DNA of 64,000 nucleotides. Origin: Thermodesulfobacteriota bacterium (GTDB lineage Bacteria > Desulfobacterota_D > UBA1144 > Nemesobacterales > Mycalebacteriaceae). Positions 1 through 64,000 of this stretch are shown piece after piece. The notes beneath the pieces were generated by a model. That model did no database searches, was not told where the DNA came from, and saw only the letters and a list, made by a program, of their open reading frames with translations. The translations under genes and the position numbers were made by a program. The stretch is from assembly GCA_965205855.1 (NCBI GenBank), contig OZ242184.1:224001-288000 (forward strand), written 5' to 3'. Within the stretch, counting starts at the first letter, position 1. The number at the start of each line of letters is the position of its first letter.

Positions 1-234
1 CTTGAAGCGGTGAGAATGATTTCCATCTGGCGGCTTGTTCTCCCCGATAAAATTCTTATGATTTCAGGGGGTAGAGAGGTAACGCTCAGAGACCTGCAGT
101 CAATGGGGGTGTTTGCGGGAGCAAACGCCATGATAATCGGCAACTATCTGACGACTCCCGGAAGGTCTCCCGAAGAAGACCTGAAAATGCTTGAAGACCT
201 TCAGATGCCCGTCCGAACTGATATAGCAAACTAA
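1..234 (+). CDS. bioB: Biotin synthase, C-terminal part (5' end outside window)
   Basis: Frame open from position 1; ISGGRE...AGANAMIIGNYLTTPGR..EED is the BioB C-terminal (BATS) signature; directly upstream of bioA. Confidence 0.9.
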   Translation, partial: LEAVRMISIWRLVLPDKILMISGGREVTLRDLQSMGVFAGANAMIIGNYLTTPGRSPEEDLKMLEDLQMPVRTDIAN

Positions 235-251
235 CCCTCCGCGCCAATACA

Positions 252-1586
252 ATGTCCGGCAACCGCACAAACATCTGGCACCCTTTCACCCAGATGAAAG
301 AGCACGAAAGCCTTTCGCCCATAATGATAGAAAAGGGCGAAGGGGTTTATCTTGTTGATTCCGAGGGGAACCGCTACATAGACGGTGTTTCCTCCCTGTG
401 GGTAAACATTCACGGACACGGCGTAAACGAAATAGAGTCCGCAATCAAAAGCCAGCTCGATAGCATAGGGCACAGCACATTGCTGGGTCTTTCCAACCCC
501 GCCGCGGAGCGGCTTGCGGAAAAACTTGTCAACGCCGCTCCGGCGGAACTTACAAAGGTTTTTTTCTCCGGAGATGGGGCGTCCGCCGTTGAAGTCGCGA
601 TTAAAATGGCTTTTCAGTATTGGAAAAATAAAGGCGAGACAAAAAGAACAAAGTTTGTCTCGCTTGAGAACGGGTATCACGGCGACACCCTTGGAGCCGT
701 TTCCGTTGGCGGGATAGATATGTTTCATACCGCCTTCAAGCCGCTTCTGTTTGAGTCTTTCAAAGCGCCTTCCTATTACTGCTACAGGTGTCCGCTCGCA
801 AAAACATATCCATCCTGCGAGATTGCGTGCGCCGGGGCGGTTGACAGAATTTGCTCGGAGCATCCGGGAGAAGTCGCCGCGATAATCATTGAACCGTATG
901 TTCAGGCGGCTGGGGGAATGATAGTTTCCCCTCCCGGATACCTTGAAAAGATCAGGAAGATCGCGGACAAGCACAATGTTCTACTTGTAACGGACGAGGT
1001 TGCCACGGGATTTGGCAGAACCGGAAGGATGTTTGCGTGCGAGCATGAAGGGATATGTCCCGATATGATGGTTCTTGGCAAGGGCCTTACGGGCGGCTAC
1101 ACCGCTCTTTCAGCCACGTTGACAACCGAGCGAATCTACGAGGCGTTTCTCGGCGAATATGAGGAATTTAAAACTTTTTTTCACGGGCACAGTTATTCGG
1201 GTAATCCGCTTGCTTGCGCGGCGGGGATTGGAAATTTCGAGGCGTTTGAAAACCGGCGGACTCTTGAAAAACTACCTGAAAAAATCGAGTTTTTTGAAAA
1301 TGAACTGAAGGAGTTCAACTCAATTGAAAATGTCGGCAATGTGAGAAACAAGGGGCTTATGGCGGGAATTGAGCTGGTAAAAGACAGGGGGACAAAAGAG
1401 AGGTATCCGGTGGGCGAAAGAATGGGTTGTAAGGTCGCGCAAAAGGCGCTGGAGTACGGCGTTATGATTCGTCCCCTGGGTGATGTTGTTGTTTTGATGC
1501 CTCCGGTGGGAATTGAGATGGAGGATTTGAAAGAGCTTATGAGGTCTTCATTCAGGGCTGTCAGAGATGCGACCGAGGGAAGTTAG
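252..1586 (+). CDS. bioA: Adenosylmethionine-8-amino-7-oxononanoate aminotransferase
   Basis: IWHPFTQM, DGVSSLWVNIHGH, GYHGDT, DEVATGFGRTG, LGKGLTGG (PLP Lys), FFHGHSYSGNPLACA. Confidence 0.96.
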   Translation: MSGNRTNIWHPFTQMKEHESLSPIMIEKGEGVYLVDSEGNRYIDGVSSLWVNIHGHGVNEIESAIKSQLDSIGHSTLLGLSNPAAERLAEKLVNAAPAELTKVFFSGDGASAVEVAIKMAFQYWKNKGETKRTKFVSLENGYHGDTLGAVSVGGIDMFHTAFKPLLFESFKAPSYYCYRCPLAKTYPSCEIACAGAVDRICSEHPGEVAAIIIEPYVQAAGGMIVSPPGYLEKIRKIADKHNVLLVTDEVATGFGRTGRMFACEHEGICPDMMVLGKGLTGGYTALSATLTTERIYEAFLGEYEEFKTFFHGHSYSGNPLACAAGIGNFEAFENRRTLEKLPEKIEFFENELKEFNSIENVGNVRNKGLMAGIELVKDRGTKERYPVGERMGCKVAQKALEYGVMIRPLGDVVVLMPPVGIEMEDLKELMRSSFRAVRDATEGS

Positions 1587-1648
1587 GGGCGTTTTTTGAA
1601 CTTTCCGTCCGCAAAGCGGTAAAATCTCAGACATTGGTGGAGGCTTCT

Positions 1649-2530
1649 ATGAACAAACGGGCAAAAACGGGAAATGGCATTGCCGGGAAACGAAAATCCA
1701 AGACAGAGCCACGCATTATAGAAGCTCCCTACGAGGGCATAAGCTCTTCGGAATATCAGATTGAAAAACGCAGACTTCAATACGAGCTGTTGAAGATCCA
1801 GCAGGAAGTCGTCAAAAACAACCGTCGCCTTGTTGTTTTATTTGAAGGCAGGGACGCGTCGGGAAAGGGTTCCACAATAAAACGTTTTGTTGAGCATATG
1901 ATGCCGCGGCATTACAGGATAGTGGAGCTCGGAGTTCCGACTACCAAAGAATCCAGAAACTGGTTTCGCCGCTATACGGAGTACCTTCCTCGCGAGCGTG
2001 AAATAGTGTTTTTTGACCGCTCTTGGTATACGCGCGCCCTTGTGGAGCCGACAATGGGTTACTGTACAAAATCGCAGTATAAATATTTTATGGAAAAAGT
2101 TCTCAAGTGGGAGGAAAGTCTTGTGCGCGAGGGAATAGAGGTGGTCAAGTTTTACCTTTCCGTTGATATTAAAACCCAGTTGATACGGTTCAATGAAAGA
2201 ATGCAAGACCCTCTGAAGTTCTGGAAACTTTCCGAAAATGACCTAAAAGCGAGAAAAAAGTGGAAGCGTTTTTCAAGATACAAGGAACAGATGTTCGCGC
2301 GCACATCATCCGAACGGTTGCCGTGGGTTGTCGTGAACTCAAATTCAAAACGCGAGTCGGTACTGACATGCATGCTCTATGTAACCCGTCTTAGCGGGGT
2401 GGATTTTGTTCCGCTTACGGGCGAGTTGATGGAAACGGAATATGAAATAGAGTTCAGGGGTGTTACTTTCAAGGGGCTCAGCGCAAAGCAATACGCCGTT
2501 ATAGCCGATTTGGCTGATAAGCAGTCATAA
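1649..2530 (+). CDS. ppk2: Polyphosphate kinase 2 family protein
   Basis: FEGRDASGKG Walker A, FDRSWY Walker B, DPLKFWKLSEND lid; ATG 1649 follows GGAGG. Confidence 0.92.
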   Translation: MNKRAKTGNGIAGKRKSKTEPRIIEAPYEGISSSEYQIEKRRLQYELLKIQQEVVKNNRRLVVLFEGRDASGKGSTIKRFVEHMMPRHYRIVELGVPTTKESRNWFRRYTEYLPREREIVFFDRSWYTRALVEPTMGYCTKSQYKYFMEKVLKWEESLVREGIEVVKFYLSVDIKTQLIRFNERMQDPLKFWKLSENDLKARKKWKRFSRYKEQMFARTSSERLPWVVVNSNSKRESVLTCMLYVTRLSGVDFVPLTGELMETEYEIEFRGVTFKGLSAKQYAVIADLADKQS

Positions 2531-2540
2531 AGGAGAAAGA

Positions 2541-3041
2541 ATGCACGAACATCATTTTACTCAAAACTCCGGCTTGCCGAAAATTGAGTCCGCCGGGGGG
2601 CTGATTGTCAATTCTTCGGGTTGCGTTCTTTTCATTCTCAAAGGCGGAAAGTGGGACCTGCCAAAGGGGCGGCTGGAGCAGGGGAAAAACCATGAGGAAA
2701 CCGCTTTGCGCGAAGTTGTTGAAGAGACATCCATTGAACCGGATTTGATAACAGTCTTCACCCCTTTGTGCCACACCTGGCATGTTACATCCTATTTTTC
2801 AAAAGAGTATATAAAAAAAACCACATGGTTTGTTATGGAATACCGGGGAGACGGAGACAGGTTGCGCCCTCAGGTTGAGGAGGGGATAACGGAATGCCGC
2901 TGGATTCATCCGCATGATTTCAGGGATTACCGTTTGGAAATGCGGCCGCGTATAGGATATGTCACAATGCTGTGGAAGAAGGTTTTCTTTGAAAGAGGGT
3001 CGCATAAAATTTTAATCGGAGCGCCGAGCGCGGCGATTTGA
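2541..3041 (+). CDS. NUDIX hydrolase (Ap4A/MutT1-like)
   Basis: KWDLPKGRLEQGKNHEETALREVVEETS Nudix box; AAGGAG RBS. Confidence 0.88.
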   Translation: MHEHHFTQNSGLPKIESAGGLIVNSSGCVLFILKGGKWDLPKGRLEQGKNHEETALREVVEETSIEPDLITVFTPLCHTWHVTSYFSKEYIKKTTWFVMEYRGDGDRLRPQVEEGITECRWIHPHDFRDYRLEMRPRIGYVTMLWKKVFFERGSHKILIGAPSAAI

Positions 3042-3075
3042 CACAAGCCCGGAACCGTCGCGCATGAGAACTTAA

Positions 3076-4257
3076 ATGACATCTCTTGACTGGCTTGACA
3101 GAGAGATTTCCCTTATACATGAGAAAGGGCTTTTCCGTGAGCTTACCGAACTTGAGACCGGACAGACTCCAGAGGTCTCCATTGACGGCAGAAAATACAT
3201 TCTTCTTGGGTCAAACGGGTATCTGGGTCTTTCCACGCACCCGGAAGTAAAAAAAGCCGCCGCCGCCGCTCTTGAGAAATACGGCGCGGGCAGCGGTGGT
3301 TCGCGTCTTGTCAGCGGGACGACGGACCTTCACTCCGAACTTGAGGAAAAAATCGCGACTTTCAAAAAAACCGAGTCGGCGATTGTTTTCAGTTCGGGGT
3401 ATCTTGCAAACATCGGCGCGATTCAGGCTCTTGCCGGTCCGGGCGATGTGGTTTTCAGCGATGAGCTTAACCACGCTTCAATAATAGACGGATGCAGAAT
3501 TTCCGGAGCCACAGTGAAAATCTACCGGCATCTGGATTTCAATCATCTGGAATCTCTTGCTCGCGGGCACCGGAGCGGTGGCGGAAAACTGATAGTCACC
3601 GACACGGTTTTCAGCATGGACGGAGACCTTGCCGACCTTTCCGCCATCTGCGGTATTGCCGAGACGCACGGTTGCATGGTTATGGCCGATGAGGCGCACG
3701 CGACCGGAGTTCTCGGAAAGCGCGGTAGCGGGGCAACCGAGTATTTCGGCGTTGAAAAAAATGTTGCAGTGGCCATGGGAACACTTTCGAAAGCCGTTGG
3801 TTCGGCGGGCGGATACATCGCCGGAGACAAGAGACTTATTGAGTTTTTAAGGAACAGGGCGAGGAGTTTTATCTTTGACACTTCACCTCCAGCCGCCGCG
3901 CTTGCCGCATCCGTTGAGGCGATTGGAATAATAGAGCGGGATACGGGCAGACGCGAGCATCTTTGGGATATGATAGGGGTTTTTAAAGCCGGTCTTGAAA
4001 AAACGGGGCTTGCGCTTTTGCCCTCCCGGTCCGCCATAGTTCCAGTTCTTATCGGAGAGCCGGACGAGGCGGTTAATTTCGCGTCCGCTCTGAGGGAAAA
4101 CGGTGTCTATACACCAGCCGTCAGACCGCCGTCCGTCCCGCCCGGAAAGTGCAGGGTAAGGGCTTCAATAATGGCGACACATGAAAAAGCGCACATTGAG
4201 CGCGCGGTCGTAGCTTTTGAAAAAGCCTCACGCTCGGTTTGGACCGGAAGCGGTTAA
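3076..4257 (+). CDS. bioF: 8-amino-7-oxononanoate synthase
   Basis: SNGYLGL, GSGGSRLVSG, SGYLAN, DELNHASIIDG, FSMDGD, DEAHATG, GTLSKA, RPPSVP. Confidence 0.94.
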   Translation: MTSLDWLDREISLIHEKGLFRELTELETGQTPEVSIDGRKYILLGSNGYLGLSTHPEVKKAAAAALEKYGAGSGGSRLVSGTTDLHSELEEKIATFKKTESAIVFSSGYLANIGAIQALAGPGDVVFSDELNHASIIDGCRISGATVKIYRHLDFNHLESLARGHRSGGGKLIVTDTVFSMDGDLADLSAICGIAETHGCMVMADEAHATGVLGKRGSGATEYFGVEKNVAVAMGTLSKAVGSAGGYIAGDKRLIEFLRNRARSFIFDTSPPAAALAASVEAIGIIERDTGRREHLWDMIGVFKAGLEKTGLALLPSRSAIVPVLIGEPDEAVNFASALRENGVYTPAVRPPSVPPGKCRVRASIMATHEKAHIERAVVAFEKASRSVWTGSG

Positions 4258-5465
4258 CCGGCTTTTTTTTCGTATATCCTCAGAGCCCTGTCCAGTATTT
4301 TGTGTCCCAACGCTTCTTTCGTCATTAACGGTAGGCTTTCGGGCTTGCTTCCCTTACATATTAAAACGGCGCGGTTTGTGTCTTCGCCAAAGCCCGCGCC
4401 CGGAACCGTTATGTTATTTGCAACTATCATATCGGCGTTTTTGCTTTTCAGTTTTTTTCGGGAGTTTTCAATCAGCGATTGGGTTTCCGCGGAAAATCCC
4501 ACGACCACGCGCCCTTTGAGGTTTTTTCTCCCGACCGCCTCAAGAATGTCGGGAGTTTTTTGAAGTTGCAGGCAAACGGGTTCGGAGCTTTTTTTTATCT
4601 TCTCCTTTTCCGCTTGAACGGGAGTGTAGTCTCCCACTGCCGCCGCTTTTATTATGAAGTCCGCCCGCTCAAGATTTTCCATGATGGCGTCAAACATTTC
4701 GCTGACAGTTTCAGTTTGTATGCGCTTCATTCCCGGTAGGTCAATTCCGGCCCCCGCTCCCGATACAAGTGTTACTTCCGCTCCTCTTAACCACGCGGCC
4801 CGTGCGATGGCGCATCCCATTTTGCCAGTTGAAGGGTTGGAGATAAACCGCACCGGGTCTATATGCTCGCGCGAGGCGCCTGCGGAAACAAGCAGTTTTC
4901 TTCCCGCAAAATCATTGGGCGCAACGGCTTTTTCCACTTCCGCCACTATGTTCTCCGTTTCACTGAGCCGTCCTTTTCCCTCCCATCCGCAAGCGAGGTC
5001 TCCCTCTGCCGGTCCAGCTATTGTTACGCCCGTATCCGCGAGCTTCCGCAAGTTTTCCTGAACCAAAGGGTTTGAATACATATTGACATTCATTGCCGGA
5101 CACAAAACCACGGGAGCTTTTGTCGCCAAAATCACGGCTCCAAGCAGAGAGTCAGCGATGGCGGCGGCCATTTTCCCTATAAACGAGGCGGTCGCGGGCG
5201 CTATAACAACCGCGTTTGCACTGTCAGCGAGAGCTATGTGTCCGATTTCCGATTCCCATTCAAGGTCAAACGGGTCGGACAGGGTTTTCCCGCCGGAAAG
5301 GGTTTGGAGGGTAAGCGGAGTTATAAATTTTTCCGCATTCCTTGTCATAACGACCTGAACACGCGCGCCGCGTCTGGTCAACTCCCTTGTGATTTCACAG
5401 GACTTATACGCGGCTATGCTTCCGGTAACGCCGAGAACAATTGTTTTTCCTTCAAGGATTTTCAT
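4254..5465 (-). CDS. coaBC: Bifunctional phosphopantothenoylcysteine decarboxylase/synthetase
   Basis: GVTGSIAAYK, PAMNVNMY, LACGWEGKGR, EHIDPVRFISNPSTGKMG; ATG 5465 preferred over upstream TTG. Confidence 0.96.
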   Translation of the reverse strand: MKILEGKTIVLGVTGSIAAYKSCEITRELTRRGARVQVVMTRNAEKFITPLTLQTLSGGKTLSDPFDLEWESEIGHIALADSANAVVIAPATASFIGKMAAAIADSLLGAVILATKAPVVLCPAMNVNMYSNPLVQENLRKLADTGVTIAGPAEGDLACGWEGKGRLSETENIVAEVEKAVAPNDFAGRKLLVSAGASREHIDPVRFISNPSTGKMGCAIARAAWLRGAEVTLVSGAGAGIDLPGMKRIQTETVSEMFDAIMENLERADFIIKAAAVGDYTPVQAEKEKIKKSSEPVCLQLQKTPDILEAVGRKNLKGRVVVGFSAETQSLIENSRKKLKSKNADMIVANNITVPGAGFGEDTNRAVLICKGSKPESLPLMTKEALGHKILDRALRIYEKKAG

Positions 5466-5516
5466 CGGGAAAATTATAGAGACAGGAGACCGCGCGCGCA
5501 AATCCGGTTCGGCAGC

Positions 5517-7202
5517 TCAAGAGTCTGTCACGGCGCCTTCGGAAGCAGAAGACACGAGTTTTGCATATTTTGCGAGAACGCCATTTTTTTCTTTTGGAGG
5601 CCGTCTTTTCCACGCCGCCGTGCGGCTTTTCATTTCAGCGGTTGAAGCGGAGATGTTAATCTCTCTTTTTCCCGCGTCTATTGTTATCGTGTCCCCGTTT
5701 TTGATGAGCGCTATCGGGCCTCCGTCCGCCGCTTCCGGAGTTACATGACCCACAACGAAACCGTGAGTGCCCCCCGAAAACCTGCCGTCCGTTATGAGCG
5801 CGACATCCTCTCCAAGCCCTCTGCCGACAACCGCCGCGGTCGGTCCTAACATCTCCCGCATTCCGGGGCCTCCCCTCGGCCCTTCGTAGCGGACTACAAT
5901 CACATGCCCCTTTTTGACTCTGCCCGCGAGTATGGCTTTCATGCTTTTTTCCTCGGAGTCGAAAACAAGTGCTTTTCCGCTGAATATATCTCCTTCCTTG
6001 CCCGTTATTTTTGCCACCCCTCCGCCCGGAGCGAGGTTGCCTCGGAGAATTACCAGATGACCCTCTTTTTTGAGCGGGTTTTTCAGAGAATGCACAATTT
6101 TCTGCCGCGCGGGATATTTTTTTGCCCTGCGCAGATTTTCCCTGACTGTTTTCCCCGTTACCGTCATGCAGTCGCCGTGCAGAAGCTTGTTGTCAAGCAT
6201 CGTCTTCATGAGCGGAACAAGCCCTCCGATACGACAGAAATCAGCCATCATATAAGCTCCGCTCGGTTTTAGGTCGGCAAGAACCGGAGTGCGTTTTCCG
6301 ATTTTTGTGAAATCGTCAATAGAAAGATTTATACGTGCTTCCTTTGCCATGGCAATAAGATGAAGCACGCTGTTTGTTGAGCCGCCGAGCGCCATTACCA
6401 CCGCTATAGCGTTTTCAAATGCCTTTTTTGTCATTATGTCGCGGGGGGTTATTCCTTTTTTTATCATATTTAAAACGGCTTTTCCGGCTTCTACGCAGTC
6501 GGTGTTTTTTTCGCCTGACACGGCCGGTTGGGCCGAACTGTTGGGCAGACTCATTCCCATTGCTTCAATTGCGGACGCCATTGTATTGGCCGTATACATT
6601 CCTCCGCATGAACCGGGGCCGGGTATAGCGGCGCACTCTATTTTTTTGAGCTCCCCGTCGCTTATGTTACCGCTCGCGTGAGCACCGACCGCTTCAAAAA
6701 CCGATACAATGTCCACACTTTTTCCGTTGTGGCAGCCCGGCATTATTGTTCCGCCATAAACAAAAACCGCGGGGCGGTTCAGACGCGCGATTGCCATCAT
6801 GCAGCCTGGCATATTTTTATCGCAGCCGCCAATCGCGACCAGTCCGTCAAATCCCTCGCCGCCGCCGACCGTTTCTATTGAGTCAGCGATTACCTCCCTT
6901 GAAACAAGCGAATATCTCATTCCAGGAGTTCCCATTGAAATTCCGTCAGAGACGGTAATTGTGTTGAAAATCACGGCTTTCCCGCCGGATTTGTTCACGC
7001 CCGTCGCAGAACGCACGGCGAGTTTGTCTATGTGCATATTGCACGGGGTTACCATGCTCCAGGTTGAGGCTATTCCCACAACCGGTCTGGAGAAGTCTTT
7101 GTCCTTGAAGCCCACGGCTCTGAGCATCGCTCGGCTGGGAGCACGGTCGGGGCCTTCAACATATATTGAGGAAAATTTTCTCAAATTTGTTTTTTTTGCC
7201 AT
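5517..7202 (-). CDS. ilvD: Dihydroxy-acid dehydratase
   Basis: [55 protein letters not shown]; ATG 7202. Confidence 0.96.
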
Positions 7203-7249
7203 TTTGTGTCTCAGCTGCCGACTCAAAGATATACGAGCGAAGGTGTCAG

Positions 7250-7744
7250 TCAACCGCACGGATTTTCAATACCATATGCCGTTGTGATTCTTGCGAAGCT
7301 GGAGACGGTTATTTTGTTCCACCTTGAGCCTTTGCCGTTTTCAATGCAGAAGGATTTGTTTGTTGAGGTTCCAAGGGGATGAAAAAAGATTTTCTTTATC
7401 TCATTTTTTCCGCTTTTTTGAAAAACTTTGTAGGAAATTACGCTTTCAACAATAACTTGTCCCTTTTGAGTCCCGCACTCCCTGCCGGTGCTTTCAATTG
7501 TGATAAATTTCCACATCTCACCTTCATTTGCCTCTCCGAGCGGGATGCATACCGCGTATATTTTCCCTTTGTTTATGGCGAGCAGTTTTGCTCTTCTTAT
7601 TTGAGAGACAACTTTTTCGACAGAGGATTCAAACCGGGATTTCTCTCCGTATTGAATAATAAAAGGCACAGACACGCCGACTGCTGTTGCTGCAATCGCG
7701 AGCACAAACAACATTTCAAAGAGTGAATATCCGCCCGTTTTCAT
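7250..7744 (-). CDS. FimT/FimU/GspH-like minor pilin
   Basis: Class III signal G|[12 protein letters not shown]; RRAKLLAI helix; FHPLGT motif; terminal Cys. Confidence 0.75.
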
Positions 7745-8151
7745 TATTGGTTTTTCTCAACTTTTTGCAGCCACGAGTTAATTGAGACCCTTCCATTATG
7801 AGCGGAATATTCCAACTCTATTTCCGTCAAAGAATTCTCCCCGCGTCCGGTTGCGGAGAATGAGAACTCCGTTGCTGAAATATAAGCCGCATTTGTTACG
7901 CCGTTTACGGAATCTTCAATTTCAGATACGCATCTCTGAACATCATTTGTTGAAAGACACTGTTCCATATTCATTTCCACTTCGGCGACAACCCTTTCCG
8001 CGTCACGCAGGGATTTTGCGGCCTCAAGGCGGTTTAGTGATATTTTCCGATCTGCGGTTGAAATAAAAAACGCAGTTGCCGCAACCGCGGACATTATTGT
8101 TACAATTAGCAACGCGATTATTATTGCAAACCCTTTTTCCGAATTATTCAT
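7744..8151 (-). CDS. pilX: PilX-like minor pilin
   Basis: G|FAIIIALLIV without Glu5 (PilX/GspK hallmark); ISLNRLEAAKSLRDAE; C-terminal INSWLQ. Confidence 0.7.
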   Translation of the reverse strand: MNNSEKGFAIIIALLIVTIMSAVAATAFFISTADRKISLNRLEAAKSLRDAERVVAEVEMNMEQCLSTNDVQRCVSEIEDSVNGVTNAAYISATEFSFSATGRGENSLTEIELEYSAHNGRVSINSWLQKVEKNQ

Positions 8152-8793
8152 CTACATATTTCTCGGATTTGCAACAACCGAGTATGTTTTGAATTCATAT
8201 GCGTCTTTTCGGTTTTTGTGCAGACCGCGTGATTTAAGTGTGAGTGTTATCCTTACCGCTTCAACCTTTGTCTTGTCTCTCATTGAAGTTTGAAAATCGT
8301 TATCGCCGTCCATGATAAAATTGACTTGAAAATCTTCTACTTTGACCCCCGTATTGTCCGGCGTCAGGGACTGTGTTCTTGTTCTGTTGCTGTTATGCAA
8401 CTTGAGAACTCCTCTTTGAACAAAAAAACTTTTTTTGATGCCGTTTTCGTTGTTGATTGAGACGCTTTCAAGAGTTATACAGTCCGTCTTCCCTGTGTTT
8501 GCAGATTTGATGTCGCATTTGCCGAGGCTTTTATCAACATCCTCTCCGCCGTCAACAAAGAAAAAAGGCGGCGAAGCTTTGCTACGGGAACCGGCGTTTC
8601 TGATTTCCAGCGCAAGTATTGCAAGAATTGAATAAGCCACATGATCCATTTCACTCATATTTTTTTGCAAAAAGTCCGTTTTTGCCTGCCGTTGAATGGC
8701 AAATAATCCGGTTACCGTTAAAACCGCCAGAAGAAAGGCGGCAAAAAGAAATTCCAAAAGGGTGAATCCTCGCGCTTTATTTTCAGGGAACAT
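8152..8793 (-). CDS. pilW: PilW-like minor pilin
   Basis: G|FTLLE; LALEIRNAG; VEDFQV; VEAVRITLTL..VANPRN C-terminus. Confidence 0.75.
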   Translation of the reverse strand: MFPENKARGFTLLEFLFAAFLLAVLTVTGLFAIQRQAKTDFLQKNMSEMDHVAYSILAILALEIRNAGSRSKASPPFFFVDGGEDVDKSLGKCDIKSANTGKTDCITLESVSINNENGIKKSFFVQRGVLKLHNSNRTRTQSLTPDNTGVKVEDFQVNFIMDGDNDFQTSMRDKTKVEAVRITLTLKSRGLHKNRKDAYEFKTYSVVANPRNM

Positions 8794-9202
8794 ATATGAA
8801 CTGCTTGCCCTTAAATGAGTTTTCTCCGATACAGGCTATGTATTTAATTTTAACCACGCCGTTGCCGCTTTCGGGCGCACGGCAGATTTTTCCGGAGTTT
8901 TTTCCGATTTCCCTACATTCAGTCCTGGACAGGTTTCCGCATGAAAGCGGCGAGGTTTGAATGTGGCCGAACATGTTTTCAACCGGATTTTTATGACCGG
9001 AGATTATCAGGGTTTTCAGACGCCCTCTGTCTCTTTCTATACGGGATTCAATTTCATTTTGCGCGTGCAGGAATTGTTCGTTCCACAGGCGGTTTTTAAG
9101 TGTGGTCGATTGAACTCCAAGAGCGGCGGTGATTCCCGCTGAAGCGATAACGACCGCAAACAGAGCCTCCAGAAGTGTTATGCCTTTTTCATTGCGCGGC
9201 AT
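8783..9202 (-). CDS. pilV: PilV-like minor pilin
   Basis: G|ITLLEALFAVVIASAGITAALGVQ; position before pilW. Confidence 0.68.
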   Translation of the reverse strand: MPRNEKGITLLEALFAVVIASAGITAALGVQSTTLKNRLWNEQFLHAQNEIESRIERDRGRLKTLIISGHKNPVENMFGHIQTSPLSCGNLSRTECREIGKNSGKICRAPESGNGVVKIKYIACIGENSFKGKQFIYVP

Positions 9203-10733
9203 TTTCTATTCGGTTAAAGAGATTTTTCCCTTTTGCAACTTTTTGCCCGTGGCTCATCTTTCCCCAGTCCGTTGATATGTCAGTGGCGGCGGATTTCTCA
9301 ACGGATTTTTTAAATCCGAGTTTTTTCCAAAGTTTTTCCGCGGTATCCGGCATAAACGGATATGAGTAAACGGTTATTATTCGCAGGGATTCGCAAAGAG
9401 TCCACAAAACCGCCGCCAGTTTTTTTTGTTCCCCTTTTTTGTGGAGTTCCCACGGTTTTGTCTTCTCAACAAACTTATCGGTCTCTGCGATTATATTCCA
9501 AAGGGCTGAAAGGGCTTTGCCGGGAGCCACGGAATCCATCGCGATGGGAATTTCTCTGGCACATAGTTGCGCCGATTTTTTTATGGAAGAATTTTCACAT
9601 TCCGTCCCGTCCGAATCTGGCACGGTTGCGTTAAAATAACGTTCAACCATTCCAAGCGCTCGGCTCGTAAGGTTGCCGAGCCCGTTTGCGAGGTCGGCGT
9701 TAATGCGTGAAATAAAAACTCTGCGCGAAAAATCCCCGTCTTTTCCGAAGGGGATTTCTCTCATAATAAAATATCTAAAAGCGTCAACACCGAATTCCCG
9801 TGTTATCTCAACCGGATTGACGGCGTTGCCGAGGGATTTTGACATTTTTTCCCCCTCAACCGTCCACCATCCGTGGGCAAATATTGTTTTGGGAAGTTCA
9901 ATTCCGGCGGACATAAGAAAAGCGGGCCAATAGACGGCGTGAAATCTGATAATATCCTTGCCGACAATATGAATATCGGCAGGCCAGATTTTTCCAAATC
10001 TGTTTTTGTCCGACTCAAAACCGGCCGCGGTCAGGTAGTTGGAGAGCGCATCAAACCAGACATACATAACATGGTCGGGATTTTCCGGAACCTGTACCCC
10101 CCATGAGAATGTCGTCCGGCTTATGCTTAGGTCTTTGAGTCCCGATTCCACAAAGTGCCGGACTTCGTTCATTCTCTCTTTGGGCATTACAAAACCGGGG
10201 TTTTTATCGTAATGTTCAAGCAGCCGTTTTTGATATGATGAAAGTTTGAAGAAAAAACACTCTTCTTTGATTTTCTCAAGTTTTGGGCGTTTTTCCGGAG
10301 GCAGTTTATTTATTTCCTCCATCTGAGTTTCAGTGATAAAATTCTCCGCGCGCACATCGTACCAGCCTTCGTATTCGCCGAGATATATATCTTTGTTGAG
10401 GACGGCGGTTTTGAACATCTTTTGCGCGCACCTTTTATGCCTTTCTTCGGTGGTTCTTATAAAATCGTCATTTTTTATTTTTAATGTTTCCCATAAAGAG
10501 CGGAATCTTTCCACCACTCTGTCCGCGAGCTGTTTCGGAGTTTCATTGTTTTGCGTGGCCGTTTGCTCAATTTTTCTTCCGTACTCGTCCGTTCCGGTCA
10601 GAAAAAAAACCTCTTCACCTCGCAACCTTCTGTATCGCGCGAGCACATCCGCCGCCACGGTTGTATAGGCATGTCCTATGTGAGGAGAGTCATTCACATA
10701 GTAAATTGGAGTGGTTATGTAAAACGTTTTCAT
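9189..10733 (-). CDS. metG: Methionine-tRNA ligase (short monomeric MetRS1 type)
   Basis: [40 protein letters not shown]; ATG 10733 preferred. Confidence 0.96.
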   Translation of the reverse strand: MKTFYITTPIYYVNDSPHIGHAYTTVAADVLARYRRLRGEEVFFLTGTDEYGRKIEQTATQNNETPKQLADRVVERFRSLWETLKIKNDDFIRTTEERHKRCAQKMFKTAVLNKDIYLGEYEGWYDVRAENFITETQMEEINKLPPEKRPKLEKIKEECFFFKLSSYQKRLLEHYDKNPGFVMPKERMNEVRHFVESGLKDLSISRTTFSWGVQVPENPDHVMYVWFDALSNYLTAAGFESDKNRFGKIWPADIHIVGKDIIRFHAVYWPAFLMSAGIELPKTIFAHGWWTVEGEKMSKSLGNAVNPVEITREFGVDAFRYFIMREIPFGKDGDFSRRVFISRINADLANGLGNLTSRALGMVERYFNATVPDSDGTECENSSIKKSAQLCAREIPIAMDSVAPGKALSALWNIIAETDKFVEKTKPWELHKKGEQKKLAAVLWTLCESLRIITVYSYPFMPDTAEKLWKKLGFKKSVEKSAATDISTDWGKMSHGQKVAKGKNLFNRIENAAQ

Positions 10734-10737
10734 ATGA

Positions 10738-13215
10738 TCAGAAGCGAATATGAAACTGCCCGGTTCCAGAGTAAGAACGCATATCATTCCAGAAATCAGC
10801 TTTGTAGCCAATTTTGAAGGCGAGGTTTTTGTTGTCCGACAAAACCACCTGACCGCCGACAAAATAACGCAATTCGTCCGATACTTGAGGGCGGAGCACC
10901 GTAAAATCAGTGTCTAAAACGCTTACGTCCAAATTGTTTCCCGATGAGGAAAAATCGTAAAAAACACCCGCTTCCACCTCCGGTTGCACAACGGTTCTCA
11001 GGATGGTTTTCAGGGCATTGAAAGATATGTTGATTTTTGCCCCCGCTTCGGAAGAAGTCATAGAGCTGTTTTTCTGTCGGATATCAAGGCCTCCGTTTTC
11101 TGTGTACGAGTCCGTTGAGGCTTTCGCAAAAGAGAATGAAACCGAGGGTCTTATTTTCACGGGCAGGTTGTTAAGGATATGCATGCCACTGGAAAACTTT
11201 GCTCCGTAGGTTTTTATATCAGTTTCTCCGTTGATAGTCCCGAAATCCGATTCTCTTGAAGAGTCGTAATCGTGCATTGAAAAAGCGCCTATCGCGGTTG
11301 CCGTAATTCTGCCAGAGTCGTATTTGGCGTAAAGCGCGCTGTGAAAACCTTTGGCTTCTTCGTTCACACGCTCATTTGCTGTCTCCAGAAAAGAGACGCC
11401 GCCAGCAATGCCGATTCCGAAATCTCTGTCAAACAGGAACCTGTGCACTCCGGCGACTATTCCGCGCGAACCAATTTCGTAAAGGTCTCCAGAGGTGTTT
11501 TTTTCAAAACCTCCCGAGAATGCACCGTATACGCCAATGTCGTGAGGGTTGTCCCATGGCATATATTTGACCGCTTCTACTATCTTATACTCAATTGAAT
11601 CAAAAAAATCCCTTTGCAGTCCTATCATCTCATGCTCAATTCCGGCGTGTTCGCTCGGAAGCAGTTCTCTTACGGTTTGCCCGTCCAAATCCGGATCGTT
11701 CAGCGCGTTCAATATCTCGGATTTGTCGGAGTCCGCACTTCCAGTCCTCAGGGGTTCGTAAACGGATGTGAGAATTCCACGCAGGTTTGGGGCTTCAAAG
11801 GAGCTTTCTATCTCATCCCGCACATTTGCCTGTTCGCTGTCAATGGACAGGCATATGCCATCTGTGCAAGTGGAAAGCTTAGTGAACATTCCGGGGTCTT
11901 CCAGAATATTCTCCAGTGTCGCGGATGCGGACGAGGTGTCTCCTTCAAACACCGTCACGGACATATTATTGGTTTGCGCAAGGCTCACAACATCAAACGC
12001 GCTGACAGCGATTGAAGATTCGGACTCTGCGGAAATCGCTCCCGCAATTATTTTTGCGGAGTTTTCCGAGGCAGGGTTGTCAAAATCCATCATCAACAAA
12101 AGAGTTCCATCGCCAACGAACAAATTCCCGCCGCTTCCCAAATCCACCTCTCTTTCTATTACAAGCCTTCCCTCTCCTTCTTTTGAGAGAGATTCAAAAT
12201 TTCTGTAAAGTGCATCGTCTCCGAAATTATCGCCATCAAGAGACAGTGAAAAACCCTCGGCTATATCCACTTCGAAAGTGTCTGTTCCGCCGAGTGCGTC
12301 AATCCTTTCAAGGTTTTCGTCGTTTCCGGTAAAAGTCCACACATTGTCATCGTCCGAAAGCTCCACCCGTTCAAAGTTTCTGTATCGTCCGCCTGATTGA
12401 AGCCCGCTCGCATCGTGGTTTCCGTTTCCGAGTCTGATAGTGTCGGTTCCTTCTCCGCCGCTTACCCACTCCCATCCTTCACTTGCGAAGTCGTCCGGGG
12501 AGAAATGCCATATATCATCCCCGTCCGTGCTTCTGACGGCGACGCCTTCAAAATTGAAGTATTTGGCAAAGTCACCACTTCCCACATTGGCAAATGTGAA
12601 ATCCGAGTCAGTGCCGTTGAAAATTCCGTTTCCGTCCGAGTCTTCTATGGTTTTTTCCAGGATGTCTGTTCCCTCGAGCGCGTCAATACTTGTCAGGTTG
12701 TTGTCATTGTCGGTGATGACCCAGATATCATCTTCGTTGGAAAGTTCTGCCTGTTCAAAATTTCTGTATCTTCCACCGGAGTGAATATCGCCTGCATCGT
12801 GTTGTCCTTGTCCAAATACAATGGTGTCGTCTCCGCCGCGAGCGTCAATGCCTTCAAGGTCTTCGTCGTTGCCGGTAATAGTCCAGATATCGTTGTTGCC
12901 GGAGAGTTCCACTTCTTCAAAATTCCGCAACATTCCGTTTACGCTTATCTCTGCGGAGCTGAAAGTCCCCCCGGTTCCCTCAACGGTGATTTTGTCTGTT
13001 CCGTTTCCGAAGTCTGCATAAAAATTGGTATTGAAAATGCCTTCAAGAGAACGGGTAATCAGGTTGTCATCCGTGCCGCCTTCAACCAGATTTTCGTTCA
13101 GGGGAAGATCCCTGCCGGTAATATCCACATCAACCGCGTATGTGGCAGAGTAAGAAAAAAACAGGAACGCGAACGCCGCAAACGGCAGTATTCTGTCAAA
13201 GAGAGTTTTTATCAA
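10738..13215 (-). CDS. Autotransporter / acidic repeat surface protein with C-terminal beta-barrel
   Basis: Sec signal (..SYSATYA|VDV); repeated (Y)RNFE / IDAxGGxDT motifs; about 280-aa amphipathic C-terminal domain ending FHIRF. Confidence 0.82.
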   Translation of the reverse strand: MIKTLFDRILPFAAFAFLFFSYSATYAVDVDITGRDLPLNENLVEGGTDDNLITRSLEGIFNTNFYADFGNGTDKITVEGTGGTFSSAEISVNGMLRNFEEVELSGNNDIWTITGNDEDLEGIDARGGDDTIVFGQGQHDAGDIHSGGRYRNFEQAELSNEDDIWVITDNDNNLTSIDALEGTDILEKTIEDSDGNGIFNGTDSDFTFANVGSGDFAKYFNFEGVAVRSTDGDDIWHFSPDDFASEGWEWVSGGEGTDTIRLGNGNHDASGLQSGGRYRNFERVELSDDDNVWTFTGNDENLERIDALGGTDTFEVDIAEGFSLSLDGDNFGDDALYRNFESLSKEGEGRLVIEREVDLGSGGNLFVGDGTLLLMMDFDNPASENSAKIIAGAISAESESSIAVSAFDVVSLAQTNNMSVTVFEGDTSSASATLENILEDPGMFTKLSTCTDGICLSIDSEQANVRDEIESSFEAPNLRGILTSVYEPLRTGSADSDKSEILNALNDPDLDGQTVRELLPSEHAGIEHEMIGLQRDFFDSIEYKIVEAVKYMPWDNPHDIGVYGAFSGGFEKNTSGDLYEIGSRGIVAGVHRFLFDRDFGIGIAGGVSFLETANERVNEEAKGFHSALYAKYDSGRITATAIGAFSMHDYDSSRESDFGTINGETDIKTYGAKFSSGMHILNNLPVKIRPSVSFSFAKASTDSYTENGGLDIRQKNSSMTSSEAGAKINISFNALKTILRTVVQPEVEAGVFYDFSSSGNNLDVSVLDTDFTVLRPQVSDELRYFVGGQVVLSDNKNLAFKIGYKADFWNDMRSYSGTGQFHIRF
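12170..12935 (-). repeat. Internal imperfect repeats in the autotransporter passenger (five NFE units; boundaries approximate)
   Basis: LRNFEEVELSGNNDIWTITGNDEDLEGIDARGGDDT; YRNFEQAELSNEDDIWVITDND..IDALEGTD; YFNFEGV..DDIW; YRNFERVELSDDDNVWTFTGNDENLERIDALGGTDT; YRNFESLSKEGEG. Confidence 0.85.
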
Positions 13216-13305
13216 TTATGAATACCCAGAACCTTTGAAATACGCAGAAAACTCCGAGATGGAAAATGCGAATTCTACTTCAATAATACAGTTTTTCAAG
13301 TCGGT

Positions 13306-14307
13306 TCACATCTCCGCAATTTTAAAAATCAGATTTTCAAGAACAAGGCGACAGTTGAGATTTCCGGTTTTTATTCCGGCAACCGCATCTTCAAGCGACC
13401 GGGCTTTTTCGGCAATAGAAACCGCGTTTGCGTGCCGCGTGAATTTTGCCGAAGCTTCACCCAGTTTCTCATAGACGGGCTCTCCCGCGCCCGCGCTTGC
13501 ATATATTAAATCCTGAATCCAGAAAGAGACCAAGTCGGTGAATTTTTCCGCCGCAACGCGCTGCATGGCGGTTCCTTTCGCCTTTGCGAGGATGTTTTCC
13601 GCAAACTCAAATACCTCGGACGGGTTGCGCACGTTGATTCCCGCAAGTTTTTGGATGGTTTGGGAAATTTCGCTCAGTTGCTCCGCGCCGATGTCCGATA
13701 CTTTTCCCGGGCTGCCGCCGGCAAGTTTGACCGCAAGGGCGATGTCGTTTTCGCCAAGGTCTCCCCTTTCACGCAGTTTTTTCCGCGCCGTTTCTCCGTC
13801 CAGTTTTCCGAAAGCAACCGTGTGGCATCTGGAACGGACGGTTGGGAGTATTCTTGAAGGCAGATGGGTGGTAAGAATTATGACCGAGTAGGAAGGCGGT
13901 TCCTCAAGGGTTTTCAGAAACGCGTTCTGAGCACTTGCGTTCATCCTTTCCGCGCCGGCAATGATGAAAATTTTATATTGAGACTCAAAAGGTTTGAGAA
14001 AAATTCCCCGTTCTATTTCCTCGCGCACATTGTTAACTGTTATAAGTTTTTTGTCCTCGTATTCAAAAAGTGAAACATCGGGGAATATGCCGTTTTTAAT
14101 TCTTGAACAGCAGGAGCATTGACAGTAAGAATCTCTTTTTTCTCGGCAGTTCAGTTTTTTTGCGAAAGAGATTGCGGTGAGTTTTTTGCCCACGCCGTCA
14201 GGTCCCGAAAACAGATAAGCATGAGCCATCCTTTCCTCACTCAGGGCTCTTTGCAAAGTTCGTTTCGCGGTTTTATGCCCTTCTATTTCGTCAAACATGT
14301 AGCTCAA
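13306..14307 (-). CDS. holB: DNA polymerase III delta-prime subunit
   Basis: HAYLFSGPDGVGK, Zn cluster Cys, AQNAFLKTLEEPP, LPTVRSRC; follows tmk. Confidence 0.94.
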   Translation of the reverse strand: MSYMFDEIEGHKTAKRTLQRALSEERMAHAYLFSGPDGVGKKLTAISFAKKLNCREKRDSYCQCSCCSRIKNGIFPDVSLFEYEDKKLITVNNVREEIERGIFLKPFESQYKIFIIAGAERMNASAQNAFLKTLEEPPSYSVIILTTHLPSRILPTVRSRCHTVAFGKLDGETARKKLRERGDLGENDIALAVKLAGGSPGKVSDIGAEQLSEISQTIQKLAGINVRNPSEVFEFAENILAKAKGTAMQRVAAEKFTDLVSFWIQDLIYASAGAGEPVYEKLGEASAKFTRHANAVSIAEKARSLEDAVAGIKTGNLNCRLVLENLIFKIAEM

Positions 14308-14933
14308 ATTCCGAGTTTCCCGTCAACAATTGTCGCTATCTCTTTCTGAGTGTCGGAAATTTCCCTGCTTGCGTCAATAATTTTGATTCTTTCGGGGTCT
14401 TTCCCGGCTTCCGCAAGAAACCCCTCCCGCAAGCGCTCGTAGAACATACTGGCTTCTCTATCCATCCTGTTGACCGAATCTCCGGATGTTTCCCTTTTGT
14501 TGATACGTTCTCTACACAAATGAATCGGCACATCAAGCACAAAAGTAATATCGGGCTCCAAATCAAGCGCCGCGCGTCTTGCCGCACGTGTTACGAACTC
14601 AAGGTCAATGCCCCTTCCGTAGCCCTGATAGACGATTGTGGAATCAAAGAATCTGTCGGATATGACAATTTCCCCCTTTTCCAGGGAGGGTTTGATGACT
14701 TTTTGAACATGGCAAACCCTGTCCGCGCAAAAGAGGAAAAGCTCCGCGAGAGGGTCAGCGGTTTTCATATCTTCAAGAAGGATGGTTTCTCTTATGTTGA
14801 GGCAGACCTCTCCCCCGTCTCCGGGCTCGTGAGTCAACAAAACCCCGTTCCCTTTTGCCGTAAGATGGTCTCGCAAAATAGAGGAATGGGTGGATTTGCC
14901 GCATCCGTCAATTCCTTCGAAAGTGATAAACAT
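14304..14933 (-). CDS. tmk: Thymidylate kinase
   Basis: FITFEGIDGCGKST, LFCADR, SDRFFDSTIVYQGYGRG. Confidence 0.96.
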   Translation of the reverse strand: MFITFEGIDGCGKSTHSSILRDHLTAKGNGVLLTHEPGDGGEVCLNIRETILLEDMKTADPLAELFLFCADRVCHVQKVIKPSLEKGEIVISDRFFDSTIVYQGYGRGIDLEFVTRAARRAALDLEPDITFVLDVPIHLCRERINKRETSGDSVNRMDREASMFYERLREGFLAEAGKDPERIKIIDASREISDTQKEIATIVDGKLGI

Positions 14934-15204
14934 TTGACCCGGTATTTCCCCCTGATATCGCACGAACCCTTTGGTTGCAGACACACAAATGACTTTTTCT
15001 TAATCATACTTGAGATGTTCTTTTATTAACAATTTCTTGACAATACTTCAGAGGATATGTAACTATAGACGGGCTGAACTAAGCGATTCTTCCGCGGGGT
15101 GGCTTGTGTGCAGAATATGCGCATCAGGAATTGGCGGGTCAGGAAATCTTATGGGGTTTGAGTGTTCCGAGCAAGAAGTTTTCAACCTTTGCCACCTTGA
15201 ATGT

Positions 15205-16410
15205 ATGGCGAAAACCGCCGGGATGAACCCCGCATCCGCATCCTTGCCAGATTCTGAAACGGCGCGGGTTTGCGAAAACGCCATGCTTGGAGACGGGATA
15301 ACTCCCGAAGAGGCTCTTTTTCTCGCCGATGCCCCGGAGGCGCGAATTCCGGCAATTTTAAGCGCCGCGTCTTTTCTTGCCGTTCGTTCACACGGCAGGG
15401 AACTTACATACTCAAAGAATGTTTTTGTTCCGTTGACACAACTCTGCCGGAACCATTGCGGATACTGCACTTTTAAGAGGGAGCCCGGAGACGGGGAGAT
15501 TCTTGTGTCTCCGGACGAGGTGGACGATATAGCGCGCAAGGGGGCAGAACTCGGATGCACGGAACTGCTTTTTGTTCTCGGAGACAAGCCCGAAGCCGTT
15601 TACAGTCAATACACGGAGAGGCTCAACGGGCTCGGATGCTCCACAACCGCTGAGTACCTGACGGAAATTTGCGAGTCCGCGATCGGGCGCGGAATTTTCC
15701 CGCATTCAAATCTGGGTCTTGCGACCCCGGAAGAGCTTTTCCGCCTCCGGCGTAGCAATCCCAGCATGGGGCTTATGCTTGAAAACATCAGTCCGCGCCT
15801 TCTCAGAAAAGGACAGGCGCATCACCGTTGCGCTGACAAGGTGCCAAAACTGAGAATGGAGACAATTGAGCATGCCGGAGAACTGAGAATTCCCTGGACA
15901 AGCGGGATTCTTGTCGGCATAGGCGAGACTGTGCGCGAAAGGATTGACTCTCTTTTTGCTCTGAAGGAAGTTTCAGACCGCCACGGGCACATTCAGGAAA
16001 TTATAGTTCAGAATTTCAGTCCCAAAGACGGCATTGCCATGCAAAACTTTCCGCCGCCGGCATTCGCCGATATGCTCAAGACGGTTGCTGTGGCGCGTCT
16101 TGTGTTTGGAGGAGGGATGAATATTCAAATTCCACCGAACCTGAACGGCGGAACATACTCAAGGTTCATACCCGCCGGAATAAACGACCTTGGCGGAGTT
16201 TCACCTCTCACGATTGACTATGTCAATCCCGAAGCTCCCTGGCCCCTTCTTGAGGAAATGAATGAACAGGTTTCCTCGCTGGGGTTCAAGTTGAGAGAGA
16301 GGCTTCCGGTTTATCCCGAATACATTACGGAAGAGTTTCTTGACCATAAAATGCTTGAGATGGTTGAAAAGCGTGTCGATGAAAAAGGTCTTGTGCCGGA
16401 AGCGAATTGA
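15205..16410 (+). CDS. cofG: FO synthase subunit CofG (radical SAM); start uncertain (15150, 15205 or 15224)
   Basis: TYSKNVFVPLTQLCRNHCGYC, SMGLMLE, TSGILVGIGE, GHIQEIIVQNF, GINDLGGVSPLTIDYVNPEAPWP, LRERLPVYPEY. Confidence 0.92.
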   Translation: MAKTAGMNPASASLPDSETARVCENAMLGDGITPEEALFLADAPEARIPAILSAASFLAVRSHGRELTYSKNVFVPLTQLCRNHCGYCTFKREPGDGEILVSPDEVDDIARKGAELGCTELLFVLGDKPEAVYSQYTERLNGLGCSTTAEYLTEICESAIGRGIFPHSNLGLATPEELFRLRRSNPSMGLMLENISPRLLRKGQAHHRCADKVPKLRMETIEHAGELRIPWTSGILVGIGETVRERIDSLFALKEVSDRHGHIQEIIVQNFSPKDGIAMQNFPPPAFADMLKTVAVARLVFGGGMNIQIPPNLNGGTYSRFIPAGINDLGGVSPLTIDYVNPEAPWPLLEEMNEQVSSLGFKLRERLPVYPEYITEEFLDHKMLEMVEKRVDEKGLVPEAN

Positions 16411-16411
16411 T

Positions 16412-17650
16412 ATGAACGCGCGATTGAAATCTTTGGTTGATTTGATAAATGACAAGCGGGAGTCGGGTCTTGAGGCGTGCCTGTCACGCATAAGGCGCGA
16501 TTGTGCAAATATCATAGACAAGTCGCTTAACTCCACTGAGATTTCAGTCGGTGAGGCGGATGTTCTTTTTGCGTTGGAAACTCCCGATGAGATGGCAACC
16601 CTCGCAGTCGCCGCAGACCATATAAGAAAAGAGGATGTGGGTGATATCGTAACCTATGTGGTTAATAGGAACATAAATTTCACAAATATCTGCGATGTCT
16701 ATTGTGGTTTCTGCAATTTTATGGCTCCCGAAGGTGATGAAAGGGCTTATTTTCTCTCAATGGAGGAAATAGCGGACAAAACCAGAGAGGCGTGGGAGAT
16801 AGGAGCGACCGAGGTTTGTATGCAAGGCGGAATGCACCCCAAAATAGACGGAAATTACTATATTGACCTGATAAAGAATGTCAAAAACGCGGTTCCGCAG
16901 ATTCACACTCACGCGTTTTCCCCTTATGAAGTCTGGTATGGGGCGAACACTCTGGGTATAGAGGAGACGGATTTTATAAATATGCTCAAGGATGTCGGGC
17001 ACGACACATTTCCGGGTACAGCGGCGGAGGTGCTTGTGGAGGATGTGAGAAAGAAGATAGCCCCGCGAAAGATTCCGACCGAGGTTTGGATAAGGGTTGT
17101 TGAAAAGATTCACCGAACCGGAATGAAAACAACTTCGACCATAATGTATGGGCATCTTGACGAGCCGCGCCACTGGTCTATTCACCTGGGCGTTCTGCGC
17201 GACATTCAGAAACGCACGGGCGGTTTTACGGAGTTTGTTCCTCTTCGCTTCATCCCGTGGGAGACCCGTATTTTCAAAAACTCAAAGGGCAAGATTCACG
17301 AGGGCCCGACAGATTTTGACCAATTGAAGATGTATGCGGTTTCGCGCCTTTTTCTGCGCGGCTTGATAGACAACATTCAGGTGTCATGGGTAAAACAGGG
17401 GCCCGAATTCGCGCAGTTTTCATTGACTGCCGGAGCGAATGATTTTGGCGGAACTCTGATGGAAGAGCAGATATCGCGCTTTGCCGGCGCGAGTTACGGG
17501 CAGTATTTTCCGCCCGAAGAATTTCGCCGTCTTACGCGCGAGATAGGGCGCATTCCGGCCGAAAGGAATACTGTTTACGGAATTTTGGAAAAATTTGACA
17601 AAAAAACTGATATCCCTGAGGTCTTGAATGGCTCCAAGAAAATCTCTTAA
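16412..17650 (+). CDS. cofH: FO synthase subunit CofH (radical SAM)
   Basis: TYVVNRNINFTNICDVYCGFC, GATEVCMQGG, NIQVSWVK, GANDFGGTLMEEQISRFAGA; adjacent to cofG. Confidence 0.9.
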   Translation: MNARLKSLVDLINDKRESGLEACLSRIRRDCANIIDKSLNSTEISVGEADVLFALETPDEMATLAVAADHIRKEDVGDIVTYVVNRNINFTNICDVYCGFCNFMAPEGDERAYFLSMEEIADKTREAWEIGATEVCMQGGMHPKIDGNYYIDLIKNVKNAVPQIHTHAFSPYEVWYGANTLGIEETDFINMLKDVGHDTFPGTAAEVLVEDVRKKIAPRKIPTEVWIRVVEKIHRTGMKTTSTIMYGHLDEPRHWSIHLGVLRDIQKRTGGFTEFVPLRFIPWETRIFKNSKGKIHEGPTDFDQLKMYAVSRLFLRGLIDNIQVSWVKQGPEFAQFSLTAGANDFGGTLMEEQISRFAGASYGQYFPPEEFRRLTREIGRIPAERNTVYGILEKFDKKTDIPEVLNGSKKIS

Positions 17651-18977
17651 CCTCAACGATTTTATGCGCGGAGTGTCGCGTAGAAATCCCGGAGAAACGG
17701 AATTTCACCAAGCGGTAAAAGAGGTCGCGGAATCTCTTGTTCCATTTATAAAAGCAAATCCCGTTTATCTGGAAAAGCAGATATTTGAGCGTCTGACCGA
17801 ACCGGACAGAATCGTATCATTCCGCGTCTGCTGGCAGGACGATGAGGGAAATATCCGCACAAACAGGGGCTACAGGGTGCAGTTCAGCGGAGTTATCGGA
17901 CCTTACAAAGGCGGCTTGCGGTTTCACCCGTCGGTCAGTCTCAGCGTAATGAAATTTCTGGGGTTTGAGCAGATATTCAAAAACAGTCTCACCGGTCTTC
18001 CAATGGGAGGAGGTAAAGGCGGTAGTGATTTCAACCCTCGAGGGAAGTCAGACGGAGAGATTATGAGGTTTTGTCAGGCGTTTATGACGGAGCTTGCGAG
18101 GCATGTGGGCGAAGATGTTGATGTTCCCGCCGGAGATATAGGAGTCGGCGGGCGTGAAATCGGCTATATGTTCGGTCAACACAGGAGGATTTCCGGCAAA
18201 TTCACCGGCGTGCTTACGGGCAAGGGAGTATCTTTCGGTGGCAGTTTGATTCGTCCCGAAGCAACGGGCTACGGAAGCGTCTTTTTTGTTGAGGAAATTC
18301 TCAAAACCGCGGGAGATGGTCTTGAGGGCAAAGCCTGTGTTGTTTCGGGTTCGGGAAATGTGGCTCAATACACGGTTGAGAAAATCAACCAACTCGGTGG
18401 CAAGGCGGTTACGATGTCCGATTCGGATGGATTTATTCACGACCCGGCGGGAATATCGCCTGAAAAACTCGCGTGGATTATGGATTTAAAAAACAACCGG
18501 CGCGGAAGAATCAGCGAATATGCAAAGCGGTTCAAGTGCAAATACCACAAGGGCAAAAAACCGTGGGGTGTCAAATGCGATGTGGCGTTTCCCTCCGCGA
18601 CCCAGAATGAGCTTGACGGAGCGGACGCGAAAACGCTTGCAGAAAACGGAGTCAAGGTTGTGGGCGAGGGGGCTAATATGCCGTGCGACCTTGAAGCGGT
18701 TCACTTTTTCCGCAAAGCGGGTGTGCTTCTCGCTCCCGCAAAGGCGTGTAACGCCGGAGGCGTGGCGGTTTCCGGTCTTGAGATGACGCAGAACAGCATG
18801 AAGCTGTTTTGGAGCCGCGAAGAGGTTGAGGAGAAATTAAAGCACATTATGACCGGCATTCACGAAAGATGTCTTGAATTCGGGAAAAAAGGCAAGAAAG
18901 TTGACTATGTAACCGGAGCGAACATAGCGGGCTTCAAAAAGGTCGCCGATGCGATGGTTGCGCAAGGGGTTGGGTGA
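17628..18977 (+). CDS. gdhA: NADP-specific glutamate dehydrogenase
   Basis: GPYKGGLRFHPSV, LPMGGGKGGSDF, DVPAGDIGVG, RPEATGYG, GSGNVA. Confidence 0.96.
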   Translation: MAPRKSLNLNDFMRGVSRRNPGETEFHQAVKEVAESLVPFIKANPVYLEKQIFERLTEPDRIVSFRVCWQDDEGNIRTNRGYRVQFSGVIGPYKGGLRFHPSVSLSVMKFLGFEQIFKNSLTGLPMGGGKGGSDFNPRGKSDGEIMRFCQAFMTELARHVGEDVDVPAGDIGVGGREIGYMFGQHRRISGKFTGVLTGKGVSFGGSLIRPEATGYGSVFFVEEILKTAGDGLEGKACVVSGSGNVAQYTVEKINQLGGKAVTMSDSDGFIHDPAGISPEKLAWIMDLKNNRRGRISEYAKRFKCKYHKGKKPWGVKCDVAFPSATQNELDGADAKTLAENGVKVVGEGANMPCDLEAVHFFRKAGVLLAPAKACNAGGVAVSGLEMTQNSMKLFWSREEVEEKLKHIMTGIHERCLEFGKKGKKVDYVTGANIAGFKKVADAMVAQGVG

Positions 18978-19030
18978 GATGGATTCGTTTACTTTCGGTC
19001 TCTTGAGCATTTTCTCATATCTTGGCGGAA

Positions 19031-19171
19031 ATGGTGAGCCTTTGGATAGCTCAATGTCTATATTTGGATGGGTTTTTATTATTATTCTTTGGGTTAGTAG
19101 TGATTTTGTTAATTTTATCTTGGAGACTCAGCGGGCGTGAAAAGAAACGCAGAAAGAATATCGAAGAATAA
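19031..19171 (+). CDS. Putative 46-aa single-pass membrane protein (an overlapping alternative ORF exists at 18979-19140)
   Basis: Hand-translated MVSLWIAQCLYLDGFLLLFFGLVVILLILSWRLSGREKKRRKNIEE: TM helix followed by basic tail. Confidence 0.35.
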   Translation: MVSLWIAQCLYLDGFLLLFFGLVVILLILSWRLSGREKKRRKNIEE

Positions 19172-19189
19172 GCGTATACATTTATTTTC

Positions 19190-22018
19190 ATGTTTCCCTC
19201 TGGAGATGTTTCCAAAACCCTCAAATCCCGCACAAACTCAGAAGTCCGTTTCCGCAAAATAGACAGAATCATTTACGCCACAGACGCGAGCAACTACCGG
19301 ATTGAGCCGCTCGGTGTCGTTATTCCCCGTACGGCGGAGGACATCGCCGAAACCGTGAAAATCGCCGGAGAGTTCGGGGTTTCCATCATTCCGCGCGGCG
19401 GTGGAACCGGGCTTGCGGGGCAGTGCCTCGGAAGTGGAATCGCCGTTGATATGTCCAAGTATATGGATGGGATTTTGGATATTGACGCTGAAAACAAAAC
19501 CGCCACCGTTCAGCCCGGCGTTTGTCTGGGGCGGCTTAATGCCGCCGCGGCGGAAAAAGGGCTTATGTTCGGCCCCGACCCCGCGAGCGCGAAGGTTGCC
19601 ACGGTCGGCGGAGTTATCGCAAACAACGGAACGGGAGCGCACTCTATTCTCTACGGAATGGCGGGAGACAACATCGTTGCCGCAAAATCGGTTTCCCATA
19701 CGGGAGACGAGGTCTCTTTTTCACCGCGAGGGTGTTCAGATGCGGCGCTTTCTCTTGCTCTTGAAAATTTCAAAAATAAAAACAGCGCGCTTATATCGCA
19801 AAAATTTCCAAAACACTGGCGACGGGCTTCGGGCTACAGCCTCAACTATTTTCTTGACGATGTTTTCAATCCCGCAAAATTGCTCGCCGCTTCCGAAGGC
19901 ACATTCGGGATTGCGACCGAGCTGACGCTCAAACTTGTTGAAAAACCGGCGCATAAAAGTCTTGCCATATTGCAGTTTGACAGTCTTTTCCGCGCAATTG
20001 AGACCGTTCCAATGATTCTTGAACACAACCCCTCGGCGGTTGAGTTGATAGACGGAATGCTTATCAGTCTCACGAGAAAGCATGGCGGTTTCGCGCGCCT
20101 TCTTTCATTCGTCAGAGGAGACCCTCAGGCGGTCCTCGCGGTTGAGTTTTTCGGCCGAGTGCCGGATGAATGCCGAATAAAAGCGGATGGATTTATCCGT
20201 TTTTTGAACGAAAAAGGGGTTGTATGCGAAAAGAGTCTAGCCCTTGAGGAAGAGGAACAATCCAGGATCTGGGAAGTAAGAACGGCGGGACTTGGACTTC
20301 TCATGAGCTCTCGCGCCCGCGTGAAGCCTGTTCCGTGCATTGAGGATGTGTCGGTTCCGGTTGCTTCCCTTGCGGATTACACGCGCGAAATATCTCAAGT
20401 GTTTGATTCTCTCGGACTTCAAGCGGGCTTTTACGCCCACGCGAGTGCGGGATGTCTGCATATCCGGCCCCTGATTGACCTGTCTTCGCGCAAAGGTGCG
20501 AAAATCATGGAGGAAATCTCGGACTTCGCGCTTGGGCTTGCGCTTAAATACGGCGGTGTTATGAGCGGAGAGCACGGGGACGGGCTTCAGAGAAGTTATC
20601 TCAATGAGCGGCTTTTCGGCGCGGAGTTATACGGGGCGATGACGGAGTTGAAAAACATCTTTGACCCGCCACACAGGTTTAATCCCGGAAAGGTTGTAAA
20701 TCCCGTTTACGGAGTCGGGGAAAACATGAGGAACGCAAACGGTGAGCGACGCGATTTCAACCCCGCGCTTAACTGGAGAGGTTCGGGAGGGATAGCCGCG
20801 GAGGCAGAGTCCTGCAACGGTCAGGGGCTCTGCCGTCAAATCGGGCAAGGGGCTATGTGCCCGTCTTTTATGGCGACCCGCGATGAGGCGCACACAACCC
20901 GCGCGCGAGCCAATCTCTTGCGTGCGGCGGTTTACGGAGAGGTAGGGCGGGATTTTCTTATGAGCGATGAGGCGGAGGAGGTTTTCGGCCTTTGCATCGG
21001 ATGCAAGGCGTGTAAAACTGAGTGCCCGTCTTCGGTAGATGTGGCAAAGATGAAGACCGAATTTCTCGCCCTCAGGGGAAAATATCTGGGCTTTTCGCTT
21101 GCCGACAGATTTTTCGCGGATATTCACAGCGTATCATCGGCGATGTCACATGCTCCGCTTGCGGCAAATCTAATTGCGCGTGCACTGTCTTTTACAAATC
21201 TGTTTGAACTTGCCGGAATAGACAGGCGGAGAGACTTTCCGGCAGTCTCTTCTCAGAGATTCAGCCGCTGGTTTTCATCGCGGGGCGGTTCTGCGCCGGG
21301 GGAGAAAAAAGCGGTTTATTTTCATGACACATGGGCGGAGTTTTTCAATCCGCAAACGGGCAAGGGGGCGGTCGGCATTCTTGAGGCTCTCGGTTACGAG
21401 GTTGTGATTGAAAAACGCAGAGTTTGCTGCGGCAGGCCGATGATAAGCCGTGGAATGATTGACAAGGCGCGTTTGAATGCGCAAATCAACATCGGGGTTC
21501 TCCACCCGTACGCGAGCCGTGGAATTCCAATAATCGGAACCGAACCCAGCTGTGTATCAATGTTCAGGGACGATTATTCGGACATTTTGCCGGACGATGA
21601 AAAACTGAAGACCGTTTCACGGATGTTTTCCACGCTTGATGAGTTTGTCCTGCCCCGCGCTGAGTCTCTTATCGAAAAAATTGACGCGCCTCCGGGCAGG
21701 GTTATGGCGCACACCCACTGTCACCAGAAAGCCGTCGGCGCAGACTCCGGTCTTCACTTGGCTTTACGCGCTCTCGGCTTTGAGTCGGTTGATTCCGGAG
21801 CCGGATGTTGCGGAATGGCGGGCGGTTTCGGCTATGAGAAAAAGCATTATGATATTTCTCATAAAATCGCCTCGGACAGACTTCTTCCCGCCATTGAGAG
21901 TCTTGAGCCCGCGCGAGTCTGTGTTACGGGGATTTCCTGCATGGAGCAGATACGGCATTTTTCTGCGACCAAACCCGTGCATTTTGCCGAACTCGTCGCG
22001 GAGCGCATCAGAGGCTGA
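19190..22018 (+). CDS. FAD-binding and Fe-S-binding oxidoreductase (GlcD/GlcF fusion, YdiJ / 2-hydroxyacid dehydrogenase-like)
   Basis: YATDASNYR, PRGGGTGLAGQ, HASAGCLHIRP, SGEHGDG, CNGQGLC, CIGCKACKTECP, CCG motifs. Confidence 0.9.
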   Translation: MFPSGDVSKTLKSRTNSEVRFRKIDRIIYATDASNYRIEPLGVVIPRTAEDIAETVKIAGEFGVSIIPRGGGTGLAGQCLGSGIAVDMSKYMDGILDIDAENKTATVQPGVCLGRLNAAAAEKGLMFGPDPASAKVATVGGVIANNGTGAHSILYGMAGDNIVAAKSVSHTGDEVSFSPRGCSDAALSLALENFKNKNSALISQKFPKHWRRASGYSLNYFLDDVFNPAKLLAASEGTFGIATELTLKLVEKPAHKSLAILQFDSLFRAIETVPMILEHNPSAVELIDGMLISLTRKHGGFARLLSFVRGDPQAVLAVEFFGRVPDECRIKADGFIRFLNEKGVVCEKSLALEEEEQSRIWEVRTAGLGLLMSSRARVKPVPCIEDVSVPVASLADYTREISQVFDSLGLQAGFYAHASAGCLHIRPLIDLSSRKGAKIMEEISDFALGLALKYGGVMSGEHGDGLQRSYLNERLFGAELYGAMTELKNIFDPPHRFNPGKVVNPVYGVGENMRNANGERRDFNPALNWRGSGGIAAEAESCNGQGLCRQIGQGAMCPSFMATRDEAHTTRARANLLRAAVYGEVGRDFLMSDEAEEVFGLCIGCKACKTECPSSVDVAKMKTEFLALRGKYLGFSLADRFFADIHSVSSAMSHAPLAANLIARALSFTNLFELAGIDRRRDFPAVSSQRFSRWFSSRGGSAPGEKKAVYFHDTWAEFFNPQTGKGAVGILEALGYEVVIEKRRVCCGRPMISRGMIDKARLNAQINIGVLHPYASRGIPIIGTEPSCVSMFRDDYSDILPDDEKLKTVSRMFSTLDEFVLPRAESLIEKIDAPPGRVMAHTHCHQKAVGADSGLHLALRALGFESVDSGAGCCGMAGGFGYEKKHYDISHKIASDRLLPAIESLEPARVCVTGISCMEQIRHFSATKPVHFAELVAERIRG

Positions 22019-22021
22019 GCT

Positions 22022-22189
22022 TCAACCCGTGAGAAAAGCGAAAATACCGCTTAAAACCGCGAGGCCGATAAAAATTCCCATCATGTAGAACGGGTAGTTT
22101 GTGTTATAGCCTTTCTTTATATTGGGAACACGCAACTGCCCCCATATTACTTCTTTTTTTTCATTTTGCGTTTTTTGTTCGTCAGTCAT
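22022..22189 (-). CDS. 55-aa protein with C-terminal TM helix
   Basis: Hand-translated MTDEQKTQNEKKEVIWGQLRVPNIKKGYNTNYPFYMMGIFIGLAVLSGIFAFLTG; fills the gap, co-oriented with CBS gene. Confidence 0.55.
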   Translation of the reverse strand: MTDEQKTQNEKKEVIWGQLRVPNIKKGYNTNYPFYMMGIFIGLAVLSGIFAFLTG

Positions 22190-22209
22190 GTTTTTTCCGC
22201 TTTATTAAT

Positions 22210-22680
22210 TTATTCCTGATTTGAAGGATAAGTGCCGAATGCGTATTGCTGGGTTATTTGAAGCTGGTATTGAAGGTTTTCAAGCATTGCTCTCTGCATA
22301 TTGCTCCATGAAAGAACTCCGTAGTATTTTCCTTCTTTGTCTTCAATTACAAGGTGCGAGATATTGTTTTGTTCAAACAACTCAAGACACTCGGAAAAGG
22401 TTTTCAAAAGGGTAACTTTGACAACGTCCAGCGTCATTATATCTCTGACTTTGACTTTGAGAGGGTCTCTTGCTTCCGCGACAATTTTGGTTGAGAGGTC
22501 GTAGTGGCTGATTATTCCGACCAGTTTTTCATTTTCCAAAACACCGGTCGCGCGAATTTTAAGCCGCCTCAGAGTCTCCGACGCATCCCTGACCCTGTCA
22601 TCCGCGCTAACGGAATAAAAAATCTCCCGATCTTTTATCATGTCGCTGACTGTGACCTTGTCAAGGCTTTTTCCCGCCAT
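22210..22680 (-). CDS. CBS-pair domain protein
   Basis: TVSDMI...LVGIISHYDL...KVRDIMTLDVV...ISHLVIED..YYGVLS. Confidence 0.85.
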   Translation of the reverse strand: MAGKSLDKVTVSDMIKDREIFYSVSADDRVRDASETLRRLKIRATGVLENEKLVGIISHYDLSTKIVAEARDPLKVKVRDIMTLDVVKVTLLKTFSECLELFEQNNISHLVIEDKEGKYYGVLSWSNMQRAMLENLQYQLQITQQYAFGTYPSNQE

Positions 22681-22727
22681 TGCTCTGATTCTCCCTTATA
22701 TATCCTATTCTATGTTTGTGCGTTAGG

Positions 22728-22759
22728 CAATTGAACGGTGTTATGATATATTTCAATTG
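22728..22759. promoter_or_regulatory. Inverted repeat CAATTGAA-N16-TTCAATTG in a divergent promoter
   Basis: Perfect 8-bp arms between the CBS and sulfurtransferase starts. Confidence 0.4.
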
Positions 22760-22804
22760 ATTGTTATTGCTTTTACAGGCGAAGTAACGTTCACCGGAGG
22801 CGAA

Positions 22805-23647
22805 ATGGCAGACTACAAGCATACAGAAGTTCTGGTTTCAACACAGTGGGTTGAGGAGCATAAGGACGATTCCGATGTTGTTGTGGTTGAGTCGGACGAG
22901 GATGTGCTACTTTACGAAGTGGGGCATATACCCGGCGCGATTAAGCTTGACTGGCAGGTTGAGCTTCAGGATCAAGTGGTTAGAGATTATCTCGCCGTTG
23001 AAAACTTTGAAAAACTGATGTCGGACAAGGGGATATCAAATGATTCAAAGGTTGTTTTCTACGGGGACAAGAGCAACTGGTGGGCATGTTACGCATTTTG
23101 GACTTTCAAGGTTATGGGGCACCGCAACTGTCTTATAATGAACGGCGGAAGACAGAAATGGATTGATGAAAAAAGAGAGATGACAAGGGATGTTCCCAAA
23201 ACCGGGAAGACGGAGTACAAAGTGGAAAAAATTGACGAATCCATAAGAGCTTTCCGTGAAGAAGTTATGGAGCATATGTCTTCGGGCGGAGCCCTTGTGG
23301 ATGTTCGCTCGCCGCAGGAATTTACCGGAGAGCTTCTTCACATGGAGGCATATCCGCAGGAAGGGTGTCTGAGAGGCGGGCATATTCCCGGCGCGAGTAG
23401 CGTGCCGTGGGCAAAAGCGGCAAATGAAGACGGCACTTTCAAATCGGCGGATGAGCTTGCGCGGATATACGGCGAGGAACAGAAACTGAACCCCGAAGAA
23501 GAAGTTGTTGTCTACTGCAGGATAGGGGAAAGGTCTTCGCACACATGGTTTGTTCTCACATACCTTCTCGGCTACAAAAGTGTCAAAAACTATGACGGCT
23601 CATGGACAGAGTGGGGTAACCTTGTCCGGGCTCCCATAGAGAGGTGA
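22805..23647 (+). CDS. Tandem-domain sulfurtransferase (rhodanese, SseA/CysA type)
   Basis: GHIPGA twice, active loop [18 protein letters not shown]; GGAGG RBS before ATG 22805. Confidence 0.93.
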
Positions 23648-23648
23648 G

Positions 23649-24068
23649 ATGCGTCTCGCAGAGATTGTTGAGCAGTTCAGAAATTCCGATTTTCAGACTA
23701 CTCTTGACATGCTTGTGGACTACTCGGACGACCTGCCGCCGCTTCCGCAAAAATACATAAACGATATTGAGAATCCACAGAGCAGGATTCCCGAATGCGA
23801 AACCCCTGTTTCTCTCTGGGTTGAAGTGAACGGCGGGAAGGTTGAGATATACGCCCACGTGCCGGAAGAGTCTCCCACGGTACGGGGTTTTGTGTCAATC
23901 CTTATTGACGCATTCACGGGAGTTTCCCCGGAAGAAGTCGCGTCCGCTCCGGCAAATTTTTTAAACAGTCTCGGTCTTGATAAAAAACTCGGAACAAGAC
24001 GTATGTACGGGCTTGGCGCGGTCTATGCGAGAATCAGAAAAGAAGTCGCGGGAAAAGCCGGAAACTGA
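23649..24068 (+). CDS. sufE: SufE family sulfur acceptor
   Basis: LPPLP, IPECETPV (acceptor Cys), ESPTVRGF, RRMYGL. Confidence 0.85.
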   Translation: MRLAEIVEQFRNSDFQTTLDMLVDYSDDLPPLPQKYINDIENPQSRIPECETPVSLWVEVNGGKVEIYAHVPEESPTVRGFVSILIDAFTGVSPEEVASAPANFLNSLGLDKKLGTRRMYGLGAVYARIRKEVAGKAGN

Positions 24069-24071
24069 CAG

Positions 24072-24461
24072 ATGCTTCACCGCGAACTTATGGATATGCT
24101 GATGGACCATTACGAAAACCCCAGAAATACAGGTGTTCTGGCAAACGCTGATTTTGTCCAACACGGTGGACACTCGGGTTGTGGGGATACGATAACCGTT
24201 TATGTCAAGATGGACGGATGGGTTGTCAAGGATGTCAGGTTTGAGGGCAGGGGATGTATGGTAAGCCAAGCCGCCGCGTCTCTCATAACCTCAAAGATCG
24301 GGGGTCAAAATGCGGAAGAGGTTCTTGTAACCGGCAAGGAAAGCATGATTGATATTCTCGGCAAAGAAATAGTTGTGCGTCGTCCCCGGTGCTCAATGCT
24401 CGCTCTGGATACCATCAAAAGCGGGCTGTTGAGGATAAAAAAAGAAAGAGACAGAGTTTGA
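24072..24461 (+). CDS. SufU/IscU-like (NifU N-terminal) scaffold or sulfur carrier
   Basis: MDHYENPRNTG, CGD, FEGRGCMVSQAAAS, RPRCSML. Confidence 0.88.
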   Translation: MLHRELMDMLMDHYENPRNTGVLANADFVQHGGHSGCGDTITVYVKMDGWVVKDVRFEGRGCMVSQAAASLITSKIGGQNAEEVLVTGKESMIDILGKEIVVRRPRCSMLALDTIKSGLLRIKKERDRV

Positions 24462-24476
24462 CAGGCGTTGTTCAAA

Positions 24477-25271
24477 TTAAACTGCGGTGGCAATCACAGT
24501 AACCGCAACCGCAATTCTGTAAATGACAAAAGGAGTGTAATTTCCGCTTCTTGCCATGTTTAGAAGAAACCTTATCGCGACAATCCCCGTAATCGCGGCG
24601 ATTGTAAATCCGAGGATAATTTCATCAGCTTCCGCAAACGGGAACCCATTTTCCCAAAGCCTGTGAGCCATTGCCGAGGCAATTGCCGGAACGCCCATCA
24701 TAAAGGCGAATTTTGCCGAATCCTCTCTTGTGTATCCGAGAAACATTCCTCCGGCTATTGAGATGCCTGATCTTGAAACCCCCGGCACAAGGGCGAATGA
24801 CTGCGCAATGCCGAGGAGAATGCAGTCGCGTAGCGAAATCCCGTCAATTCGTTTTGTTTTTCCCGTCATTCTGTCTGCGGCAAAAAGAGCCGCGCTGCCA
24901 GCAAGCAGGCCGCCCGCCACCGCAAGCGGTTGTCTTAGAATCCCCGCGACCGCGTATTCAAAAACCAGCCCCGCCGCGACTGCCGGCAGGACTGTAATCA
25001 GCAGTCCCGCGCCCATCTTTGCCTCATGGCTTTCCAATGAGCGGCTTGCAAAAGAGCGGAAGACTCCGCGCGTAATGTTCGCCCAGTCTTTTTTGAAATA
25101 TACAAAAATTGCCGCCAGGGTTCCCGCGTGAAGCCAGACCGTAAGGTCAAGTCCTCCGTCTTTTCCGTAAGCCAGCCACGAAAAAATTATCAGGTGCGCC
25201 GTGCTACTGACGGGAAGAAACTCCGTTATTCCCTGAACAACTCCGAGAGCCGCCGTTTCAAATCTTCCCAA
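24477..25271 (-). CDS. uppP: Undecaprenyl-diphosphate phosphatase
   Basis: QGITEFLPVSSTAHL and PGVSRSG motifs; multi-TM. Confidence 0.93.
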   Translation of the reverse strand: MGRFETAALGVVQGITEFLPVSSTAHLIIFSWLAYGKDGGLDLTVWLHAGTLAAIFVYFKKDWANITRGVFRSFASRSLESHEAKMGAGLLITVLPAVAAGLVFEYAVAGILRQPLAVAGGLLAGSAALFAADRMTGKTKRIDGISLRDCILLGIAQSFALVPGVSRSGISIAGGMFLGYTREDSAKFAFMMGVPAIASAMAHRLWENGFPFAEADEIILGFTIAAITGIVAIRFLLNMARSGNYTPFVIYRIAVAVTVIATAV

Positions 25272-28025
25272 TCAGTTTGCTCCCTTTTTTTTCAGAATTT
25301 TTTTCAGATAGCTTCCGGTTTTTGACCGTCTTTCGCGCGCAACCTCTTCCGGGGTTCCCGCCGCGACTAACCTTCCTCCGTTTTCCCCTCCTCCCGGTCC
25401 CAAGTCCACAAGATAATCGGCGCTTTTGATTATGTCGGTGTTGTGCTCTATTACAATCACCGTGTTGCCTTTGCGAATAAGTTTTTCAACCGCCTCAAGC
25501 AGGTTTTTTACATCGTTAAAATGCAATCCTATGGACGGTTCATCAAGGATATAAAGGGTTTTTCCGGTAGCTTTGTGTGATAGCTCCTTTGCTATTTTGA
25601 TTCTCTGCGCTTCCCCTCCCGAAAGGGTGTTGGCTTCCTGCCCAAGTTTTATGTATCCGAGTCCAACCTGTTCAAGAACGCTCAGTTTCCGGCTTATCAC
25701 CGGAATGCTTGAGAAAAACTCCGCCGCCTCGCAAACCGCCATATTCAGAACCTCGGCGATGTTTTTGCCTCTGTATGTTATCTTAAGCGTTTCTTTTCCG
25801 TAGCGTTTTCCTCCGCACTGTTCGCATGTTGTATAAACGTTGGGCAGGAAGTGCATTTCCACTTTTACGCTTCCTTTTCCGTGGCACAGGCCGCAACTTC
25901 CGTCGCTCACATTGAAGCTGAACCGTCCCGCCCCGTAGCCGCGTGTCTTTGACTCGGGAAGCATCGCGAACAGCTCCCTTACGGGGGTAAAAATCCCCGT
26001 GTATGTCGCCGGATTTGACCGCGGGGTTCTTCCAATCGGAGTCTGGTCTATCCTGATAATTTTGTCCACACTCTCCGCCCCGGAGACGGATATGTAACCG
26101 TCTCCGGCTTTGATTCCCCGGCGCGCCGCTTCAATCGCCGGACAAAGCGCCTTGTGCAGCAGGGTGCTTTTCCCCGACCCGGAAACTCCCGTAATGCAGG
26201 TGAACACTCCCACGGGAAACGATATGTCCAGATTGGCGAGATTGTGCTTTGCCGCCCCTTTCAATTTCACAAATTGCTCCGGTTTTCTTCTTTCCCGCGG
26301 AGTGTCTATGGATTCCCTGCCGGACAGGTATTTTCCGGTCAGCGAATTCTTGCATGACATCAGGTCCTTAACGGTTCCGCATCCGGTTATCTCTCCGCCG
26401 TGCCGTCCGGCTTCCGGGCCCAAGTCCAGCACAAAATCGCTGTTTCTTATTATGTCCTCGTCATGCTCAACAACCACAACCGTGTTGCCGTCATCCCTAA
26501 TTGATTTCAGTGTCCGTATCAGCTTGTCGTTGTCGGACGGATGCAGCCCTATGGACGGTTCGTCAAGCACATATGTAACACCGGTCAGTTTGGAGCCCAG
26601 TTGAGTCGCAAGCCGAATCCTCTGCGCCTCTCCTCCCGAAAGAGTGTTGGCGGAGCGGTCAAGGGCCATATAGCCGAGTCCGATTTCTCTGAGAAAGCCG
26701 ATTCTTGAAACTATTTCGCGCACAACAGCGCCGCCGATTTCAGTTTCATATTTTCCAAGTTTGAGTTTCTCAAAAAAACTCGCCGCGCGGTTCACATCAA
26801 GGCGCGAGATGTCATAAATTGTTTTTCCGTTCAGAAGAACCGACAGACTTTCTTTTTTTATTCTCGCGCCGTCGCATGAATCGCAACGCGCGGTTTTCAT
26901 GTATCCGGCAAGTTCGGTCTCTACCTCTCCCGATGAGGTTTCTCTCCGCCACTTTGACAGCGCTCCGATAACTCCGGGAAAGCCGTTGTTTCCGTAAAGA
27001 ACCGTCCGCCGGGTTTTTGCCGGAAGTTTGCCGAACGGGATTTTTGTGCTGAACCCGTGGTAAGCGGCGGTCTGTTCCATAAGCCGCTTGTGATACGGGG
27101 AGTTTTTCCACGGATTTACTGCCCCCGCTTCTATTGACAGCGAGGGGTTGATTAGCAGCTCCGGATCAAAATCCGTTGTTGTTCCAATCCCCGAACACTT
27201 CCGGCACATTCCGTAAGGGCTGTTGAAGGAGAAGATTCTGGGCGATATTTCCCCGAACGTCGCTCCGCACGACGGGCAGGAGAAGGTTTCGCTGAAATTG
27301 ACGGTTTTGCCTTTGAGCAAACAGACGGCGTTGCCTCCCGATTTGCGAAGAGCAAGCCCGAGAGAATCTTCCAGCCTTTTCCTTGATCTGTCCCCCGAAA
27401 CTTTGACAACATCCACCACGACCTCGATATTGTGCGCTTTGTTTCTGTCCAGAACTATTTCCTCGTCAAGGTCTCTCTCCGTTCCGTCAATCATGGCGCG
27501 CACAAAGCCCTCTCTTCTCAACTCCTCCAGCTCTTTGCGGTATATGCCTTTCCTTCCCCTGACAATGGGAGACATTATCGTTACTTCCTCTCCGTTTTCC
27601 TCGGTTATGATTCTTTCTGCCATTGAATCGACCGTCTGCGCGCTTATTTTCTCGCCGCACCTGTGGCACACGGGCTTTGCCACGCGCGCGAAAAGCAGCC
27701 TCATAAAGTCATAGATTTCCGTTATTGTGCCGACCGTTGAGCGCGGGTTGCGGTGAAAGGTTTTCTGATCAAGGGATATTGAAGGCGAGAGCCCGTCAAT
27801 AAAATCCACATCGGGCTTTTCAAGCTGCTCAACAAACTGCCTTGCGTATGCCGACAGAGATTGAAGAAATCTCCGTTGCCCTTCCGCAAACAGGGTGTCA
27901 AACGCGAGGGACGACTTGCCCGAGCCGCTTACCCCCGTGATGGTAACAAGTTTTCCGCGCGGGATTTCCACGTTGATATTTTTAAGATTGTGGCTTTTTG
28001 CGCCCTTTATTCTGATAAAACCCAA
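25272..28025 (-). CDS. uvrA: Excinuclease ABC subunit A
   Basis: Two GVSGSGKS Walker A, two LSGGEAQR signatures, Zn fingers; TTG start. Confidence 0.97.
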
Positions 28026-28049
28026 GACGCGACAACTCTACACTTTAAT

Positions 28050-28898
28050 TCACCCGCGCGGAGTCATCGCTTCAAGACGGGCTATGCGCTCCGCGGTCGG
28101 AGGGTGGGTGCTGAAAAGTTTTGCGAACCCGCCTCCAATCGCCGGACTTACAATCATCATATGAGATGTGCTTTCCGCCGCCTGTTCGCTCACATTGAAG
28201 GGAATCTGCTTTGCGAGTCTGTCCATTTTTCTCAAGGCATCCGCGAGGAACATGGGATTTGAGCATATCACGGCTCCCTCTCTGTCGGCTCCAAACTCCC
28301 TTGTGCGCGATATGGCAAGTCTCACTATTGTCGCCGCGAGCGGAGCCACAATTGCCATTGCGAGAAGAACGAAGATGTTGCCTCTGCCCCTTCCTCCGCC
28401 GAAGATAGCCGAGAACTGCGCAATCCAGGCTATGTAACTGATTGCCGCCGCGATTGTCGCCGCGATTGACCCTATCAGGATGTCGCGATTTTTTATATGG
28501 GCGAGCTCATGCGCGAGAACGCCTTTGAGTTCATGTCTTTCAAGGATTCTGACAATTCCGTCCGTTACCGCGACCGCCGAATGGGACGGGCTTCTCCCCG
28601 TGGCGAATGCGTTGGGGGATTTTTCGGGAACCGTGTAAACCTTCGGCATCGGAAGCCCCGCATTTTGCGCAAGCTCCCGCACATCGGCGTAAAGTTCGGG
28701 GTGGGTTTGTTCGTTCACTTCACGCGCCTTATACATTTTCAGCACGATTTTGTCGCTCCACCAGTAGCTTGCGAAGTTCATAATCCCCGCGAACACAAGG
28801 GCGATAACGGCTCCCTGTTGTCCGCCGAACGCTCCGCCGCACCAGACAAGTATTGCCGAGAGGAGAGCGAGCAGGATAACGCTTTTCAAAGTGTTCAT
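28050..28898 (-). CDS. htpX: Zinc metalloprotease HtpX
   Basis: [29 protein letters not shown]. Confidence 0.94.
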
Positions 28899-28917
28899 AG
28901 TTTTGTCTCCCTGCGCG

Positions 28918-29407
28918 TCAATAAGACGCTGATACTATTATAGTCACAAGCGGTTGCGGCGCAATGTTTCCGATTGGGCGATTTTGCCGTTCTTCCTTAG
29001 CCTCTTTTTTCCGCAGATACTCCGCCATGCTATAGTAATCCTCATCCAAAGCTCTCTTTAAGGGTGTATCTTTCCACCGATCACACTGGTTGATGTTTGC
29101 ACCGGCTTCATCCACCAGATATTCAAACAAAATTCTGTTACCATGGGCTATAGCACGGTGCAGTAAGCTGCCCCATAGATAATAGCAGTTAGCCCTTATG
29201 AAGTCGGGGACCAACTTTTTAAACTCTTGAAATCATACTCTAATTGAATATACCCGTCACCTCACTTTTAGCAGATTCCTGTTCCTCTTTTGTCTTCCAC
29301 TTTTCTAAGCCCTTGTTTGTAAAACACTGTCTATCGGCTTGAGCCTTGGGTAACTCCTAACCGGTGACTAAAAAAAAGAATAGGCCTACAAATAAAAGTT
29401 TTCTCAC
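28918..29407 (-). pseudogene. Degraded secreted ankyrin-repeat protein
   Basis: AAGGAG RBS, GTG 29407, signal-like MRKLLFVGLFFFLVTG then TAG (29357-29359); second TAG (29240-29242) and frame change; ankyrin units SLLHRAIAHGNRILFEYLVDEAGANIN..DTPLKRA. Confidence 0.7.
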
Positions 29408-29623
29408 AACTTTTCTCCTTATCTTATTGTTACCTTATTAACCAATTATTTTATACTTTACAGTTTGTAACTGCGAAGTTTTTGCCATTATGGGCCTTGG
29501 TAGGCTTATCTGTATGCCCCACAATATATAAGATACCGGGGTATGGGATTTGCCGTCCTTCCGCTTTGCGTATTTTGACCTCTCCGCCTGTTTTCTTTAC
29601 AATCCCGCAGTTTGGTTGCGGAG

Positions 29624-31540
29624 ATGAGAAACAGGAAATCACACAATGTTATCGTTATCGGCGGCGGTCATGCCGGTTGTGAAGCCGCGCTCGCATCGGC
29701 GCGCATGGGGCGCAAAACGCTTCTGCTTACGGCAAACATAGACACAATCGGGGTTATGTCCTGCAACCCTTCAATCGGCGGGGTTGGCAAGGGGCATATT
29801 GTCAGAGAAATAGACGCTCTCGGCGGAGAAATGGCAAAAGCCGCGGACGCAAGCGCGATTCAATACAGAACGCTCAACACCCGTAAAGGCGCGGCAGTGC
29901 GCGCCACACGCTCGCAAGCCGACAGACAGGTCTACAGAACTTATATGCGCGCGGCGCTTGAAGGGTGCGAAAATCTTGAGATTAAACAGAGGATGATTGA
30001 CGGATTTATCCTTTCCGCGGGAGCGGTTGAAGGTGTGAAGACAAGTCTCGGCGAAAGTTTTTTCACAGACGCCGTGGTTGTAACTCCGGGAACCTTTCCA
30101 AACGGGCTTATTCATATGGGCAATGAGTGCTCCGCTGCGGGACGCGCGGGAGAAGGCGCGGCGGTTGCTATTTCAAGGTCTTTTGCGGATATGGGACTTG
30201 AAATGGGCAGGCTCAAAACCGGAACCCCGCCCCGTTTTGACGGAAGAACAATCCGCTGGGAGGCGCTTGCCGAACAGAAGGGCGATGAAAACCCGAGGCC
30301 TTTTTCCTTCTCCAACAGTCGCACGGAAATTGACCAGATGTCTTGTTACATAACGCATACGAATGAGAAAACCCATGATGTGATAAGAAAAAACCTTTCC
30401 CGCTCGCCGCTTTATTCGGGAGTCATAAGCGGAGTCGGCCCCCGTTACTGCCCGTCTGTTGAAGACAAGGTGGTAAAATTCCCCGACAAGACCGCGCATC
30501 AGATATTTCTTGAGCCGGAGGGCAGAAATACCTACGAAATCTATCCCAACGGCATATCCACAAGCCTCCCGCTTGATGTGCAGATTGAGATGGCAAGAAC
30601 TGTTGAGGGACTTGAGCAAGTTGAAATAATGCGTCCCGGATATGCGGTGGAATACGATTTTGTCAAACCTACTCAGTTGAGTTCATCGCTTGAGTGCAAA
30701 CGCGCTCGCGGGCTTTTCTTCGCGGGGCAGGTGAACGGAACAACCGGATATGAGGAAGCCGCCGGGCAGGGAATTGTGGCGGGAATAAACGCCGCGCTTT
30801 TCTCTCGCGGAGACGCACCTTTTGTTCTTGAGCGCTCGGACGCCTACATAGGGATTATGGTAGACGACCTTGTTACAAAAGGGGTTGACGAGCCATACAG
30901 AATGTTTACATCAAGGGCGGAATACCGGCTTGTGCTGCGCGAAGACAACGCGGACATGAGACTTACGGAAAAAGCTTACAAAGCGGGTCTCGTAACCGAC
31001 GTGTGCCATGAAAAACTTGTTGCGAAGAAAGAGTCTCTCAAAAAAGAGCTGGAGAGGCTGAAAATGACAAAGGAAGTTCCGGGCGGGCGAGCGGACATTA
31101 AGCTCCGGCAGTTAAATTCACCATCGCTGAAAAAGCCGCACACGCTTGCTGAAATTCTCAGAAGGCCGGCAATAACATACGCGCAGCTCGCGCTTTTTGA
31201 CCCTTTTTCGGCGGAGATTGCCGGCACCGATGTAGCGGCGCAGGCGGAGATGCATGTGAAATACGAGGGGTATGTGAAGATGCAGGCGGAGCAGATCAAT
31301 AAATTCAAAAAATTTGAGCGGATGTCAATTCCGCGCGCCTTTGACTACTCACAAGTGCCCGGCCTTTCGCGGGAGGTTGTTCAGAAACTTTCAGAGACAA
31401 GACCCCGCTCACTCGGACAGGCGGGAAGAATATCGGGAATAACACCGGCGGCCGTCTCGGTTCTCATGCTACACTTAAGCAGAGCCGCAGCGAGGGAAGG
31501 CGGTCAGGTTGCCTCTGTTTCCACCTCTTCATCGTTGTAG
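29624..31540 (+). CDS. mnmG: tRNA uridine-5-carboxymethylaminomethyl modification enzyme
   Basis: GGGHAGCEAA, MSCNPSIGG, RLKTGTPPR, GPRYCPSVEDK, GQVNGTTGYEEAA. Confidence 0.97.
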   Translation: MRNRKSHNVIVIGGGHAGCEAALASARMGRKTLLLTANIDTIGVMSCNPSIGGVGKGHIVREIDALGGEMAKAADASAIQYRTLNTRKGAAVRATRSQADRQVYRTYMRAALEGCENLEIKQRMIDGFILSAGAVEGVKTSLGESFFTDAVVVTPGTFPNGLIHMGNECSAAGRAGEGAAVAISRSFADMGLEMGRLKTGTPPRFDGRTIRWEALAEQKGDENPRPFSFSNSRTEIDQMSCYITHTNEKTHDVIRKNLSRSPLYSGVISGVGPRYCPSVEDKVVKFPDKTAHQIFLEPEGRNTYEIYPNGISTSLPLDVQIEMARTVEGLEQVEIMRPGYAVEYDFVKPTQLSSSLECKRARGLFFAGQVNGTTGYEEAAGQGIVAGINAALFSRGDAPFVLERSDAYIGIMVDDLVTKGVDEPYRMFTSRAEYRLVLREDNADMRLTEKAYKAGLVTDVCHEKLVAKKESLKKELERLKMTKEVPGGRADIKLRQLNSPSLKKPHTLAEILRRPAITYAQLALFDPFSAEIAGTDVAAQAEMHVKYEGYVKMQAEQINKFKKFERMSIPRAFDYSQVPGLSREVVQKLSETRPRSLGQAGRISGITPAAVSVLMLHLSRAAAREGGQVASVSTSSSL

Positions 31541-31653
31541 AACTCTTCGTGATTTTCAAGCTCCGTGTCGTTGAGCTCAACTTCATCAAATTCGTCCGTT
31601 CCCACATAGGCTGATTCTTCGGGATTCTCAATCAAATTGACCAAATCCTTCAT
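31504..31653 (-). CDS. Putative 49-aa highly acidic microprotein
   Basis: Hand-translated MKDLVNLIENPEESAYVGTDEFDEVELNDTELENHEEFYNDEEVETEAT (19 D/E); in-frame GTG at 31677 also possible. Confidence 0.5.
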   Translation of the reverse strand: MKDLVNLIENPEESAYVGTDEFDEVELNDTELENHEEFYNDEEVETEAT

Positions 31654-31752
31654 TCTCTCATCTTTTGAAAAAACCACCAATCAATCTCTGCTTTTATATT
31701 TTTCGGCCTTTGCGCCGTGTTTCACTCCATAATATTTACGGATGCGAAAAAA

Positions 31753-33861
31753 TCAACCCTTTTTTTTAGAGATTTTAAGAGATGCCACAAACTCTGCGGC
31801 TCCAACCGGAAGACCGCAGGAGCCGTTTTTACATACATAAACCGTTGCTTCGCCGTTTCTCCGCACGCATTCTTTTGCAAATGGCGCGATTACATCAATG
31901 GCCTTGTCGCCCGGTCGTTTGAGCAGCACCGTCCCGCCCGGCTCGTAGTTTTCCGCAAGCGCGTCCGTTACCGTCCTGATTTCATCGTTGTCGTTGCTTC
32001 CGGCGATTACAATCTCAACCGTTTCGCCTGCGGCGGCCTCCAGCGCGGCGAGCAGCATTGTGTGCGAAGACGGAATTTTTTCAACCGACAGCGAATATGA
32101 ACGCGCGGTTTTAAGAGCAATGTCTTCGTATTTCGCATTTCCCGTGATTGCGGAGATTTTCATAAGGTTCATAACCGCGACTGAGTTTCCGCATGGCACC
32201 GCACCGTCGTGAAACTCTTTTTTCCTGACTATCAACTCCTCGCAATCCTTTCGGGTGAAGAAAAAACCGCCTTTTTCGGGGTCTGAAAACAGCCGAATCA
32301 TTTCCTCATTGAGAGACAGAGCGGTTTCAAGCCGTGAGGTTTCAAACCCCGCTTCATAAAGCTCAAGAAGCCCCCATATTGTGAAAACGTAATCGTCCAG
32401 ATGTCCGTCGATTGATGCTTCGCCTTGCCGGAATCTGTGGAGAAGCCCACGCCCGCCGGTCATTTTTTCCGTTATAAAGTCCGCCGCATCCCGCGCCGCG
32501 AGCAGGTATTGGTCTTTCCTGAAAGCGCGCGCGGCTTTGGAAAACGCGGCTATCATCAGACCGTTCCAATCCGCAAGTATTTTGTCGTCCTTGTAAGGCC
32601 TCGGCCGTTTTTCTCTGTGTGCGAAAAGTTTTTTCCGCACCGATTCCAGATATTGCGCCGCTTGTTTTTCCGTTATGCCGAACTGTCCGGCAAGTTCCGG
32701 AATATCCCTTGCCCTGTGGGGGATGTTGGTTCCGGGCATTTTGCCCGAGGCTTCGTCCGTAAAGTTCCCGCCGCTTGAGATTCCGAGCGCTTGTGCCGCC
32801 AAACGCGCCTCGTCGCCGCCGCTGCCGCCGAGTGCGCTGTTGAAGTCCCCCTCGCTCCAGACATAGAATTTCCCCTCCTCCCCTTCGCTGTCCGCATCTT
32901 CGGCGGAAAAAAACGCTCCTTCGCCGGTCATGTCCCTCATCACATATTCCAGAATTTTTTCCGCCCCGTCCCGGTAGATGTTTTTCCCTGTTGCCAGCCA
33001 CACTTCGGTTAGCGCCAGAGAGATGAGCGCCTGGTCGTGGAGCATTTTCTCAAAGTGCGGAACAAGCCAGCGGCGGTCGGTGGAATACCTGTGAAATCCG
33101 CCGCCGATATGGTCGTTTATGCCTCCCTTAATCATCGCGCCGAGGGTTTTTTCCGCCATCTCAAGGGCTTTTGGCTCTCCGGTTCTTTTCCAGTGCCGTA
33201 TGAGAAAAATCAGATTGTGGGGCGTGGGAAATTTCGGAGAATTACCGAATCCTCCGAATGTCGGGTCAAAATTGCCGGCAAGTTGTACAAAGCCGTTCCT
33301 CAGCCATTTCCCCGTATCCGTTTCCCCTTCGGACTGCATGACCTCCTGCGCGTTTCTGATTGCCAGGGTTATTTCCGTTGCGGATTTCTCAATATCCTTT
33401 CTTCTGTCGTGCCACACTCCGCTTATCCGCGGTATGAGATCAACCATTCCCGCCCTGCCGAATTTGTTGTGTTTAGGTATATACGTGGCGGCAAAGAAGG
33501 GTTTTTTACGGGGGGTCATAACGACATTCAGCGGCCATCCGCAATTTCCCTCGGAAACTATCTGGCATACGCTCATGAGAACGCCGTCTATGTCGGGCCT
33601 TTCTTCCCTGTCAACTTTTATTGATACGAAAGCGTTATTCATAAGAGCCGCGACTTCGGTGTTTTCAAATGACTCTTTTTCCATTACATGACACCAGTGG
33701 CAGGTTGAGTATCCGACGGAGACAAAAACGGGTTTGTCTTCACGCGCCGCTTTTTCAAACGCTTCATCGCACCAGGGATACCAGTCCACGGGGTTGGCGG
33801 CGTGCTGTAGAAGATACGGGCTTTTTTCTTTGGAGAGTCTGTTTGTATACTTTTCCGGCAT
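31753..33861 (-). CDS. Thioredoxin-domain protein YyaL/SSP411 (DUF255)
   Basis: [64 protein letters not shown]. Confidence 0.93.
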
Positions 33862-33972
33862 GGTGAAAAAATACCCGTCATTTCTTCGCTGTTCCATTGT
33901 TGCTATGGACTGCTACGGGGCGGACAGTTTATATTGAAGGAAAGTTTGCCGCGTATATAAAGACGAGTTTCC

Positions 33973-34359
33973 ATGAAAGTTTACAAAAAAGCCGGAGTTG
34001 TGGTTCGCAGGCATGTGAAGGGAGGCGAGGATGAGATACTTCTTATCAGCGCGCGCCGTTACGCCGGTTCATGGGTTTTTCCTGCGGGGACTGTTGAAGA
34101 GGGCGAACTTCCGCAACAGGCCGCCGCACGCGAATGCGAGGAGGAAAGCGGCTATACGGTGCAAACCGGAGATGAAATGGGAGTTGTTACGGTTTCCGAA
34201 TCGGACTGGGAGAAAAGGTTTGTTTTTTTCTCCGCGAATGTTACAGGCGAGGTTGAAAGAGAGGAAAAAGACAGGCAGCGCAAGTGGGTGAAGGTCTCCT
34301 CGCTTGAAAATGAGGTTGCCGAAATTTTTATCCCCATAGCACGGGCAGCCTGCCGGTAG
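33973..34359 (+). CDS. NUDIX hydrolase (DIPP/Ap6A-hydrolase-like)
   Basis: ILLISARR..SWVFPAGTVEEGELPQQAAARECEEESG; RQRKW. Confidence 0.85.
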   Translation: MKVYKKAGVVVRRHVKGGEDEILLISARRYAGSWVFPAGTVEEGELPQQAAARECEEESGYTVQTGDEMGVVTVSESDWEKRFVFFSANVTGEVEREEKDRQRKWVKVSSLENEVAEIFIPIARAACR

Positions 34360-34419
34360 AACCGCCCCTTGAGGACTCGTGCCGTTCTGTTAGACTTGGC
34401 GGCAAGCCGGAAAGCCAGT

Positions 34420-35181
34420 ATGGAAAACTACTACACCAGAATCGCCGACAGATACAGAACCTTGCGCACAACGGACAGAGAGCCCGTTGATTTTATGTGC
34501 GGACTGCTTCCCACAACGGGTCGCATTCAAGCCGCCGATATGGGTTGCGGCGTCGGGCGATATGTGAAGCTGATTCTTGAAACTCTGCGGGACAGGGTTT
34601 TTATTTACTGTTTTGACACAAATGAGTATATGCTCAACCGGCTTGAACACCACCTTGCAGAGGAAGGGAAGTCCGGTTTTTCCGCGAAAGTCGCGGATGC
34701 GAGGGAGGTGCCTCTTGAAGATATGTCCCTTGATGCCGTTTTCTGCTTCAACTCCATTCACCACATAGGGATTGTCTCCTTTCTTCGGGAAGTTTCCCGG
34801 ATTCTTAAGCCCGGCGGTTCGTTGTTTGTCTACACAAGGTCAAGAACACAGAACGCTCGCACTGTTTGGGGGCGTTATTTTCCGCTTTTCCGACGCAAGG
34901 AGTCGCGTCTTTACGAGCCGGAGGAGTTTGAATTCAAAGTCGGGAAGTTTCTGGAATTTGAAATTGAGACGGCAAAGACTTTCCTTTACGAACGTAAAAA
35001 CTCAAAGCGTGATCTTATGGAAAAAGCGTCCGAGCACCACTACTCCACCTTTCACTTCTACGAGCCGGAGGAGTTTGACAGGGCTCTCAAATCCTTCAAA
35101 GAAAATCTGGAACGGGAGTTTGAAGGCGATGTGGAATGGGAAGATGAAAAAACCATGTATGTGCTAAAAAAGCGCGCCTGA
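34420..35181 (+). CDS. Class I SAM-dependent methyltransferase
   Basis: ADMGCGVGRY motif I, DAREVPL..SLDAV, RILKPGG. Confidence 0.88.
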   Translation: MENYYTRIADRYRTLRTTDREPVDFMCGLLPTTGRIQAADMGCGVGRYVKLILETLRDRVFIYCFDTNEYMLNRLEHHLAEEGKSGFSAKVADAREVPLEDMSLDAVFCFNSIHHIGIVSFLREVSRILKPGGSLFVYTRSRTQNARTVWGRYFPLFRRKESRLYEPEEFEFKVGKFLEFEIETAKTFLYERKNSKRDLMEKASEHHYSTFHFYEPEEFDRALKSFKENLEREFEGDVEWEDEKTMYVLKKRA

Positions 35182-35190
35182 GCTTTCCGT

Positions 35191-36135
35191 TTATCTTTTC
35201 CCTGTCTCAAGGCACGTCTTTATCGTTCGCGCGAGGTTTTCCATCATTTCAAAATACAGTCCGGTTCCGGGCTCGATGCCGACTCCGATGGGGTCAAGAG
35301 GAACGATTTTTGCATCCGTTCCCTCAACTGCAGCCAGCACAAGTTTGTCTTTAAACTGCGGCTCGCTGAAAACGCAACCGGCTCTGGATTTGCGTATTCT
35401 TGCCCTGATTTCTTTGAGAGTCCGCGCCGACTGAGACATTGCGGGACTTGTGGTTATTGAGCCTACGATGTTCAGTCCGTAGTCGCGCTCAAAATAACCG
35501 TAGGCATCATGGAAAACGGCCAGGGGAGCGTTTTCCATTCCCGCAAATTCCCGTTCGAATTTTTCGTCAAGAGTTCTCAGTTTTTTTATGGTATTACGCG
35601 CATTTGTGTTGTAGGCGTTTTTGTTTTGCGGACTGATTTGGGACATCTGTTTTGTTACGTTTCTTACAATTTTCTCCGCATTTCTGAGTGAAAGCCAGAT
35701 ATGCAGATTGTACTTTCCGTGGTCGTGTTCGTCCGATTCCCAGCTTCCGCCCCGTCTTGATTTCTCAAGACGGATGCCCGAACCGGACGCGACGGAGAAT
35801 TTGCGGATTTTCTCCGGAAGCAAGCGCAGAGCGCCTGTGATAAAAGACTCAAAATTCTCGTCTATGTAGAACACGGCCTTTGCGCCGTACATCTCTTTTA
35901 TATGAGACGGTCTCAGGTCGAAATCATGAGGCGATTTGTTCGCCGGAACAATTAAAACCGTTTTATCGACGCCTTGCGTTACTCCCGCGACAAGTGAATG
36001 TAGCGGCGCTATGGTTACGGCAATCGCACCGGACTGCCGTGCGTATGCTTTATATGTAAGAATTGCTGTGAAAAACCCAATCGCAATCGGGACAATTAAA
36101 ATTCCAAGGATTGTTTTTATCCTGTTGTCTGTCAT
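35191..36135 (-). CDS. znuA: Zinc ABC transporter substrate-binding protein
   Basis: TIAPLHSLV, SPHDFDLRPS, HDHGKYNLHIWL, VFHDAYGYFE, CVFSEPQF, LDPIG. Confidence 0.92.
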   Translation of the reverse strand: MTDNRIKTILGILIVPIAIGFFTAILTYKAYARQSGAIAVTIAPLHSLVAGVTQGVDKTVLIVPANKSPHDFDLRPSHIKEMYGAKAVFYIDENFESFITGALRLLPEKIRKFSVASGSGIRLEKSRRGGSWESDEHDHGKYNLHIWLSLRNAEKIVRNVTKQMSQISPQNKNAYNTNARNTIKKLRTLDEKFEREFAGMENAPLAVFHDAYGYFERDYGLNIVGSITTSPAMSQSARTLKEIRARIRKSRAGCVFSEPQFKDKLVLAAVEGTDAKIVPLDPIGVGIEPGTGLYFEMMENLARTIKTCLETGKR

Positions 36136-36141
36136 AATGTA

Positions 36142-36158
36142 ATGTTATAATATAACAT
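36142..36158. promoter_or_regulatory. Zur box
   Basis: Perfect ATGTTATA-a-TATAACAT palindrome matching the proteobacterial Zur consensus, between divergent znuA and zur. Confidence 0.85.
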
Positions 36159-36187
36159 AAATGGGAGTCAAATCCTCAATTTTGAAT

Positions 36188-36640
36188 ATGAAAAACAGCA
36201 AAGACCGCGGCGGATGCGTTAACAAGACTATTATCATTGTAAAGAAAATATGCGCCGAAAGGGGAATTCGTCTTACGCCCTCAAGAATGCGCGTTATGGA
36301 TATGATTTTGCGTAGTCGCCAGCCGGTAAAGGCGTATGCCATATTGAAGTCTTTTTCCGACTCTTCCGCGCCGCCGACTGTTTACCGGGCTCTGAATTTT
36401 CTAATAGAGAACGGGTTTGTCCACAAAATCGCGAGCTCCTCTTCGTATGTCGCGTGTATTCATCCCGAAAGCCGGCATCCGGAGTGTTTTTTTCTCCTAT
36501 GTTCGGTTTGTGGTAACACAAAGGAATTTTGCGGCGGACTGTCCAAAACCATTGTGGAGGCGATTGGACACGAAGGTTTCGGCAAGGAAAAAATTGTTCT
36601 GGAAGTGCATGGAGTCTGCGCCGGATGCGGCGGAGTTTAG
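36188..36640 (+). CDS. zur: Zinc uptake regulator (Fur family)
   Basis: RLTPSR, KAYAIL, PPTVYRALNFL, VHKI, CSVC and CAGC. Confidence 0.9.
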   Translation: MKNSKDRGGCVNKTIIIVKKICAERGIRLTPSRMRVMDMILRSRQPVKAYAILKSFSDSSAPPTVYRALNFLIENGFVHKIASSSSYVACIHPESRHPECFFLLCSVCGNTKEFCGGLSKTIVEAIGHEGFGKEKIVLEVHGVCAGCGGV

Positions 36641-36642
36641 AT

Positions 36643-37395
36643 ATGGAAACACTTTTAAAAACACACCGTGTTTGTTTTGCGCGGCACGGGGTTGAGATAC
36701 TACGGGATATTTCACTTGAGGTGAAAAAGGGGGACTTCTTGTCCGTTGTGGGTCCCAACGGCGCCGGAAAGACAACGCTGTTAAAAATTCTCACCGGTAT
36801 CTTGCGGCCCGATTCCGGTTCGTGCGAACGCGGTTCGGGGTTGAAGATTGGCTATATGCCTCAGAGGCTTGAAGGAGACGGGGTTATGCCCATTTCGGCG
36901 AAGCGGTTTATAAGCCTTTGCTACGATAAAAACGGGACGGATTTTGATTCGGTCTGCCGGGAGACTGGTGTTTCCAGTGTTCTGGACAGGCCGCTTTACA
37001 ATCTTTCCGGAGGAGAGATGCAGCGCGTCATGCTTGCAAGGGCGCTTATGAACAATCCCGACCTTCTTGTGCTGGATGAGCCCGCCCAGAACCTTGATGT
37101 TTCGGGACAGTTGCATTTTTACAAAGCGCTTCAGGAAATTCACCTCAGGCGCGGTATCGCCATCCTGATGGTTTCCCATGACCTTCACATGGTTATGTCT
37201 TCCACAAAAACGGTTATCTGTCTTTATGTTCATGTCTGTTGCGCGGGCAAGCCGACAACGGTCGTGAAAGATCCTGAATTTATCGCCATCTTAGGCGAGG
37301 AAATGGCGCGACTGATGTCCGTTTATCCTCATTCCCATGACCATGAGCACGCCGGTTCCCATACCGAACCCGCCGTGCGGGAGAACAATGCCTGA
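36643..37395 (+). CDS. znuC: Zinc ABC transporter ATPase
   Basis: GPNGAGKT, LSGGEMQR, LDEP, VSHDLHMVM, HVCC, His-rich tail. Confidence 0.93.
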   Translation: METLLKTHRVCFARHGVEILRDISLEVKKGDFLSVVGPNGAGKTTLLKILTGILRPDSGSCERGSGLKIGYMPQRLEGDGVMPISAKRFISLCYDKNGTDFDSVCRETGVSSVLDRPLYNLSGGEMQRVMLARALMNNPDLLVLDEPAQNLDVSGQLHFYKALQEIHLRRGIAILMVSHDLHMVMSSTKTVICLYVHVCCAGKPTTVVKDPEFIAILGEEMARLMSVYPHSHDHEHAGSHTEPAVRENNA

Positions 37396-38209
37396 ACCTT
37401 TCATACTTCGCGCCTTGGTTGCGGGGGTCGGTGTTGCCATTGTCGCGGGGCTGCTTGGATGTTTTGTAATATGGAGGCGGATGGCTTATTTCGGCGACTC
37501 GCTTGCCCATGCCGCGCTTGCGGGTATTCCTCTCGGTATTCTTATGAAGATAGGAGAAGACTACGGGATTTTATTGGTTGCATCGGTTTTTTCCATTCTG
37601 CTTTTATACATCGGCGGCCACAGTCGTCTTTCCTCGGACGTGGTGCTGGGTATAATCGCGCACTCAACCCTCGCAATCGGAATAGTGGCGGTTTCTCTGA
37701 TCGATTTTTCGGTTTTCAACTTACATTCGGTTCTTTTCGGCGATATTTTAACTGTGGGCACTGCTGACATAGCGCGGATATACATCTGTGCGGCTGTTGT
37801 GATTGTCGTACTGGTATTGAAATGGGATTCTTTCCTGCTTGCTACAATCAACAGGGATTTGGCAAATGCCGAAGGCATCAACACATTCGGGATTAACCTG
37901 CTTCTTGTTTTTCTTATGGCGTTTGTTGTTTCAGTGTCTTTTCAGGTGGTTGGCGTTTTACTTATAACATCGGCCCTGATCATTCCGGCGGCGGCGGCGC
38001 GTATGATTGCCCGTTCGCCAGAATCAATGGCGGTTTTCTCCTGTGCCGTCGGCATGGTGTCCGTTATTGCGGGAATCTATCTTTCCCTTAATTTTGACAC
38101 TCCGTCGGGGCCTTCAATTATTTTGGCGTCAACCGCGCTTTTTGTTTTGTTTTTCACAGCTTCAATACTTTTTGAAAAAGTCTTTCGTAAAAAAAGAAAC
38201 ATTTTTTAA
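37388..38209 (+). CDS. znuB: Zinc ABC transporter permease
   Basis: WRRMAYFGDSLAHAAL, LFGDIL, DTPSGPSII. Confidence 0.93.
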   Translation: MPEPFILRALVAGVGVAIVAGLLGCFVIWRRMAYFGDSLAHAALAGIPLGILMKIGEDYGILLVASVFSILLLYIGGHSRLSSDVVLGIIAHSTLAIGIVAVSLIDFSVFNLHSVLFGDILTVGTADIARIYICAAVVIVVLVLKWDSFLLATINRDLANAEGINTFGINLLLVFLMAFVVSVSFQVVGVLLITSALIIPAAAARMIARSPESMAVFSCAVGMVSVIAGIYLSLNFDTPSGPSIILASTALFVLFFTASILFEKVFRKKRNIF

Positions 38210-38320
38210 TTTTTAACTATGAGAGATATTTTGACGCTTCCGGTTACGTTTTTCTTGTCGTCAACCCTTTTTGCTTTCCCCGTCCGGTGGTGGCGATGAA
38301 AGGCACGGCCATTGATTTCT

Positions 38321-38701
38321 TCAAATGAAGTATCCGACAAGAAACGCGAAAAAGAACCCAACAAGATACAATGCGACTGAAAACACCACAATCACAAGAC
38401 TAAATCTCCGCAGACGCATGCACATCCGCGCCGCCTCCGGCTCTGCGGGGCAGGGAGCGTTCCTCTGCGCATAACGTCCCCAAGCCGCGATTGCGAGCAT
38501 TATTCCCGCGACTGCGAAAACCCATGCCTTATGCTCCGAAAGCCACACAAGTTGCGGAAACGCGCTCACAAGCCCCGCCGTTACTGCTCCGAGACCAATG
38601 CTCACAAGCAGCGCGGGCAGAGCGCAGCAGACAAGAGTTCCCGCCGATGTAAAAAGTGAAAAAAACGGCAAGGTTGCGTCCTTCCAGCCGAAATTTTTCA
38701 T
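38321..38701 (-). CDS. MerT/MerC-like small metal-transport membrane protein
   Basis: TLVCCALPALLVSIGLGA (intramembrane CC), loop CP..C, 3-4 TM. Confidence 0.72.
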   Translation of the reverse strand: MKNFGWKDATLPFFSLFTSAGTLVCCALPALLVSIGLGAVTAGLVSAFPQLVWLSEHKAWVFAVAGIMLAIAAWGRYAQRNAPCPAEPEAARMCMRLRRFSLVIVVFSVALYLVGFFFAFLVGYFI

Positions 38702-39090
38702 TCTGCGTCTCCCGTTCTGTAGCGCGATATGGACACAACTTCATAGCCGGAATCGTTTATCAATTTCCTGATTTTTCCGTCTGGCAGATTTCCCCCCTTT
38801 TTGAGATAAACCGTAACAAATCCGCGCCTGAGATTGACATCCGTTTCCTCAACCACGTCGGTTTTGAGAAAAACCTTGTATATGGAGCGGGCGCAGAAAT
38901 CGCACACAAGCCCGTTGACACGGATGTGAACAATCTCTCCCGCAAGTATGGGTTCTCCCGCCTTTTCAGTGCGCGCGGGTGGCCTGTGGTCGTGTTCTCC
39001 GTATCTGTCATGACCCGCGTTTGCATTTCCGAACGCGATAAAAGCCGCAACCGTAAATATTAAAATTGCTGTTGTTAATTTCATTTTCAT
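38698..39090 (-). CDS. Periplasmic heavy-metal-associated (HMA/MerP-like) protein
   Basis: Signal peptide (ANA|G), His-rich linker GHDRYGEHDH, VNGLVCDFCA, DSGY; GGAGG RBS. Confidence 0.85.
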   Translation of the reverse strand: MKMKLTTAILIFTVAAFIAFGNANAGHDRYGEHDHRPPARTEKAGEPILAGEIVHIRVNGLVCDFCARSIYKVFLKTDVVEETDVNLRRGFVTVYLKKGGNLPDGKIRKLINDSGYEVVSISRYRTGDAE

Positions 39091-39102
39091 TCCTCCTTTT
39101 TA

Positions 39103-39747
39103 TTAAAACCGCCGGATAAAGTTTAGTAGAAAATTCCCCTTGCTTCCGTATCCGACCTCAAGAAGCGACGCGCCCTTGAAAAAGCGCACAAGCGGGGTTA
39201 TTTCCGTCTTGTTTGCACAATTCGCCGTTGGGCAATAAGTAATTTCCGTCATAATCCAGGTATGCAGAGAGCCGTAATCCGCCACATACGGAGCGATTCC
39301 AACTCTCCCCGACTGCCAGAACCGCTTGTCAAACCTTCCCAAACTCCGGGCGCGATTCTCATAGCGGACAAAAAACCTTCTGTTTTCCCAGTCCGCGGAT
39401 ATTCCCGCAAACACCGCGGGAGACAAATCGCCGTTTTTCAACGCCCCGCCGGCTGCGAGTTTGAGATACAAGTTTGCCTGCGAATGGCTCCGGTTGAGTC
39501 GTTTCAGCAGGGAGTTGAGCTGAAAAACCAGTCCTATGGTGTCACGTCCGCGCGCGTGAAATCCCCTCAGCCCGACCGAATGCCGCGCCGAGGGCGAATA
39601 ATGCAGATGAACAGATGTGTTCATCGCGTTATGCATCTGCATTACGGTCCACCCGCCCTTATGGGAAACGGGTCTCCCCCACGCGCCGTGAATCTGAGGC
39701 AGAAAAGCCGCCAATGTGAAAGCGCAAGCTACGCAAAGTTTTTTCAT
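39103..39747 (-). CDS. Exported hypothetical protein, probable outer-membrane beta-barrel
   Basis: Signal peptide, alternating amphipathic strands, terminal Phe (LLNFIRRF), Met/His near N-terminus. Confidence 0.6.
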   Translation of the reverse strand: MKKLCVACAFTLAAFLPQIHGAWGRPVSHKGGWTVMQMHNAMNTSVHLHYSPSARHSVGLRGFHARGRDTIGLVFQLNSLLKRLNRSHSQANLYLKLAAGGALKNGDLSPAVFAGISADWENRRFFVRYENRARSLGRFDKRFWQSGRVGIAPYVADYGSLHTWIMTEITYCPTANCANKTEITPLVRFFKGASLLEVGYGSKGNFLLNFIRRF

Positions 39748-39749
39748 TT

Positions 39750-39819
39750 TTCCTCCGCTTTGAGTTTTGAGTCTGGTGACAAAGCCGTCGTTTAACGACT
39801 TTGAAGTGAAAGCGGGGAA
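39750..39819 (-). promoter_or_regulatory. SD-sequestering intergenic hairpin
   Basis: mRNA UUCCCCGCUUU immediately after the leader stop pairs with AAAGCGGAGGAA (contains the SD); inner stems CAAAG/CUUUG and GUCG/CGAC. Confidence 0.6.
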
Positions 39820-40194
39820 TTAAACAAGGATGCGAAGGGTCAGCAGATAGATATGCAGTTCCGCCTGCCGGACGGCGCGGGACGGCAAAATCTTTTTCCG
39901 GTTTGCCACTCCGTTGAAAGCCGCCGGAAATTCCGTCCGCGCAAAGAGGACAGAGAGTTTTGAGCCGGCGCTTTCTTTTTTCACAACCGTCTGTTGAAAA
40001 TCAAGACAGTCTCCAAAAGCCGAGTGTTCGCAGTTTTCGTCCGGACTGTGGTCGGGGCAAACCCTTTTGTTTTCTGAATGGGATGCGTGAACCGCCGCGC
40101 TGTCCTGTTCCAGCATTGGACACGGGGCGGAGTTTGCCGCGGAGACGGCAAAGCCGAAAATTAAAACAAAAAATACAACGGCAACACGCAACAT
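39820..40194 (-). CDS. Secreted Cys/His-rich protein, putative metal-sensing leader
   Basis: Signal MLRVAVVFFVLIFGFAVSAANSA, CPM..H..H..CPDH..CEH..DC, hydrophobic C-terminus LHIYLLTLRILV. Confidence 0.6.
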   Translation of the reverse strand: MLRVAVVFFVLIFGFAVSAANSAPCPMLEQDSAAVHASHSENKRVCPDHSPDENCEHSAFGDCLDFQQTVVKKESAGSKLSVLFARTEFPAAFNGVANRKKILPSRAVRQAELHIYLLTLRILV

Positions 40195-40254
40195 AACGAA
40201 AGAAAACTATAGTTGAATCGGCGGACTGTCAAACCGCATTTGAGAGTTTGGAAG

Positions 40255-40321
<67 letters not shown>

Positions 40322-40331
<10 letters not shown>

Positions 40332-41122
40332 GGGTTTTCTTTCAATTCCGCCACTACCATTTTCATATCGTCCCAGAGAGGGCGTTTGTATTTTTCAAAC
40401 CTCAAAAGGGCGGCGGGGTGGTATGTTACCGCAAGTTTTATCCCTCCGTAGTTGTGAAACACGCCGCGTAAAGAACCGAGCGAAGGATTTTGAAGTTTCA
40501 AAAGCGCCTTTGCCGCCACAAGCCCCAGACACACTATAACCCGCGGAGAAACGGATTTTATCTGATTTACCAGAAACGGCTCGCATTCCGCCGCCTCATC
40601 CGCCTCGGGGTTCCGGTTTTCGGGCGGTCTGCATTTCACAACATTGCAGATATACACGTCTTCGCGTTTCATTCCCATCGCCTCTATTATCTTGTCCAGA
40701 AGTTTTCCGCCTCTTCCCACAAAAGGCCTTCCCTGCTCATCCTCGTCCCTACCCGGGCCTTCTCCGACAAAAACAAGCTCGGCTTTCGGGTTTCCTTCGC
40801 CGAAAACAATCGTTCTTCTTCCGGAATGAAGTTTGCATCTTTCGCAGTCGCCGAGTTCCTTTCTTATCTCTTCAAGACTTTTTTCGCCGCCGGATTCAAA
40901 AAGGTCTGAAAACTGGCTGACCGTAACGGCTGGGTTCGTCTTTTCCGTCTGCGGTATTTTTTGAGCAGCGGCTTCCTTTTGCTTCCCAGCCGCTTTGGCA
41001 CGCACGGGGGTTTGTGCGGTTTCTTTTTCAATCATAATTTTTCCGTTTCCCACACGCGCCTGAAATTCCAGATAGGCTTTTAGCTCGTTTATTACCGCTT
41101 TTACTTCGTCGTTTCCGTTCAT
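40322..41122 (-). CDS. Uracil-DNA glycosylase family 4
   Basis: CERCKL, VFGEG, VGEGPG..ED..GRPFVG, NVVKCRPP.NR.P, TYHPAALLR; ATG 41122. Confidence 0.93.
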
Positions 41123-41210
41123 CCGCCGCACGGCTTTGTATTTGAAAGCCAACTTCCTGTTGTCTACAATATACATTCCAACAAGACGGTAATGAAGGTT
41201 GCCGCCGTAA

Positions 41211-43679
41211 ATGTCCATAATGGAAAAAATCTACAATCCCCAAGCGGTTGAGAAAAAGTGGCGGAAGATATGGGAGAAAAACGGCTCCCGCAGTCGCGGC
41301 GCGGATTGCGCAAAACCCGGATTCTATGTTCTGGAGATGTTTCCATATCCGTCCGGACGCATACACATGGGGCATGTCCGCAACTATACGATAGGGGATG
41401 TGATAGCCCGTTACAAAAGAGCGTCCGGTTTTGAAGTTCTTCACCCGATTGGCTGGGACTCTTTCGGGCTGCCCGCGGAAAACGCTGCGATACAAAAGGG
41501 TGTTCATCCCGCTGAATGGACAAAAACAAACATCGATCAGATGCGAACCCAGCTGAGAAGTCTCGGTTTTTCATATGACTGGGCAAGGGAAATCTCAACC
41601 AGTGACCCGTCATACTACAAGTGGGAGCAGTGGCTTTTTACCAGAATGTTTGAAAAAGGTCTCGCCTATCGCAAAAAAACTTTTGTGAACTGGGACCCCG
41701 AAGATAAAACCGTGCTTGCCAACGAGCAGGTCATAGATGGAAAGGGCTGGCGTTCCGGCGCGCCCGTAGAGCGCAGGGAGATAGATCAGTGGTTTCTGCG
41801 CATAAGCGACTACGCGGACGAGCTTCTGGACGGGTTGGAAAAACTTGACGGCTGGCCCGATTCGGTCAAAACCATGCAGTCAAACTGGATAGGGCGTTCC
41901 GAAGGCGTTGAGATGGAGTTTTACTCGGACGACCTTGAAGCTCCGATAACAATTTTCACCACCAGACCCGACACTGTTATGGGTGTCTCCTGTCTTGCCG
42001 TTGCTCCCGAACATCCGGCCTCTTTGAAAGCCGCGCAAACGGACGGAAAAGTGGCGAATTTTATCAAAGAGGCAAAGACGTTTGCGGTTTCCGAAGCCGA
42101 AATTGAAACTGCCCTGAAAAAAGGGGTTCCGCTTGGAATTTCCGCCGCGCATCCGGTTTCGGGCGAAAAAATACCGGTTTGGACCGCAAATTTTGTTCTG
42201 ATGAGCTACGGGTTCGGGGCGGTAATGTCCGTTCCCGCTCATGACAAACGCGATTTTGACTTTGCAAAAAAATACCGGTTGCCCGTAAAACAGGTGGTTT
42301 TTCCCCAAAGCGGGGATTTAGATACAGATTCCGGTGCCTACACCGGAAAAGGGGTTTTGAAAAATTCCGGACAGTTTGACGGGTTGTCTTCGGAAGAGGC
42401 GTTTTCCAAGGTGGCGGATTTTCTCAAACGGAGCAAAAAAGGCGGACGCGTTATCAACTACCGTTTGCGCGACTGGGGAATATCACGCCAACGCTACTGG
42501 GGGGCGCCGATTCCCGTAATTTACTGTTGCGAATGCGGAGCCGTTCCGGTTCCCGACGGGGATTTGCCCGTTACACTGCCCGCAGATGTGAATTTCGAGG
42601 GAGATGACATACCGTCCCTTGCGTCAATAGAGAGTTTTGTTTCCACGGTGTGTCCGCGTTGCGGCGCAAAGGCCCGCAGGGAAACCGACACAATGGACAC
42701 CTTTATGGAGTCTTCATGGTATTTTCTCAGATACGCCTCGCCGGATTTTAAACAGGGGATTTTTGATCCCGATGCCGTAAAAAAATGGCTTCCCGTGAAC
42801 CAGTATATAGGCGGAGTGGAGCATGCTATTCTGCACCTGCTTTATTCAAGATTTTTTGTCCGCGCTCTCAGGGATTTGGGGCTTTGTGATTTTGACGAGC
42901 CCTTTGGCGCGCTGCTTACGCAGGGAATGGTTATCAAGGATGGGGCAAAGATGTCAAAATCTCTCGGCAACACGGTTGACCCCGATGCGATGATAGAGAA
43001 ATACGGCGCGGACTCAGTGCGGCTTTTCATACTTTTTGCGGCTCCGGCGGAAAAGTTTCTGGACTGGAACGAAAAGGGCATTGAGGGGATGAGCAGGTTT
43101 CTGAAAAGGCTGTGGAATGTGGCCGTTGAGATTTCGGAAAATTACGCCGGAGAACTTTCCGATAAAAATTCTGACTCTTATATTTCCACTATTGTGGAAA
43201 GTGAAAAACTTGAAATTGAAATAAACAAGACAATAAAGAAAGTGACCGATGATATCGAGCGGTTTCATTTCAACACCGCGATTGCCGCGCTTATGGAGTT
43301 TCTCAACCGGTTTCCAAAAAAGGTGGATGGCAATATGTCATTTTTCCTGAAGGGTTTTGTCGAAAAAATTGCAGTGCTTCTTTCGCCGATAGCTCCCCAT
43401 TTTGCCGAAGAGATTTGGGAAATTCTCGGCAATAAAAAATCCGTGTTTCTTGAGCCGTGGCCAGAATGGGACAAATCCCGCGTTAAAAGTGAAACTGTTA
43501 CGGTTGTTTTTCAAGTTAACGGAAAAGTTAGGGCGCAAATGGAAATGCCCGCAGGCTCAACCGAAGACGAGATAATACAAACCGCTTTTGCAAATGAGTG
43601 CGTGAAGAATTTTACCGGTGGAAAGAAAATAAAAAAAACCGTTGTTGTGCCGGACAAACTTGTAAATATTGTTGTTTAA
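41211..43679 (+). CDS. leuS: Leucine-tRNA ligase
   Basis: [38 protein letters not shown]. Confidence 0.97.
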
Positions 43680-43700
43680 AACACGAGAGGTTTATGAAAA

Positions 43701-44756
43701 TTGGACAAAAAATTGCTTGATAAAAAAGTTGAAGCAGTGGAAGTTTCCGCCGGGCAAAGCGTTTCGGATTTAATTTCCGCGATGTCAAAAACCGGGTTTC
43801 AGGGCAGGAGCCTCGCCCGTACGGTTGGGGTTTTTGAGAAAATAATATCCGATCCGGATGTTACGGTATTCCTTGGTTACGCGGGCTCTCTGTCCACAAC
43901 CGGACAGTGGAAAATAATTAACTGGCTTATTGAAAACCGTTTTATAGATGTGCTTGTTCCCACCGGAGCGAACATCTCCGAAGACATAGTTGACGCAATG
44001 GGTTTTGATTATTTTCAGGGTTCTGCGAAAGCGGATGATACGACGCTTTTTTCCGAGGGAATAAACCGTTATTACGATGTTTACGGTAAAGAAACGGACT
44101 ATCTTGAGATGACGGAGATGATAGCGGATTTTATTATGACGCTTGACGATAAAAACAGATATTCGTCCCGCGAGTTTCTGCGGCTTTTCGGCATGTATCT
44201 TTCCGGAAAGAAAATAGACTCTATCGTCTGCGCCGCCGCAAAAAACGGCGTTCCAATTTTTTGTCCCGCAATTGTCGACAGTCCATACGGGGACGCCGCA
44301 CTTATTGCCGAAAGCAAAGGTTTTCACCTTACGATAGACGCGATAAAAGACTATGTGGAATTTATGGAAATGGGAGAAAAAGTCAGGGAGACGGCGGTAA
44401 TTTACATAGGTGGCGGAGTTCCGAAGGATTTTATTCAACTTTTCGCGGTAACCGGCGACCTGCTTTACAAGGAAAGGGCTGTTCCCGGAAGAAAGCAAGG
44501 GCTTGTCAGAAAAGGAACCGGCTCCACCGAAACCTATTATCCGCACAAATACGCGATTCAGATAACAACCGATTCGCCGCAGTGGGGCGGTTTGAGCGGC
44601 TGCACTTTTGAGGAGGCGGTTTCCTGGGGAAAGGAAAACCCCGAAGGCGGGCTTGTGCAATGTTATTGTGATGCCACAATCGCGCTGCCGATTCTTTCTC
44701 AGGCGCTTGCGGAGAGGGTAAAAAAACCGAGAAAGGGAACCGAGTTCGGATTTTGA
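43701..44756 (+). CDS. Deoxyhypusine synthase-like protein (probably polyamine synthesis)
   Basis: GFQG, TGAN, IGGGVPKDF, GGLSGCTFEEAVSWGK (catalytic Lys), DATIALP. Confidence 0.9.
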   Translation: MDKKLLDKKVEAVEVSAGQSVSDLISAMSKTGFQGRSLARTVGVFEKIISDPDVTVFLGYAGSLSTTGQWKIINWLIENRFIDVLVPTGANISEDIVDAMGFDYFQGSAKADDTTLFSEGINRYYDVYGKETDYLEMTEMIADFIMTLDDKNRYSSREFLRLFGMYLSGKKIDSIVCAAAKNGVPIFCPAIVDSPYGDAALIAESKGFHLTIDAIKDYVEFMEMGEKVRETAVIYIGGGVPKDFIQLFAVTGDLLYKERAVPGRKQGLVRKGTGSTETYYPHKYAIQITTDSPQWGGLSGCTFEEAVSWGKENPEGGLVQCYCDATIALPILSQALAERVKKPRKGTEFGF

Positions 44757-44778
44757 GAGTCTAAGGAGGATTTATAAA

Positions 44779-45540
44779 ATGAGATTAAAGGGAAAAACCG
44801 CCTTAATAACGGGCGGGAGCGAAGGGATTGGAAAAGCGACCGCTTTGTTTTTTTGTAAAGAGGGCGCGAAGGTGGGAATTATGTCCAGAACCGCGAAGAA
44901 TCTCCGCAAGGTTGTCTCCGAAGCGAAAGGGCGCGGAGAGATAAAGGTGTTTGCGGGCGATGTTTCAAAGGAAAAAGACGCAAAAAAAGTTGTAAACGCA
45001 TTTTACAAAAAATTCGGCAAAATTGATATTTTATTCAACAACGCCGGAATTTTTGAAGGCGGAACCGTTGTTACGACTTCAAATGATGTGTGGCAGAGAA
45101 CGATGGACATAAATGTAAAGGGTGTTTTTCTGATGAGTAAATATGTTGTTCCCCTGATGGCGAAACACGGCGGTGGTTCAATAATAAACAATTCAAGCGT
45201 TCTCGGAATTGTGGGAATGGAAGATTGCATGGCGTATAACGCCTCAAAAGGTGCGGTCAGGCAAATCACCCGAAGCATGGCGCTTGACCATGCCAAGCAG
45301 AATATAAGGGTTAACTCTGTCTGCCCCGGTTACATAAAAACAAAAATGGATGTTGAATTTATGGGAAATCCTCCGGACGCCGAGGAGCGGCTTGATGAGA
45401 TAGCGGCGGGGATGATACCGATGGTTAGAAGGGCGGAGCCGCTTGAAGTGGCGCAGTCGGTTCTTTTTCTCGCTTCGGACGAATCAAAATATATGACGGG
45501 TTCGGACTTGGTTATTGACGGGGGTTGGACGGTTCTTTAG
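44779..45540 (+). CDS. Short-chain dehydrogenase/reductase
   Basis: TGGSEGIG, NNAG, YNASKG, IRVNSVCPG, DGG. Confidence 0.93.
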   Translation: MRLKGKTALITGGSEGIGKATALFFCKEGAKVGIMSRTAKNLRKVVSEAKGRGEIKVFAGDVSKEKDAKKVVNAFYKKFGKIDILFNNAGIFEGGTVVTTSNDVWQRTMDINVKGVFLMSKYVVPLMAKHGGGSIINNSSVLGIVGMEDCMAYNASKGAVRQITRSMALDHAKQNIRVNSVCPGYIKTKMDVEFMGNPPDAEERLDEIAAGMIPMVRRAEPLEVAQSVLFLASDESKYMTGSDLVIDGGWTVL

Positions 45541-45544
45541 AAAA

Positions 45545-45955
45545 ATGGGCGATATAGAAACAAGGGAAGATATAGAACTGCTTATAGACAGGTTTTATGA
45601 CAAAATTCTTGCCGATATGATTATCGGTTTTATATTCTCCGATATTGCGAAAATAGATCTTGATAAACACAAGCCGGTTATCTGTGATTTTTGGGAAACG
45701 GTTCTTTTCAACAAAGCGGTTTACAAGCGCGGCGGAGAGGTTATGAATGTTCACAAGGAATTGAATAAAAAAATTCCTCTTAAGAAGGGGCATTTTACTA
45801 GGTGGCTTTTTCTTTTTTCTTCAACGGTGGACGAGTTGTTTGCTGGCAAATGCGCGGAATTTGCTAAAGAAAGGGCGAATTCTATTGCGGCGTTGATGCA
45901 AAAGAGGATAGCAGGGAATGTTTCGGCACAGGGTTTGGCGATTGACAGACTATGA
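45545..45955 (+). CDS. Group III truncated hemoglobin
   Basis: DIETREDIELLIDRFYDK..D..IGFIF, H..VICDFWE, HFTRWL.LF..TVDELF. Confidence 0.88.
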   Translation: MGDIETREDIELLIDRFYDKILADMIIGFIFSDIAKIDLDKHKPVICDFWETVLFNKAVYKRGGEVMNVHKELNKKIPLKKGHFTRWLFLFSSTVDELFAGKCAEFAKERANSIAALMQKRIAGNVSAQGLAIDRL

Positions 45956-46582
45956 CTCATTTCCAAACTTCCCCGTAATTCTCCGCGCCGCCTCTTCTGC
46001 ATCCTGTTGCCCGAAAATTGCCGTAATTACGGCAATCCCATCCACGCCGGTTTTCAAAACATTGACTACATTCTCCGGAGTTATTCCGCCAATGGCGAAG
46101 ACAGGGATTTTCAGTTTTTCCTTCGCTTCTCTCAAAATTTCAAATGGGGTCGGTTTTCTGTCCGGTTTTGTCGGGGTGAAATACGGGGTTCCGAATGCAG
46201 CGTAGTCCGCGCCCGCTTTTTCGGCGTTTATTCCACTTTTAATCTCCCCGTAACACGAAACGCCTATAATCGCATTTCCGCCGAGCAGTTTTCTTGCTTC
46301 TTTTACCGATTTGTCCTCTCCGCCGAGGTGAACCCCGTCCGCTCCGATTTTTTTCGCAATCTCAGGGCTGTCGTTGATTATCAACGGTGCTTTATATTTT
46401 TGCGTGATTTCAAGAAGGGCTTTTCCCTTTCGGATGATTTCGTCCTCATTTTCGTTTTTTTCGCGCAGTTGAATGATTGCCGCGCCGCCCTTTATAGCCG
46501 CCTCCACGGTTTCAGCAAAGCGGTTTGCCGGAATAAGTTTCGCATCTGTTATCGCGTAAAGTCCGCGCGGGTCAAAATTCAT
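45950..46582 (-). CDS. thiE: Thiamine-phosphate synthase
   Basis: LYAITD, QLREK, LIIND, GVHLG, IIGVSC, TPTK, AIGGI. Confidence 0.94.
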   Translation of the reverse strand: MNFDPRGLYAITDAKLIPANRFAETVEAAIKGGAAIIQLREKNENEDEIIRKGKALLEITQKYKAPLIINDSPEIAKKIGADGVHLGGEDKSVKEARKLLGGNAIIGVSCYGEIKSGINAEKAGADYAAFGTPYFTPTKPDRKPTPFEILREAKEKLKIPVFAIGGITPENVVNVLKTGVDGIAVITAIFGQQDAEEAARRITGKFGNES

Positions 46583-47967
46583 CGGGTGTCTGTTTTTTCA
46601 ATCCGTCTGAAAATGGCGTCCCGAACGGTCTGGTAATTGTTGGGCAGTTCCAACGGACTGTTGCGGAATTTGCGGTTTGTTCCGCTGATTTTGCCTTCGT
46701 GGTATCCGATTTTGAACTCAACAAATTTTAAGCCGTGCGCAGTTGAGATAATGACCACTTTGTCTGTTTTTTTGAAAGTTTTTTGCGCTTGAAGTTTCAG
46801 AAAAACCGCAAGCGCCACTCCGGTGTGCGGACAGTTGAAGGTTCCGGTTCTGTCCGCCATTGCCGAAGCATCCGAAAGCTCCTTTTCGGACGCCTGTTCA
46901 ACAATTCCGTTGAACTCTTTGAGCGTTTTTATAGCCTTATTCACGCTTACGGGGTTTCCTATCTGAATCGCGTTGGCGAGGGTCTTTTTCGCCCTTACGG
47001 GTTTGAATTCCTTGAATCCTTTTTTGTAACTCAAATACAGCGGGTTGGCATTTTTGGATTGCGCGCACACAATACGCGGCAGCTTTTTTATCAATCCCAG
47101 TTCGCGCATCAAAAGAAACCCTTTTCCGAGCGCGGACACATTGCCGAGGTTTCCGCCCGGAATTATTACCCAATCCGGCACATCCCACTTGAACTGCTGG
47201 CACAGTTCAATGCTTATGGTTTTCTGCCCCTCAATTCGAAGGGAATTGATGGAATTGGCCAGATATATATTGTGGTCGCCGGTTATTTTTTGAACCATTT
47301 TCATACAGCCGTCAAAATCGGTGTCGAGAGAGAGGACTATCGCTCCGTTTGAAATGGGCTGAACAAGTTGAGCAAGAGACACTTTCCCTCTGGGAAGAAA
47401 AACTATCGCGGGAATATCCGCCGCCGCGCAGTAGGCGGCAAGCGCCGCGGATGTGTCTCCGGTTGAGGCACAGGCAACCGCTGGAATGTCTTGTTTTTTT
47501 CTCCTCATATGCCGGACAACCGATACGAGAACGGTCATTCCGAGATCTTTGAAAGAGCCCGTGTGACTGTTTCCGCACATCTTTATCCAGATGTCGTTCA
47601 TGCCAATCTGTTTGCCGAACCGCTCCGCCCAGAACAGGTTGGTTGAGCCCTCATACATTGAAACTATGTCTTCGTCCCGCACGACGGGGCAGACCCATTC
47701 TTTTTTCCCCCACACGGAGCTACCGTGGGGCCATGACTGGTTTTTGTAGCGATGGTCAAACAGATCTTTCCACTCTTTCGGCGAAGTTTTCGCAAGAAGT
47801 TTTCTGTCGTGCGTAACTTCAAGCAGTTCGTTGCAGCTGCGGCAACGGTATATAACTTCATCAATCTTGTAGGTTTCTTCGCATTCGGGATTGATGCAAC
47901 TGAGCCAAGCGCGGTATTCGGGAACGGTTTTTTGTTTTCCGGCGGACTTGGCGGTGGTTTTGGGCAT
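46579..47967 (-). CDS. thrC: Threonine synthase
   Basis: HTGSFKDLGMT (PLP Lys), CASTGDTSAA, RIEGQKT, PGGNLGN, STAHGLKF; ATG 47967. Confidence 0.93.
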   Translation of the reverse strand: MPKTTAKSAGKQKTVPEYRAWLSCINPECEETYKIDEVIYRCRSCNELLEVTHDRKLLAKTSPKEWKDLFDHRYKNQSWPHGSSVWGKKEWVCPVVRDEDIVSMYEGSTNLFWAERFGKQIGMNDIWIKMCGNSHTGSFKDLGMTVLVSVVRHMRRKKQDIPAVACASTGDTSAALAAYCAAADIPAIVFLPRGKVSLAQLVQPISNGAIVLSLDTDFDGCMKMVQKITGDHNIYLANSINSLRIEGQKTISIELCQQFKWDVPDWVIIPGGNLGNVSALGKGFLLMRELGLIKKLPRIVCAQSKNANPLYLSYKKGFKEFKPVRAKKTLANAIQIGNPVSVNKAIKTLKEFNGIVEQASEKELSDASAMADRTGTFNCPHTGVALAVFLKLQAQKTFKKTDKVVIISTAHGLKFVEFKIGYHEGKISGTNRKFRNSPLELPNNYQTVRDAIFRRIEKTDTR

Positions 47968-48023
47968 AGCGAAAAATACAGCACGCAACGGGCGGGTGTC
48001 AATTGCTTCCGTTCCCCATACGC

Positions 48024-48052
48024 TTGACACAAAATCCCTTTTGAAAGACAAT
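48024..48052 (+). promoter_or_regulatory. Sigma70-like promoter for tRNA-Val(GAC)
   Basis: TTGACA-17 nt-GACAAT, 15 nt upstream of the tRNA. Confidence 0.5.
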
Positions 48053-48067
48053 AACCCCGCTTTTAAC

Positions 48068-48142
48068 GAGCGCGTAGCTCAGCGGGAGAGCGCTTGCCCG
48101 ACACGCAAGAGGTCGCTGGTTCAATCCCAGCCGCGCTCACCA
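48068..48142 (+). tRNA. tRNA-Val(GAC)
   Basis: GAGCGCG/CGCGCTC acceptor, CTTGC-CC-GAC-AC-GCAAG, GGTTCAATCC, ACCA. Confidence 0.95.
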
Positions 48143-48328
48143 TCTCATAATTTTGGTTAATTTCTTGTCAACACGGTCGGTTTTTTCTCAGTCATTGCAC
48201 AATGCAGACTGCCAAATCCGACCCAGACTAAAAGCAAGAGGTAGGAAAAATTCCTTGTTTTTCATAAGCGGACTTTAATCGATTTCTTTGACTTTTTCCT
48301 TAATTCAAAAGAATATGAACACTTCATA

Positions 48329-48403
48329 GGGCTCGTAGCTCAGGGGGAGAGCGTTCGCCTCACACGCGAAAGGTCGCTGGTTCAATTCCAGCCGGGCCCA
48401 CCA
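48329..48403 (+). tRNA. tRNA-Val(CAC)
   Basis: GGGCTCG/CGGGCCC acceptor, TTCGC-CT-CAC-AC-GCGAA, GGTTCAATTCC, ACCA. Confidence 0.96.
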
Positions 48404-48412
48404 GTTTAAGAG

Positions 48413-50341
48413 ATGTCTAAAATAAAAGTCATATATAAAGACACCGCCGCCGAAATTGAATCCGGCACGACAGTTGCTCGGGCGCTTTCCGCCGTTGGTG
48501 CGGACAAAGGCGCAATCGGGGCGACAGTGGATGGCGTTCTTATGGATTTGACCCAGTCCGTGAGCGCAGACGTTTCGCTTGAGCCGGTCAAACAGAACTC
48601 AAAGGAAAGTCTCGCGCTTGTTCGCCATACAGCCGCACATGTTATGGCGGAAGCGGTTCAGGGGCTTTATCCGGGGGTCAAGGTAACAATCGGCCCCGTT
48701 ATTGAAAACGGGTTTTATTACGACTTTGACGCATCTGAGCCTTTCACTCCCGAAGACCTTGAGAAAATAGAGAAGCGAATGGCAGAGATTGTGAGCGAAA
48801 ACAGACCGCTTTTGCGCAAAACCGTCTCGCGCAAGGAAGCGGTTAAAACCTTTTCGGACATGGGAGAAAACTACAAACTGGAAATTATAGACGGATTGCC
48901 CGAAGGCGAAGACATAACGATTTACGACCAGGGCAAATGGTTTGACCTTTGCAGGGGGCCTCACGCGCCTTCAACGGGGGCGGTAAAGGCGTTCAAACTC
49001 ACCGCGACTGCGGGCGCATACTGGCGCGGGATTGAGACAAATCCCATGCTTCAACGCATATACGGAACCGCGTTTGCGGACAGAAAAGAGTTGAAAAAAC
49101 ATCTGGCAATGCTGGAAGAGGCGAAAAAGCGCGACCACAGAAAACTCGGCAAAGAACTTGACCTTTTCAGCATTCGGGACGATGTTGGTCCCGGGCTTGT
49201 GCTTTGGCACCCGAAAGGCGCGCGCGTCCGCGGCGTAATAGAGGATTTCTGGCGCAATGAGCATAGAAAAGCCGGTTATGACATCCTTTACACACCGCAC
49301 CTTGCTCGCCTTGACCTGTGGAAAACAAGCGGACATCTGGACTTCTACTCCGAAAATATGTTTCCGCCGTCCCAGGTTGACAACTCGGACTATCAGATAA
49401 AACCGATGAACTGTCCGTTTCATATCCTGATCTACAAATCCGCCATCAGAAGTTACAGAGACCTGCCGCTCCGTTGGGCGGAAGTGGGAACGGTCTACAG
49501 ATATGAGCGCTCCGGCGTTCTTCACGGTCTTTTAAGGGTCAGGGGTTTTTCTCAGGATGACGCTCACGTATTCTGCCGTCCCGACCAGATAGGCGATGAA
49601 GTCGGTGGCGTTATAGACTTGACGCTTCTGTTTCTCAAAAAGTTCGGGTTTGAGGATTTTGAAGTCTTTCTTTCAACAAGACCGGACAAGTTTGTCGGAG
49701 AGGAAGAAGACTGGGAAAACGCGACCGAAGCCATCAAATCTGTGCTTGCGGCAAAGAATCTGAATTACTCAATTGATGAAAAAGGCGGCGCTTTCTACGG
49801 GCCGAAGATAGACCTCAAAATCAAGGATGTTATCGGCAGGTCTTGGCAGTGCTCCACCGTTCAGTTAGATTTCAACCTCCCGAAACGGTTTGACATGGCG
49901 TTTGTGGGTGAGGATAATGTACGCCATGTTCCGATAATGATTCATCGGGCGATATTCGGTTCGCTTGAGAGATTTTTCGGGATTCTGGTTGAGCATTACG
50001 GCGGTGCTTTTCCGCTTTGGCTCAGCCCGGTTCAGGTGAGAGTGGCGACAATAGCCGACAGGTATGTGGAATACGCAAAATCCGTTGTGAACACACTTCG
50101 GGAGCAAGGCGTCAGAGTTGAAGAAGATTTCAGAAATGAGAAACTTGGTTATAAGGTCAGAGAAGCGCAACTTATGAAGATACCGTATCTGCTTGTAATC
50201 GGAGAGAAAGAGGCGGAAAATTCAACGGTTGCTCCGAGAAAATATGGAAGTGAAAATTTGAACCCGATGGGGATTGGAGAATTTATTGAAGTTCTGAGCG
50301 GCGAGGATGCGAATGTTTCCGGCGGGGAGATTCTGCTATAA
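48413..50341 (+). CDS. thrS: Threonine-tRNA ligase
   Basis: RHTAAHVMA, DLCRGPH, RDHRKLG, KPMNCP, RVRGFSQDDAH, IHRAIFGS. Confidence 0.97.
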   Translation: MSKIKVIYKDTAAEIESGTTVARALSAVGADKGAIGATVDGVLMDLTQSVSADVSLEPVKQNSKESLALVRHTAAHVMAEAVQGLYPGVKVTIGPVIENGFYYDFDASEPFTPEDLEKIEKRMAEIVSENRPLLRKTVSRKEAVKTFSDMGENYKLEIIDGLPEGEDITIYDQGKWFDLCRGPHAPSTGAVKAFKLTATAGAYWRGIETNPMLQRIYGTAFADRKELKKHLAMLEEAKKRDHRKLGKELDLFSIRDDVGPGLVLWHPKGARVRGVIEDFWRNEHRKAGYDILYTPHLARLDLWKTSGHLDFYSENMFPPSQVDNSDYQIKPMNCPFHILIYKSAIRSYRDLPLRWAEVGTVYRYERSGVLHGLLRVRGFSQDDAHVFCRPDQIGDEVGGVIDLTLLFLKKFGFEDFEVFLSTRPDKFVGEEEDWENATEAIKSVLAAKNLNYSIDEKGGAFYGPKIDLKIKDVIGRSWQCSTVQLDFNLPKRFDMAFVGEDNVRHVPIMIHRAIFGSLERFFGILVEHYGGAFPLWLSPVQVRVATIADRYVEYAKSVVNTLREQGVRVEEDFRNEKLGYKVREAQLMKIPYLLVIGEKEAENSTVAPRKYGSENLNPMGIGEFIEVLSGEDANVSGGEILL

Positions 50342-50922
50342 GGTCTCCCAGAAGAAAGCCGGATAAACGCCCACCGGTAACAAGAATTAACCACAGAATA
50401 AGGGCTTCTCAGGTGAGAGTTATAGACAATGACGGGAAACAACTCGGAGTTATGAGCATAGATGAAGCCATTCTGAAAGCAAAACAGGCGGAACTTGACC
50501 TTGTTGAGATTGCTCCCGATACACAACCTCCGGTTTGCAGGCTTGTTGATTATGGAAAATACAAATATCTCCAGAAGAAGAACACGCGCAAGCAGAAGCC
50601 CAGCTCCATCAAAGAGGTTAAGTTGAGGCCTCACATCGGACAGCACGATCTGGAAGTGAAAATGGGAAGGATAAAATCTTTTCTTGAAGACGGATGCAAG
50701 GCGAAACTCAGGGTGATGTTCAGGGGAAGGGAGTTTGTACATCAGAACATTGGGTTTGAGCTTATCTCTTCAATAGTGGAAGAAGTCTCGGATTTGGGTA
50801 AAGTTGATTCTCCCGCGAAACTTGAGGGCAGAAACATTATCGCCGTTCTCTCGCCCATAAAGACCGCCGGAGCTGAAAAGACGGCGGAGAAAAAGGAAGA
50901 AAGCGGAGTACAGCAGCAATGA
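50338..50922 (+). CDS. infC: Translation initiation factor IF-3 (ATA start)
   Basis: RINHRIRASQVRVI..LDLVEIAP..PPVC; in-frame ATA 50338 after GGGGAG; no ATG upstream of the conserved N-terminus. Confidence 0.93.
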   Translation: MRSPRRKPDKRPPVTRINHRIRASQVRVIDNDGKQLGVMSIDEAILKAKQAELDLVEIAPDTQPPVCRLVDYGKYKYLQKKNTRKQKPSSIKEVKLRPHIGQHDLEVKMGRIKSFLEDGCKAKLRVMFRGREFVHQNIGFELISSIVEEVSDLGKVDSPAKLEGRNIIAVLSPIKTAGAEKTAEKKEESGVQQQ

Positions 50923-51119
50923 AAAACAAGATAAAATCAAACAGAAGCGCGGCAAAGAGGTTTTCTCTTATGGGTAGCGGAAAGGTCAAAATGGCAAGAG
51001 GTGGCAAATCGCACCTCAATGTCAAAAAGAATTCCAAAAGAATGAGGCGTCTCGGCTCGGCGCTTTATTTTGAAGGAGCACCGGCAAAGAGGATTGCCTC
51101 TTATATTTCCGGTAAATAG
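50919..51119 (+). CDS. rpmI: 50S ribosomal protein L35
   Basis: KIKSNRSAAKRF..GSGK..SHLNVKK; operon position. Confidence 0.93.
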   Translation: MKNKIKSNRSAAKRFSLMGSGKVKMARGGKSHLNVKKNSKRMRRLGSALYFEGAPAKRIASYISGK

Positions 51120-51137
51120 GTTCGGGGGAAACGAAAA

Positions 51138-51482
51138 ATGAGAGTAACACCATCGGTCGCGTCCCGTAACAGACGCAAAAAGATTCTCAAGCAGGCAAGG
51201 GGTTTCTGGGGTCGCAGAAAAAACAACCTCAGAAAAGCGAAAGAAACCCTTCTGCGCGCGATGGCTTATTCCTATCGCGACAGGCGCAACAGAAAAAGAG
51301 ACTTCCGCGCGCTTTGGATAACAAGGATAAACGCGGCGGTCAGGCCATACGGTTTTTCTTACAGCCGTTTTATGGCGGAGCTGAAAAAATCCGGCGTGGA
51401 GCTTGACAGAAAATCCCTTTCCGAACTCGCAATCAGAGACCCGCAGGGATTTGAAAAGATTGTGAAAACCGTTGGCGAATAA
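51138..51482 (+). CDS. rplT: 50S ribosomal protein L20
   Basis: [35 protein letters not shown]. Confidence 0.97.
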
Positions 51483-51624
51483 GGGGCGACCTGCGCTGTA
51501 TACGGAGGGGAAGCATACACCGAGACGGTGCTTTGCTATATTTGCAAGGACAAAATGAATGAGGTTGAAGATTGAGTCATTGGAGGAAGTTGGTCTACGA
51601 TATGGCTTGCGGTGTTGGCTTTAT

Positions 51625-51717
51625 TCATAATTTCCTTGATGCGGACGTGGCATAGCCACTATTTTCCCTCATAACATTTTCAATTGCTTCAAAGTATGTC
51701 TTGCCTTCTTCACTCAT
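51625..51717 (-). pseudogene. Possible gene remnant, HTH N-terminus like those of restriction/HNH nucleases
   Basis: MSEEGKTYFEAIENVMRENSGYAT then early stop; AT-rich spacer. Confidence 0.3.
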
Positions 51718-51803
51718 TTTACAGACTATCTTTGTTAAAAATCAGTGTCTACTATAGTGAGACATAAGCATAGCCGTCAAAAGCACAATCACTACAACCA
51801 ATT

Positions 51804-52508
51804 TCAACTTAGCCTTATCCCCGCTTCTTTCAAATCCGCTTCAAGGGGACATCCCGCGCAGTCCGGTTTTTTTTTGTGGCAACGCTCCTTTGCGGTTCGC
51901 ACAATCAGCGCGTGATATTCGTTGAATATCGTGGCTTTGCGCGGAAGGTTGTCCATAAACAGTTTACGGACGCTGTCATACGGCGCTTTTTCGTCTGCCA
52001 AGCCGTGCCTTGAAAGTATTCTTTTTGTGTATGCGTCCACAACAAACGAGGGCCTGCCCGCAGCGTAGAGAACTATGCTGTCGGCTGTTTCGGGGCCTAT
52101 TCCCTCAATTTCGAGAAGAGTTTTCCTGAGTTTTTCCGTTTTTTCAGAAAGAAGTTTGTTAATGTTTCCGTCGTAGTTTTCCGTTACAAAGCGGGCGAAA
52201 ATTTTCAGTCGGCGTGCCTTCTGGTTGAAATATCCGGACGGTCTCACAAGGCGCGCGAGAGCTTGCTCCGGGGTGTTTTCAATTCCCTCAACCGTAATCT
52301 CCGTTTTCCGCCTTATCAGCCCGATGGCTTTTTCAACATTCGTCCAAGCCGTATTCTGTGTCAGAATTGCCCCGACCACGCACTCAAAAGCGGTTTTGGC
52401 GGGCCACCACTTTTGCTCGCCGTAGTGTTCCAACATCCGGTCGTGGATGCCGCGAAGCCTTTTGCGCGTCTTTTTCACAAAGGCAATAATATACGGAAGC
52501 AAAGGCAA
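51804..52508 (-). CDS. Endonuclease III-related HhH-GPD glycosylase (start uncertain)
   Basis: WWPA..FE..VGAILTQNTAWTNV, GIGPETADSI, FVVDAYT, C..KP.C..CP. Confidence 0.9.
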   Translation of the reverse strand: MPLLPYIIAFVKKTRKRLRGIHDRMLEHYGEQKWWPAKTAFECVVGAILTQNTAWTNVEKAIGLIRRKTEITVEGIENTPEQALARLVRPSGYFNQKARRLKIFARFVTENYDGNINKLLSEKTEKLRKTLLEIEGIGPETADSIVLYAAGRPSFVVDAYTKRILSRHGLADEKAPYDSVRKLFMDNLPRKATIFNEYHALIVRTAKERCHKKKPDCAGCPLEADLKEAGIRLS

Positions 52509-52563
52509 TCAAGCGGTTTTGTTGACAATTTTCCCTTGTGATGTTTAATCATAGAACTTTAGG

Positions 52564-53655
52564 ATGCGAACCGCCCTCCATAACAAACACATTGAAAACG
52601 GAGCGAAAATGACGGAATTTGCCGGCTGGCAGATGCCGCTTTTTTATTCGGGAATAACCGATGAACACCGCGCTGTGCGTTCCAAATGCGGCGTTTTTGA
52701 CGCAAGCCATATGGGAGAAATAGAGATAAGCGGTCCAGACGCTCAATCCCTGTGCCAGTGGCTTGTTACAAACGACATAACGGCGATGGCGGAGATGAGC
52801 GTTCAATACAACCTGCTTTGCAATGAGGCGGGCGGAATTCTGGACGACCTTATGGTGTACCGGTTTTCTCCGGAAAGGTTTATTTTTTGTGTCAACGCCT
52901 CCAACACAAAGCGCGACTTTGAGTGGGTGGTTTCACAGTCTGAAAGGTTTGATGCGGAGGTTTCGGATATAAGCGGCGCGCTGTCCCTTGTTTCCGTTCA
53001 GGGCCCGAAATCCGAGGAAGCGGCGCGCTTTGCGTTGGGCGCGAGCGTTGAGTTGCCCGAAAGGTTCCGCTTCACGGCTTTTGAGCGAGGCGCAGAGGCG
53101 TTTGTTTCGCGAACCGGTTACACTGGGGAAGAAGGTTTTGAGATTTTTGTCCCATGGGAGCGCGCGGCGGACATCTGGGACAGTCTTGTTTCCGACAGCG
53201 GATTTGAAGTCGCCATGTGCGGTCTCGGATGCAGGGATACTCTCCGGCTGGAAATGGGATATTCTCTCTACGGTAATGAGATAAGCGAGGACACAAACCC
53301 TTTTGAGGCGAACCTCGGGAAATATGTAAAGATGAACGGAGAAGATTTTTGCGGCAAAAGCGCCCTTGAGAAAATCTTTGAGAGCGGCACGCGGCGCTCC
53401 CTTTGCGGACTTGAAATGATTGAGCCCGGAATCCCGCGCGGAAGTTACAAGCTGTTTTGCGAAAACCGGAAAGCGGGTTTTGTAACAAGCGGAACAATGT
53501 CTCCCAGTCTCGGCAAGTCGGTTGGGCTCGCGATGATTGACTCTTTGTCGCTCCCCGCTGCGCTACGCGAGGGCGTGGATGTTCAGATCAGAAAAAATCG
53601 CATAAAAGCGGTTATTACGGCCCCGCCTTTTTACAAACGGAGCGGAAGCGGTTGA
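52564..53655 (+). CDS. gcvT: Glycine cleavage T protein
   Basis: FAGWQMP, FDASHMGE, SRTGYTGEEGFE, GLGCRDTLRLE. Confidence 0.96.
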   Translation: MRTALHNKHIENGAKMTEFAGWQMPLFYSGITDEHRAVRSKCGVFDASHMGEIEISGPDAQSLCQWLVTNDITAMAEMSVQYNLLCNEAGGILDDLMVYRFSPERFIFCVNASNTKRDFEWVVSQSERFDAEVSDISGALSLVSVQGPKSEEAARFALGASVELPERFRFTAFERGAEAFVSRTGYTGEEGFEIFVPWERAADIWDSLVSDSGFEVAMCGLGCRDTLRLEMGYSLYGNEISEDTNPFEANLGKYVKMNGEDFCGKSALEKIFESGTRRSLCGLEMIEPGIPRGSYKLFCENRKAGFVTSGTMSPSLGKSVGLAMIDSLSLPAALREGVDVQIRKNRIKAVITAPPFYKRSGSG

Positions 53656-53706
53656 GACGGCGAATTTCCCGCGGAAAAAACACCGGAACTCAAGGAGGTA
53701 AAACAG

Positions 53707-54096
53707 TTGAGCGTTCCTGACAGTTTGAGATACACTGAAGACCATGAATGGGCGTTGTTTGAAGACGGCGGTGTTGTGACTGTGGGCATAACCGATTACG
53801 CACAGCAGTCTCTTGGCGAGATAGTGTTTGTAGAGATTCCCTCCGAAGGCGATGTTTTCACAAAAGGCGAAATCTTCGGCGCGGTTGAGTCAACCAAGGC
53901 GGTTTCAGACCTTTTGTGTCCGGTTTCGGGCAAAGTTGTTGAAACAAACGAAGTCCTTGTTGATTCTCCCGACATCATAAACGGCTCACCCTACAAAGAC
54001 GGGTGGGTGATAAAACTTGTTCCCGATGATATTTCACATCTTGAAGATCTTATGGACTGCTCGGTTTACCGGAAATTCCTTGAGACATCCGAGTGA
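53707..54096 (+). CDS. gcvH: Glycine cleavage H protein
   Basis: YTEDHEW, VGITDYAQ, VESTKAVSD (lipoyl Lys); AGGAGG RBS, TTG start. Confidence 0.96.
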   Translation: MSVPDSLRYTEDHEWALFEDGGVVTVGITDYAQQSLGEIVFVEIPSEGDVFTKGEIFGAVESTKAVSDLLCPVSGKVVETNEVLVDSPDIINGSPYKDGWVIKLVPDDISHLEDLMDCSVYRKFLETSE

Positions 54097-54102
54097 AGAA
54101 TT

Positions 54103-57021
54103 TTGCGCGCCGCAGTGAAAGATAAAAACTCAAATCCGGACGATTTTGCCCGCAGACACATCGGCTCTTTCGGCAAAGACTCCGAAGAGATGCTCAAGAT
54201 GGTCGGCGCGGATTCCATTGAGGAGCTTGTAAAGCAGGCACTTCCCGCAAGCATTTTGAGTGAAGTTCCGCTTTCCCTGTCTCCCGCCGCGGACGAGCAT
54301 TCATTTCTTGAACTTATGAGGGGCATAGCGTCCCAAAACAAGCGGTTTAAATCTTTCATAGGGCTCGGTTACAACGACTGCAAGGTGCCGGAGGTCATAA
54401 AAAGAAACGTTTTTGAAAATCCGGGCTGGTATACGCAATACACACCTTATCAGGCGGAAATCGCGCAAGGTCGTCTGGAAGCGCTTCTCAATTTTCAGAC
54501 CGTTGTGTGCGATATGACCGCGATGGAAGTTGCAAACGCTTCTCTTCTTGACGAAGCGACCGCCGCATGCGAGGCAATGGCTATGATTCACAGAGTTGTT
54601 TGTGCCAAATCGCGCGCCGCCGCTCCGAACAGGTTTTTTGTTGACCGCGACTGCTTTCCCCAAACTCTTGAGGTTTTAAGGTCAAGAACCGAACCGCTTG
54701 GCATAGAAACGGTTGTTGAACATTTTGAGAATTTTGACCCGAAAGGGAATTTTTTCGGCGCCCTTGTTCAGTTTCCGACAATGCACGGAGAAGCGAGGGA
54801 TTATAAGGATTTTATTGAGCGTGTCCACGGCGCGGGCGCTCTTGTGGCGGTTGCCGCGGATATTCTCTCGCTTGCCGTTTTTTCTCCGCCCGGGGAGGTG
54901 GGTGCCGATGTGGTTGTGGGATCAACCCAGCGGCTTGGCGTGCCAATGGGTTGCGGCGGACCGCACGCGGCTTATTTCGCGACACGTAAAGGGTTTCAAC
55001 GGCAGGTTCCGGGGAGAGTTATCGGCGTTTCCGTTGACAACGAGGGAAACCGCGCCTACAGGATGTCCCTTCAGACGCGTGAACAGCACATAAGAAGGGA
55101 GAAGGCGACCTCCAACATCTGCACGGCGCAGTCTCTGCCGGCGATAATGGCGGCGATGTATTGCGTTTATCACGGTCCCGAAGGGATTGAGAAAACGGCG
55201 CGGAAAATCCAGGGTTTTGCCGCCGCGCTTGCGGGTGAACTTGAAAAGACCGGATTTCAACAGACAAATCCGAGCTTCTTTGACACCCTTTCATTTGACC
55301 TCCGTGCGATGCCGGCGGGAACAGGAGAGAAGATCAGAGATATGTCGCTCAAAAACGAGGTTAACTTCTTTCACGCACCCGATAGAGTGGGCGTCTCGCT
55401 TGATGAAACAACGGTGGTTGCGGATTTGAACCTTATCCTGCATATCTTCGCAAGTGCGCTCGGAAAGGACGCTCCGGTTATAACCGACGGCTCCGCCGCG
55501 CAAAGAAACGGCCTGTTTGAGGGAATGGAAAGAAAAACCGGCTTCTTATCTCATCCGGTTTTCAAAAGCCACCGTTCCGAGACCGAGATTGTCAGATACA
55601 TAAAAAGTCTTGAAAACAAAGACCTTTCCCTTACCCATTCGATGATACCGTTGGGTTCATGCACAATGAAGCTTAATTCCGCTTCGGAGCTCGCGCCGGT
55701 CAGCTGGCCTGATTTCGCAAGTGTTCATCCGTTCGCTCCGCGCGACCAGCTGAGGGGATATGAGAGGATAATCGGGGAACTCGGAGACAGTCTTTGCGAG
55801 ATAACGGGATTTGCCGCCTCCTCTCTTCAGCCCAATTCCGGCGCTCAGGGTGAGTTTGCCGGACTTATGGTCATAAGGGCTTACCATCAACACAAGGAAG
55901 AGGGGCACAGGAATATCGTGCTGGTCCCGTCTTCCGCTCACGGAACCAATCCCGCAAGCGCCATCGCGGCGGGAATGAAAGTTGTTACGGTCGGTTGCGC
56001 GAGTGGCGGCGCGATAGACCTCAACGACCTTGAGGAAAAATGCGCGGTGAATTCCCAGAACCTTGCCGCGATAATGGTTACCTACCCTTCAACTCACGGG
56101 GTTTTTGAGCCTGACATACGCGAGGTTTGCTCAACCGTTCACAAGCACGGAGGTCAGGTGTATATGGACGGCGCGAACCTTAACGCGCAAGTCGGAATTA
56201 CAAACCCCGCGCTCATAGGGGCGGATTTGTGCCATGTGAACCTTCACAAAACTTTCAGCATTCCGCACGGCGGCGGCGGACCGGGAATGGGTCCTATATG
56301 TGTCGCCGGGCATCTTGCGCCTTTTCTACCGGGGCATCCGTTTGACAACGGCTCCTCAGGTTCCGATTCCGAACTCCGGTCGGCTCCCGTGGCTTCCGCT
56401 CCGTGGGGAAGCGCGAGCATAGCAATTATTTCCCATGCGTATATAGCCATGCTCGGCCCCGAAGGTGTCAGACGGGCGACCATGCACGCGATTTTAAACG
56501 CCAACTATATGAAACAACGGCTCGAACGTATCTACAAGATTCTCTACGAGGGTGATTCGTGCAGGGTTGCCCATGAGTTTATTCTTGATTTGAGAGAGTT
56601 TAAAAAAAGCGCCGGACTGGATGTTGAGGATTTCGCAAAGCGTCTTATGGACTACGGCTTTCACGCCCCGACCGTTTCATGGCCCGTTGCGGGCACAATA
56701 ATGATAGAGCCGACCGAGAGCGAGTCAAAAGCTGAGATTGACCGTTTTTGTGAGGCTCTTGAGAAAATTCATGAAGAAATCTCGGAGATAAAGGCGGGCA
56801 AAGCCGACCGCGAAGACAATCTTCTGAAAAACAGCCCGCATACGGCAAAAAAAATTGCCTCAGAACCGTGGAATCATTCATATTCACGGCAAAGAGCATG
56901 TTTCCCGACCGGTTTTGTCGCTGAAAACAAATTCTGGCCCCCCGTTTCACGCATAGACAACGCGTTTGGAGACAGAAACCTTTTCTGCATATGTCCTCCG
57001 CCGGAAACGTATGAGGATTAG
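54103..57021 (+). CDS. gcvP: Glycine dehydrogenase (single-chain P protein)
   Basis: YTPYQAEIAQGRLE, REKATSNICTAQ, MIPLGSCTMK, NLHKTF..PHGGGGPG. Confidence 0.97.
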   Translation: MRAAVKDKNSNPDDFARRHIGSFGKDSEEMLKMVGADSIEELVKQALPASILSEVPLSLSPAADEHSFLELMRGIASQNKRFKSFIGLGYNDCKVPEVIKRNVFENPGWYTQYTPYQAEIAQGRLEALLNFQTVVCDMTAMEVANASLLDEATAACEAMAMIHRVVCAKSRAAAPNRFFVDRDCFPQTLEVLRSRTEPLGIETVVEHFENFDPKGNFFGALVQFPTMHGEARDYKDFIERVHGAGALVAVAADILSLAVFSPPGEVGADVVVGSTQRLGVPMGCGGPHAAYFATRKGFQRQVPGRVIGVSVDNEGNRAYRMSLQTREQHIRREKATSNICTAQSLPAIMAAMYCVYHGPEGIEKTARKIQGFAAALAGELEKTGFQQTNPSFFDTLSFDLRAMPAGTGEKIRDMSLKNEVNFFHAPDRVGVSLDETTVVADLNLILHIFASALGKDAPVITDGSAAQRNGLFEGMERKTGFLSHPVFKSHRSETEIVRYIKSLENKDLSLTHSMIPLGSCTMKLNSASELAPVSWPDFASVHPFAPRDQLRGYERIIGELGDSLCEITGFAASSLQPNSGAQGEFAGLMVIRAYHQHKEEGHRNIVLVPSSAHGTNPASAIAAGMKVVTVGCASGGAIDLNDLEEKCAVNSQNLAAIMVTYPSTHGVFEPDIREVCSTVHKHGGQVYMDGANLNAQVGITNPALIGADLCHVNLHKTFSIPHGGGGPGMGPICVAGHLAPFLPGHPFDNGSSGSDSELRSAPVASAPWGSASIAIISHAYIAMLGPEGVRRATMHAILNANYMKQRLERIYKILYEGDSCRVAHEFILDLREFKKSAGLDVEDFAKRLMDYGFHAPTVSWPVAGTIMIEPTESESKAEIDRFCEALEKIHEEISEIKAGKADREDNLLKNSPHTAKKIASEPWNHSYSRQRACFPTGFVAENKFWPPVSRIDNAFGDRNLFCICPPPETYED

Positions 57022-57029
57022 CCGCGCGC

Positions 57030-57965
57030 TTAAATCCTTATGTCTATGTGAGACGACTTAAAGCCTTTCTCTATGAGAGATGAAATTATGCGCTCGCTTT
57101 CCTTGGTGGCTATTTCTTCGACAAGCGCGTTCTTGAGTTCTTCGGGAACGATGGTTCCCTCTTCTTTAATTGACATCACTTTGACTATGTGAAATCCGAA
57201 TTTTGATTCAACCGGCCCGTTGATGTCTCCGGTTTGCGCGCCGTCAACGGCTTGCAGAAGCGGCTTTATAAGCTCTTCGTATTTAAAATATCCGAGGTCT
57301 CCGCCTTTTTCCGCGGTGCTTATGTCAACGGAATGCTTTTTTGCAAGAACGGCAAAATCCTCCCCGCCGCTTTGCGCCTTGTGGGCTATCTGTTTTGCTT
57401 TTCCAAGCGAGCTCTCATCCTCTCTGGGCATGAGAATGTGGGCGATTCTAACCCGAGCGGCCGTATCCGCGCCGGGGTTTTTCAGCATGTAGTATTGCTC
57501 GATTTTCTTGTCGTCTATTGAAAGCCCCGAAAGCGCGACTTCGGACTGAATAAGCTTTCTTGACAGTATCTGAAGCTTTATCTCGTCAAAAAACTCTTTC
57601 AATGAGGAGTTTTTTCCGGCGAGCATTTTCATAAACCCCTCGTCATTCAGTTTGAGCGAATTCTTTATTTCATCGGCTGCGGCTTTCAACTCCTCAGCGG
57701 AAACTTCTATCCCTCTTTTTTTTGTTTCCTGAAGGATGATGATTTCACTTATGATGTTGTTGACAACATCTGTTTTTGAGACTTCGGGCACCTGTCTTTC
57801 AATCTTTCTCCGTTTTTGTTCGTATTCGGAAGTTGTAACAACGAAGTCATTGATAATCACGGCAATTCCGTCCACAAAGGTTTGCGCGCGCGCGCCACCG
57901 GTCTGCAACGCGAGAAAAAGAGTTGCAATCGCCGCAATTGAGAGGATATATCTTGTTTGTCTCAT
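57030..57965 (-). CDS. SurA/PpiC-type peptidyl-prolyl isomerase
   Basis: Signal peptide from ATG 57965, VDGIAVIIND, IAHIL, FAVLAKKHS, GGDLG, GFHIVKV. Confidence 0.9.
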   Translation of the reverse strand: MRQTRYILSIAAIATLFLALQTGGARAQTFVDGIAVIINDFVVTTSEYEQKRRKIERQVPEVSKTDVVNNIISEIIILQETKKRGIEVSAEELKAAADEIKNSLKLNDEGFMKMLAGKNSSLKEFFDEIKLQILSRKLIQSEVALSGLSIDDKKIEQYYMLKNPGADTAARVRIAHILMPREDESSLGKAKQIAHKAQSGGEDFAVLAKKHSVDISTAEKGGDLGYFKYEELIKPLLQAVDGAQTGDINGPVESKFGFHIVKVMSIKEEGTIVPEELKNALVEEIATKESERIISSLIEKGFKSSHIDIRI

Positions 57966-57970
57966 TGGTG

Positions 57971-60900
57971 CTATTCTACATCCAAAACCGGCTTGAGGGA
58001 AGAAAGCACGCGCGCGACACGGGTGGCCACGGTGGCTGGCAGGTCTTTTCTGCAAAGAATTTTCCATCCTTTTGAGTCTCCGGAAAACAGCGCCATCGGG
58101 CTTGAATGGTCTTTTGTGCGATAAACTGCCGCATCGTCCGCGTTTATTTCCATAAGAGCGGCCGAGTGTTTTTCCAGTATGGTTTTCAATGCCGCGAGGG
58201 CGAGAAGATTTTGCACGAAAACCGGAAGAGGCCCGAATCTGTCCCGTATCTCCCTTTTCAGTTCGTTCACTTCCCCGATTGTGGACGAGGAGGAGATTCT
58301 TTTGTAGAAAACAAGCCTTTCTCCGCCGTTGGTTACATAGCATTTCGGTATGCGAGACTCGATTTTCGTTTTTATTTCCGGCTCAATTCTTCTCCGCATT
58401 GTTCCGGTTTTCAGGTTTTCAACAGTCTCGCGTAGCATCTCAAGATAGAACTCAACCCCGACTCCGGCGACATGTCCGGACTGCTCAACGCCGAACAGAT
58501 TGCCCATCCCCCTCATCTGCATATCGGAGAAGGCGAGATGGTATCCGGAACCGAAGTTCCAGAGTTCTGAGAACCGCTCAAGGCGTTTCCACGCCGTATC
58601 CGAAACGGGTTGTTTCTCTGGTACAAGGAAACACGCAAACGCCTGCTTCTCTCCTCTGCCCACGCGCCCTTTAAGTTGATACAAGTCGGCTATGCCGAAT
58701 GTGTGGGCGTTGTTGACAATAATTGTGTTTGCCCTCGTAATATCAAGACCCGATTCCACTATTGTGGTTGTTACCAGCATTTCAATTTCTCCGCGCGCAA
58801 ATGCCTCAATTTTGCGCTCAAGGTCTTTTTTTCCCATTTTCCCGTGGGTAACTTCCATTGAAATTCCGGGCACGATTTCCTTCAGCCGCCGCGCGACCGT
58901 GTCTATGTTCTCAATTCTGTTATGGATAAAAAAGATCCCGCCGCCGCGCCGGGTTTCGGTGAGCACCATATCGTGTATCAGTTTCTCGTTCCATTTTTTT
59001 ATCCGTATTTGCACGGGAAGTCTTCCGTGCGGAGGGGAATTGATTGAACTGATGTCCCTTATTCCGGCGAGGGAAAGCTGAAGTGTTCTCGGTATCGGTG
59101 TTGCCGAGAGCGAAAGCACGTCAAGGTTTTTCTTGAGGGTTTTCAATTTTTCCTTGTGTTTCACTCCAAATCTGTGCTCCTCGTCTATTATCAAAAGACC
59201 GGGGCTTTTGAACTTACCCCCGGCTCCGAGAAGTTTATGGGTTCCTATTATAATGTCCGCGGTTCCGCGCTCAATTTCGCTGAGAATTATCTTTTCCTCG
59301 CCCGGAGAGTTGAACCTTGAGAAGGCGACTATTTTCACGGGAAATTTTTCAAGTCGCTTTCTTGCTGTTTTCAAGTGCTGGGACACAAGCAACGTGGTCG
59401 GCGCCATGAAAACGACCTGAACCCCGTCCATTGCGGCTTTGAGCGCCGCCCTCAAAGCCACTTCCGTTTTACCGAATCCCGTGTCGCCGCATATGAGCCT
59501 GTCCATCGGGCGGGGCGATTCCATGTCTCTCATAACATCTTCTATGGCTTTTGCCTGGTCGGGGGTTTCTTCAAACATAAAATCCATCTCAAACTGTCTG
59601 AACTCCGCGTCCGGTTTGGAAAAACTGCGTCCTTCGCCCGAGCTTCTGTCCGCGTACAACTCAAGCAACTCTTTCGCGACCTTTTCCGTCGCTCTTTTCG
59701 CTCCCTTGACGGTTTTTTTCCATGCCGCCGAGCCGAGCTTGTCAATCCTTGGACTGCCGTCTTCTCCGCCGATATATCCGTGCAGAAGTTTGAATTTTGA
59801 CACGGGAACATAAACGTTGTCCCCGCCGTGATATTCACACTCAATAAAATCTCCCTTTGTTTCGCGTATGGTCAGGTTTTTCAGACCCCTGAATATTCCC
59901 ACCCCGAACTCTCTGTGGACTATGAAGTCGCCGTCTTCGATGTCCGCGAAAGCAGAGGCGAATGCCTGAGCGGAGAACTTTCCGTCCGTTGCTGATGGGC
60001 TCGCCGCTTTTTGCGCGGCGGTAAAATCACCCTCGTCTATGAATGCCGTTCCGATGTCAGGAAAAACAAACCCTCCGCCCGCCGCCGCAGCGTAGAAATC
60101 CGCGTCAATTTTTTCCTCATTTGCGATATGCGCCATTTTTTCAATTTCCGCATCGTTTTTGAGGAAAAGTTTCAATTTATACCCTTCGGATTTCAGCCGC
60201 CGCGCCGAGTTCAGAATTTTCGCCGCGGGAGAGGCGGCTTTGCCCTCTTCCCGCACCGGTGAAACATGGAAATCTATCTCTCCAGCGTTAAGGGTTTGCA
60301 CCACAACCGACCGCCGCCGTGATATTTCGCGTTCAATCCTGTCCGAGTTGAAATGTCCGGACGCGTCCCTTTGCGCGGCGGCGTTTCTCAAAGATTCCCC
60401 GATGCTTTCGGCGCCGCGGTTTTCAAAAAATACGACCGGATTTTCCCCGCAGTGGTCAAAAACGCATGATGAAGCGCCGTCTGTACGGGTTTGTTCAAAG
60501 CTCACGGGAAGGATTTGAGCGGAGGACTCACGCCTCGTGGAAATTTGAGTTTGCGGGTCGAACAGTCTGACAGACCTTATTGCGTTACCCGAAAACTCAA
60601 CGCGCAGAGGCGGGTCTCCACCAGCGCGCATGATGTCAATAACCGCTCCCCGGACGCTTATCTCTCCCGCAAGCCGCGCGAACTCTTTTTCCTTATAGCC
60701 CACTTGTGCAAGCTGCCTTATGAACTCGTCTCTGTCGGTTTTGTCCCCCGTTTTAACACGCGGGGAAATTGATTTCAGAAAAGACGGAGAGATTATTTTT
60801 TCCGAGATTGTCTCTACGGTTGAGCATACGGCACGGGAATTTTTCACCCGTGCGAGGAAAGATATATCGCTCCGCTCTGCAATGGCGGGCTTTTCTCCCG

Positions 60901-61159
60901 TGAAAAACCCTATCGCCTCGCTTGCTCTGTGGCAACTTTCACTTGAGTCAGATATGTAGATAAGCTGGGTTTTCAGCGCCTTACAGACAATGCACGCCGT
61001 AAGAAAAGCGGAGCCGCCAGCAAGCCCGGACACTTCAATCCTCGTGCCTTTTCCGCCAGAGCGCAGAGAGTTTGTGAGTTTGCCGATTTTATTTGCGGGG
61101 TCTGATGCGAAACTGGAGAATTCGTCCGCTATGGCAGACGTCTTACGGTGCGGAGTCAT
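57971..61159 (-). CDS. mfd: Transcription-repair coupling factor
   Basis: RID VHREFGVG, ETPDQ, GDTGFGKTE, DEEH, SATPIPRTL, QLKGRVGR, TRCF tail. Confidence 0.95.
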   Translation of the reverse strand: MTPHRKTSAIADEFSSFASDPANKIGKLTNSLRSGGKGTRIEVSGLAGGSAFLTACIVCKALKTQLIYISDSSESCHRASEAIGFFTGEKPAIAERSDISFLARVKNSRAVCSTVETISEKIISPSFLKSISPRVKTGDKTDRDEFIRQLAQVGYKEKEFARLAGEISVRGAVIDIMRAGGDPPLRVEFSGNAIRSVRLFDPQTQISTRRESSAQILPVSFEQTRTDGASSCVFDHCGENPVVFFENRGAESIGESLRNAAAQRDASGHFNSDRIEREISRRRSVVVQTLNAGEIDFHVSPVREEGKAASPAAKILNSARRLKSEGYKLKLFLKNDAEIEKMAHIANEEKIDADFYAAAAGGGFVFPDIGTAFIDEGDFTAAQKAASPSATDGKFSAQAFASAFADIEDGDFIVHREFGVGIFRGLKNLTIRETKGDFIECEYHGGDNVYVPVSKFKLLHGYIGGEDGSPRIDKLGSAAWKKTVKGAKRATEKVAKELLELYADRSSGEGRSFSKPDAEFRQFEMDFMFEETPDQAKAIEDVMRDMESPRPMDRLICGDTGFGKTEVALRAALKAAMDGVQVVFMAPTTLLVSQHLKTARKRLEKFPVKIVAFSRFNSPGEEKIILSEIERGTADIIIGTHKLLGAGGKFKSPGLLIIDEEHRFGVKHKEKLKTLKKNLDVLSLSATPIPRTLQLSLAGIRDISSINSPPHGRLPVQIRIKKWNEKLIHDMVLTETRRGGGIFFIHNRIENIDTVARRLKEIVPGISMEVTHGKMGKKDLERKIEAFARGEIEMLVTTTIVESGLDITRANTIIVNNAHTFGIADLYQLKGRVGRGEKQAFACFLVPEKQPVSDTAWKRLERFSELWNFGSGYHLAFSDMQMRGMGNLFGVEQSGHVAGVGVEFYLEMLRETVENLKTGTMRRRIEPEIKTKIESRIPKCYVTNGGERLVFYKRISSSSTIGEVNELKREIRDRFGPLPVFVQNLLALAALKTILEKHSAALMEINADDAAVYRTKDHSSPMALFSGDSKGWKILCRKDLPATVATRVARVLSSLKPVLDVE

Positions 61160-62235
61160 TGCTTTCGCAGTTTTTCCGCCACTTTTCCACCCATTTCACG
61201 GCACCCGATATTTCTGCTTCCCTCTTCGTATATGTCAGCGGTTCTGAACCCGTCGTCAAGCGTTTCCCGCACGGCGCGGTCTATTTTGTCTGCCACGGCG
61301 TCCATTCCAAATGAGTATTTAAACATCATCGCGACCGAAAGTATTGAGGCAATCGGGTTTGCGATGTCTTTTCCCGCAATATCCGGCGCACTTCCGTGAA
61401 CCGGCTCGTATATTGCCCCCGCGTCCCCCAAGCTCGCGGACGGAAGCATTCCGAGGGAGCCGGTAAGTTGAGCGGCTTCGTCGCTGATTATGTCCCCGAA
61501 AAGGTTTCCCGCGAGTATGACATCAAAGGTTTTCGGTCTTCGTATAAGTTGCATCGCGGCGTTATCGACATAGAGATGGTCAAGTTTTACATCCGCGAAC
61601 TCGGTTTTGCCTATTTTTGTTACCGTTTCTCTCCACAAAACAGTTGATTCAAGCACGTTTGATTTGTCGATTGAAGTTACCACCCCTCTCCGCGCGCGGG
61701 CGGCGGCAAACGCTTTTCGAGCCACACGTTCTATTTCCGCCGTTGAATACGAAAGGGTGTTTATTCCCACGCTCCCGCCTCCGGGCAATTTTTCAATTCC
61801 CCTCGGAGTTCCGAAATAGATTCCGCCCGTAAGTTCCCTCACCACGAGAATGTCGGTTCCCTTTACCACTTCTTTTTTCAGAGTTGAAGCGTCCGCAAGT
61901 GCGGAATACACCTTCGCGGGGCGGAGGTTTGCGAAAGTGTCAAGTTTTTTTCTCAGCCGCAGCAGCCCGTTTTCGGGTTTTATTTCATGCTCAAGGTTTT
62001 CCCACTTTTCTCCTCCGACCGCGCCGAGCAGAACGGCGTCCGCTTCCTTCGCTTTTTTAAGAACTTCGTCCGTTACCGGAACGCCGCAGGCGTCAATGGA
62101 GCATCCGCCGAACAACTCGGTTTCCTTTTCAAAAGAAACTCCTGAGATTTTCTCCGCTTCGCTCAAAACGCCGAGGGCCACTTCTGTAACCTCCAACCCT
62201 ATGCCGTCTCCGGGAATTATAAGGATTTTGTGCAT
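61156..62235 (-). CDS. leuB: 3-isopropylmalate dehydrogenase
   Basis: PGDGIG, ANLRPA, VRELTGGIYFG, DKSNVL, NLFGDIISD, YEPVHGSAPDIAG. Confidence 0.96.
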   Translation of the reverse strand: MHKILIIPGDGIGLEVTEVALGVLSEAEKISGVSFEKETELFGGCSIDACGVPVTDEVLKKAKEADAVLLGAVGGEKWENLEHEIKPENGLLRLRKKLDTFANLRPAKVYSALADASTLKKEVVKGTDILVVRELTGGIYFGTPRGIEKLPGGGSVGINTLSYSTAEIERVARKAFAAARARRGVVTSIDKSNVLESTVLWRETVTKIGKTEFADVKLDHLYVDNAAMQLIRRPKTFDVILAGNLFGDIISDEAAQLTGSLGMLPSASLGDAGAIYEPVHGSAPDIAGKDIANPIASILSVAMMFKYSFGMDAVADKIDRAVRETLDDGFRTADIYEEGSRNIGCREMGGKVAEKLRKQ

Positions 62236-62349
62236 GATGCCCTCTTTATAAAAAAGCGAGTATATCACTTTTTCTTTGTGGCATTGTGTTTGCCTGTTTC
62301 ATTTTTCACTCGGGTTTAACATTATGTATATTCAAGGTGTGGCGTGTAT

Positions 62350-62828
62350 TCATGTCATAGGTATCGCCTTATACCGTTCTATTGGTAGGTCAATAAACAA
62401 CTTGTCTTGATGTTGCACAAAGGAGTAGAAAGACTTTTTGTCCTCTGGCGGGTTGAGAAGTGCATACCAGCAGCAATGGAGTACAAATTCAACCGTAATA
62501 TCTTCGGAATGTTTACGATAATTCAAACAGGCATCAAAAAGAAAATGGCTGCTACTTTCAGGGTTGCAGCTTAATGTTTAATGCTGGTCTCTACGCGTAT
62601 GCTTCAAGAAATTTTCCGGTTCATTGGTTGAGCTTATAACTCTTTTTTGGTGTTCTTTCTTTATAAAATTGGTGTTTTTGATAATTATCGATTCTTTTCC
62701 TACAATTTCACTTACTATGTGGATACTGGGCAATCTTCATTGAAATAGAGGGTGATTGCTATTTTCAGTTGTTCTCTTGCAGCATCTGGTTTGGTTAGTG
62801 TAATTATTTTCCCATATATGTTTTTCAA
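62350..62828 (-). pseudogene. Degraded hypothetical helical protein, possibly HEPN-like
   Basis: TTG overlapping the truA stop; MKNIYGKIITLTKPDAAREQLKIAITLYF..PVST*, frameshift, ..ENFLKHTRRDQH*..FLFDACLNY..; AT-rich. Confidence 0.55.
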
Positions 62829-63559
62829 TAATCAACCTTCTCGAGAAACAGCCCCCGCGCCGGCGCGGCTGTCACATCGGCGGTTTTTTTCCCGCTTTTC
62901 AATATCTTCTCAAATCCCGCGGTGTTTAATTTCCCCTTGCCCACGCGCACAAGGGTTCCAACAATCAGCCTGACCATCCGTTTGAGGAATCCGTCCGCTT
63001 CAATTGAAAACACTATAAAATCCCCGTCCCGTTTGACCCCGGCTTCAAACACCGTCCGCACGGTTGTTCTAACCTTTGTGTCCGCCAGCGCAAAGGCGGC
63101 GAAATTGTGCTTTCCGACAATAAACCGGGTCGCGTCGCTCATTGACTCGGTGTCCAGCGGCTCGGTTATGAACCAGCAGGTTTTTCTGTTTAGCGCGGAG
63201 CGGGAAGCGCCGTTCAGTATTCTGTACAGATATGTTTTTTTCTTTGAAGAGATGCGAGAGTGAAAACCGGCGGAGACTTCTTCGGCGGTTTTGACGGAAA
63301 TATCTTCGGGCAGGAAAGAGTTGAGGGCCTTGAGTATGGTCTCGGTTTTCATCCGGCATTCGGTGTGAAAATTCGCCGTCTGCGCAAGCGCATGAACTCC
63401 GGCATCCGTTCTGCCGGAACCGTTAAGCGCGTTTTTCTCTCCAGTGATTTTAAAAACGGCGTCTTCTATTTTTTCCTGAACTGTCTCCGCGTTTTTCTGT
63501 CTCTGCCATCCACTGTAGCGGGTGCCTTCGTATTCAACTGTTATTTTTATGTTTCTCAA
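62825..63559 (-). CDS. truA: tRNA pseudouridine(38-40) synthase
   Basis: YEGTRYSGWQ, GSGRTDAGVHA, FLKRMVR, APARGLFL. Confidence 0.96.
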   Translation of the reverse strand: MRNIKITVEYEGTRYSGWQRQKNAETVQEKIEDAVFKITGEKNALNGSGRTDAGVHALAQTANFHTECRMKTETILKALNSFLPEDISVKTAEEVSAGFHSRISSKKKTYLYRILNGASRSALNRKTCWFITEPLDTESMSDATRFIVGKHNFAAFALADTKVRTTVRTVFEAGVKRDGDFIVFSIEADGFLKRMVRLIVGTLVRVGKGKLNTAGFEKILKSGKKTADVTAAPARGLFLEKVDY

Positions 63560-63998
63560 CTTTTTTTCTTATATAGAAAGTTCGCGCACTGCGAAGATTG
63601 TTTGAGTCTTTTGCCGTGATTATCAGCTTGTTCATCCCACTTTCAAGCGGAATGTTCAACGCAAAACTCTGGCTTTTCCCTTCGGAATTGATGATGTGTA
63701 TTTTGTCGTCCTCTTTGAAAAATGAGATATTTACCACCGACTCCATATCTTTCACGGACCCTTTTATTTCAATCTTCTCGTTCTCAGTTACCAGCAAATA
63801 CGGCTCAAGTTCTATGACGGGCGGGCTTGCGAGTGTGTAACTGAAATCGGGACGAGCTTTCCCCGAAGCGGGGGTGGTGTTTTCGGTTTTTATCCACCCC
63901 GCCCTATCTTTTGCGAGATTCACCTTTGTCCACTCCCCCGTGCTGCCGGCAACCCTGTATGAAGAGCCCGCGCGCGCTAGTGAAACGCTTTGAGCGCG
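63534..63998 (-). CDS. C-terminal part of a larger protein (SH3-like plus Ig-like domains; possibly an S41-type exported protease); 5' end outside window
   Basis: Frame open to the window edge; GEWTKV..GWI SH3b-like, then PPVIEL..IKGSVKD..LESGMNKLIITAKD Ig-like. Confidence 0.55.
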   Translation of the reverse strand, partial: RAQSVSLARAGSSYRVAGSTGEWTKVNLAKDRAGWIKTENTTPASGKARPDFSYTLASPPVIELEPYLLVTENEKIEIKGSVKDMESVVNISFFKEDDKIHIINSEGKSQSFALNIPLESGMNKLIITAKDSNNLRSARTFYIRKKVEKHKNNS

Positions 63999-64000
63999 TT

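What the first reader, a model, noticed from the sequence alone, without database searches (positions are those of the whole stretch)
38321..40194. Candidate undescribed soft-metal uptake chain: leader, OM barrel, periplasmic HMA, CC permease
Seen: four co-oriented genes that follow envelope topology. They are a secreted Cys/His protein; a 214-aa exported protein with amphipathic strands, Met/His and a terminal Phe; a signal-peptide HMA with CDFC and a His linker; and a small TM protein with intramembrane CC and a loop Cys pair. No merA, merR, P-type ATPase or TonB receptor is adjacent. Known: MerP/MerT hand Hg from CxxC to CC for import, which is protective only with MerA. Inference: a nutrient-metal importer (Cu most plausible) that uses a small barrel instead of a TonB-dependent receptor. 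It converges on znuB.
Basis: partly seen in the sequence, partly recalled or inferred. Interest (0 to 1): 0.8.

Follow-up and report, generated by a model that had tools for sequence, protein, structure and literature searches.

The report
Uncharacterised envelope-spanning soft-metal relay operon
Four neighbouring genes encode a small secreted cysteine/histidine peptide, a new outer-membrane channel, a periplasmic metal-binding protein and a distant relative of the mercury carrier MerT, forming a widespread but unstudied metal-handling chain that is not a mercury-resistance system.

Summary
On the minus strand at 38321-40194 lie four co-oriented genes. They are a 124-aa secreted Cys/His protein, a 214-aa protein, a signal-peptide HMA protein with an invariant CDFC loop, and a 126-aa three-helix protein with an intramembrane CC.

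- **Barrel:** the 214-aa protein has no Pfam or NCBIfam family and models confidently as a 12-stranded outer-membrane barrel.
- **Conservation:** barrel plus HMA are adjacent in 79 of 80 related loci from several phyla. The CC protein follows in 65 of 80.
- **MerT link:** the CC protein is a remote MerT homologue (hhalign 96.7%) but falls below Pfam's cut-off.
- **No mer link:** no MerA-like gene lies in any of the 80 loci, against 12 of 20 true MerT loci.
- **Leader:** 51 of 80 loci carry an upstream secreted Cys-rich peptide ending in a polyproline motif, which fits the published rules for CutF-like copper-sensing leaders. The window's copy has lost that motif.
- **Docking:** a complex model places the HMA metal loop on the barrel's periplasmic mouth (0.78 against 0.00 for controls).

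"Nutrient copper importer" is unproven. Direction and metal remain open, and the regulators seen in relatives are metal-excess sensors.

This scan noted the same cassette earlier on other DNA (e1-1430910).

The parts
40206..40232 (-). Promoter-like TTGACA, 15-nt spacer, TATAGT, ending 12 nt before the P1 ATG. This would give a nearly leaderless mRNA.
   Evidence: Read from the sequence. The consensus scan, which needs a 16-18 nt spacer, reported no promoter in 38100-40400. This is an inference only. Read-through from tRNA-Arg (40255-40331) is also possible.
39820..40194 (-). P1: 124-aa secreted Cys/His peptide. It is a diverged counterpart of the CutF-like leader peptides of related loci and has lost the C-terminal polyproline motif.
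   Evidence: ORF and translation. No Pfam or NCBIfam family. Homologues at 35% and 34% identity in the same genus. Its Cys/His columns align with the upstream peptides of other loci. Those peptides carry PP in their last 15 residues in 51 of 80 loci; this copy ends ..LTLRILV.
39748..39819 (-). P1-P2 intergenic RNA. A predicted stem pairs UUCCCCGCUUU, directly after the P1 stop, with the P2 Shine-Dalgarno GCGGAGG, around an inner hairpin.
   Evidence: Fold of 39735-39870: MFE -35.2 kcal/mol, z -3.16, 1 of 200 shuffles as stable. This is not a family-wide feature. In 50 related loci the Shine-Dalgarno was on average less paired than in shuffled controls (0.51 against 0.66), and 10 of 50 show the same anti-SD placement.
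39103..39747 (-). P2: 214-aa, 12-stranded outer-membrane beta-barrel of an unnamed family. Its lumen lining is conserved and polar, with His/Met/Trp.
   Evidence: AlphaFold2 pLDDT 90.6, pTM 0.78, 12 strands. Foldseek matches to the intimin beta-domain, KdgM, FapF and NanC. VIA matches: BrkA Z 18.2, KdgM family Z 15.7-15.8, PcoB Z 11.7. No Pfam or NCBIfam hit. 918 cluster representatives at E<=1e-3. The 30 nearest Atlas clusters all lack a Pfam family. Lumen-facing conserved residues.
38698..39090 (-). P3: periplasmic HMA-type metal-binding protein with a signal peptide, a His-rich linker and an invariant G-[LM]-V-C-D-F-C-A loop.
   Evidence: HMA at E 6e-4, 20.6 bits, below the 24.8 cut-off. 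CopZ-type NCBIfam models at E 1e-7 to 4e-4, all below cut-off. Family alignment. Directly after the barrel gene in 79 of 80 loci. The predicted complex with P2 scored 0.78, best control 0.00. It is the only HMA-like match in the genome.
38321..38701 (-). P4: 126-aa, three-helix inner-membrane protein. It is a remote MerT homologue with an invariant CC in helix 1 and a Cys pair (C84, C94) in the positively charged loop before helix 3.
   Evidence: hhalign of its family against true MerT: probability 96.7%, E 3.6e-10, 111 columns, CC on CC. Pfam MerT is not reached by P4. 10 of 39 relatives give sub-threshold MerT hits, best E 1.2e-4. NF033556 MerTP at E 2e-4. Model helices at 7-41, 50-56, 58-79 and 88-125, pLDDT 70. 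Invariant residues.

Best explanation
The four genes are one conserved cassette for passing a thiophilic metal ion across the cell envelope by ligand exchange. The ion is most likely Cu(I).

The proposed path:
1. A narrow 12-stranded outer-membrane channel (P2) is lined with conserved His/Met/Trp and charged residues.
2. A periplasmic HMA protein (P3) docks its CDFC loop on the channel's periplasmic mouth.
3. P3 exchanges the ion with the CC pair in helix 1 of a MerT-like inner-membrane carrier (P4).
4. The Cys pair in P4's cytoplasmic loop releases the ion inside.

By analogy with MerP and MerT, and because no energy-coupling part is present, net flow is taken to be inward.

In most carriers the cassette is preceded by a secreted Cys-rich peptide with a C-terminal polyproline motif. 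This probably couples periplasmic metal to expression of the downstream genes, as CutF does. In this genus that motif is lost, so control here may be constitutive or different.

This genome has cytochrome oxidase. It has no P-type ATPase, no other HMA match (so no CopZ), no CsoR, Sco, PCuAC or Cox11. The cassette is therefore its only recognisable copper-handling equipment, and copper supply is its most likely job here.

**Shown:** gene order and conservation, the barrel fold, MerT homology, absence of merA, the leader features in relatives.

**Supported by a model only:** barrel-HMA docking.

**Inferred:** the metal, the direction, the physiological purpose, the leader mechanism.
For: - **Conserved order:** HMA follows the barrel in 79 of 80 loci, and P4 follows in 65 of 80. 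The loci come from Alphaproteobacteria, Bdellovibrionales, Gammaproteobacteria and the window's own class.
- **Barrel fold:**
- **Lumen residues:** H47 (88%), H49 (97%), H162, W164 and M166 (100% each), from strand alternation.
- **Docking model:** ipSAE 0.78, 0.78 and 0.79 against a best control of 0.00. That mark was reached by 58 of 80 solved complexes and 2 of 110 mismatched pairs. The runs agree in at least 91% of contacts and the partner's pLDDT is at least 72. The interface joins HMA residues 58-70, which include C63-D-F-C66, to the barrel's periplasmic turns and H162.
- **MerT homology:** 96.7%, with CC aligned on CC and the loop cysteines aligned. Three helices.
- **Not mer:** 0 of 80 loci hold a MerA/Lpd-like ORF, against 12 of 20 true MerT loci. 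The genome's best MerA match is a dihydrolipoyl dehydrogenase at 332.8 bits, below the 454 cut-off.
- **Leader features:** present in 51 of 80 loci, and in three other families of the same class. Criteria are from PMC9973294, sections 6 and 10-12, which I read.
- **Own genome:** COX1 present. No P-type ATPase, Sco (91), PCuAC (94), Cox11 (95) or CsoR (93). The only HMA match is P3 (92). The single MerR-family protein has no Cys.
Against: - **Direction is not shown.** The regulators seen beside the cassette in relatives respond to metal excess. A CsoR-family gene lies downstream in 8 of the 79 loci with a called cassette, with the Cu(I)-type C-H-C spacing read in L023. Two distant barrels are read through from a MerR-type protein.
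- **No deficiency regulator was seen.** No Zur box precedes the cassette.
- **Importing Cu(I) without an exporter looks hazardous.** This genome has no recognised exporter.
- **The cassette is dispensable for oxidase.** COX1 is in 117 of 120 genomes of the class, the barrel in 43. 25 genomes have neither barrel nor P-type ATPase.
- **P4 is sometimes missing.** 12 of 80 loci have barrel plus HMA with other genes in P4's place, so the inner-membrane step is not obligatory.
- **The metal loop carries Asp.** The invariant Asp in CDFC is unusual for Cu(I) sites and fits divalent ions. That comparison is from recalled knowledge of ZntA-type loops and was not tested.
- **The leader link is rule-based only.** The leaders show no profile homology to DUF2946 (hhalign 0.56%). 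The window's own P1 lacks the polyproline motif.
- **The docking result is a model's confidence, not a measurement.**
Confidence: 0.45

Rival explanations
1. Metal-excess (stress) device. The cassette is switched on when copper, or in some lineages Zn/Cd, rises. It then clears the periplasm of the toxic ion. P3 scavenges it and either vents it outward through P2 down a Cu(I) gradient, or passes it through P4 to a cytoplasmic buffer. This is comparable to the disputed roles of PcoB, PcoC and PcoD.
For: - A CsoR-family repressor gene lies co-oriented just downstream in 8 of the 79 loci with a called cassette.
- Two barrel representatives are read through from a MerR-type protein with C80, C115 and C125.
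- Flanking genes in a few loci point to metal stress. Downstream: DUF305 in 3 ORFs and an RND pump in 1. Upstream: MbnB in 2, DUF2063 in 2 and CDF in 2.
- CutF itself raises expression of a detoxifying oxidase when copper rises (PMC9973294 abstract). Most Cys-rich CutF-like peptides precede copper-efflux genes (section 11 of that paper).
- Within the window's class the cassette and P-type ATPases are almost mutually exclusive: 42 barrel only, 52 ATPase only, 1 both, 25 neither. This would fit a substitute for CopA-based defence.
- The earlier scan note e1-1430910 reached this reading. I treat it as a lead only.
Against: - Regulators accompany only about a tenth of loci.
- The complementarity with P-type ATPases is confined to a few related families and is confounded with genome size.
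- It fails outside the class, where 7 of 8 proteobacterial carriers tested have a P-type ATPase.
- A passive thiol relay cannot pump against a gradient.
- MerT-type carriers are importers.
- In this genome there is no sensor, no polyproline motif and no cytoplasmic sink.
Confidence: 0.3
2. The substrate is a divalent thiophilic ion, Zn(II) or Cd(II), rather than copper. The cassette would then belong functionally with the neighbouring zinc genes.
For: - Asp is invariant inside the CDFC loop.
- A His-rich linker is present in P3.
- The cassette adjoins znuA-zur-znuCB in two different families of the class, with different arrangements.
- ZrgA and CDF genes lie upstream, 2 ORFs each.
- The MerR-type read-through proteins have ZntR-like Cys spacing. 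That spacing comparison is recalled.
Against: - Zur boxes (TGTTATAATATAACA) occur only in the znuA/zur intergenic regions, never upstream of the cassette. This holds in the window and in 10 related loci.
- znu genes are adjacent in 1 of 80 loci outside the class survey, and in none of the f7 or f4 loci.
- The CC plus Cys-pair chemistry, the Cys-rich leader and the CsoR C-H-C type point to Cu(I).
Confidence: 0.12
3. A thiol-disulfide electron relay rather than a transporter. P4 would pass reducing power to the periplasmic CxxC protein, as CcdA or DsbD do.
For: - P4 has two cysteine pairs on opposite sides of the membrane.
- MauE-type ORFs (6) and glutaredoxin-domain ORFs (5) lie downstream in some loci, fused in the one I read.
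Against: - P4 is homologous to MerT.
- P3 has the HMA metal-binding loop, not a thioredoxin fold.
- This reading gives no role to an outer-membrane barrel that is modelled to dock P3.
Confidence: 0.05
4. A remnant or variant of a mercury (mer) uptake module.
For: P4 is related to MerT, and P3 is MerP-like in location and motif.
Against: - No MerA-like gene lies in 0 of 80 loci, against 12 of 20 true MerT loci.
- There is no MerA in the genome.
- Pfam MerT is not reached.
- The cassette is conserved as a unit with its own barrel and leader across phyla.
Confidence: 0.03

Closest known systems
MerT/MerP mercuric-ion uptake pair of mer operons (PF02411 plus PF00403)
   Same: A periplasmic CxxC HMA protein sits next to a three-helix inner-membrane protein. 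That protein has a vicinal CC in helix 1 and a Cys pair in the loop before helix 3. P4 is a detectable remote homologue (hhalign 96.7%). MerP and MerT are described as the periplasmic scavenger and the three-span importer in PMC3466566 (passages read).
   Different: - No merA or merR is linked.
- P4 and P3 fall below the Pfam cut-offs.
- The loop Cys spacing is 9 residues, against 5 in the MerT alignment.
- The loop is an invariant CDFC.
- A dedicated outer-membrane barrel and a leader peptide are added.
PcoB/PcoC/PcoD (CopB/CopC/CopD) of copper-resistance operons
   Same: The same three envelope positions are filled: an outer-membrane barrel, a periplasmic metal chaperone and a small inner-membrane protein. 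The direction of flow is likewise disputed. PcoB is read as an importer in PMC9210255 (abstract) and as an efflux channel in PMC12509749 (abstract). P2 superposes on PcoB 7pge_B at Z 11.7, rmsd 4.2 over 164 residues.
   Different: No sequence relation was found and there is no Pfam hit. The structural match is no better than to other 12-strand barrels (rank 15). The chaperone is HMA, not CopC. The carrier is MerT-like, not CopD. There is no multicopper oxidase.
CutF/CruR/CopL-type nascent-peptide metal sensors (CutF-like, DUF2946)
   Same: The upstream peptides of 51 of 80 loci are under 150 aa or close to it. They have a signal peptide, Cys/His motifs, PP within the last 15 residues, and a same-strand gene 30-100 nt downstream. 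These are the filters used in PMC9973294, section 10.
   Different: - There is no profile homology to true DUF2946 (hhalign 0.56%). Pfam hits are sub-threshold only (8 of 36, best E 0.0028).
- The C-terminal motif is RPPK, not RAPP.
- Shine-Dalgarno shielding is not general.
- The window's own P1 lacks the PP motif.
This cluster may already be in its lists.
12-stranded outer-membrane barrels: KdgM/NanC porins and autotransporter beta-domains
   Same: Same fold and size. BrkA Z 18.2, VhGalP Z 15.8, KdgM Z 15.7, NanC Z 13.3. Foldseek E values of 3e-4 to 2e-3.
   Different: Sequence identity is 5-13% and there is no family hit. The lumen is lined with conserved His/Met/Trp and Arg/Glu. The barrel is always paired with an HMA gene.

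Membership tests
MerT (PF02411) | Scores above the Pfam gathering cut-off (32.9 bits) | tested here: not met
   P4 gives no MerT hit at E<=1. The genome scan found 0 matches. 10 of 39 relatives give sub-threshold hits, best E 1.2e-4.
MerT (PF02411) | Homology to MerT by profile comparison | tested here: met
   hhalign of 39 relatives against 13 true MerT sequences: probability 96.7%, E 3.6e-10, 111 aligned columns.
MerT (PF02411) | Three membrane helices, a vicinal Cys pair in helix 1, and a Cys pair in the loop between helices 2 and 3 | tested here: met
   Helices at 7-41, 58-79 and 88-125. C25, C26, C84 and C94 are invariant. The loop spacing is 9 residues, against 5 in MerT.
MerT (PF02411) | Genomic linkage to merA and merR | tested here: not met
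   0 of 80 cassette loci hold a MerA/Lpd-like ORF. 12 of 20 true MerT loci do, even with flanks of only 1.5 kb.
MerT (PF02411) | Transports Hg(II) | not testable with these tools
   Needs a transport assay.
HMA / MerP-CopZ type (PF00403) | Scores above the Pfam gathering cut-off (24.8 bits) | tested here: not met
   20.6 bits, E 6e-4. 21.9 bits in the genome scan. NCBIfam CopZ models score 20-32 bits against cut-offs of 62-112.
HMA / MerP-CopZ type (PF00403) | GMxCxxC metal-binding loop at the start of the domain | tested here: met
   G-[LM]-V-C-D-F-C-A is invariant in 35 sequences. The Pfam match covers the whole 62-position profile.
CutF-like leader peptides (rule set of PMC9973294) | Under 150 aa, an N-terminal signal peptide, a Cys/His motif, and a same-strand gene less than 1000 nt downstream | tested here: met
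   P1 is 124 aa, with a hydrophobic N-terminus read from the sequence (no signal-peptide predictor was run). It has the Cys/His motifs and a 72-nt gap to P2.
CutF-like leader peptides (rule set of PMC9973294) | [quoted passage not shown] | tested here: not met
   The window's P1 ends RQAELHIYLLTLRILV, with no PP. The same holds in the two other copies in its genus. The feature is met in 51 of 80 related loci and in 8 of 8 loci from three other families of the class.
DUF2946 (PF11162) | Sequence or profile homology to the family | tested here: not met
   P1 gives no hit. 8 of 36 upstream peptides give sub-threshold hits, best E 0.0028. hhalign against 20 true members gives probability 0.56%.
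PcoB/CopB outer-membrane copper channel | Sequence family membership | tested here: not met
   No Pfam family at E<=1 for P2.
PcoB/CopB outer-membrane copper channel | Structural similarity beyond the generic barrel fold | tested here: inconclusive
   7pge_B at Z 11.7, rank 15, below autotransporter and KdgM barrels.
KdgM/NanC porins | Sequence family membership | tested here: not met
   No Pfam or NCBIfam hit. The fold is similar at Z 13-16 with 8-10% identity.

The most novel reading that the evidence does not exclude
The cassette is a complete, energy-free copper economy for small genomes. A dedicated outer-membrane Cu(I) channel hands the ion to a docked periplasmic HMA chaperone. That chaperone both metallates cytochrome oxidase, replacing Sco, PCuAC and Cox11, and equilibrates Cu(I) with the cytoplasm through a MerT-like thiol carrier, replacing CopA and CopZ. 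The whole is tuned by a nascent secreted peptide that senses periplasmic metal. It would be a new, widespread class of metal-uptake and homeostasis system that needs neither TonB nor ATP.
Probability: 0.15. Interest if true: 0.8.

Novelty: new variant of a known kind. Interest (0 to 1): 0.62.

Why it matters
How copper crosses the outer membrane is still poorly understood, as is how it reaches its enzymes in bacteria that lack the textbook machinery.

This cassette is common. The barrel family has 918 representatives at 50% identity, in marine and host-associated Alphaproteobacteria, predatory bacteria, Gammaproteobacteria and the window's class. Every part is annotated as hypothetical or falls below family cut-offs.

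It offers four things to the field:
- a testable small channel-chaperone pair;
- a MerT relative outside mercury resistance;
- a new set of polyproline leader peptides;
- a natural experiment, namely lineages that lost every P-type ATPase yet keep cytochrome oxidase.

If direction and metal are settled at the bench, many genomes could be annotated.

Tried and rejected
- **Shine-Dalgarno shielding as a family-wide mechanism: rejected.** In 50 loci the mean probability that the SD is paired was 0.51, against 0.66 with shuffled upstream sequence. Only 10 of 50 place an anti-SD next to the leader stop. One locus (L072) was skipped. The intergenic regions are, however, more structured than shuffles: median z -1.57, and 21 of 50 below -2.
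- **Leaders as DUF2946 members: not supported**.
- **Zur control: no box upstream of the cassette**.
- **MerA in the genome: the best hit is Lpd**, with a CLNWGC motif and no C-terminal CC.
- **Cassette required for cytochrome oxidase: rejected**.
- **Cassette generally replaces P-type ATPases: holds only inside the class**. It fails in 7 of 8 proteobacterial carriers.
- **Expression data:** no RNA holder was listed for 38200-40400.
- **Protein Atlas:** all 30 nearest clusters are unnamed.
- **Literature:** 'MerT-like' plus 'copper' gave 0 papers. 'MerT, MerP, outer membrane, copper, homolog' listed nothing on this cassette among the 15 titles shown of 470. 'HMA', 'MerT', 'mercur', 'porin' and 'beta-barrel' do not occur in PMC9973294. 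The supplements of that paper were not available.
- **Model coordinates were not available to scripts.** Lumen-facing residues rest on strand alternation, and strand 32-39 could not be assigned.
- **PcoB as a special structural relative: no better than generic barrels**.
Full report
**What is there**

The minus strand between 38321 and 40194 carries four tightly packed, co-oriented ORFs.

- **P1** (39820-40194, 124 aa) has a hydrophobic N-terminus followed by APC, CPDH and C..C motifs.
- **P2** (39103-39747, 214 aa) has a signal-peptide-like start, a good Shine-Dalgarno sequence and a C-terminal Phe.
- **P3** (38698-39090) has a signal peptide, a His-rich linker and NGLVCDFCA.
- **P4** (38321-38701, 126 aa) has C25-C26 in its first hydrophobic helix and C84/C94 in an Arg-rich loop. 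Its ATG overlaps the P3 stop.

Upstream lie tRNA-Arg(CCG), a uracil-DNA glycosylase gene and leuS. Downstream the operon converges on znuB, within a znuA / zur-znuC-znuB cluster.

**Families**

P1 and P2 match no Pfam or NCBIfam model. P3 gives only sub-threshold HMA and CopZ matches. P4 gives only a weak match to the MerT half of the MerTP fusion model.

*P2 is a barrel.* With an alignment of 32 relatives, AlphaFold2 gives pLDDT 90.6, pTM 0.78 and twelve strands.
- Foldseek finds the intimin and invasin beta-domains, KdgM, FapF and NanC.
- The Foldseek-independent search ranks BrkA first (Z 18.2, rmsd 2.2, 175 residues). KdgM-family porins score Z 15.7-15.8. PcoB scores Z 11.7 at rank 15.
- So P2 has the generic 12-stranded outer-membrane barrel fold, with no special closeness to any named family.

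*The family is sizeable and unnamed.* There are 170 hits in the word-indexed search, all 'hypothetical'. The exhaustive profile search finds 918 representatives at E<=1e-3. The 30 nearest Atlas clusters all lack a Pfam family.

*Lumen residues.* By strand alternation, the conserved lumen-facing residues include H47, H49, H162, W164 and M166, plus many Arg, Glu, Asn and Gln. I could not inspect coordinates, so whether they form one site is open.

*P4 is a remote MerT homologue.* I took 13 true MerT sequences from loci found with PF02411. hhalign against 39 P4 relatives gives 96.7% probability and E 3.6e-10 over 111 columns. CC aligns on CC and the loop cysteines align. The model has three long helices. 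It fails Pfam's threshold, and the loop Cys spacing differs (9 against 5 residues).

**Conservation and context**

The scan of one genome per species found 460 relatives of P2, and 80 loci were kept.

- The HMA gene follows the barrel gene in 79 of 80 loci. P4 follows in 65 of 80.
- Of the 15 loci without P4, 12 have other genes in that place, 2 end at a contig edge, and one gave no ORF.
- A direct P1 homologue was found only in the closest relative.
- However, 57 of 80 loci have a small signal-peptide Cys-rich ORF 30-100 nt upstream of the barrel. In 51 of 80 it carries PP within its last 15 residues, typically ..SPPxRPPKxxS.
- These are exactly the filters used to define CutF-like nascent-peptide sensors (PMC9973294, sections 6 and 10-12 read; bioRxiv 2025.02.05.636593, abstract).
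- P1 aligns with them at the Cys/His columns. In this genus it has lost the prolines and gained a conserved ..ILV tail. One genome of the genus lacks the ORF.
- Three other families of the same class keep RPPK or RPPIV.
- Homology to DUF2946 is not supported: Pfam hits are sub-threshold only and hhalign gives 0.56%.

*Intergenic RNA.* In the window the sequence right after the P1 stop is predicted to pair with the P2 Shine-Dalgarno (z -3.16). This is not general among relatives.

*Not a mer system.* No cassette locus (0 of 80) contains a MerA/Lpd-like ORF. 12 of 20 true MerT loci do, even with flanks of only 1.5 kb.

*Flanking genes are mostly housekeeping.* The recurrent metal-related ones are:
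- downstream, among 127 ORFs from 79 loci: CsoR-family repressors in 8, ArsP-type permeases in 5, MauE-type ORFs in 6 and glutaredoxin-domain ORFs in 5, DUF305 in 3, and an RND pump in 1;
- upstream, among 113 ORFs: MbnB in 2, DUF2063 in 2, ZrgA in 2 and CDF in 2.

The CsoR-like protein I read (L023) has Cys48, His73 and Cys77. This is the Cu(I)-type spacing, a comparison I make from recall.

Two distant barrel representatives are single ORFs that begin with a MerR-type domain bearing C80, C115 and C125.

The Zur box TGTTATAATATAACA occurs only between znuA and zur, never before the cassette. Adjacency to znu recurs in two families of the class with different arrangements, but in only 1 of the 80 loci.

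**The genome**

The 1.40-Mb, 98%-complete genome has cytochrome oxidase subunit I. It lacks:
- any P-type ATPase (control 14 of 14);
- MerA;
- Sco, PCuAC, Cox11 and CsoR;
- any HMA protein other than P3;
- a metal-sensing MerR, since its one MerR-family protein has no Cys.

Across the 120 genomes of its class:
- the barrel is in 43 and P-type ATPases in 53, with only one genome holding both and 25 holding neither;
- COX1 is in 117.

This complementarity follows a few families and tracks genome size. It does not hold outside the class, where 7 of 8 proteobacterial carriers have a P-type ATPase. It is therefore suggestive, not a test.

**Docking**

A complex prediction of mature P2 and P3, both given as alignments, scored 0.78, 0.78 and 0.79. 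The best of three controls scored 0.00. That mark was reached by 58 of 80 solved complexes and 2 of 110 mismatched pairs. The runs agree in at least 91% of contacts, and the partner's pLDDT is at least 72.

The interface puts the P3 loop 58-70, which contains C63-D-F-C66, against the barrel's termini and short turns (residues 25-32, 53-54, 83-90, 121-123, 155-162, 190-195 and 211-213). This is its periplasmic mouth, and it includes invariant H162. The result supports binding but does not show it.

**Reading**

The best-supported account is a ligand-exchange relay for a thiophilic ion: channel, then docked HMA chaperone, then MerT-like carrier. Copper(I) is the leading candidate for four reasons:
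- the CC and Cys-pair chemistry;
- the Cys-rich CutF-like leaders;
- the CsoR C-H-C type;
- the genome's need for copper with no other handling genes.

Direction and purpose are not settled.
- *For inward flow:* the MerT analogy, and the absence of any energy coupling.
- *For induction by metal excess:* the regulators seen in relatives.

Even for the known analogue PcoB the literature disagrees on direction (abstracts of PMC9210255 and PMC12509749).

My odds:
- 0.45 for an inward relay that serves copper supply or handling here;
- 0.30 for a metal-excess device;
- 0.12 for a Zn/Cd substrate;
- small odds for a redox relay or a mer remnant.

**Prior work**

I found no paper describing this cassette. 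The supplements of PMC9973294, which could list this leader cluster and its neighbour, were closed.

The scan noted the same trio before on another genome (e1-1430910). Its reading as a stress device rests on the same kind of regulator evidence that I re-derived here and found to cover only about a tenth of loci.

Noticed in passing
window 36143-36157: A perfect palindromic Zur box, TGTTATAATATAACA, sits in the 25-nt gap between divergent znuA (35191-36135, -) and zur (36161-36640, +). The same box is found at the same place in related genomes (L088, L092), and a near-match in L001 and L089.
   Followed up: yes
whole genome G000 (window is C1:224001-288000): The 1.40-Mb genome has no P-type ATPase of any kind, and no Sco, PCuAC, Cox11 or CsoR, yet it keeps cytochrome oxidase subunit I. 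Whole families of its class share the loss of all P-type ATPases.
   Followed up: partly
P0166 and P0189 (proteins): Two distant barrel relatives of about 360 aa are single ORFs. A MerR-type DNA-binding domain (C80, C115, C125) runs without a stop into the barrel's signal peptide. A real fusion seems topologically implausible. An internal start, or overlapping genes in one frame, is more likely.
   Followed up: no
L023:5548-5961 and L065:5604-5903: In two loci the place of the leader peptide is taken by a second HMA protein with a lipoprotein-like signal and a GMTCEPC loop. In these loci P4 is missing and a CsoR-family gene follows.
   Followed up: no
L066:2924-4524 and L073:69-1582: MbnB/DUF692-type and DUF2063 genes lie directly upstream of the leader. 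This pair is associated in the literature, as I recall it, with copper-binding ribosomal peptides.
   Followed up: no
L094 (G032, same genus): The leader ORF is absent. The uracil-DNA glycosylase gene abuts the barrel gene. The leader therefore appears to be decaying in this genus.
   Followed up: partly
window 31753-33897 (-): A 714-aa protein with an N-terminal thioredoxin-like DUF255/DsbH domain (E 4e-73) lies a few kb from the zinc and metal genes.
   Followed up: no
L078:1517-2146 and L078:3576-3974: Two barrel-family ORFs lie on one short contig, the second shorter. This is possibly a duplicated or partial copy.
   Followed up: no

What the first reader, a model, noticed from the sequence alone, without database searches (positions are those of the whole stretch)
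39745..40194. Metal-sensing leader protein plus SD-sequestering hairpin: possible new translational switch
Seen: the first 11 nt after the leader stop (UUCCCCGCUUU, 39819-39809) pair with AAAGCGGAGGAA (39761-39750, one bulged A), which holds the SD of the barrel gene, and enclose a second stem. The leader has a signal peptide, a Cys/His cluster, a spacer of about 45 aa and the tail LHIYLLTLRILV. Known: DUF2946 leaders (Bordetella CruR, Caulobacter CutF) control Cu-uptake genes by ribosome stalling at a C-terminal RAPP-type motif. This leader has no RAPP. Inference: a ribosome dwelling at the stop opens the SD, and metal-bound folding during export releases it and shuts the operon, using a different arrest sequence.
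Basis: partly seen in the sequence, partly recalled or inferred. Interest (0 to 1): 0.8.

Follow-up and report, generated by a model that had tools for sequence, protein, structure and literature searches.

The report
Metal-sensing leader peptide with hairpin switch
A small exported, cysteine-rich leader gene sits in front of a metal-handling operon, and the RNA right after its stop codon folds back onto the next gene's ribosome-binding site; this is a known kind of copper switch, but here the leader ends in an unusual conserved tail without the usual prolines.

Summary
On the minus strand a 124-aa leader ORF (40194..39820) is followed by a 72-nt spacer. Its first 11 nt pair with the Shine-Dalgarno region of a 214-aa outer-membrane barrel gene and enclose a second hairpin (-23.5 kcal/mol, z -4.3, 0 of 200 shuffles). 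The same design, with changes on both sides of pairs, is present in all 7 spacers that follow this kind of leader: 6 from one genus and 1 from an Omnitrophota MAG.

The barrel-HMA-MerT-like module is widespread. Of 80 related loci, 52 have an upstream Cys-rich leader ending in a PP motif (CutF/CruR-like), 6 have a CsoR-like repressor gene, and 17 have neither. The window's leader belongs to a rare class: only 9 proteins in 1.84 billion representatives. It lacks PP and ends about 17-20 residues later in a tail conserved at the peptide level, [IV][FY]L[LI]Tx[HR]I[LA][VI]-stop.

My reading: this is a CutF-type leader plus SD-shielding stem-loop, opened by a ribosome at the leader's stop. The tail may be a proline-free pause signal. 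Arrest, metal response and its direction are untested.

This scan had already noted the module on other DNA (e1-1456727). I class it as a new variant of a known kind.

The parts
40206..40232 (-). Promoter-like element: TTGACA, 15-nt spacer, TATAGT. The -10 hexamer ends 11 nt before the leader ATG, and no Shine-Dalgarno lies between them.
   Evidence: Read by eye. The consensus scan accepts only 16-18 nt spacers and did not list it. Similar -35/-10 pairs lie 6-11 nt upstream of the leader ATG in G003, G005, G002 and G004. This is inference, not a mapped start.
39820..40194 (-). Leader ORF, 124 aa including the stop codon: hydrophobic N-terminus, Cys/His cluster, variable spacer, conserved tail.
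   Evidence: ORF; homologues in 4 of 5 other genomes of the genus, and in 5 of 101 genomes of the order counting the window's own; alignments; no Pfam or NCBIfam family.
40129..40194 (-). Putative Sec-type signal peptide, residues 1-22 (MLR, 14 hydrophobic residues, SAA).
   Evidence: By inspection of the translation and the alignment. No signal-peptide predictor was available.
40006..40125 (-). Cys/His cluster, residues 24-63: PCPM, HxxH, CPDH, C-x7-C.
   Evidence: P24, C25, P26, M27, C55 and C63 are invariant in the 6 genus-type leaders.
39823..39852 (-). Conserved C-terminal tail IYLLTLRILV, residues 115-124. Class consensus: [IV][FY]L[LI]Tx[HR]I[LA][VI]-stop.
   Evidence: Leu at -8 uses 3 codons and Thr at -6 uses 2 codons for one residue each, so the constraint is on the peptide.
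39809..39819 (-). Anti-SD arm (5' arm of the outer stem). It starts at the first nucleotide after the stop codon.
   Evidence: 11 bp, -15.4 kcal/mol as a duplex.
39780..39803 (-). Inner hairpin: 10 bp including 2 G-U pairs, with a 4-nt loop.
   Evidence: A GC-rich inner hairpin lies at the same place in the other genus spacers.
39750..39761 (-). 3' arm of the outer stem, holding the barrel gene's Shine-Dalgarno (GGAGG).
   Evidence: probability 0.80 that the SD is paired with the first 18 nt after the stop.
39103..39747 (-). Outer-membrane 12-stranded beta-barrel gene, 214 aa, ending in ...FIRRF.
   Evidence: no Pfam family. AF2 pLDDT 89.7 with 12 strands. Foldseek matches to KdgM, NanC, FapF and the intimin beta-domain; 88 relatives found, of which 80 loci were kept.
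38698..39090 (-). Exported heavy-metal-associated (HMA) protein, 130 aa, with a CDFC motif.
   Evidence: PF00403 at E 6.1e-4, 20.6 bits, below the 24.8 cut-off. CopZ-type NCBIfam models at E 1.4e-7, below their cut-offs. The L015 orthologue passes Pfam at 34.8 bits.
38321..38701 (-). Small membrane protein with a CC motif in its first hydrophobic segment; only distantly MerT-like.
   Evidence: the NF033556 MerTP_fusion model scores E 2.1e-4, 20.9 bits against a cut-off of 180. The gene follows the HMA gene in all 9 loci I listed.

Best explanation
The 124-aa ORF is a regulatory leader of the CutF/CruR kind. It is an exported, Cys/His-rich nascent chain encoded in cis in front of a metal-handling operon: a 12-stranded outer-membrane barrel, a periplasmic HMA protein and a small MerT-like membrane protein.

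The barrel gene's Shine-Dalgarno is locked in a long-range stem with the 11 nt that directly follow the leader's stop codon. Only a ribosome on the last codons or at the stop of the leader can melt that stem, so barrel translation depends on leader translation and on how long the ribosome dwells there.

Shown here: the stem, its conservation and covariation, its fixed place right after the stop, the positional equivalence with PP-type leaders, and the peptide-level conservation of the tail.

Inferred: the proline-free tail ([IV][FY]L[LI]Tx[HR]I[LA][VI]-stop) slows termination, and metal binding or disulfide formation in the Cys/His cluster tunes that dwell time as in CutF. The last Cys lies 60-65 residues from the C-terminus, so the cluster would be outside the translocon when the stop is reached.

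My odds: the stem is functional and leader-dependent, 0.8. The leader is a sensor rather than a structural subunit, 0.7. The tail acts as a pause or arrest signal, 0.35. If the switch is regulated, copper is the likeliest metal, and induction by metal is somewhat likelier than repression.
For: (1) Fold: -23.5 kcal/mol, z -4.34, 0 of 200 shuffles fold as well.

(2) All 7 spacers that follow this leader class have a stop-proximal:SD duplex of 7-12 bp, at -7.8 to -19.5 kcal/mol. Six of 7 have p_shuffle <= 0.005, and the arm starts 1-3 nt after the stop.

(3) The probability that the SD is paired with the first 18 nt after the stop is 0.80, 0.41, 1.0, 0.80, 1.0, 1.0 and 1.0.

(4) Covariation on a model-fitted alignment: score 0.292 against 0.179 +/- 0.033 in shuffles (1 of 500 as high) and 0.08-0.20 in slid controls. 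Four of 11 outer-stem pairs and 3 of 5 inner pairs change on both sides.

(5) Of 80 loci holding a relative of the barrel, 52 have an upstream Cys-rich ORF with PP in its last 15 residues, 3 have this PP-less class, 6 have a CsoR-like gene, 17 have neither and 2 have too little DNA. The leader position is therefore a regulatory slot.

(6) The genus genome without the leader (G001 = L008) keeps barrel, HMA and MerT-like genes. Its spacer has no significant structure (z -0.95, 31 of 200 shuffles as good).

(7) Tail: synonymous codon variation with conserved residues. Leaders are 28-35% identical overall, against 56-61% for the barrels.

(8) Ruler: in 48 non-redundant PP leaders the last Cys lies 40-47 residues (once 34) from the second P, and 2 or 4 residues follow the PP. 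In the PP-less class the last Cys lies 60-68 residues from the C-terminus in 8 of 9 proteins.

(9) Precedent: the cutF stem-loop shields the cutO SD, needs cutF translation in cis, and is bypassed by an anti-SD mutation (PMC9973294 section 5). Arrest peptides that stall with the stop codon in the A site are known (passages of PMC10987492).
Against: - No experiment or expression data: no RNA run is listed for this DNA.
- Nothing shows that the tail stalls ribosomes. In CutF and CruR the prolines are essential, and they are missing here.
- Any ribosome that finishes the leader opens the stem, so plain unregulated coupling explains the RNA equally well.
- The six genus spacers are one clade, so the independent DNA examples are two at most: the genus and L034.
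- G003's outer stem is weak (-7.8 kcal/mol, p 0.175).
- Homology to PP leaders rests on position and shared motifs. The profile-profile comparison is weak (probability 60.8%, E 8.2e-5, 25 columns covering only the signal peptide and the CPM motif).
- The leader is not in Pfam DUF2946.
- The genus barrels do not nest within the PP-type Dadabacteria clade, so I cannot say that the PP-less leader derives from those.
- About 10 of 49 PP-type loci also shield their SD with stop-proximal RNA, so the stem is not special to the PP-less tail.
Confidence: 0.55

Rival explanations
1. Plain translational coupling. The 124-aa product is a real secreted small metal-binding protein, a fourth working part of the system. 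The stem only ties barrel synthesis to its synthesis. The tail works in the mature protein, for example by docking to a partner or as a degradation tag.
For: Any terminating ribosome would open the stem (geometry). The tail is conserved as a peptide, which a mature function would also explain. No PP arrest motif is present.
Against: The module exists without the leader in one genome of the same genus. Among 80 loci, 17 have no such ORF and 6 have a CsoR-like gene in its place. The spacer between the Cys cluster and the tail varies in sequence but keeps its length. The leader evolves far faster than the barrel. CutF, the studied analogue, is degraded after export and acts only in cis (PMC9973294 sections 5 and 8).
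Confidence: 0.22
2. Sign-inverted switch. The arrest point is still the ancestral P/PP position, 17-21 codons before the stop. A ribosome held there is too far from the stem to melt it and blocks followers, so stalling shuts the barrel gene and release opens it. The C-terminal extension exists to move the stop and the anti-SD away from the arrest site.
For: The two Omnitrophota-type leaders keep PP at 46 and 51 residues from the last Cys, near or just above the 40-47 (once 34) seen in 48 PP leaders, and then carry exactly 17 more residues. In the joint alignment the PP column lines up with a nearly invariant single P of the genus leaders.
Against: The genus leaders have one P, not PP or RAPP, at that column. 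In CruR and CutF the prolines are needed (PMC9426467 section 9; PMC9973294). This model does not explain why the last 10 residues are conserved. No alternative pairing of the tail-coding RNA with the anti-SD was found (p 0.18-0.83).
Confidence: 0.1
3. Control at the level of transcription, as for CruR. Ribosome position on the leader decides whether Rho, or the inner GC hairpin acting as a weak terminator, ends the transcript before the barrel gene.
For: CruR works this way (abstract of PMC9426467). The inner hairpin is GC-rich and is followed by UUUG in most genus spacers (sequences).
Against: The terminator scan lists no site in the spacer on the minus strand; its only minus-strand site, 39443..39429, lies inside the barrel gene. 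The U run is only 3 long. The 72-nt spacer is short next to the 162 nt of cruR-bfrG (passage of PMC9973294). This model leaves the SD-anti-SD covariation unexplained.
Confidence: 0.08
4. The hairpin and the tail are chance features without function.
For: None beyond the small number of independent lineages.
Against: z -4.34 with 0 of 200 shuffles as good. The design recurs in 7 of 7 spacers with changes on both sides of pairs. The tail is kept across 28-35% identical proteins.
Confidence: 0.03

Closest known systems
CutF of Rhodobacter capsulatus (cutFOG operon; Ozturk et al. 2023, PMC9973294; bioRxiv 10.1101/2025.02.05.636593)
   Same: Both are small ORFs under 150 aa with an export signal and four Cys in the mature part. 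Both are encoded in cis directly upstream of a metal gene. Both have a short spacer whose stem-loop shields the downstream Shine-Dalgarno, which is opened by the ribosome at the end of the leader.
   Different: CutF stalls at a C-terminal PPP motif with EF-P involved, and it controls a multicopper oxidase. The window's leader has no PP. It ends 17-20 residues beyond the PP-equivalent position in a hydrophobic conserved tail, and it heads a barrel-HMA-MerT-like operon. It would have been excluded from that paper's CutF-like list, which required PP in the last 15 residues (section 10). That paper does name PP-less relatives (CzcI and CzcI2), so a PP-less leader as such is in print. I found no Pfam or NCBIfam match that would make this leader a CzcI.
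CruR (Bp2923) of Bordetella pertussis, Pfam DUF2946 (Roy et al. 2022, PMC9426467)
   Same: Both are upstream ORFs with an export signal and a Cys motif. Both keep a fixed spacing between the Cys motif and the C-terminal motif: 45 residues in CruR; here 40-47 in the PP-type leaders of this barrel family and 41 to the aligned P in the window's leader. Both head a metal-transport operon that includes an outer-membrane protein.
   Different: CruR has CXXC and RAPP three residues from the C-terminus, and it acts through Rho-dependent termination over a 162-nt spacer. Copper relieves its arrest and shuts expression. The window's leader has neither CXXC nor RAPP and does not match PF11162. Its spacer is an SD-sequestering stem.
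[quoted passage not shown] 2024, PMC10987492, passages read)
   Same: Conserved residues lie directly before the stop codon of an exported upstream ORF. The ribosome is held with the stop in the A site. A downstream SD-sequestering stem is opened.
   Different: Those motifs end in P or K and sit upstream of sec genes. The tail here is hydrophobic (…ILV-stop), and its stalling is not shown.
Classical translational coupling by SD unmasking (recalled textbook knowledge, from no call)
   Same: The downstream SD is buried in a stem with RNA at the end of the upstream ORF and is opened by the upstream ribosome.
   Different: Ordinary coupling needs no conserved C-terminal peptide, no export signal and no fixed spacing between a Cys cluster and the stop.

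Membership tests
CutF-like proteins (rule-based definition of Ozturk et al. 2023, section 10) | Shorter than 150 aa | tested here: met
   124 aa.
CutF-like proteins (rule-based definition of Ozturk et al. 2023, section 10) | N-terminal signal peptide | tested here: inconclusive
   MLR followed by 14 hydrophobic residues and SAA, seen. No predictor was run.
CutF-like proteins (rule-based definition of Ozturk et al. 2023, section 10) | [quoted passage not shown] | tested here: not met
   None of the 9 proteins of this class has PP in its last 15 residues. The two Omnitrophota-type proteins have PP followed by 17 more residues.
CutF-like proteins (rule-based definition of Ozturk et al. 2023, section 10) | [quoted passage not shown] | tested here: met
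   72 nt to the barrel gene.
CutF-type switch (function) | Stem-loop that shields the downstream Shine-Dalgarno and lies within reach of the ribosome at the end of the leader | tested here: met
CutF-type switch (function) | Metal-dependent ribosome stalling of the nascent leader during export | not testable with these tools
   Needs toeprinting, pulse labelling or reporters.
Pfam DUF2946 (PF11162) | hmmscan score at or above the gathering score of 23.7 bits | tested here: not met
   The window leader has no hit at E <= 1. Of 10 related leaders scanned at E <= 10, one PP-type leader (L015) reached 13.8 bits, E 0.099.
CruR type | [quoted passage not shown] | tested here: not met
   There is no CXXC (the nearest is C-x7-C) and no RAPP. 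The feature is taken from PMC9426467 section 9.
Termination-stage arrest peptides | Conserved residues immediately before the stop codon | tested here: met
   (L117, T119 and I122 are invariant in the 6 genus-type leaders).
Termination-stage arrest peptides | Peptidyl-tRNA accumulates with the stop codon in the A site | not testable with these tools
   Needs in vitro translation and toeprinting.
HMA domain (PF00403), 130-aa protein | Score at or above the gathering score of 24.8 bits, with a CxxC metal site | tested here: inconclusive
   The window protein scores 20.6 bits, E 6.1e-4, and has a CDFC motif. The L015 orthologue scores 34.8 bits.
MerT / MerTP (NF033556), 126-aa protein | Score at or above the curated cut-off of 180 bits | tested here: not met
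   20.9 bits, E 2.1e-4. The likeness is limited to a CC pair in the first membrane segment.
12-stranded outer-membrane barrels (KdgM/NanC-like fold) | Confident 12-strand barrel model that matches solved 12-strand barrels | tested here: met
   pLDDT 89.7 with 12 strands. Foldseek E 2e-4 to 1e-3, TM-score up to 0.63 on the target, sequence identity 7-13%. This shows the fold only, not family membership.

The most novel reading that the evidence does not exclude
The tail [IV][FY]L[LI]Tx[HR]I[LA][VI]-stop, with its Omnitrophota counterpart PLY[IL]K[NY]SVLRI-stop, is a new proline-independent arrest peptide. It holds the ribosome on the stop codon, and its hold is set across the membrane by the metal or redox state of the exported Cys/His cluster. 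On this reading it is a second, independently evolved answer to the problem that CutF and CruR solve with prolines, found in two distant lineages together with a stop-adjacent anti-SD.
Probability: 0.3. Interest if true: 0.8.

Novelty: new variant of a known kind. Interest (0 to 1): 0.6.

Why it matters
Switches in which a nascent exported chain senses a metal are known from two studied cases, CutF and CruR, and both depend on prolines.

A natural relative has dropped the prolines. It keeps the export signal, the Cys cluster, a fixed spacing and the SD-shielding stem, and it has gained a conserved tail that ends at the stop codon. Two outcomes are possible:

- The tail is a new arrest sequence. 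That would be useful for understanding how force or folding on the far side of the membrane is read out at the peptidyl-transferase centre.
- The stalling element can be lost while coupling is kept.

Either outcome is testable with simple reporters.

The survey also gives a clean comparative set. Of 80 loci carrying one module, 52 are headed by a PP leader, 3 by a PP-less leader, 6 by a CsoR-like gene and 17 by nothing. This suggests that the leader slot is regulatory and interchangeable with a transcription factor.

Tried and rejected
- **Family scans of the leader.** Pfam and NCBIfam gave no family.
- **Word-indexed protein search.** With the leader alone it found only itself. With alignment A5 it found 5 proteins, all already in hand.
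- **Metagenome scan.** Using the genus alignment it found 1 locus, at the same coordinates as L002 (after one search failed for lack of a conserved stretch).
- **Genome-collection scans for P0009 and P0008.** No encoding locus turned up, so these two have no DNA to test.
- **Covariance model of the spacer.** Searched over 54 sources (375,611 bases), it hit only its 7 training sequences plus one weak antisense hit.
- **Rfam.** It found only the tRNA.
- **RNA evidence.** No RNA holder is listed for this DNA, and I did not lay reads.
- **Complex prediction, barrel with leader.** No answer, score 0.01. This is not evidence either way.
- **ESM Atlas.** It returned only unnamed clusters and gave no lead.
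- **Loss of EF-P as the reason for dropping PP.** Rejected: efp is present in the window's genome and in 4 of 5 genus relatives.
- **Three-part attenuator, with tail-coding RNA competing for the anti-SD.** Rejected: those duplexes are no better than shuffles (p 0.18-0.83).
- **Descent of the PP-less leader from the PP leaders of other Dadabacteria.** Not supported by the barrel tree.
- **Literature on the module.** 'MerT-like' with 'copper' found 0 papers. 'MerT' with 'CsoR', matched at word start, gave 713 papers, and the 10 listed were irrelevant. 'CutF' with 'MerT' as whole words gave 7 papers, none on this module by title or abstract.
Full report
**1. What is there**

All of this lies on the minus strand. 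The gene order is:

- a uracil-DNA glycosylase family gene (41218..40322; Pfam UDG)
- tRNA-Arg(CCG) at 40331..40255
- a 124-aa ORF at 40194..39820
- a 72-nt spacer
- a 214-aa ORF at 39747..39103
- a 130-aa ORF at 39090..38698
- a 126-aa ORF at 38701..38321

The 124-aa product has no Pfam or NCBIfam family at E <= 1. The 214-aa product has none either.

Its AlphaFold2 model, built on a 38-row alignment, is confident (mean pLDDT 89.7) and has 12 strands. Foldseek's best PDB matches are 12-stranded outer-membrane barrels: intimin beta-domain 4e1s, FapF 5o68, KdgM 4pr7 and NanC 2wjq, at E 2e-4 to 1e-3 and 7-13% identity.

The 130-aa protein is an exported HMA-like protein with a CDFC motif. It scores PF00403 at E 6.1e-4, below the cut-off, but an orthologue passes. 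The 126-aa protein resembles MerT only weakly: 20.9 bits against a cut-off of 180.

On the other side lie znuA and a Fur-family gene (Pfam), followed by two ORFs (36529..37395 and 37337..38209). I read these as znuC and znuB from their translations only; I did not scan them.

**2. The observation**

The spacer folds into the outer stem UUCCCCGCUUU / AAAGCGG-A-GGAA around a 10-bp inner hairpin. It folds at -23.5 kcal/mol, z -4.34, and 0 of 200 shuffles fold as well. With flanks added the helix extends over the last leader codons and the barrel AUG.

**3. Relatives within the genus**

The window's genome is a single 1.40-Mb contig.

- The leader has homologues in 4 of 5 other genomes of its genus and in none of 35 more distant genomes searched.
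- A profile search finds it in 5 of 101 genomes of the order, which is 1 of 26 genera.
- The leaders are 28-35% identical to the window's, while the barrels are 56-61% identical.
- Two islands of the leader are conserved: the Cys/His cluster (P24, C25, P26, M27, C55 and C63 are invariant) and the last ten residues (L117, T119 and I122 are invariant).
- The tail consensus is [IV][FY]L[LI]Tx[HR]I[LA][VI]-stop.
- Tail codons vary synonymously: three Leu codons at -8, two Thr codons at -6, and 53 synonymous against 61 mostly conservative non-synonymous pairwise codon differences. The constraint is therefore on the peptide, not the RNA.
- One genome (G005) carries a second, decayed copy of the locus that still has a leader with this tail.

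**4. The stem is conserved**

Seven spacers follow this leader class: five genus loci, the decayed copy, and L034 from an Omnitrophota MAG. All seven show the same design.

- The RNA starting 1-3 nt after the stop pairs with the barrel's SD region.
- The duplexes are 11, 7, 7, 12, 10, 11 and 9 bp, at -15.4, -7.8, -13.6, -18.2, -18.1, -19.5 and -11.2 kcal/mol.
- Six of 7 have p <= 0.005 against shuffled spacers.
- The ensemble probability that the SD pairs with the first 18 nt after the stop is 0.80, 0.41, 1.0, 0.80, 1.0, 1.0 and 1.0.

I also counted pairs on an alignment fitted to a covariance model. That alignment still has one-base register errors in the arms, so it undercounts.

- 66.1% of cells pair, against 58.5 +/- 2.3 in shuffles (1 of 500 as high).
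- The covariation score is 0.292, against 0.179 +/- 0.033 in shuffles (1 of 500) and 0.08-0.20 for slid partners.
- Four of 11 outer-stem pairs and 3 of 5 inner pairs change on both sides. One example is CCGC/GCGG in G002 against CCUC/GAGG in G004.

The six genus spacers are close kin, so these numbers overstate independence. L034 is the only clearly separate DNA example.

**5. The wider family shows what the leader is**

A pattern scan of one genome per species with the barrel alignment found 88 relatives and kept 80 loci. They come from Dadabacteria/Thermodesulfobacteriota, Alpha- and Gammaproteobacteria, Bdellovibrionota and others. In the 9 loci I listed, the barrel is followed by an HMA gene, and in 8 of the 9 by the small CC-motif membrane gene; L034 has none among its listed ORFs.

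The gene directly upstream falls into these classes:

| Upstream element | Loci (of 80) |
|---|---|
| 110-140-aa ORF with a hydrophobic N-terminus, three or more Cys, and PP in the last 15 residues (endings such as RPPKHLS, PPPPRA, GPPPKIFS) | 52 |
| PP-less class (two are genus genomes already counted, plus L034) | 3 |
| 91-104-aa CsoR-family gene (PF02583, E 3.1e-27 for L052) | 6 |
| No such ORF | 17 |
| Too little upstream DNA | 2 |

The slot before the barrel is thus usually filled by a CutF/CruR-like leader, sometimes by a metal-sensing repressor, and sometimes by nothing.

The genus genome G001 (L008) has lost the leader. There the barrel starts 47 nt after the tRNA, and that spacer has no significant fold (z -0.95).

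These facts favour a regulatory role over a structural one.

**6. A ruler**

In 48 non-redundant PP leaders the last Cys lies 40-47 residues (once 34) before the second P, and exactly 2 or 4 residues follow the PP. This matches the fixed 45-residue CXXC-RAPP spacing reported for CruR (PMC9426467 section 9).

In the PP-less class the last Cys lies 60-65 residues from the C-terminus in the five intact genus leaders and L034. It lies 60 and 68 residues away in two further proteins known only as sequences. The decayed copy is the exception at 29.

L034 and P0009 still have PP, at 46 and 51 residues from the last Cys, followed by exactly 17 more residues that end in PLY[IL]K[NY]SVLRI. In a joint alignment the PP column lines up with a single, nearly invariant P of the genus leaders.

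The simplest description is a PP-type leader that has lost or weakened its PP and carries a C-terminal extension of about 17-20 residues, with a new conserved end.

The class is rare. A profile search of 1.84 billion representative proteins found 9 at E <= 0.001: 7 genus-type and 2 Omnitrophota-type.

**7. Homology caveats**

- The leader is not a Pfam DUF2946 member.
- The profile-profile match to PP-type Dadabacteria leaders is weak: probability 60.8%, 25 columns.
- On a quick barrel tree, the six genus barrels form one well-supported clade on a long branch. That clade is not inside the PP-type Dadabacteria clade, and L034 lies elsewhere.
- I therefore cannot say from which leaders the PP-less ones derive, or whether the two PP-less groups share an origin.

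**8. Mechanism**

The published CutF system has the same parts: an exported Cys-bearing leader that is needed in cis, and a stem-loop that shields the next gene's SD and is bypassed by an anti-SD mutation (PMC9973294 section 5). In the current model, copper keeps the nascent chain from forming disulfides. The ribosome then stays stalled at PPP, its helicase melts the stem, and CutO is made (discussion of the 2025 preprint).

Here the anti-SD begins at the first to third base after the stop. By recalled knowledge of the ribosome's footprint (from no call), it is inside or at the entrance of the mRNA channel only while the ribosome is on the last codons or the stop.

Shown: leader-end-dependent unmasking is the only evident way to free this SD.

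Inferred:

- The conserved tail lengthens the stay at the stop. Arrest peptides that act with the stop codon in the A site exist (NSP-stop, NAP-stop, DGMK-stop; passages of PMC10987492).
- The Cys/His cluster tunes that stay. It would have just cleared the translocon when the stop is reached.

Direction and metal are open. CsoR-headed versions of the module hint at copper and at induction, but the CsoR link to Cu(I) is recalled and not tested here.

**9. Rivals**

Plain coupling with a real secreted protein, a sign-inverted switch that still uses the internal P/PP site, transcription-level control, and chance are weighed in their own section.

About 10 of 49 PP-type loci also shield their SD with stop-proximal RNA, while the PP-type Dadabacteria do not (probability <= 0.19). 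The stem is therefore a recurrent feature of this leader family, not a peculiarity of the PP-less tail.

**10. Comparison and novelty**

The device works like CutF. By the published rule-based definition it fails one defining feature, PP in the last 15 residues. It also fails the Pfam DUF2946 threshold.

The CutF paper itself notes PP-less relatives (CzcI and CzcI2) whose mode of action is unknown, so a PP-less leader as such is not new. I confirmed the module's conservation independently.

What is new here, as far as my searches go, is the conserved proline-free C-terminal extension tied to a stop-adjacent anti-SD in two distant lineages. The supplementary files of both key papers were closed.

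I rate it a new variant of a known kind, interest 0.6.

Noticed in passing
window 40195-40232 (minus strand); L002, L003, L004, L005 upstream of the leader ATG: In all five genus loci a -35/-10-like pair lies so that the -10 ends 6-11 nt before the leader's ATG (in the window: TTGACA, 15 nt, TATAGT, then 11 nt). No Shine-Dalgarno lies between them. The leader may be translated from a leaderless or nearly leaderless mRNA (by eye).
   Followed up: partly
L003:36-1193 (genome G005): A second, decayed copy of the locus lies just upstream of the intact one. Its leader paralogue has lost most of the Cys cluster but keeps the tail (IFLLTGHLLI-stop) and a 12-bp stop-proximal:SD stem (-18.2 kcal/mol). 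It is followed by an ORF that begins like the barrel and ends like the HMA protein, so it looks like a deletion fusion.
   Followed up: partly
L008:2876-3010 (genome G001): This genus genome has no leader. The barrel gene (TTG start) lies 47 nt after tRNA-Arg(CCG), and the spacer has no significant structure. Leader and hairpin are lost together.
   Followed up: yes
L052, L060, L069, L077, L080, L083, just upstream of position 3001: In six Hyphomonadaceae-like loci a CsoR-family repressor gene (PF02583) takes the place of the leader, directly upstream of the barrel or overlapping its start. A protein sensor has apparently been swapped for the leader-peptide sensor.
   Followed up: partly
48 PP-type leaders in L011-L085: The PP leaders of this barrel family have a strict ruler. 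The last Cys lies 40-47 residues (once 34) before the second P, and exactly 2 or 4 residues lie between the PP and the stop, never 3.
   Followed up: partly
L015, L017, L020, L035, L036, L038, L047, L048, L064, L065, L075, spacers of 38-42 nt: In Hyphomonadaceae the PP leader's stop is followed at once by a small hairpin of the form UCCUU...AAGGA, and the barrel SD is AGGA. The UCCU after the stop could therefore pair either with the hairpin's own arm or with the SD, which would be a possible two-state mini-switch (sequences; SD-pairing probabilities 0.00-0.99).
   Followed up: no
window 35191-38209: A zinc-uptake set lies next to the operon and ends convergently with it. znuA (minus strand) and a Fur-family gene are supported by Pfam. 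The ORFs 36529..37395 and 37337..38209 on the plus strand are read as znuC and znuB from their translations only. I did not check whether this neighbourhood is kept in relatives.
   Followed up: no
barrel tree: The six genus barrels form one clade on a long branch (0.69). They group weakly (support 89) with leaderless Micavibrio/alphaproteobacterial barrels rather than with the 15 other Dadabacteria/Thermodesulfobacteriota barrels, which hints that the module was acquired separately.
   Followed up: no
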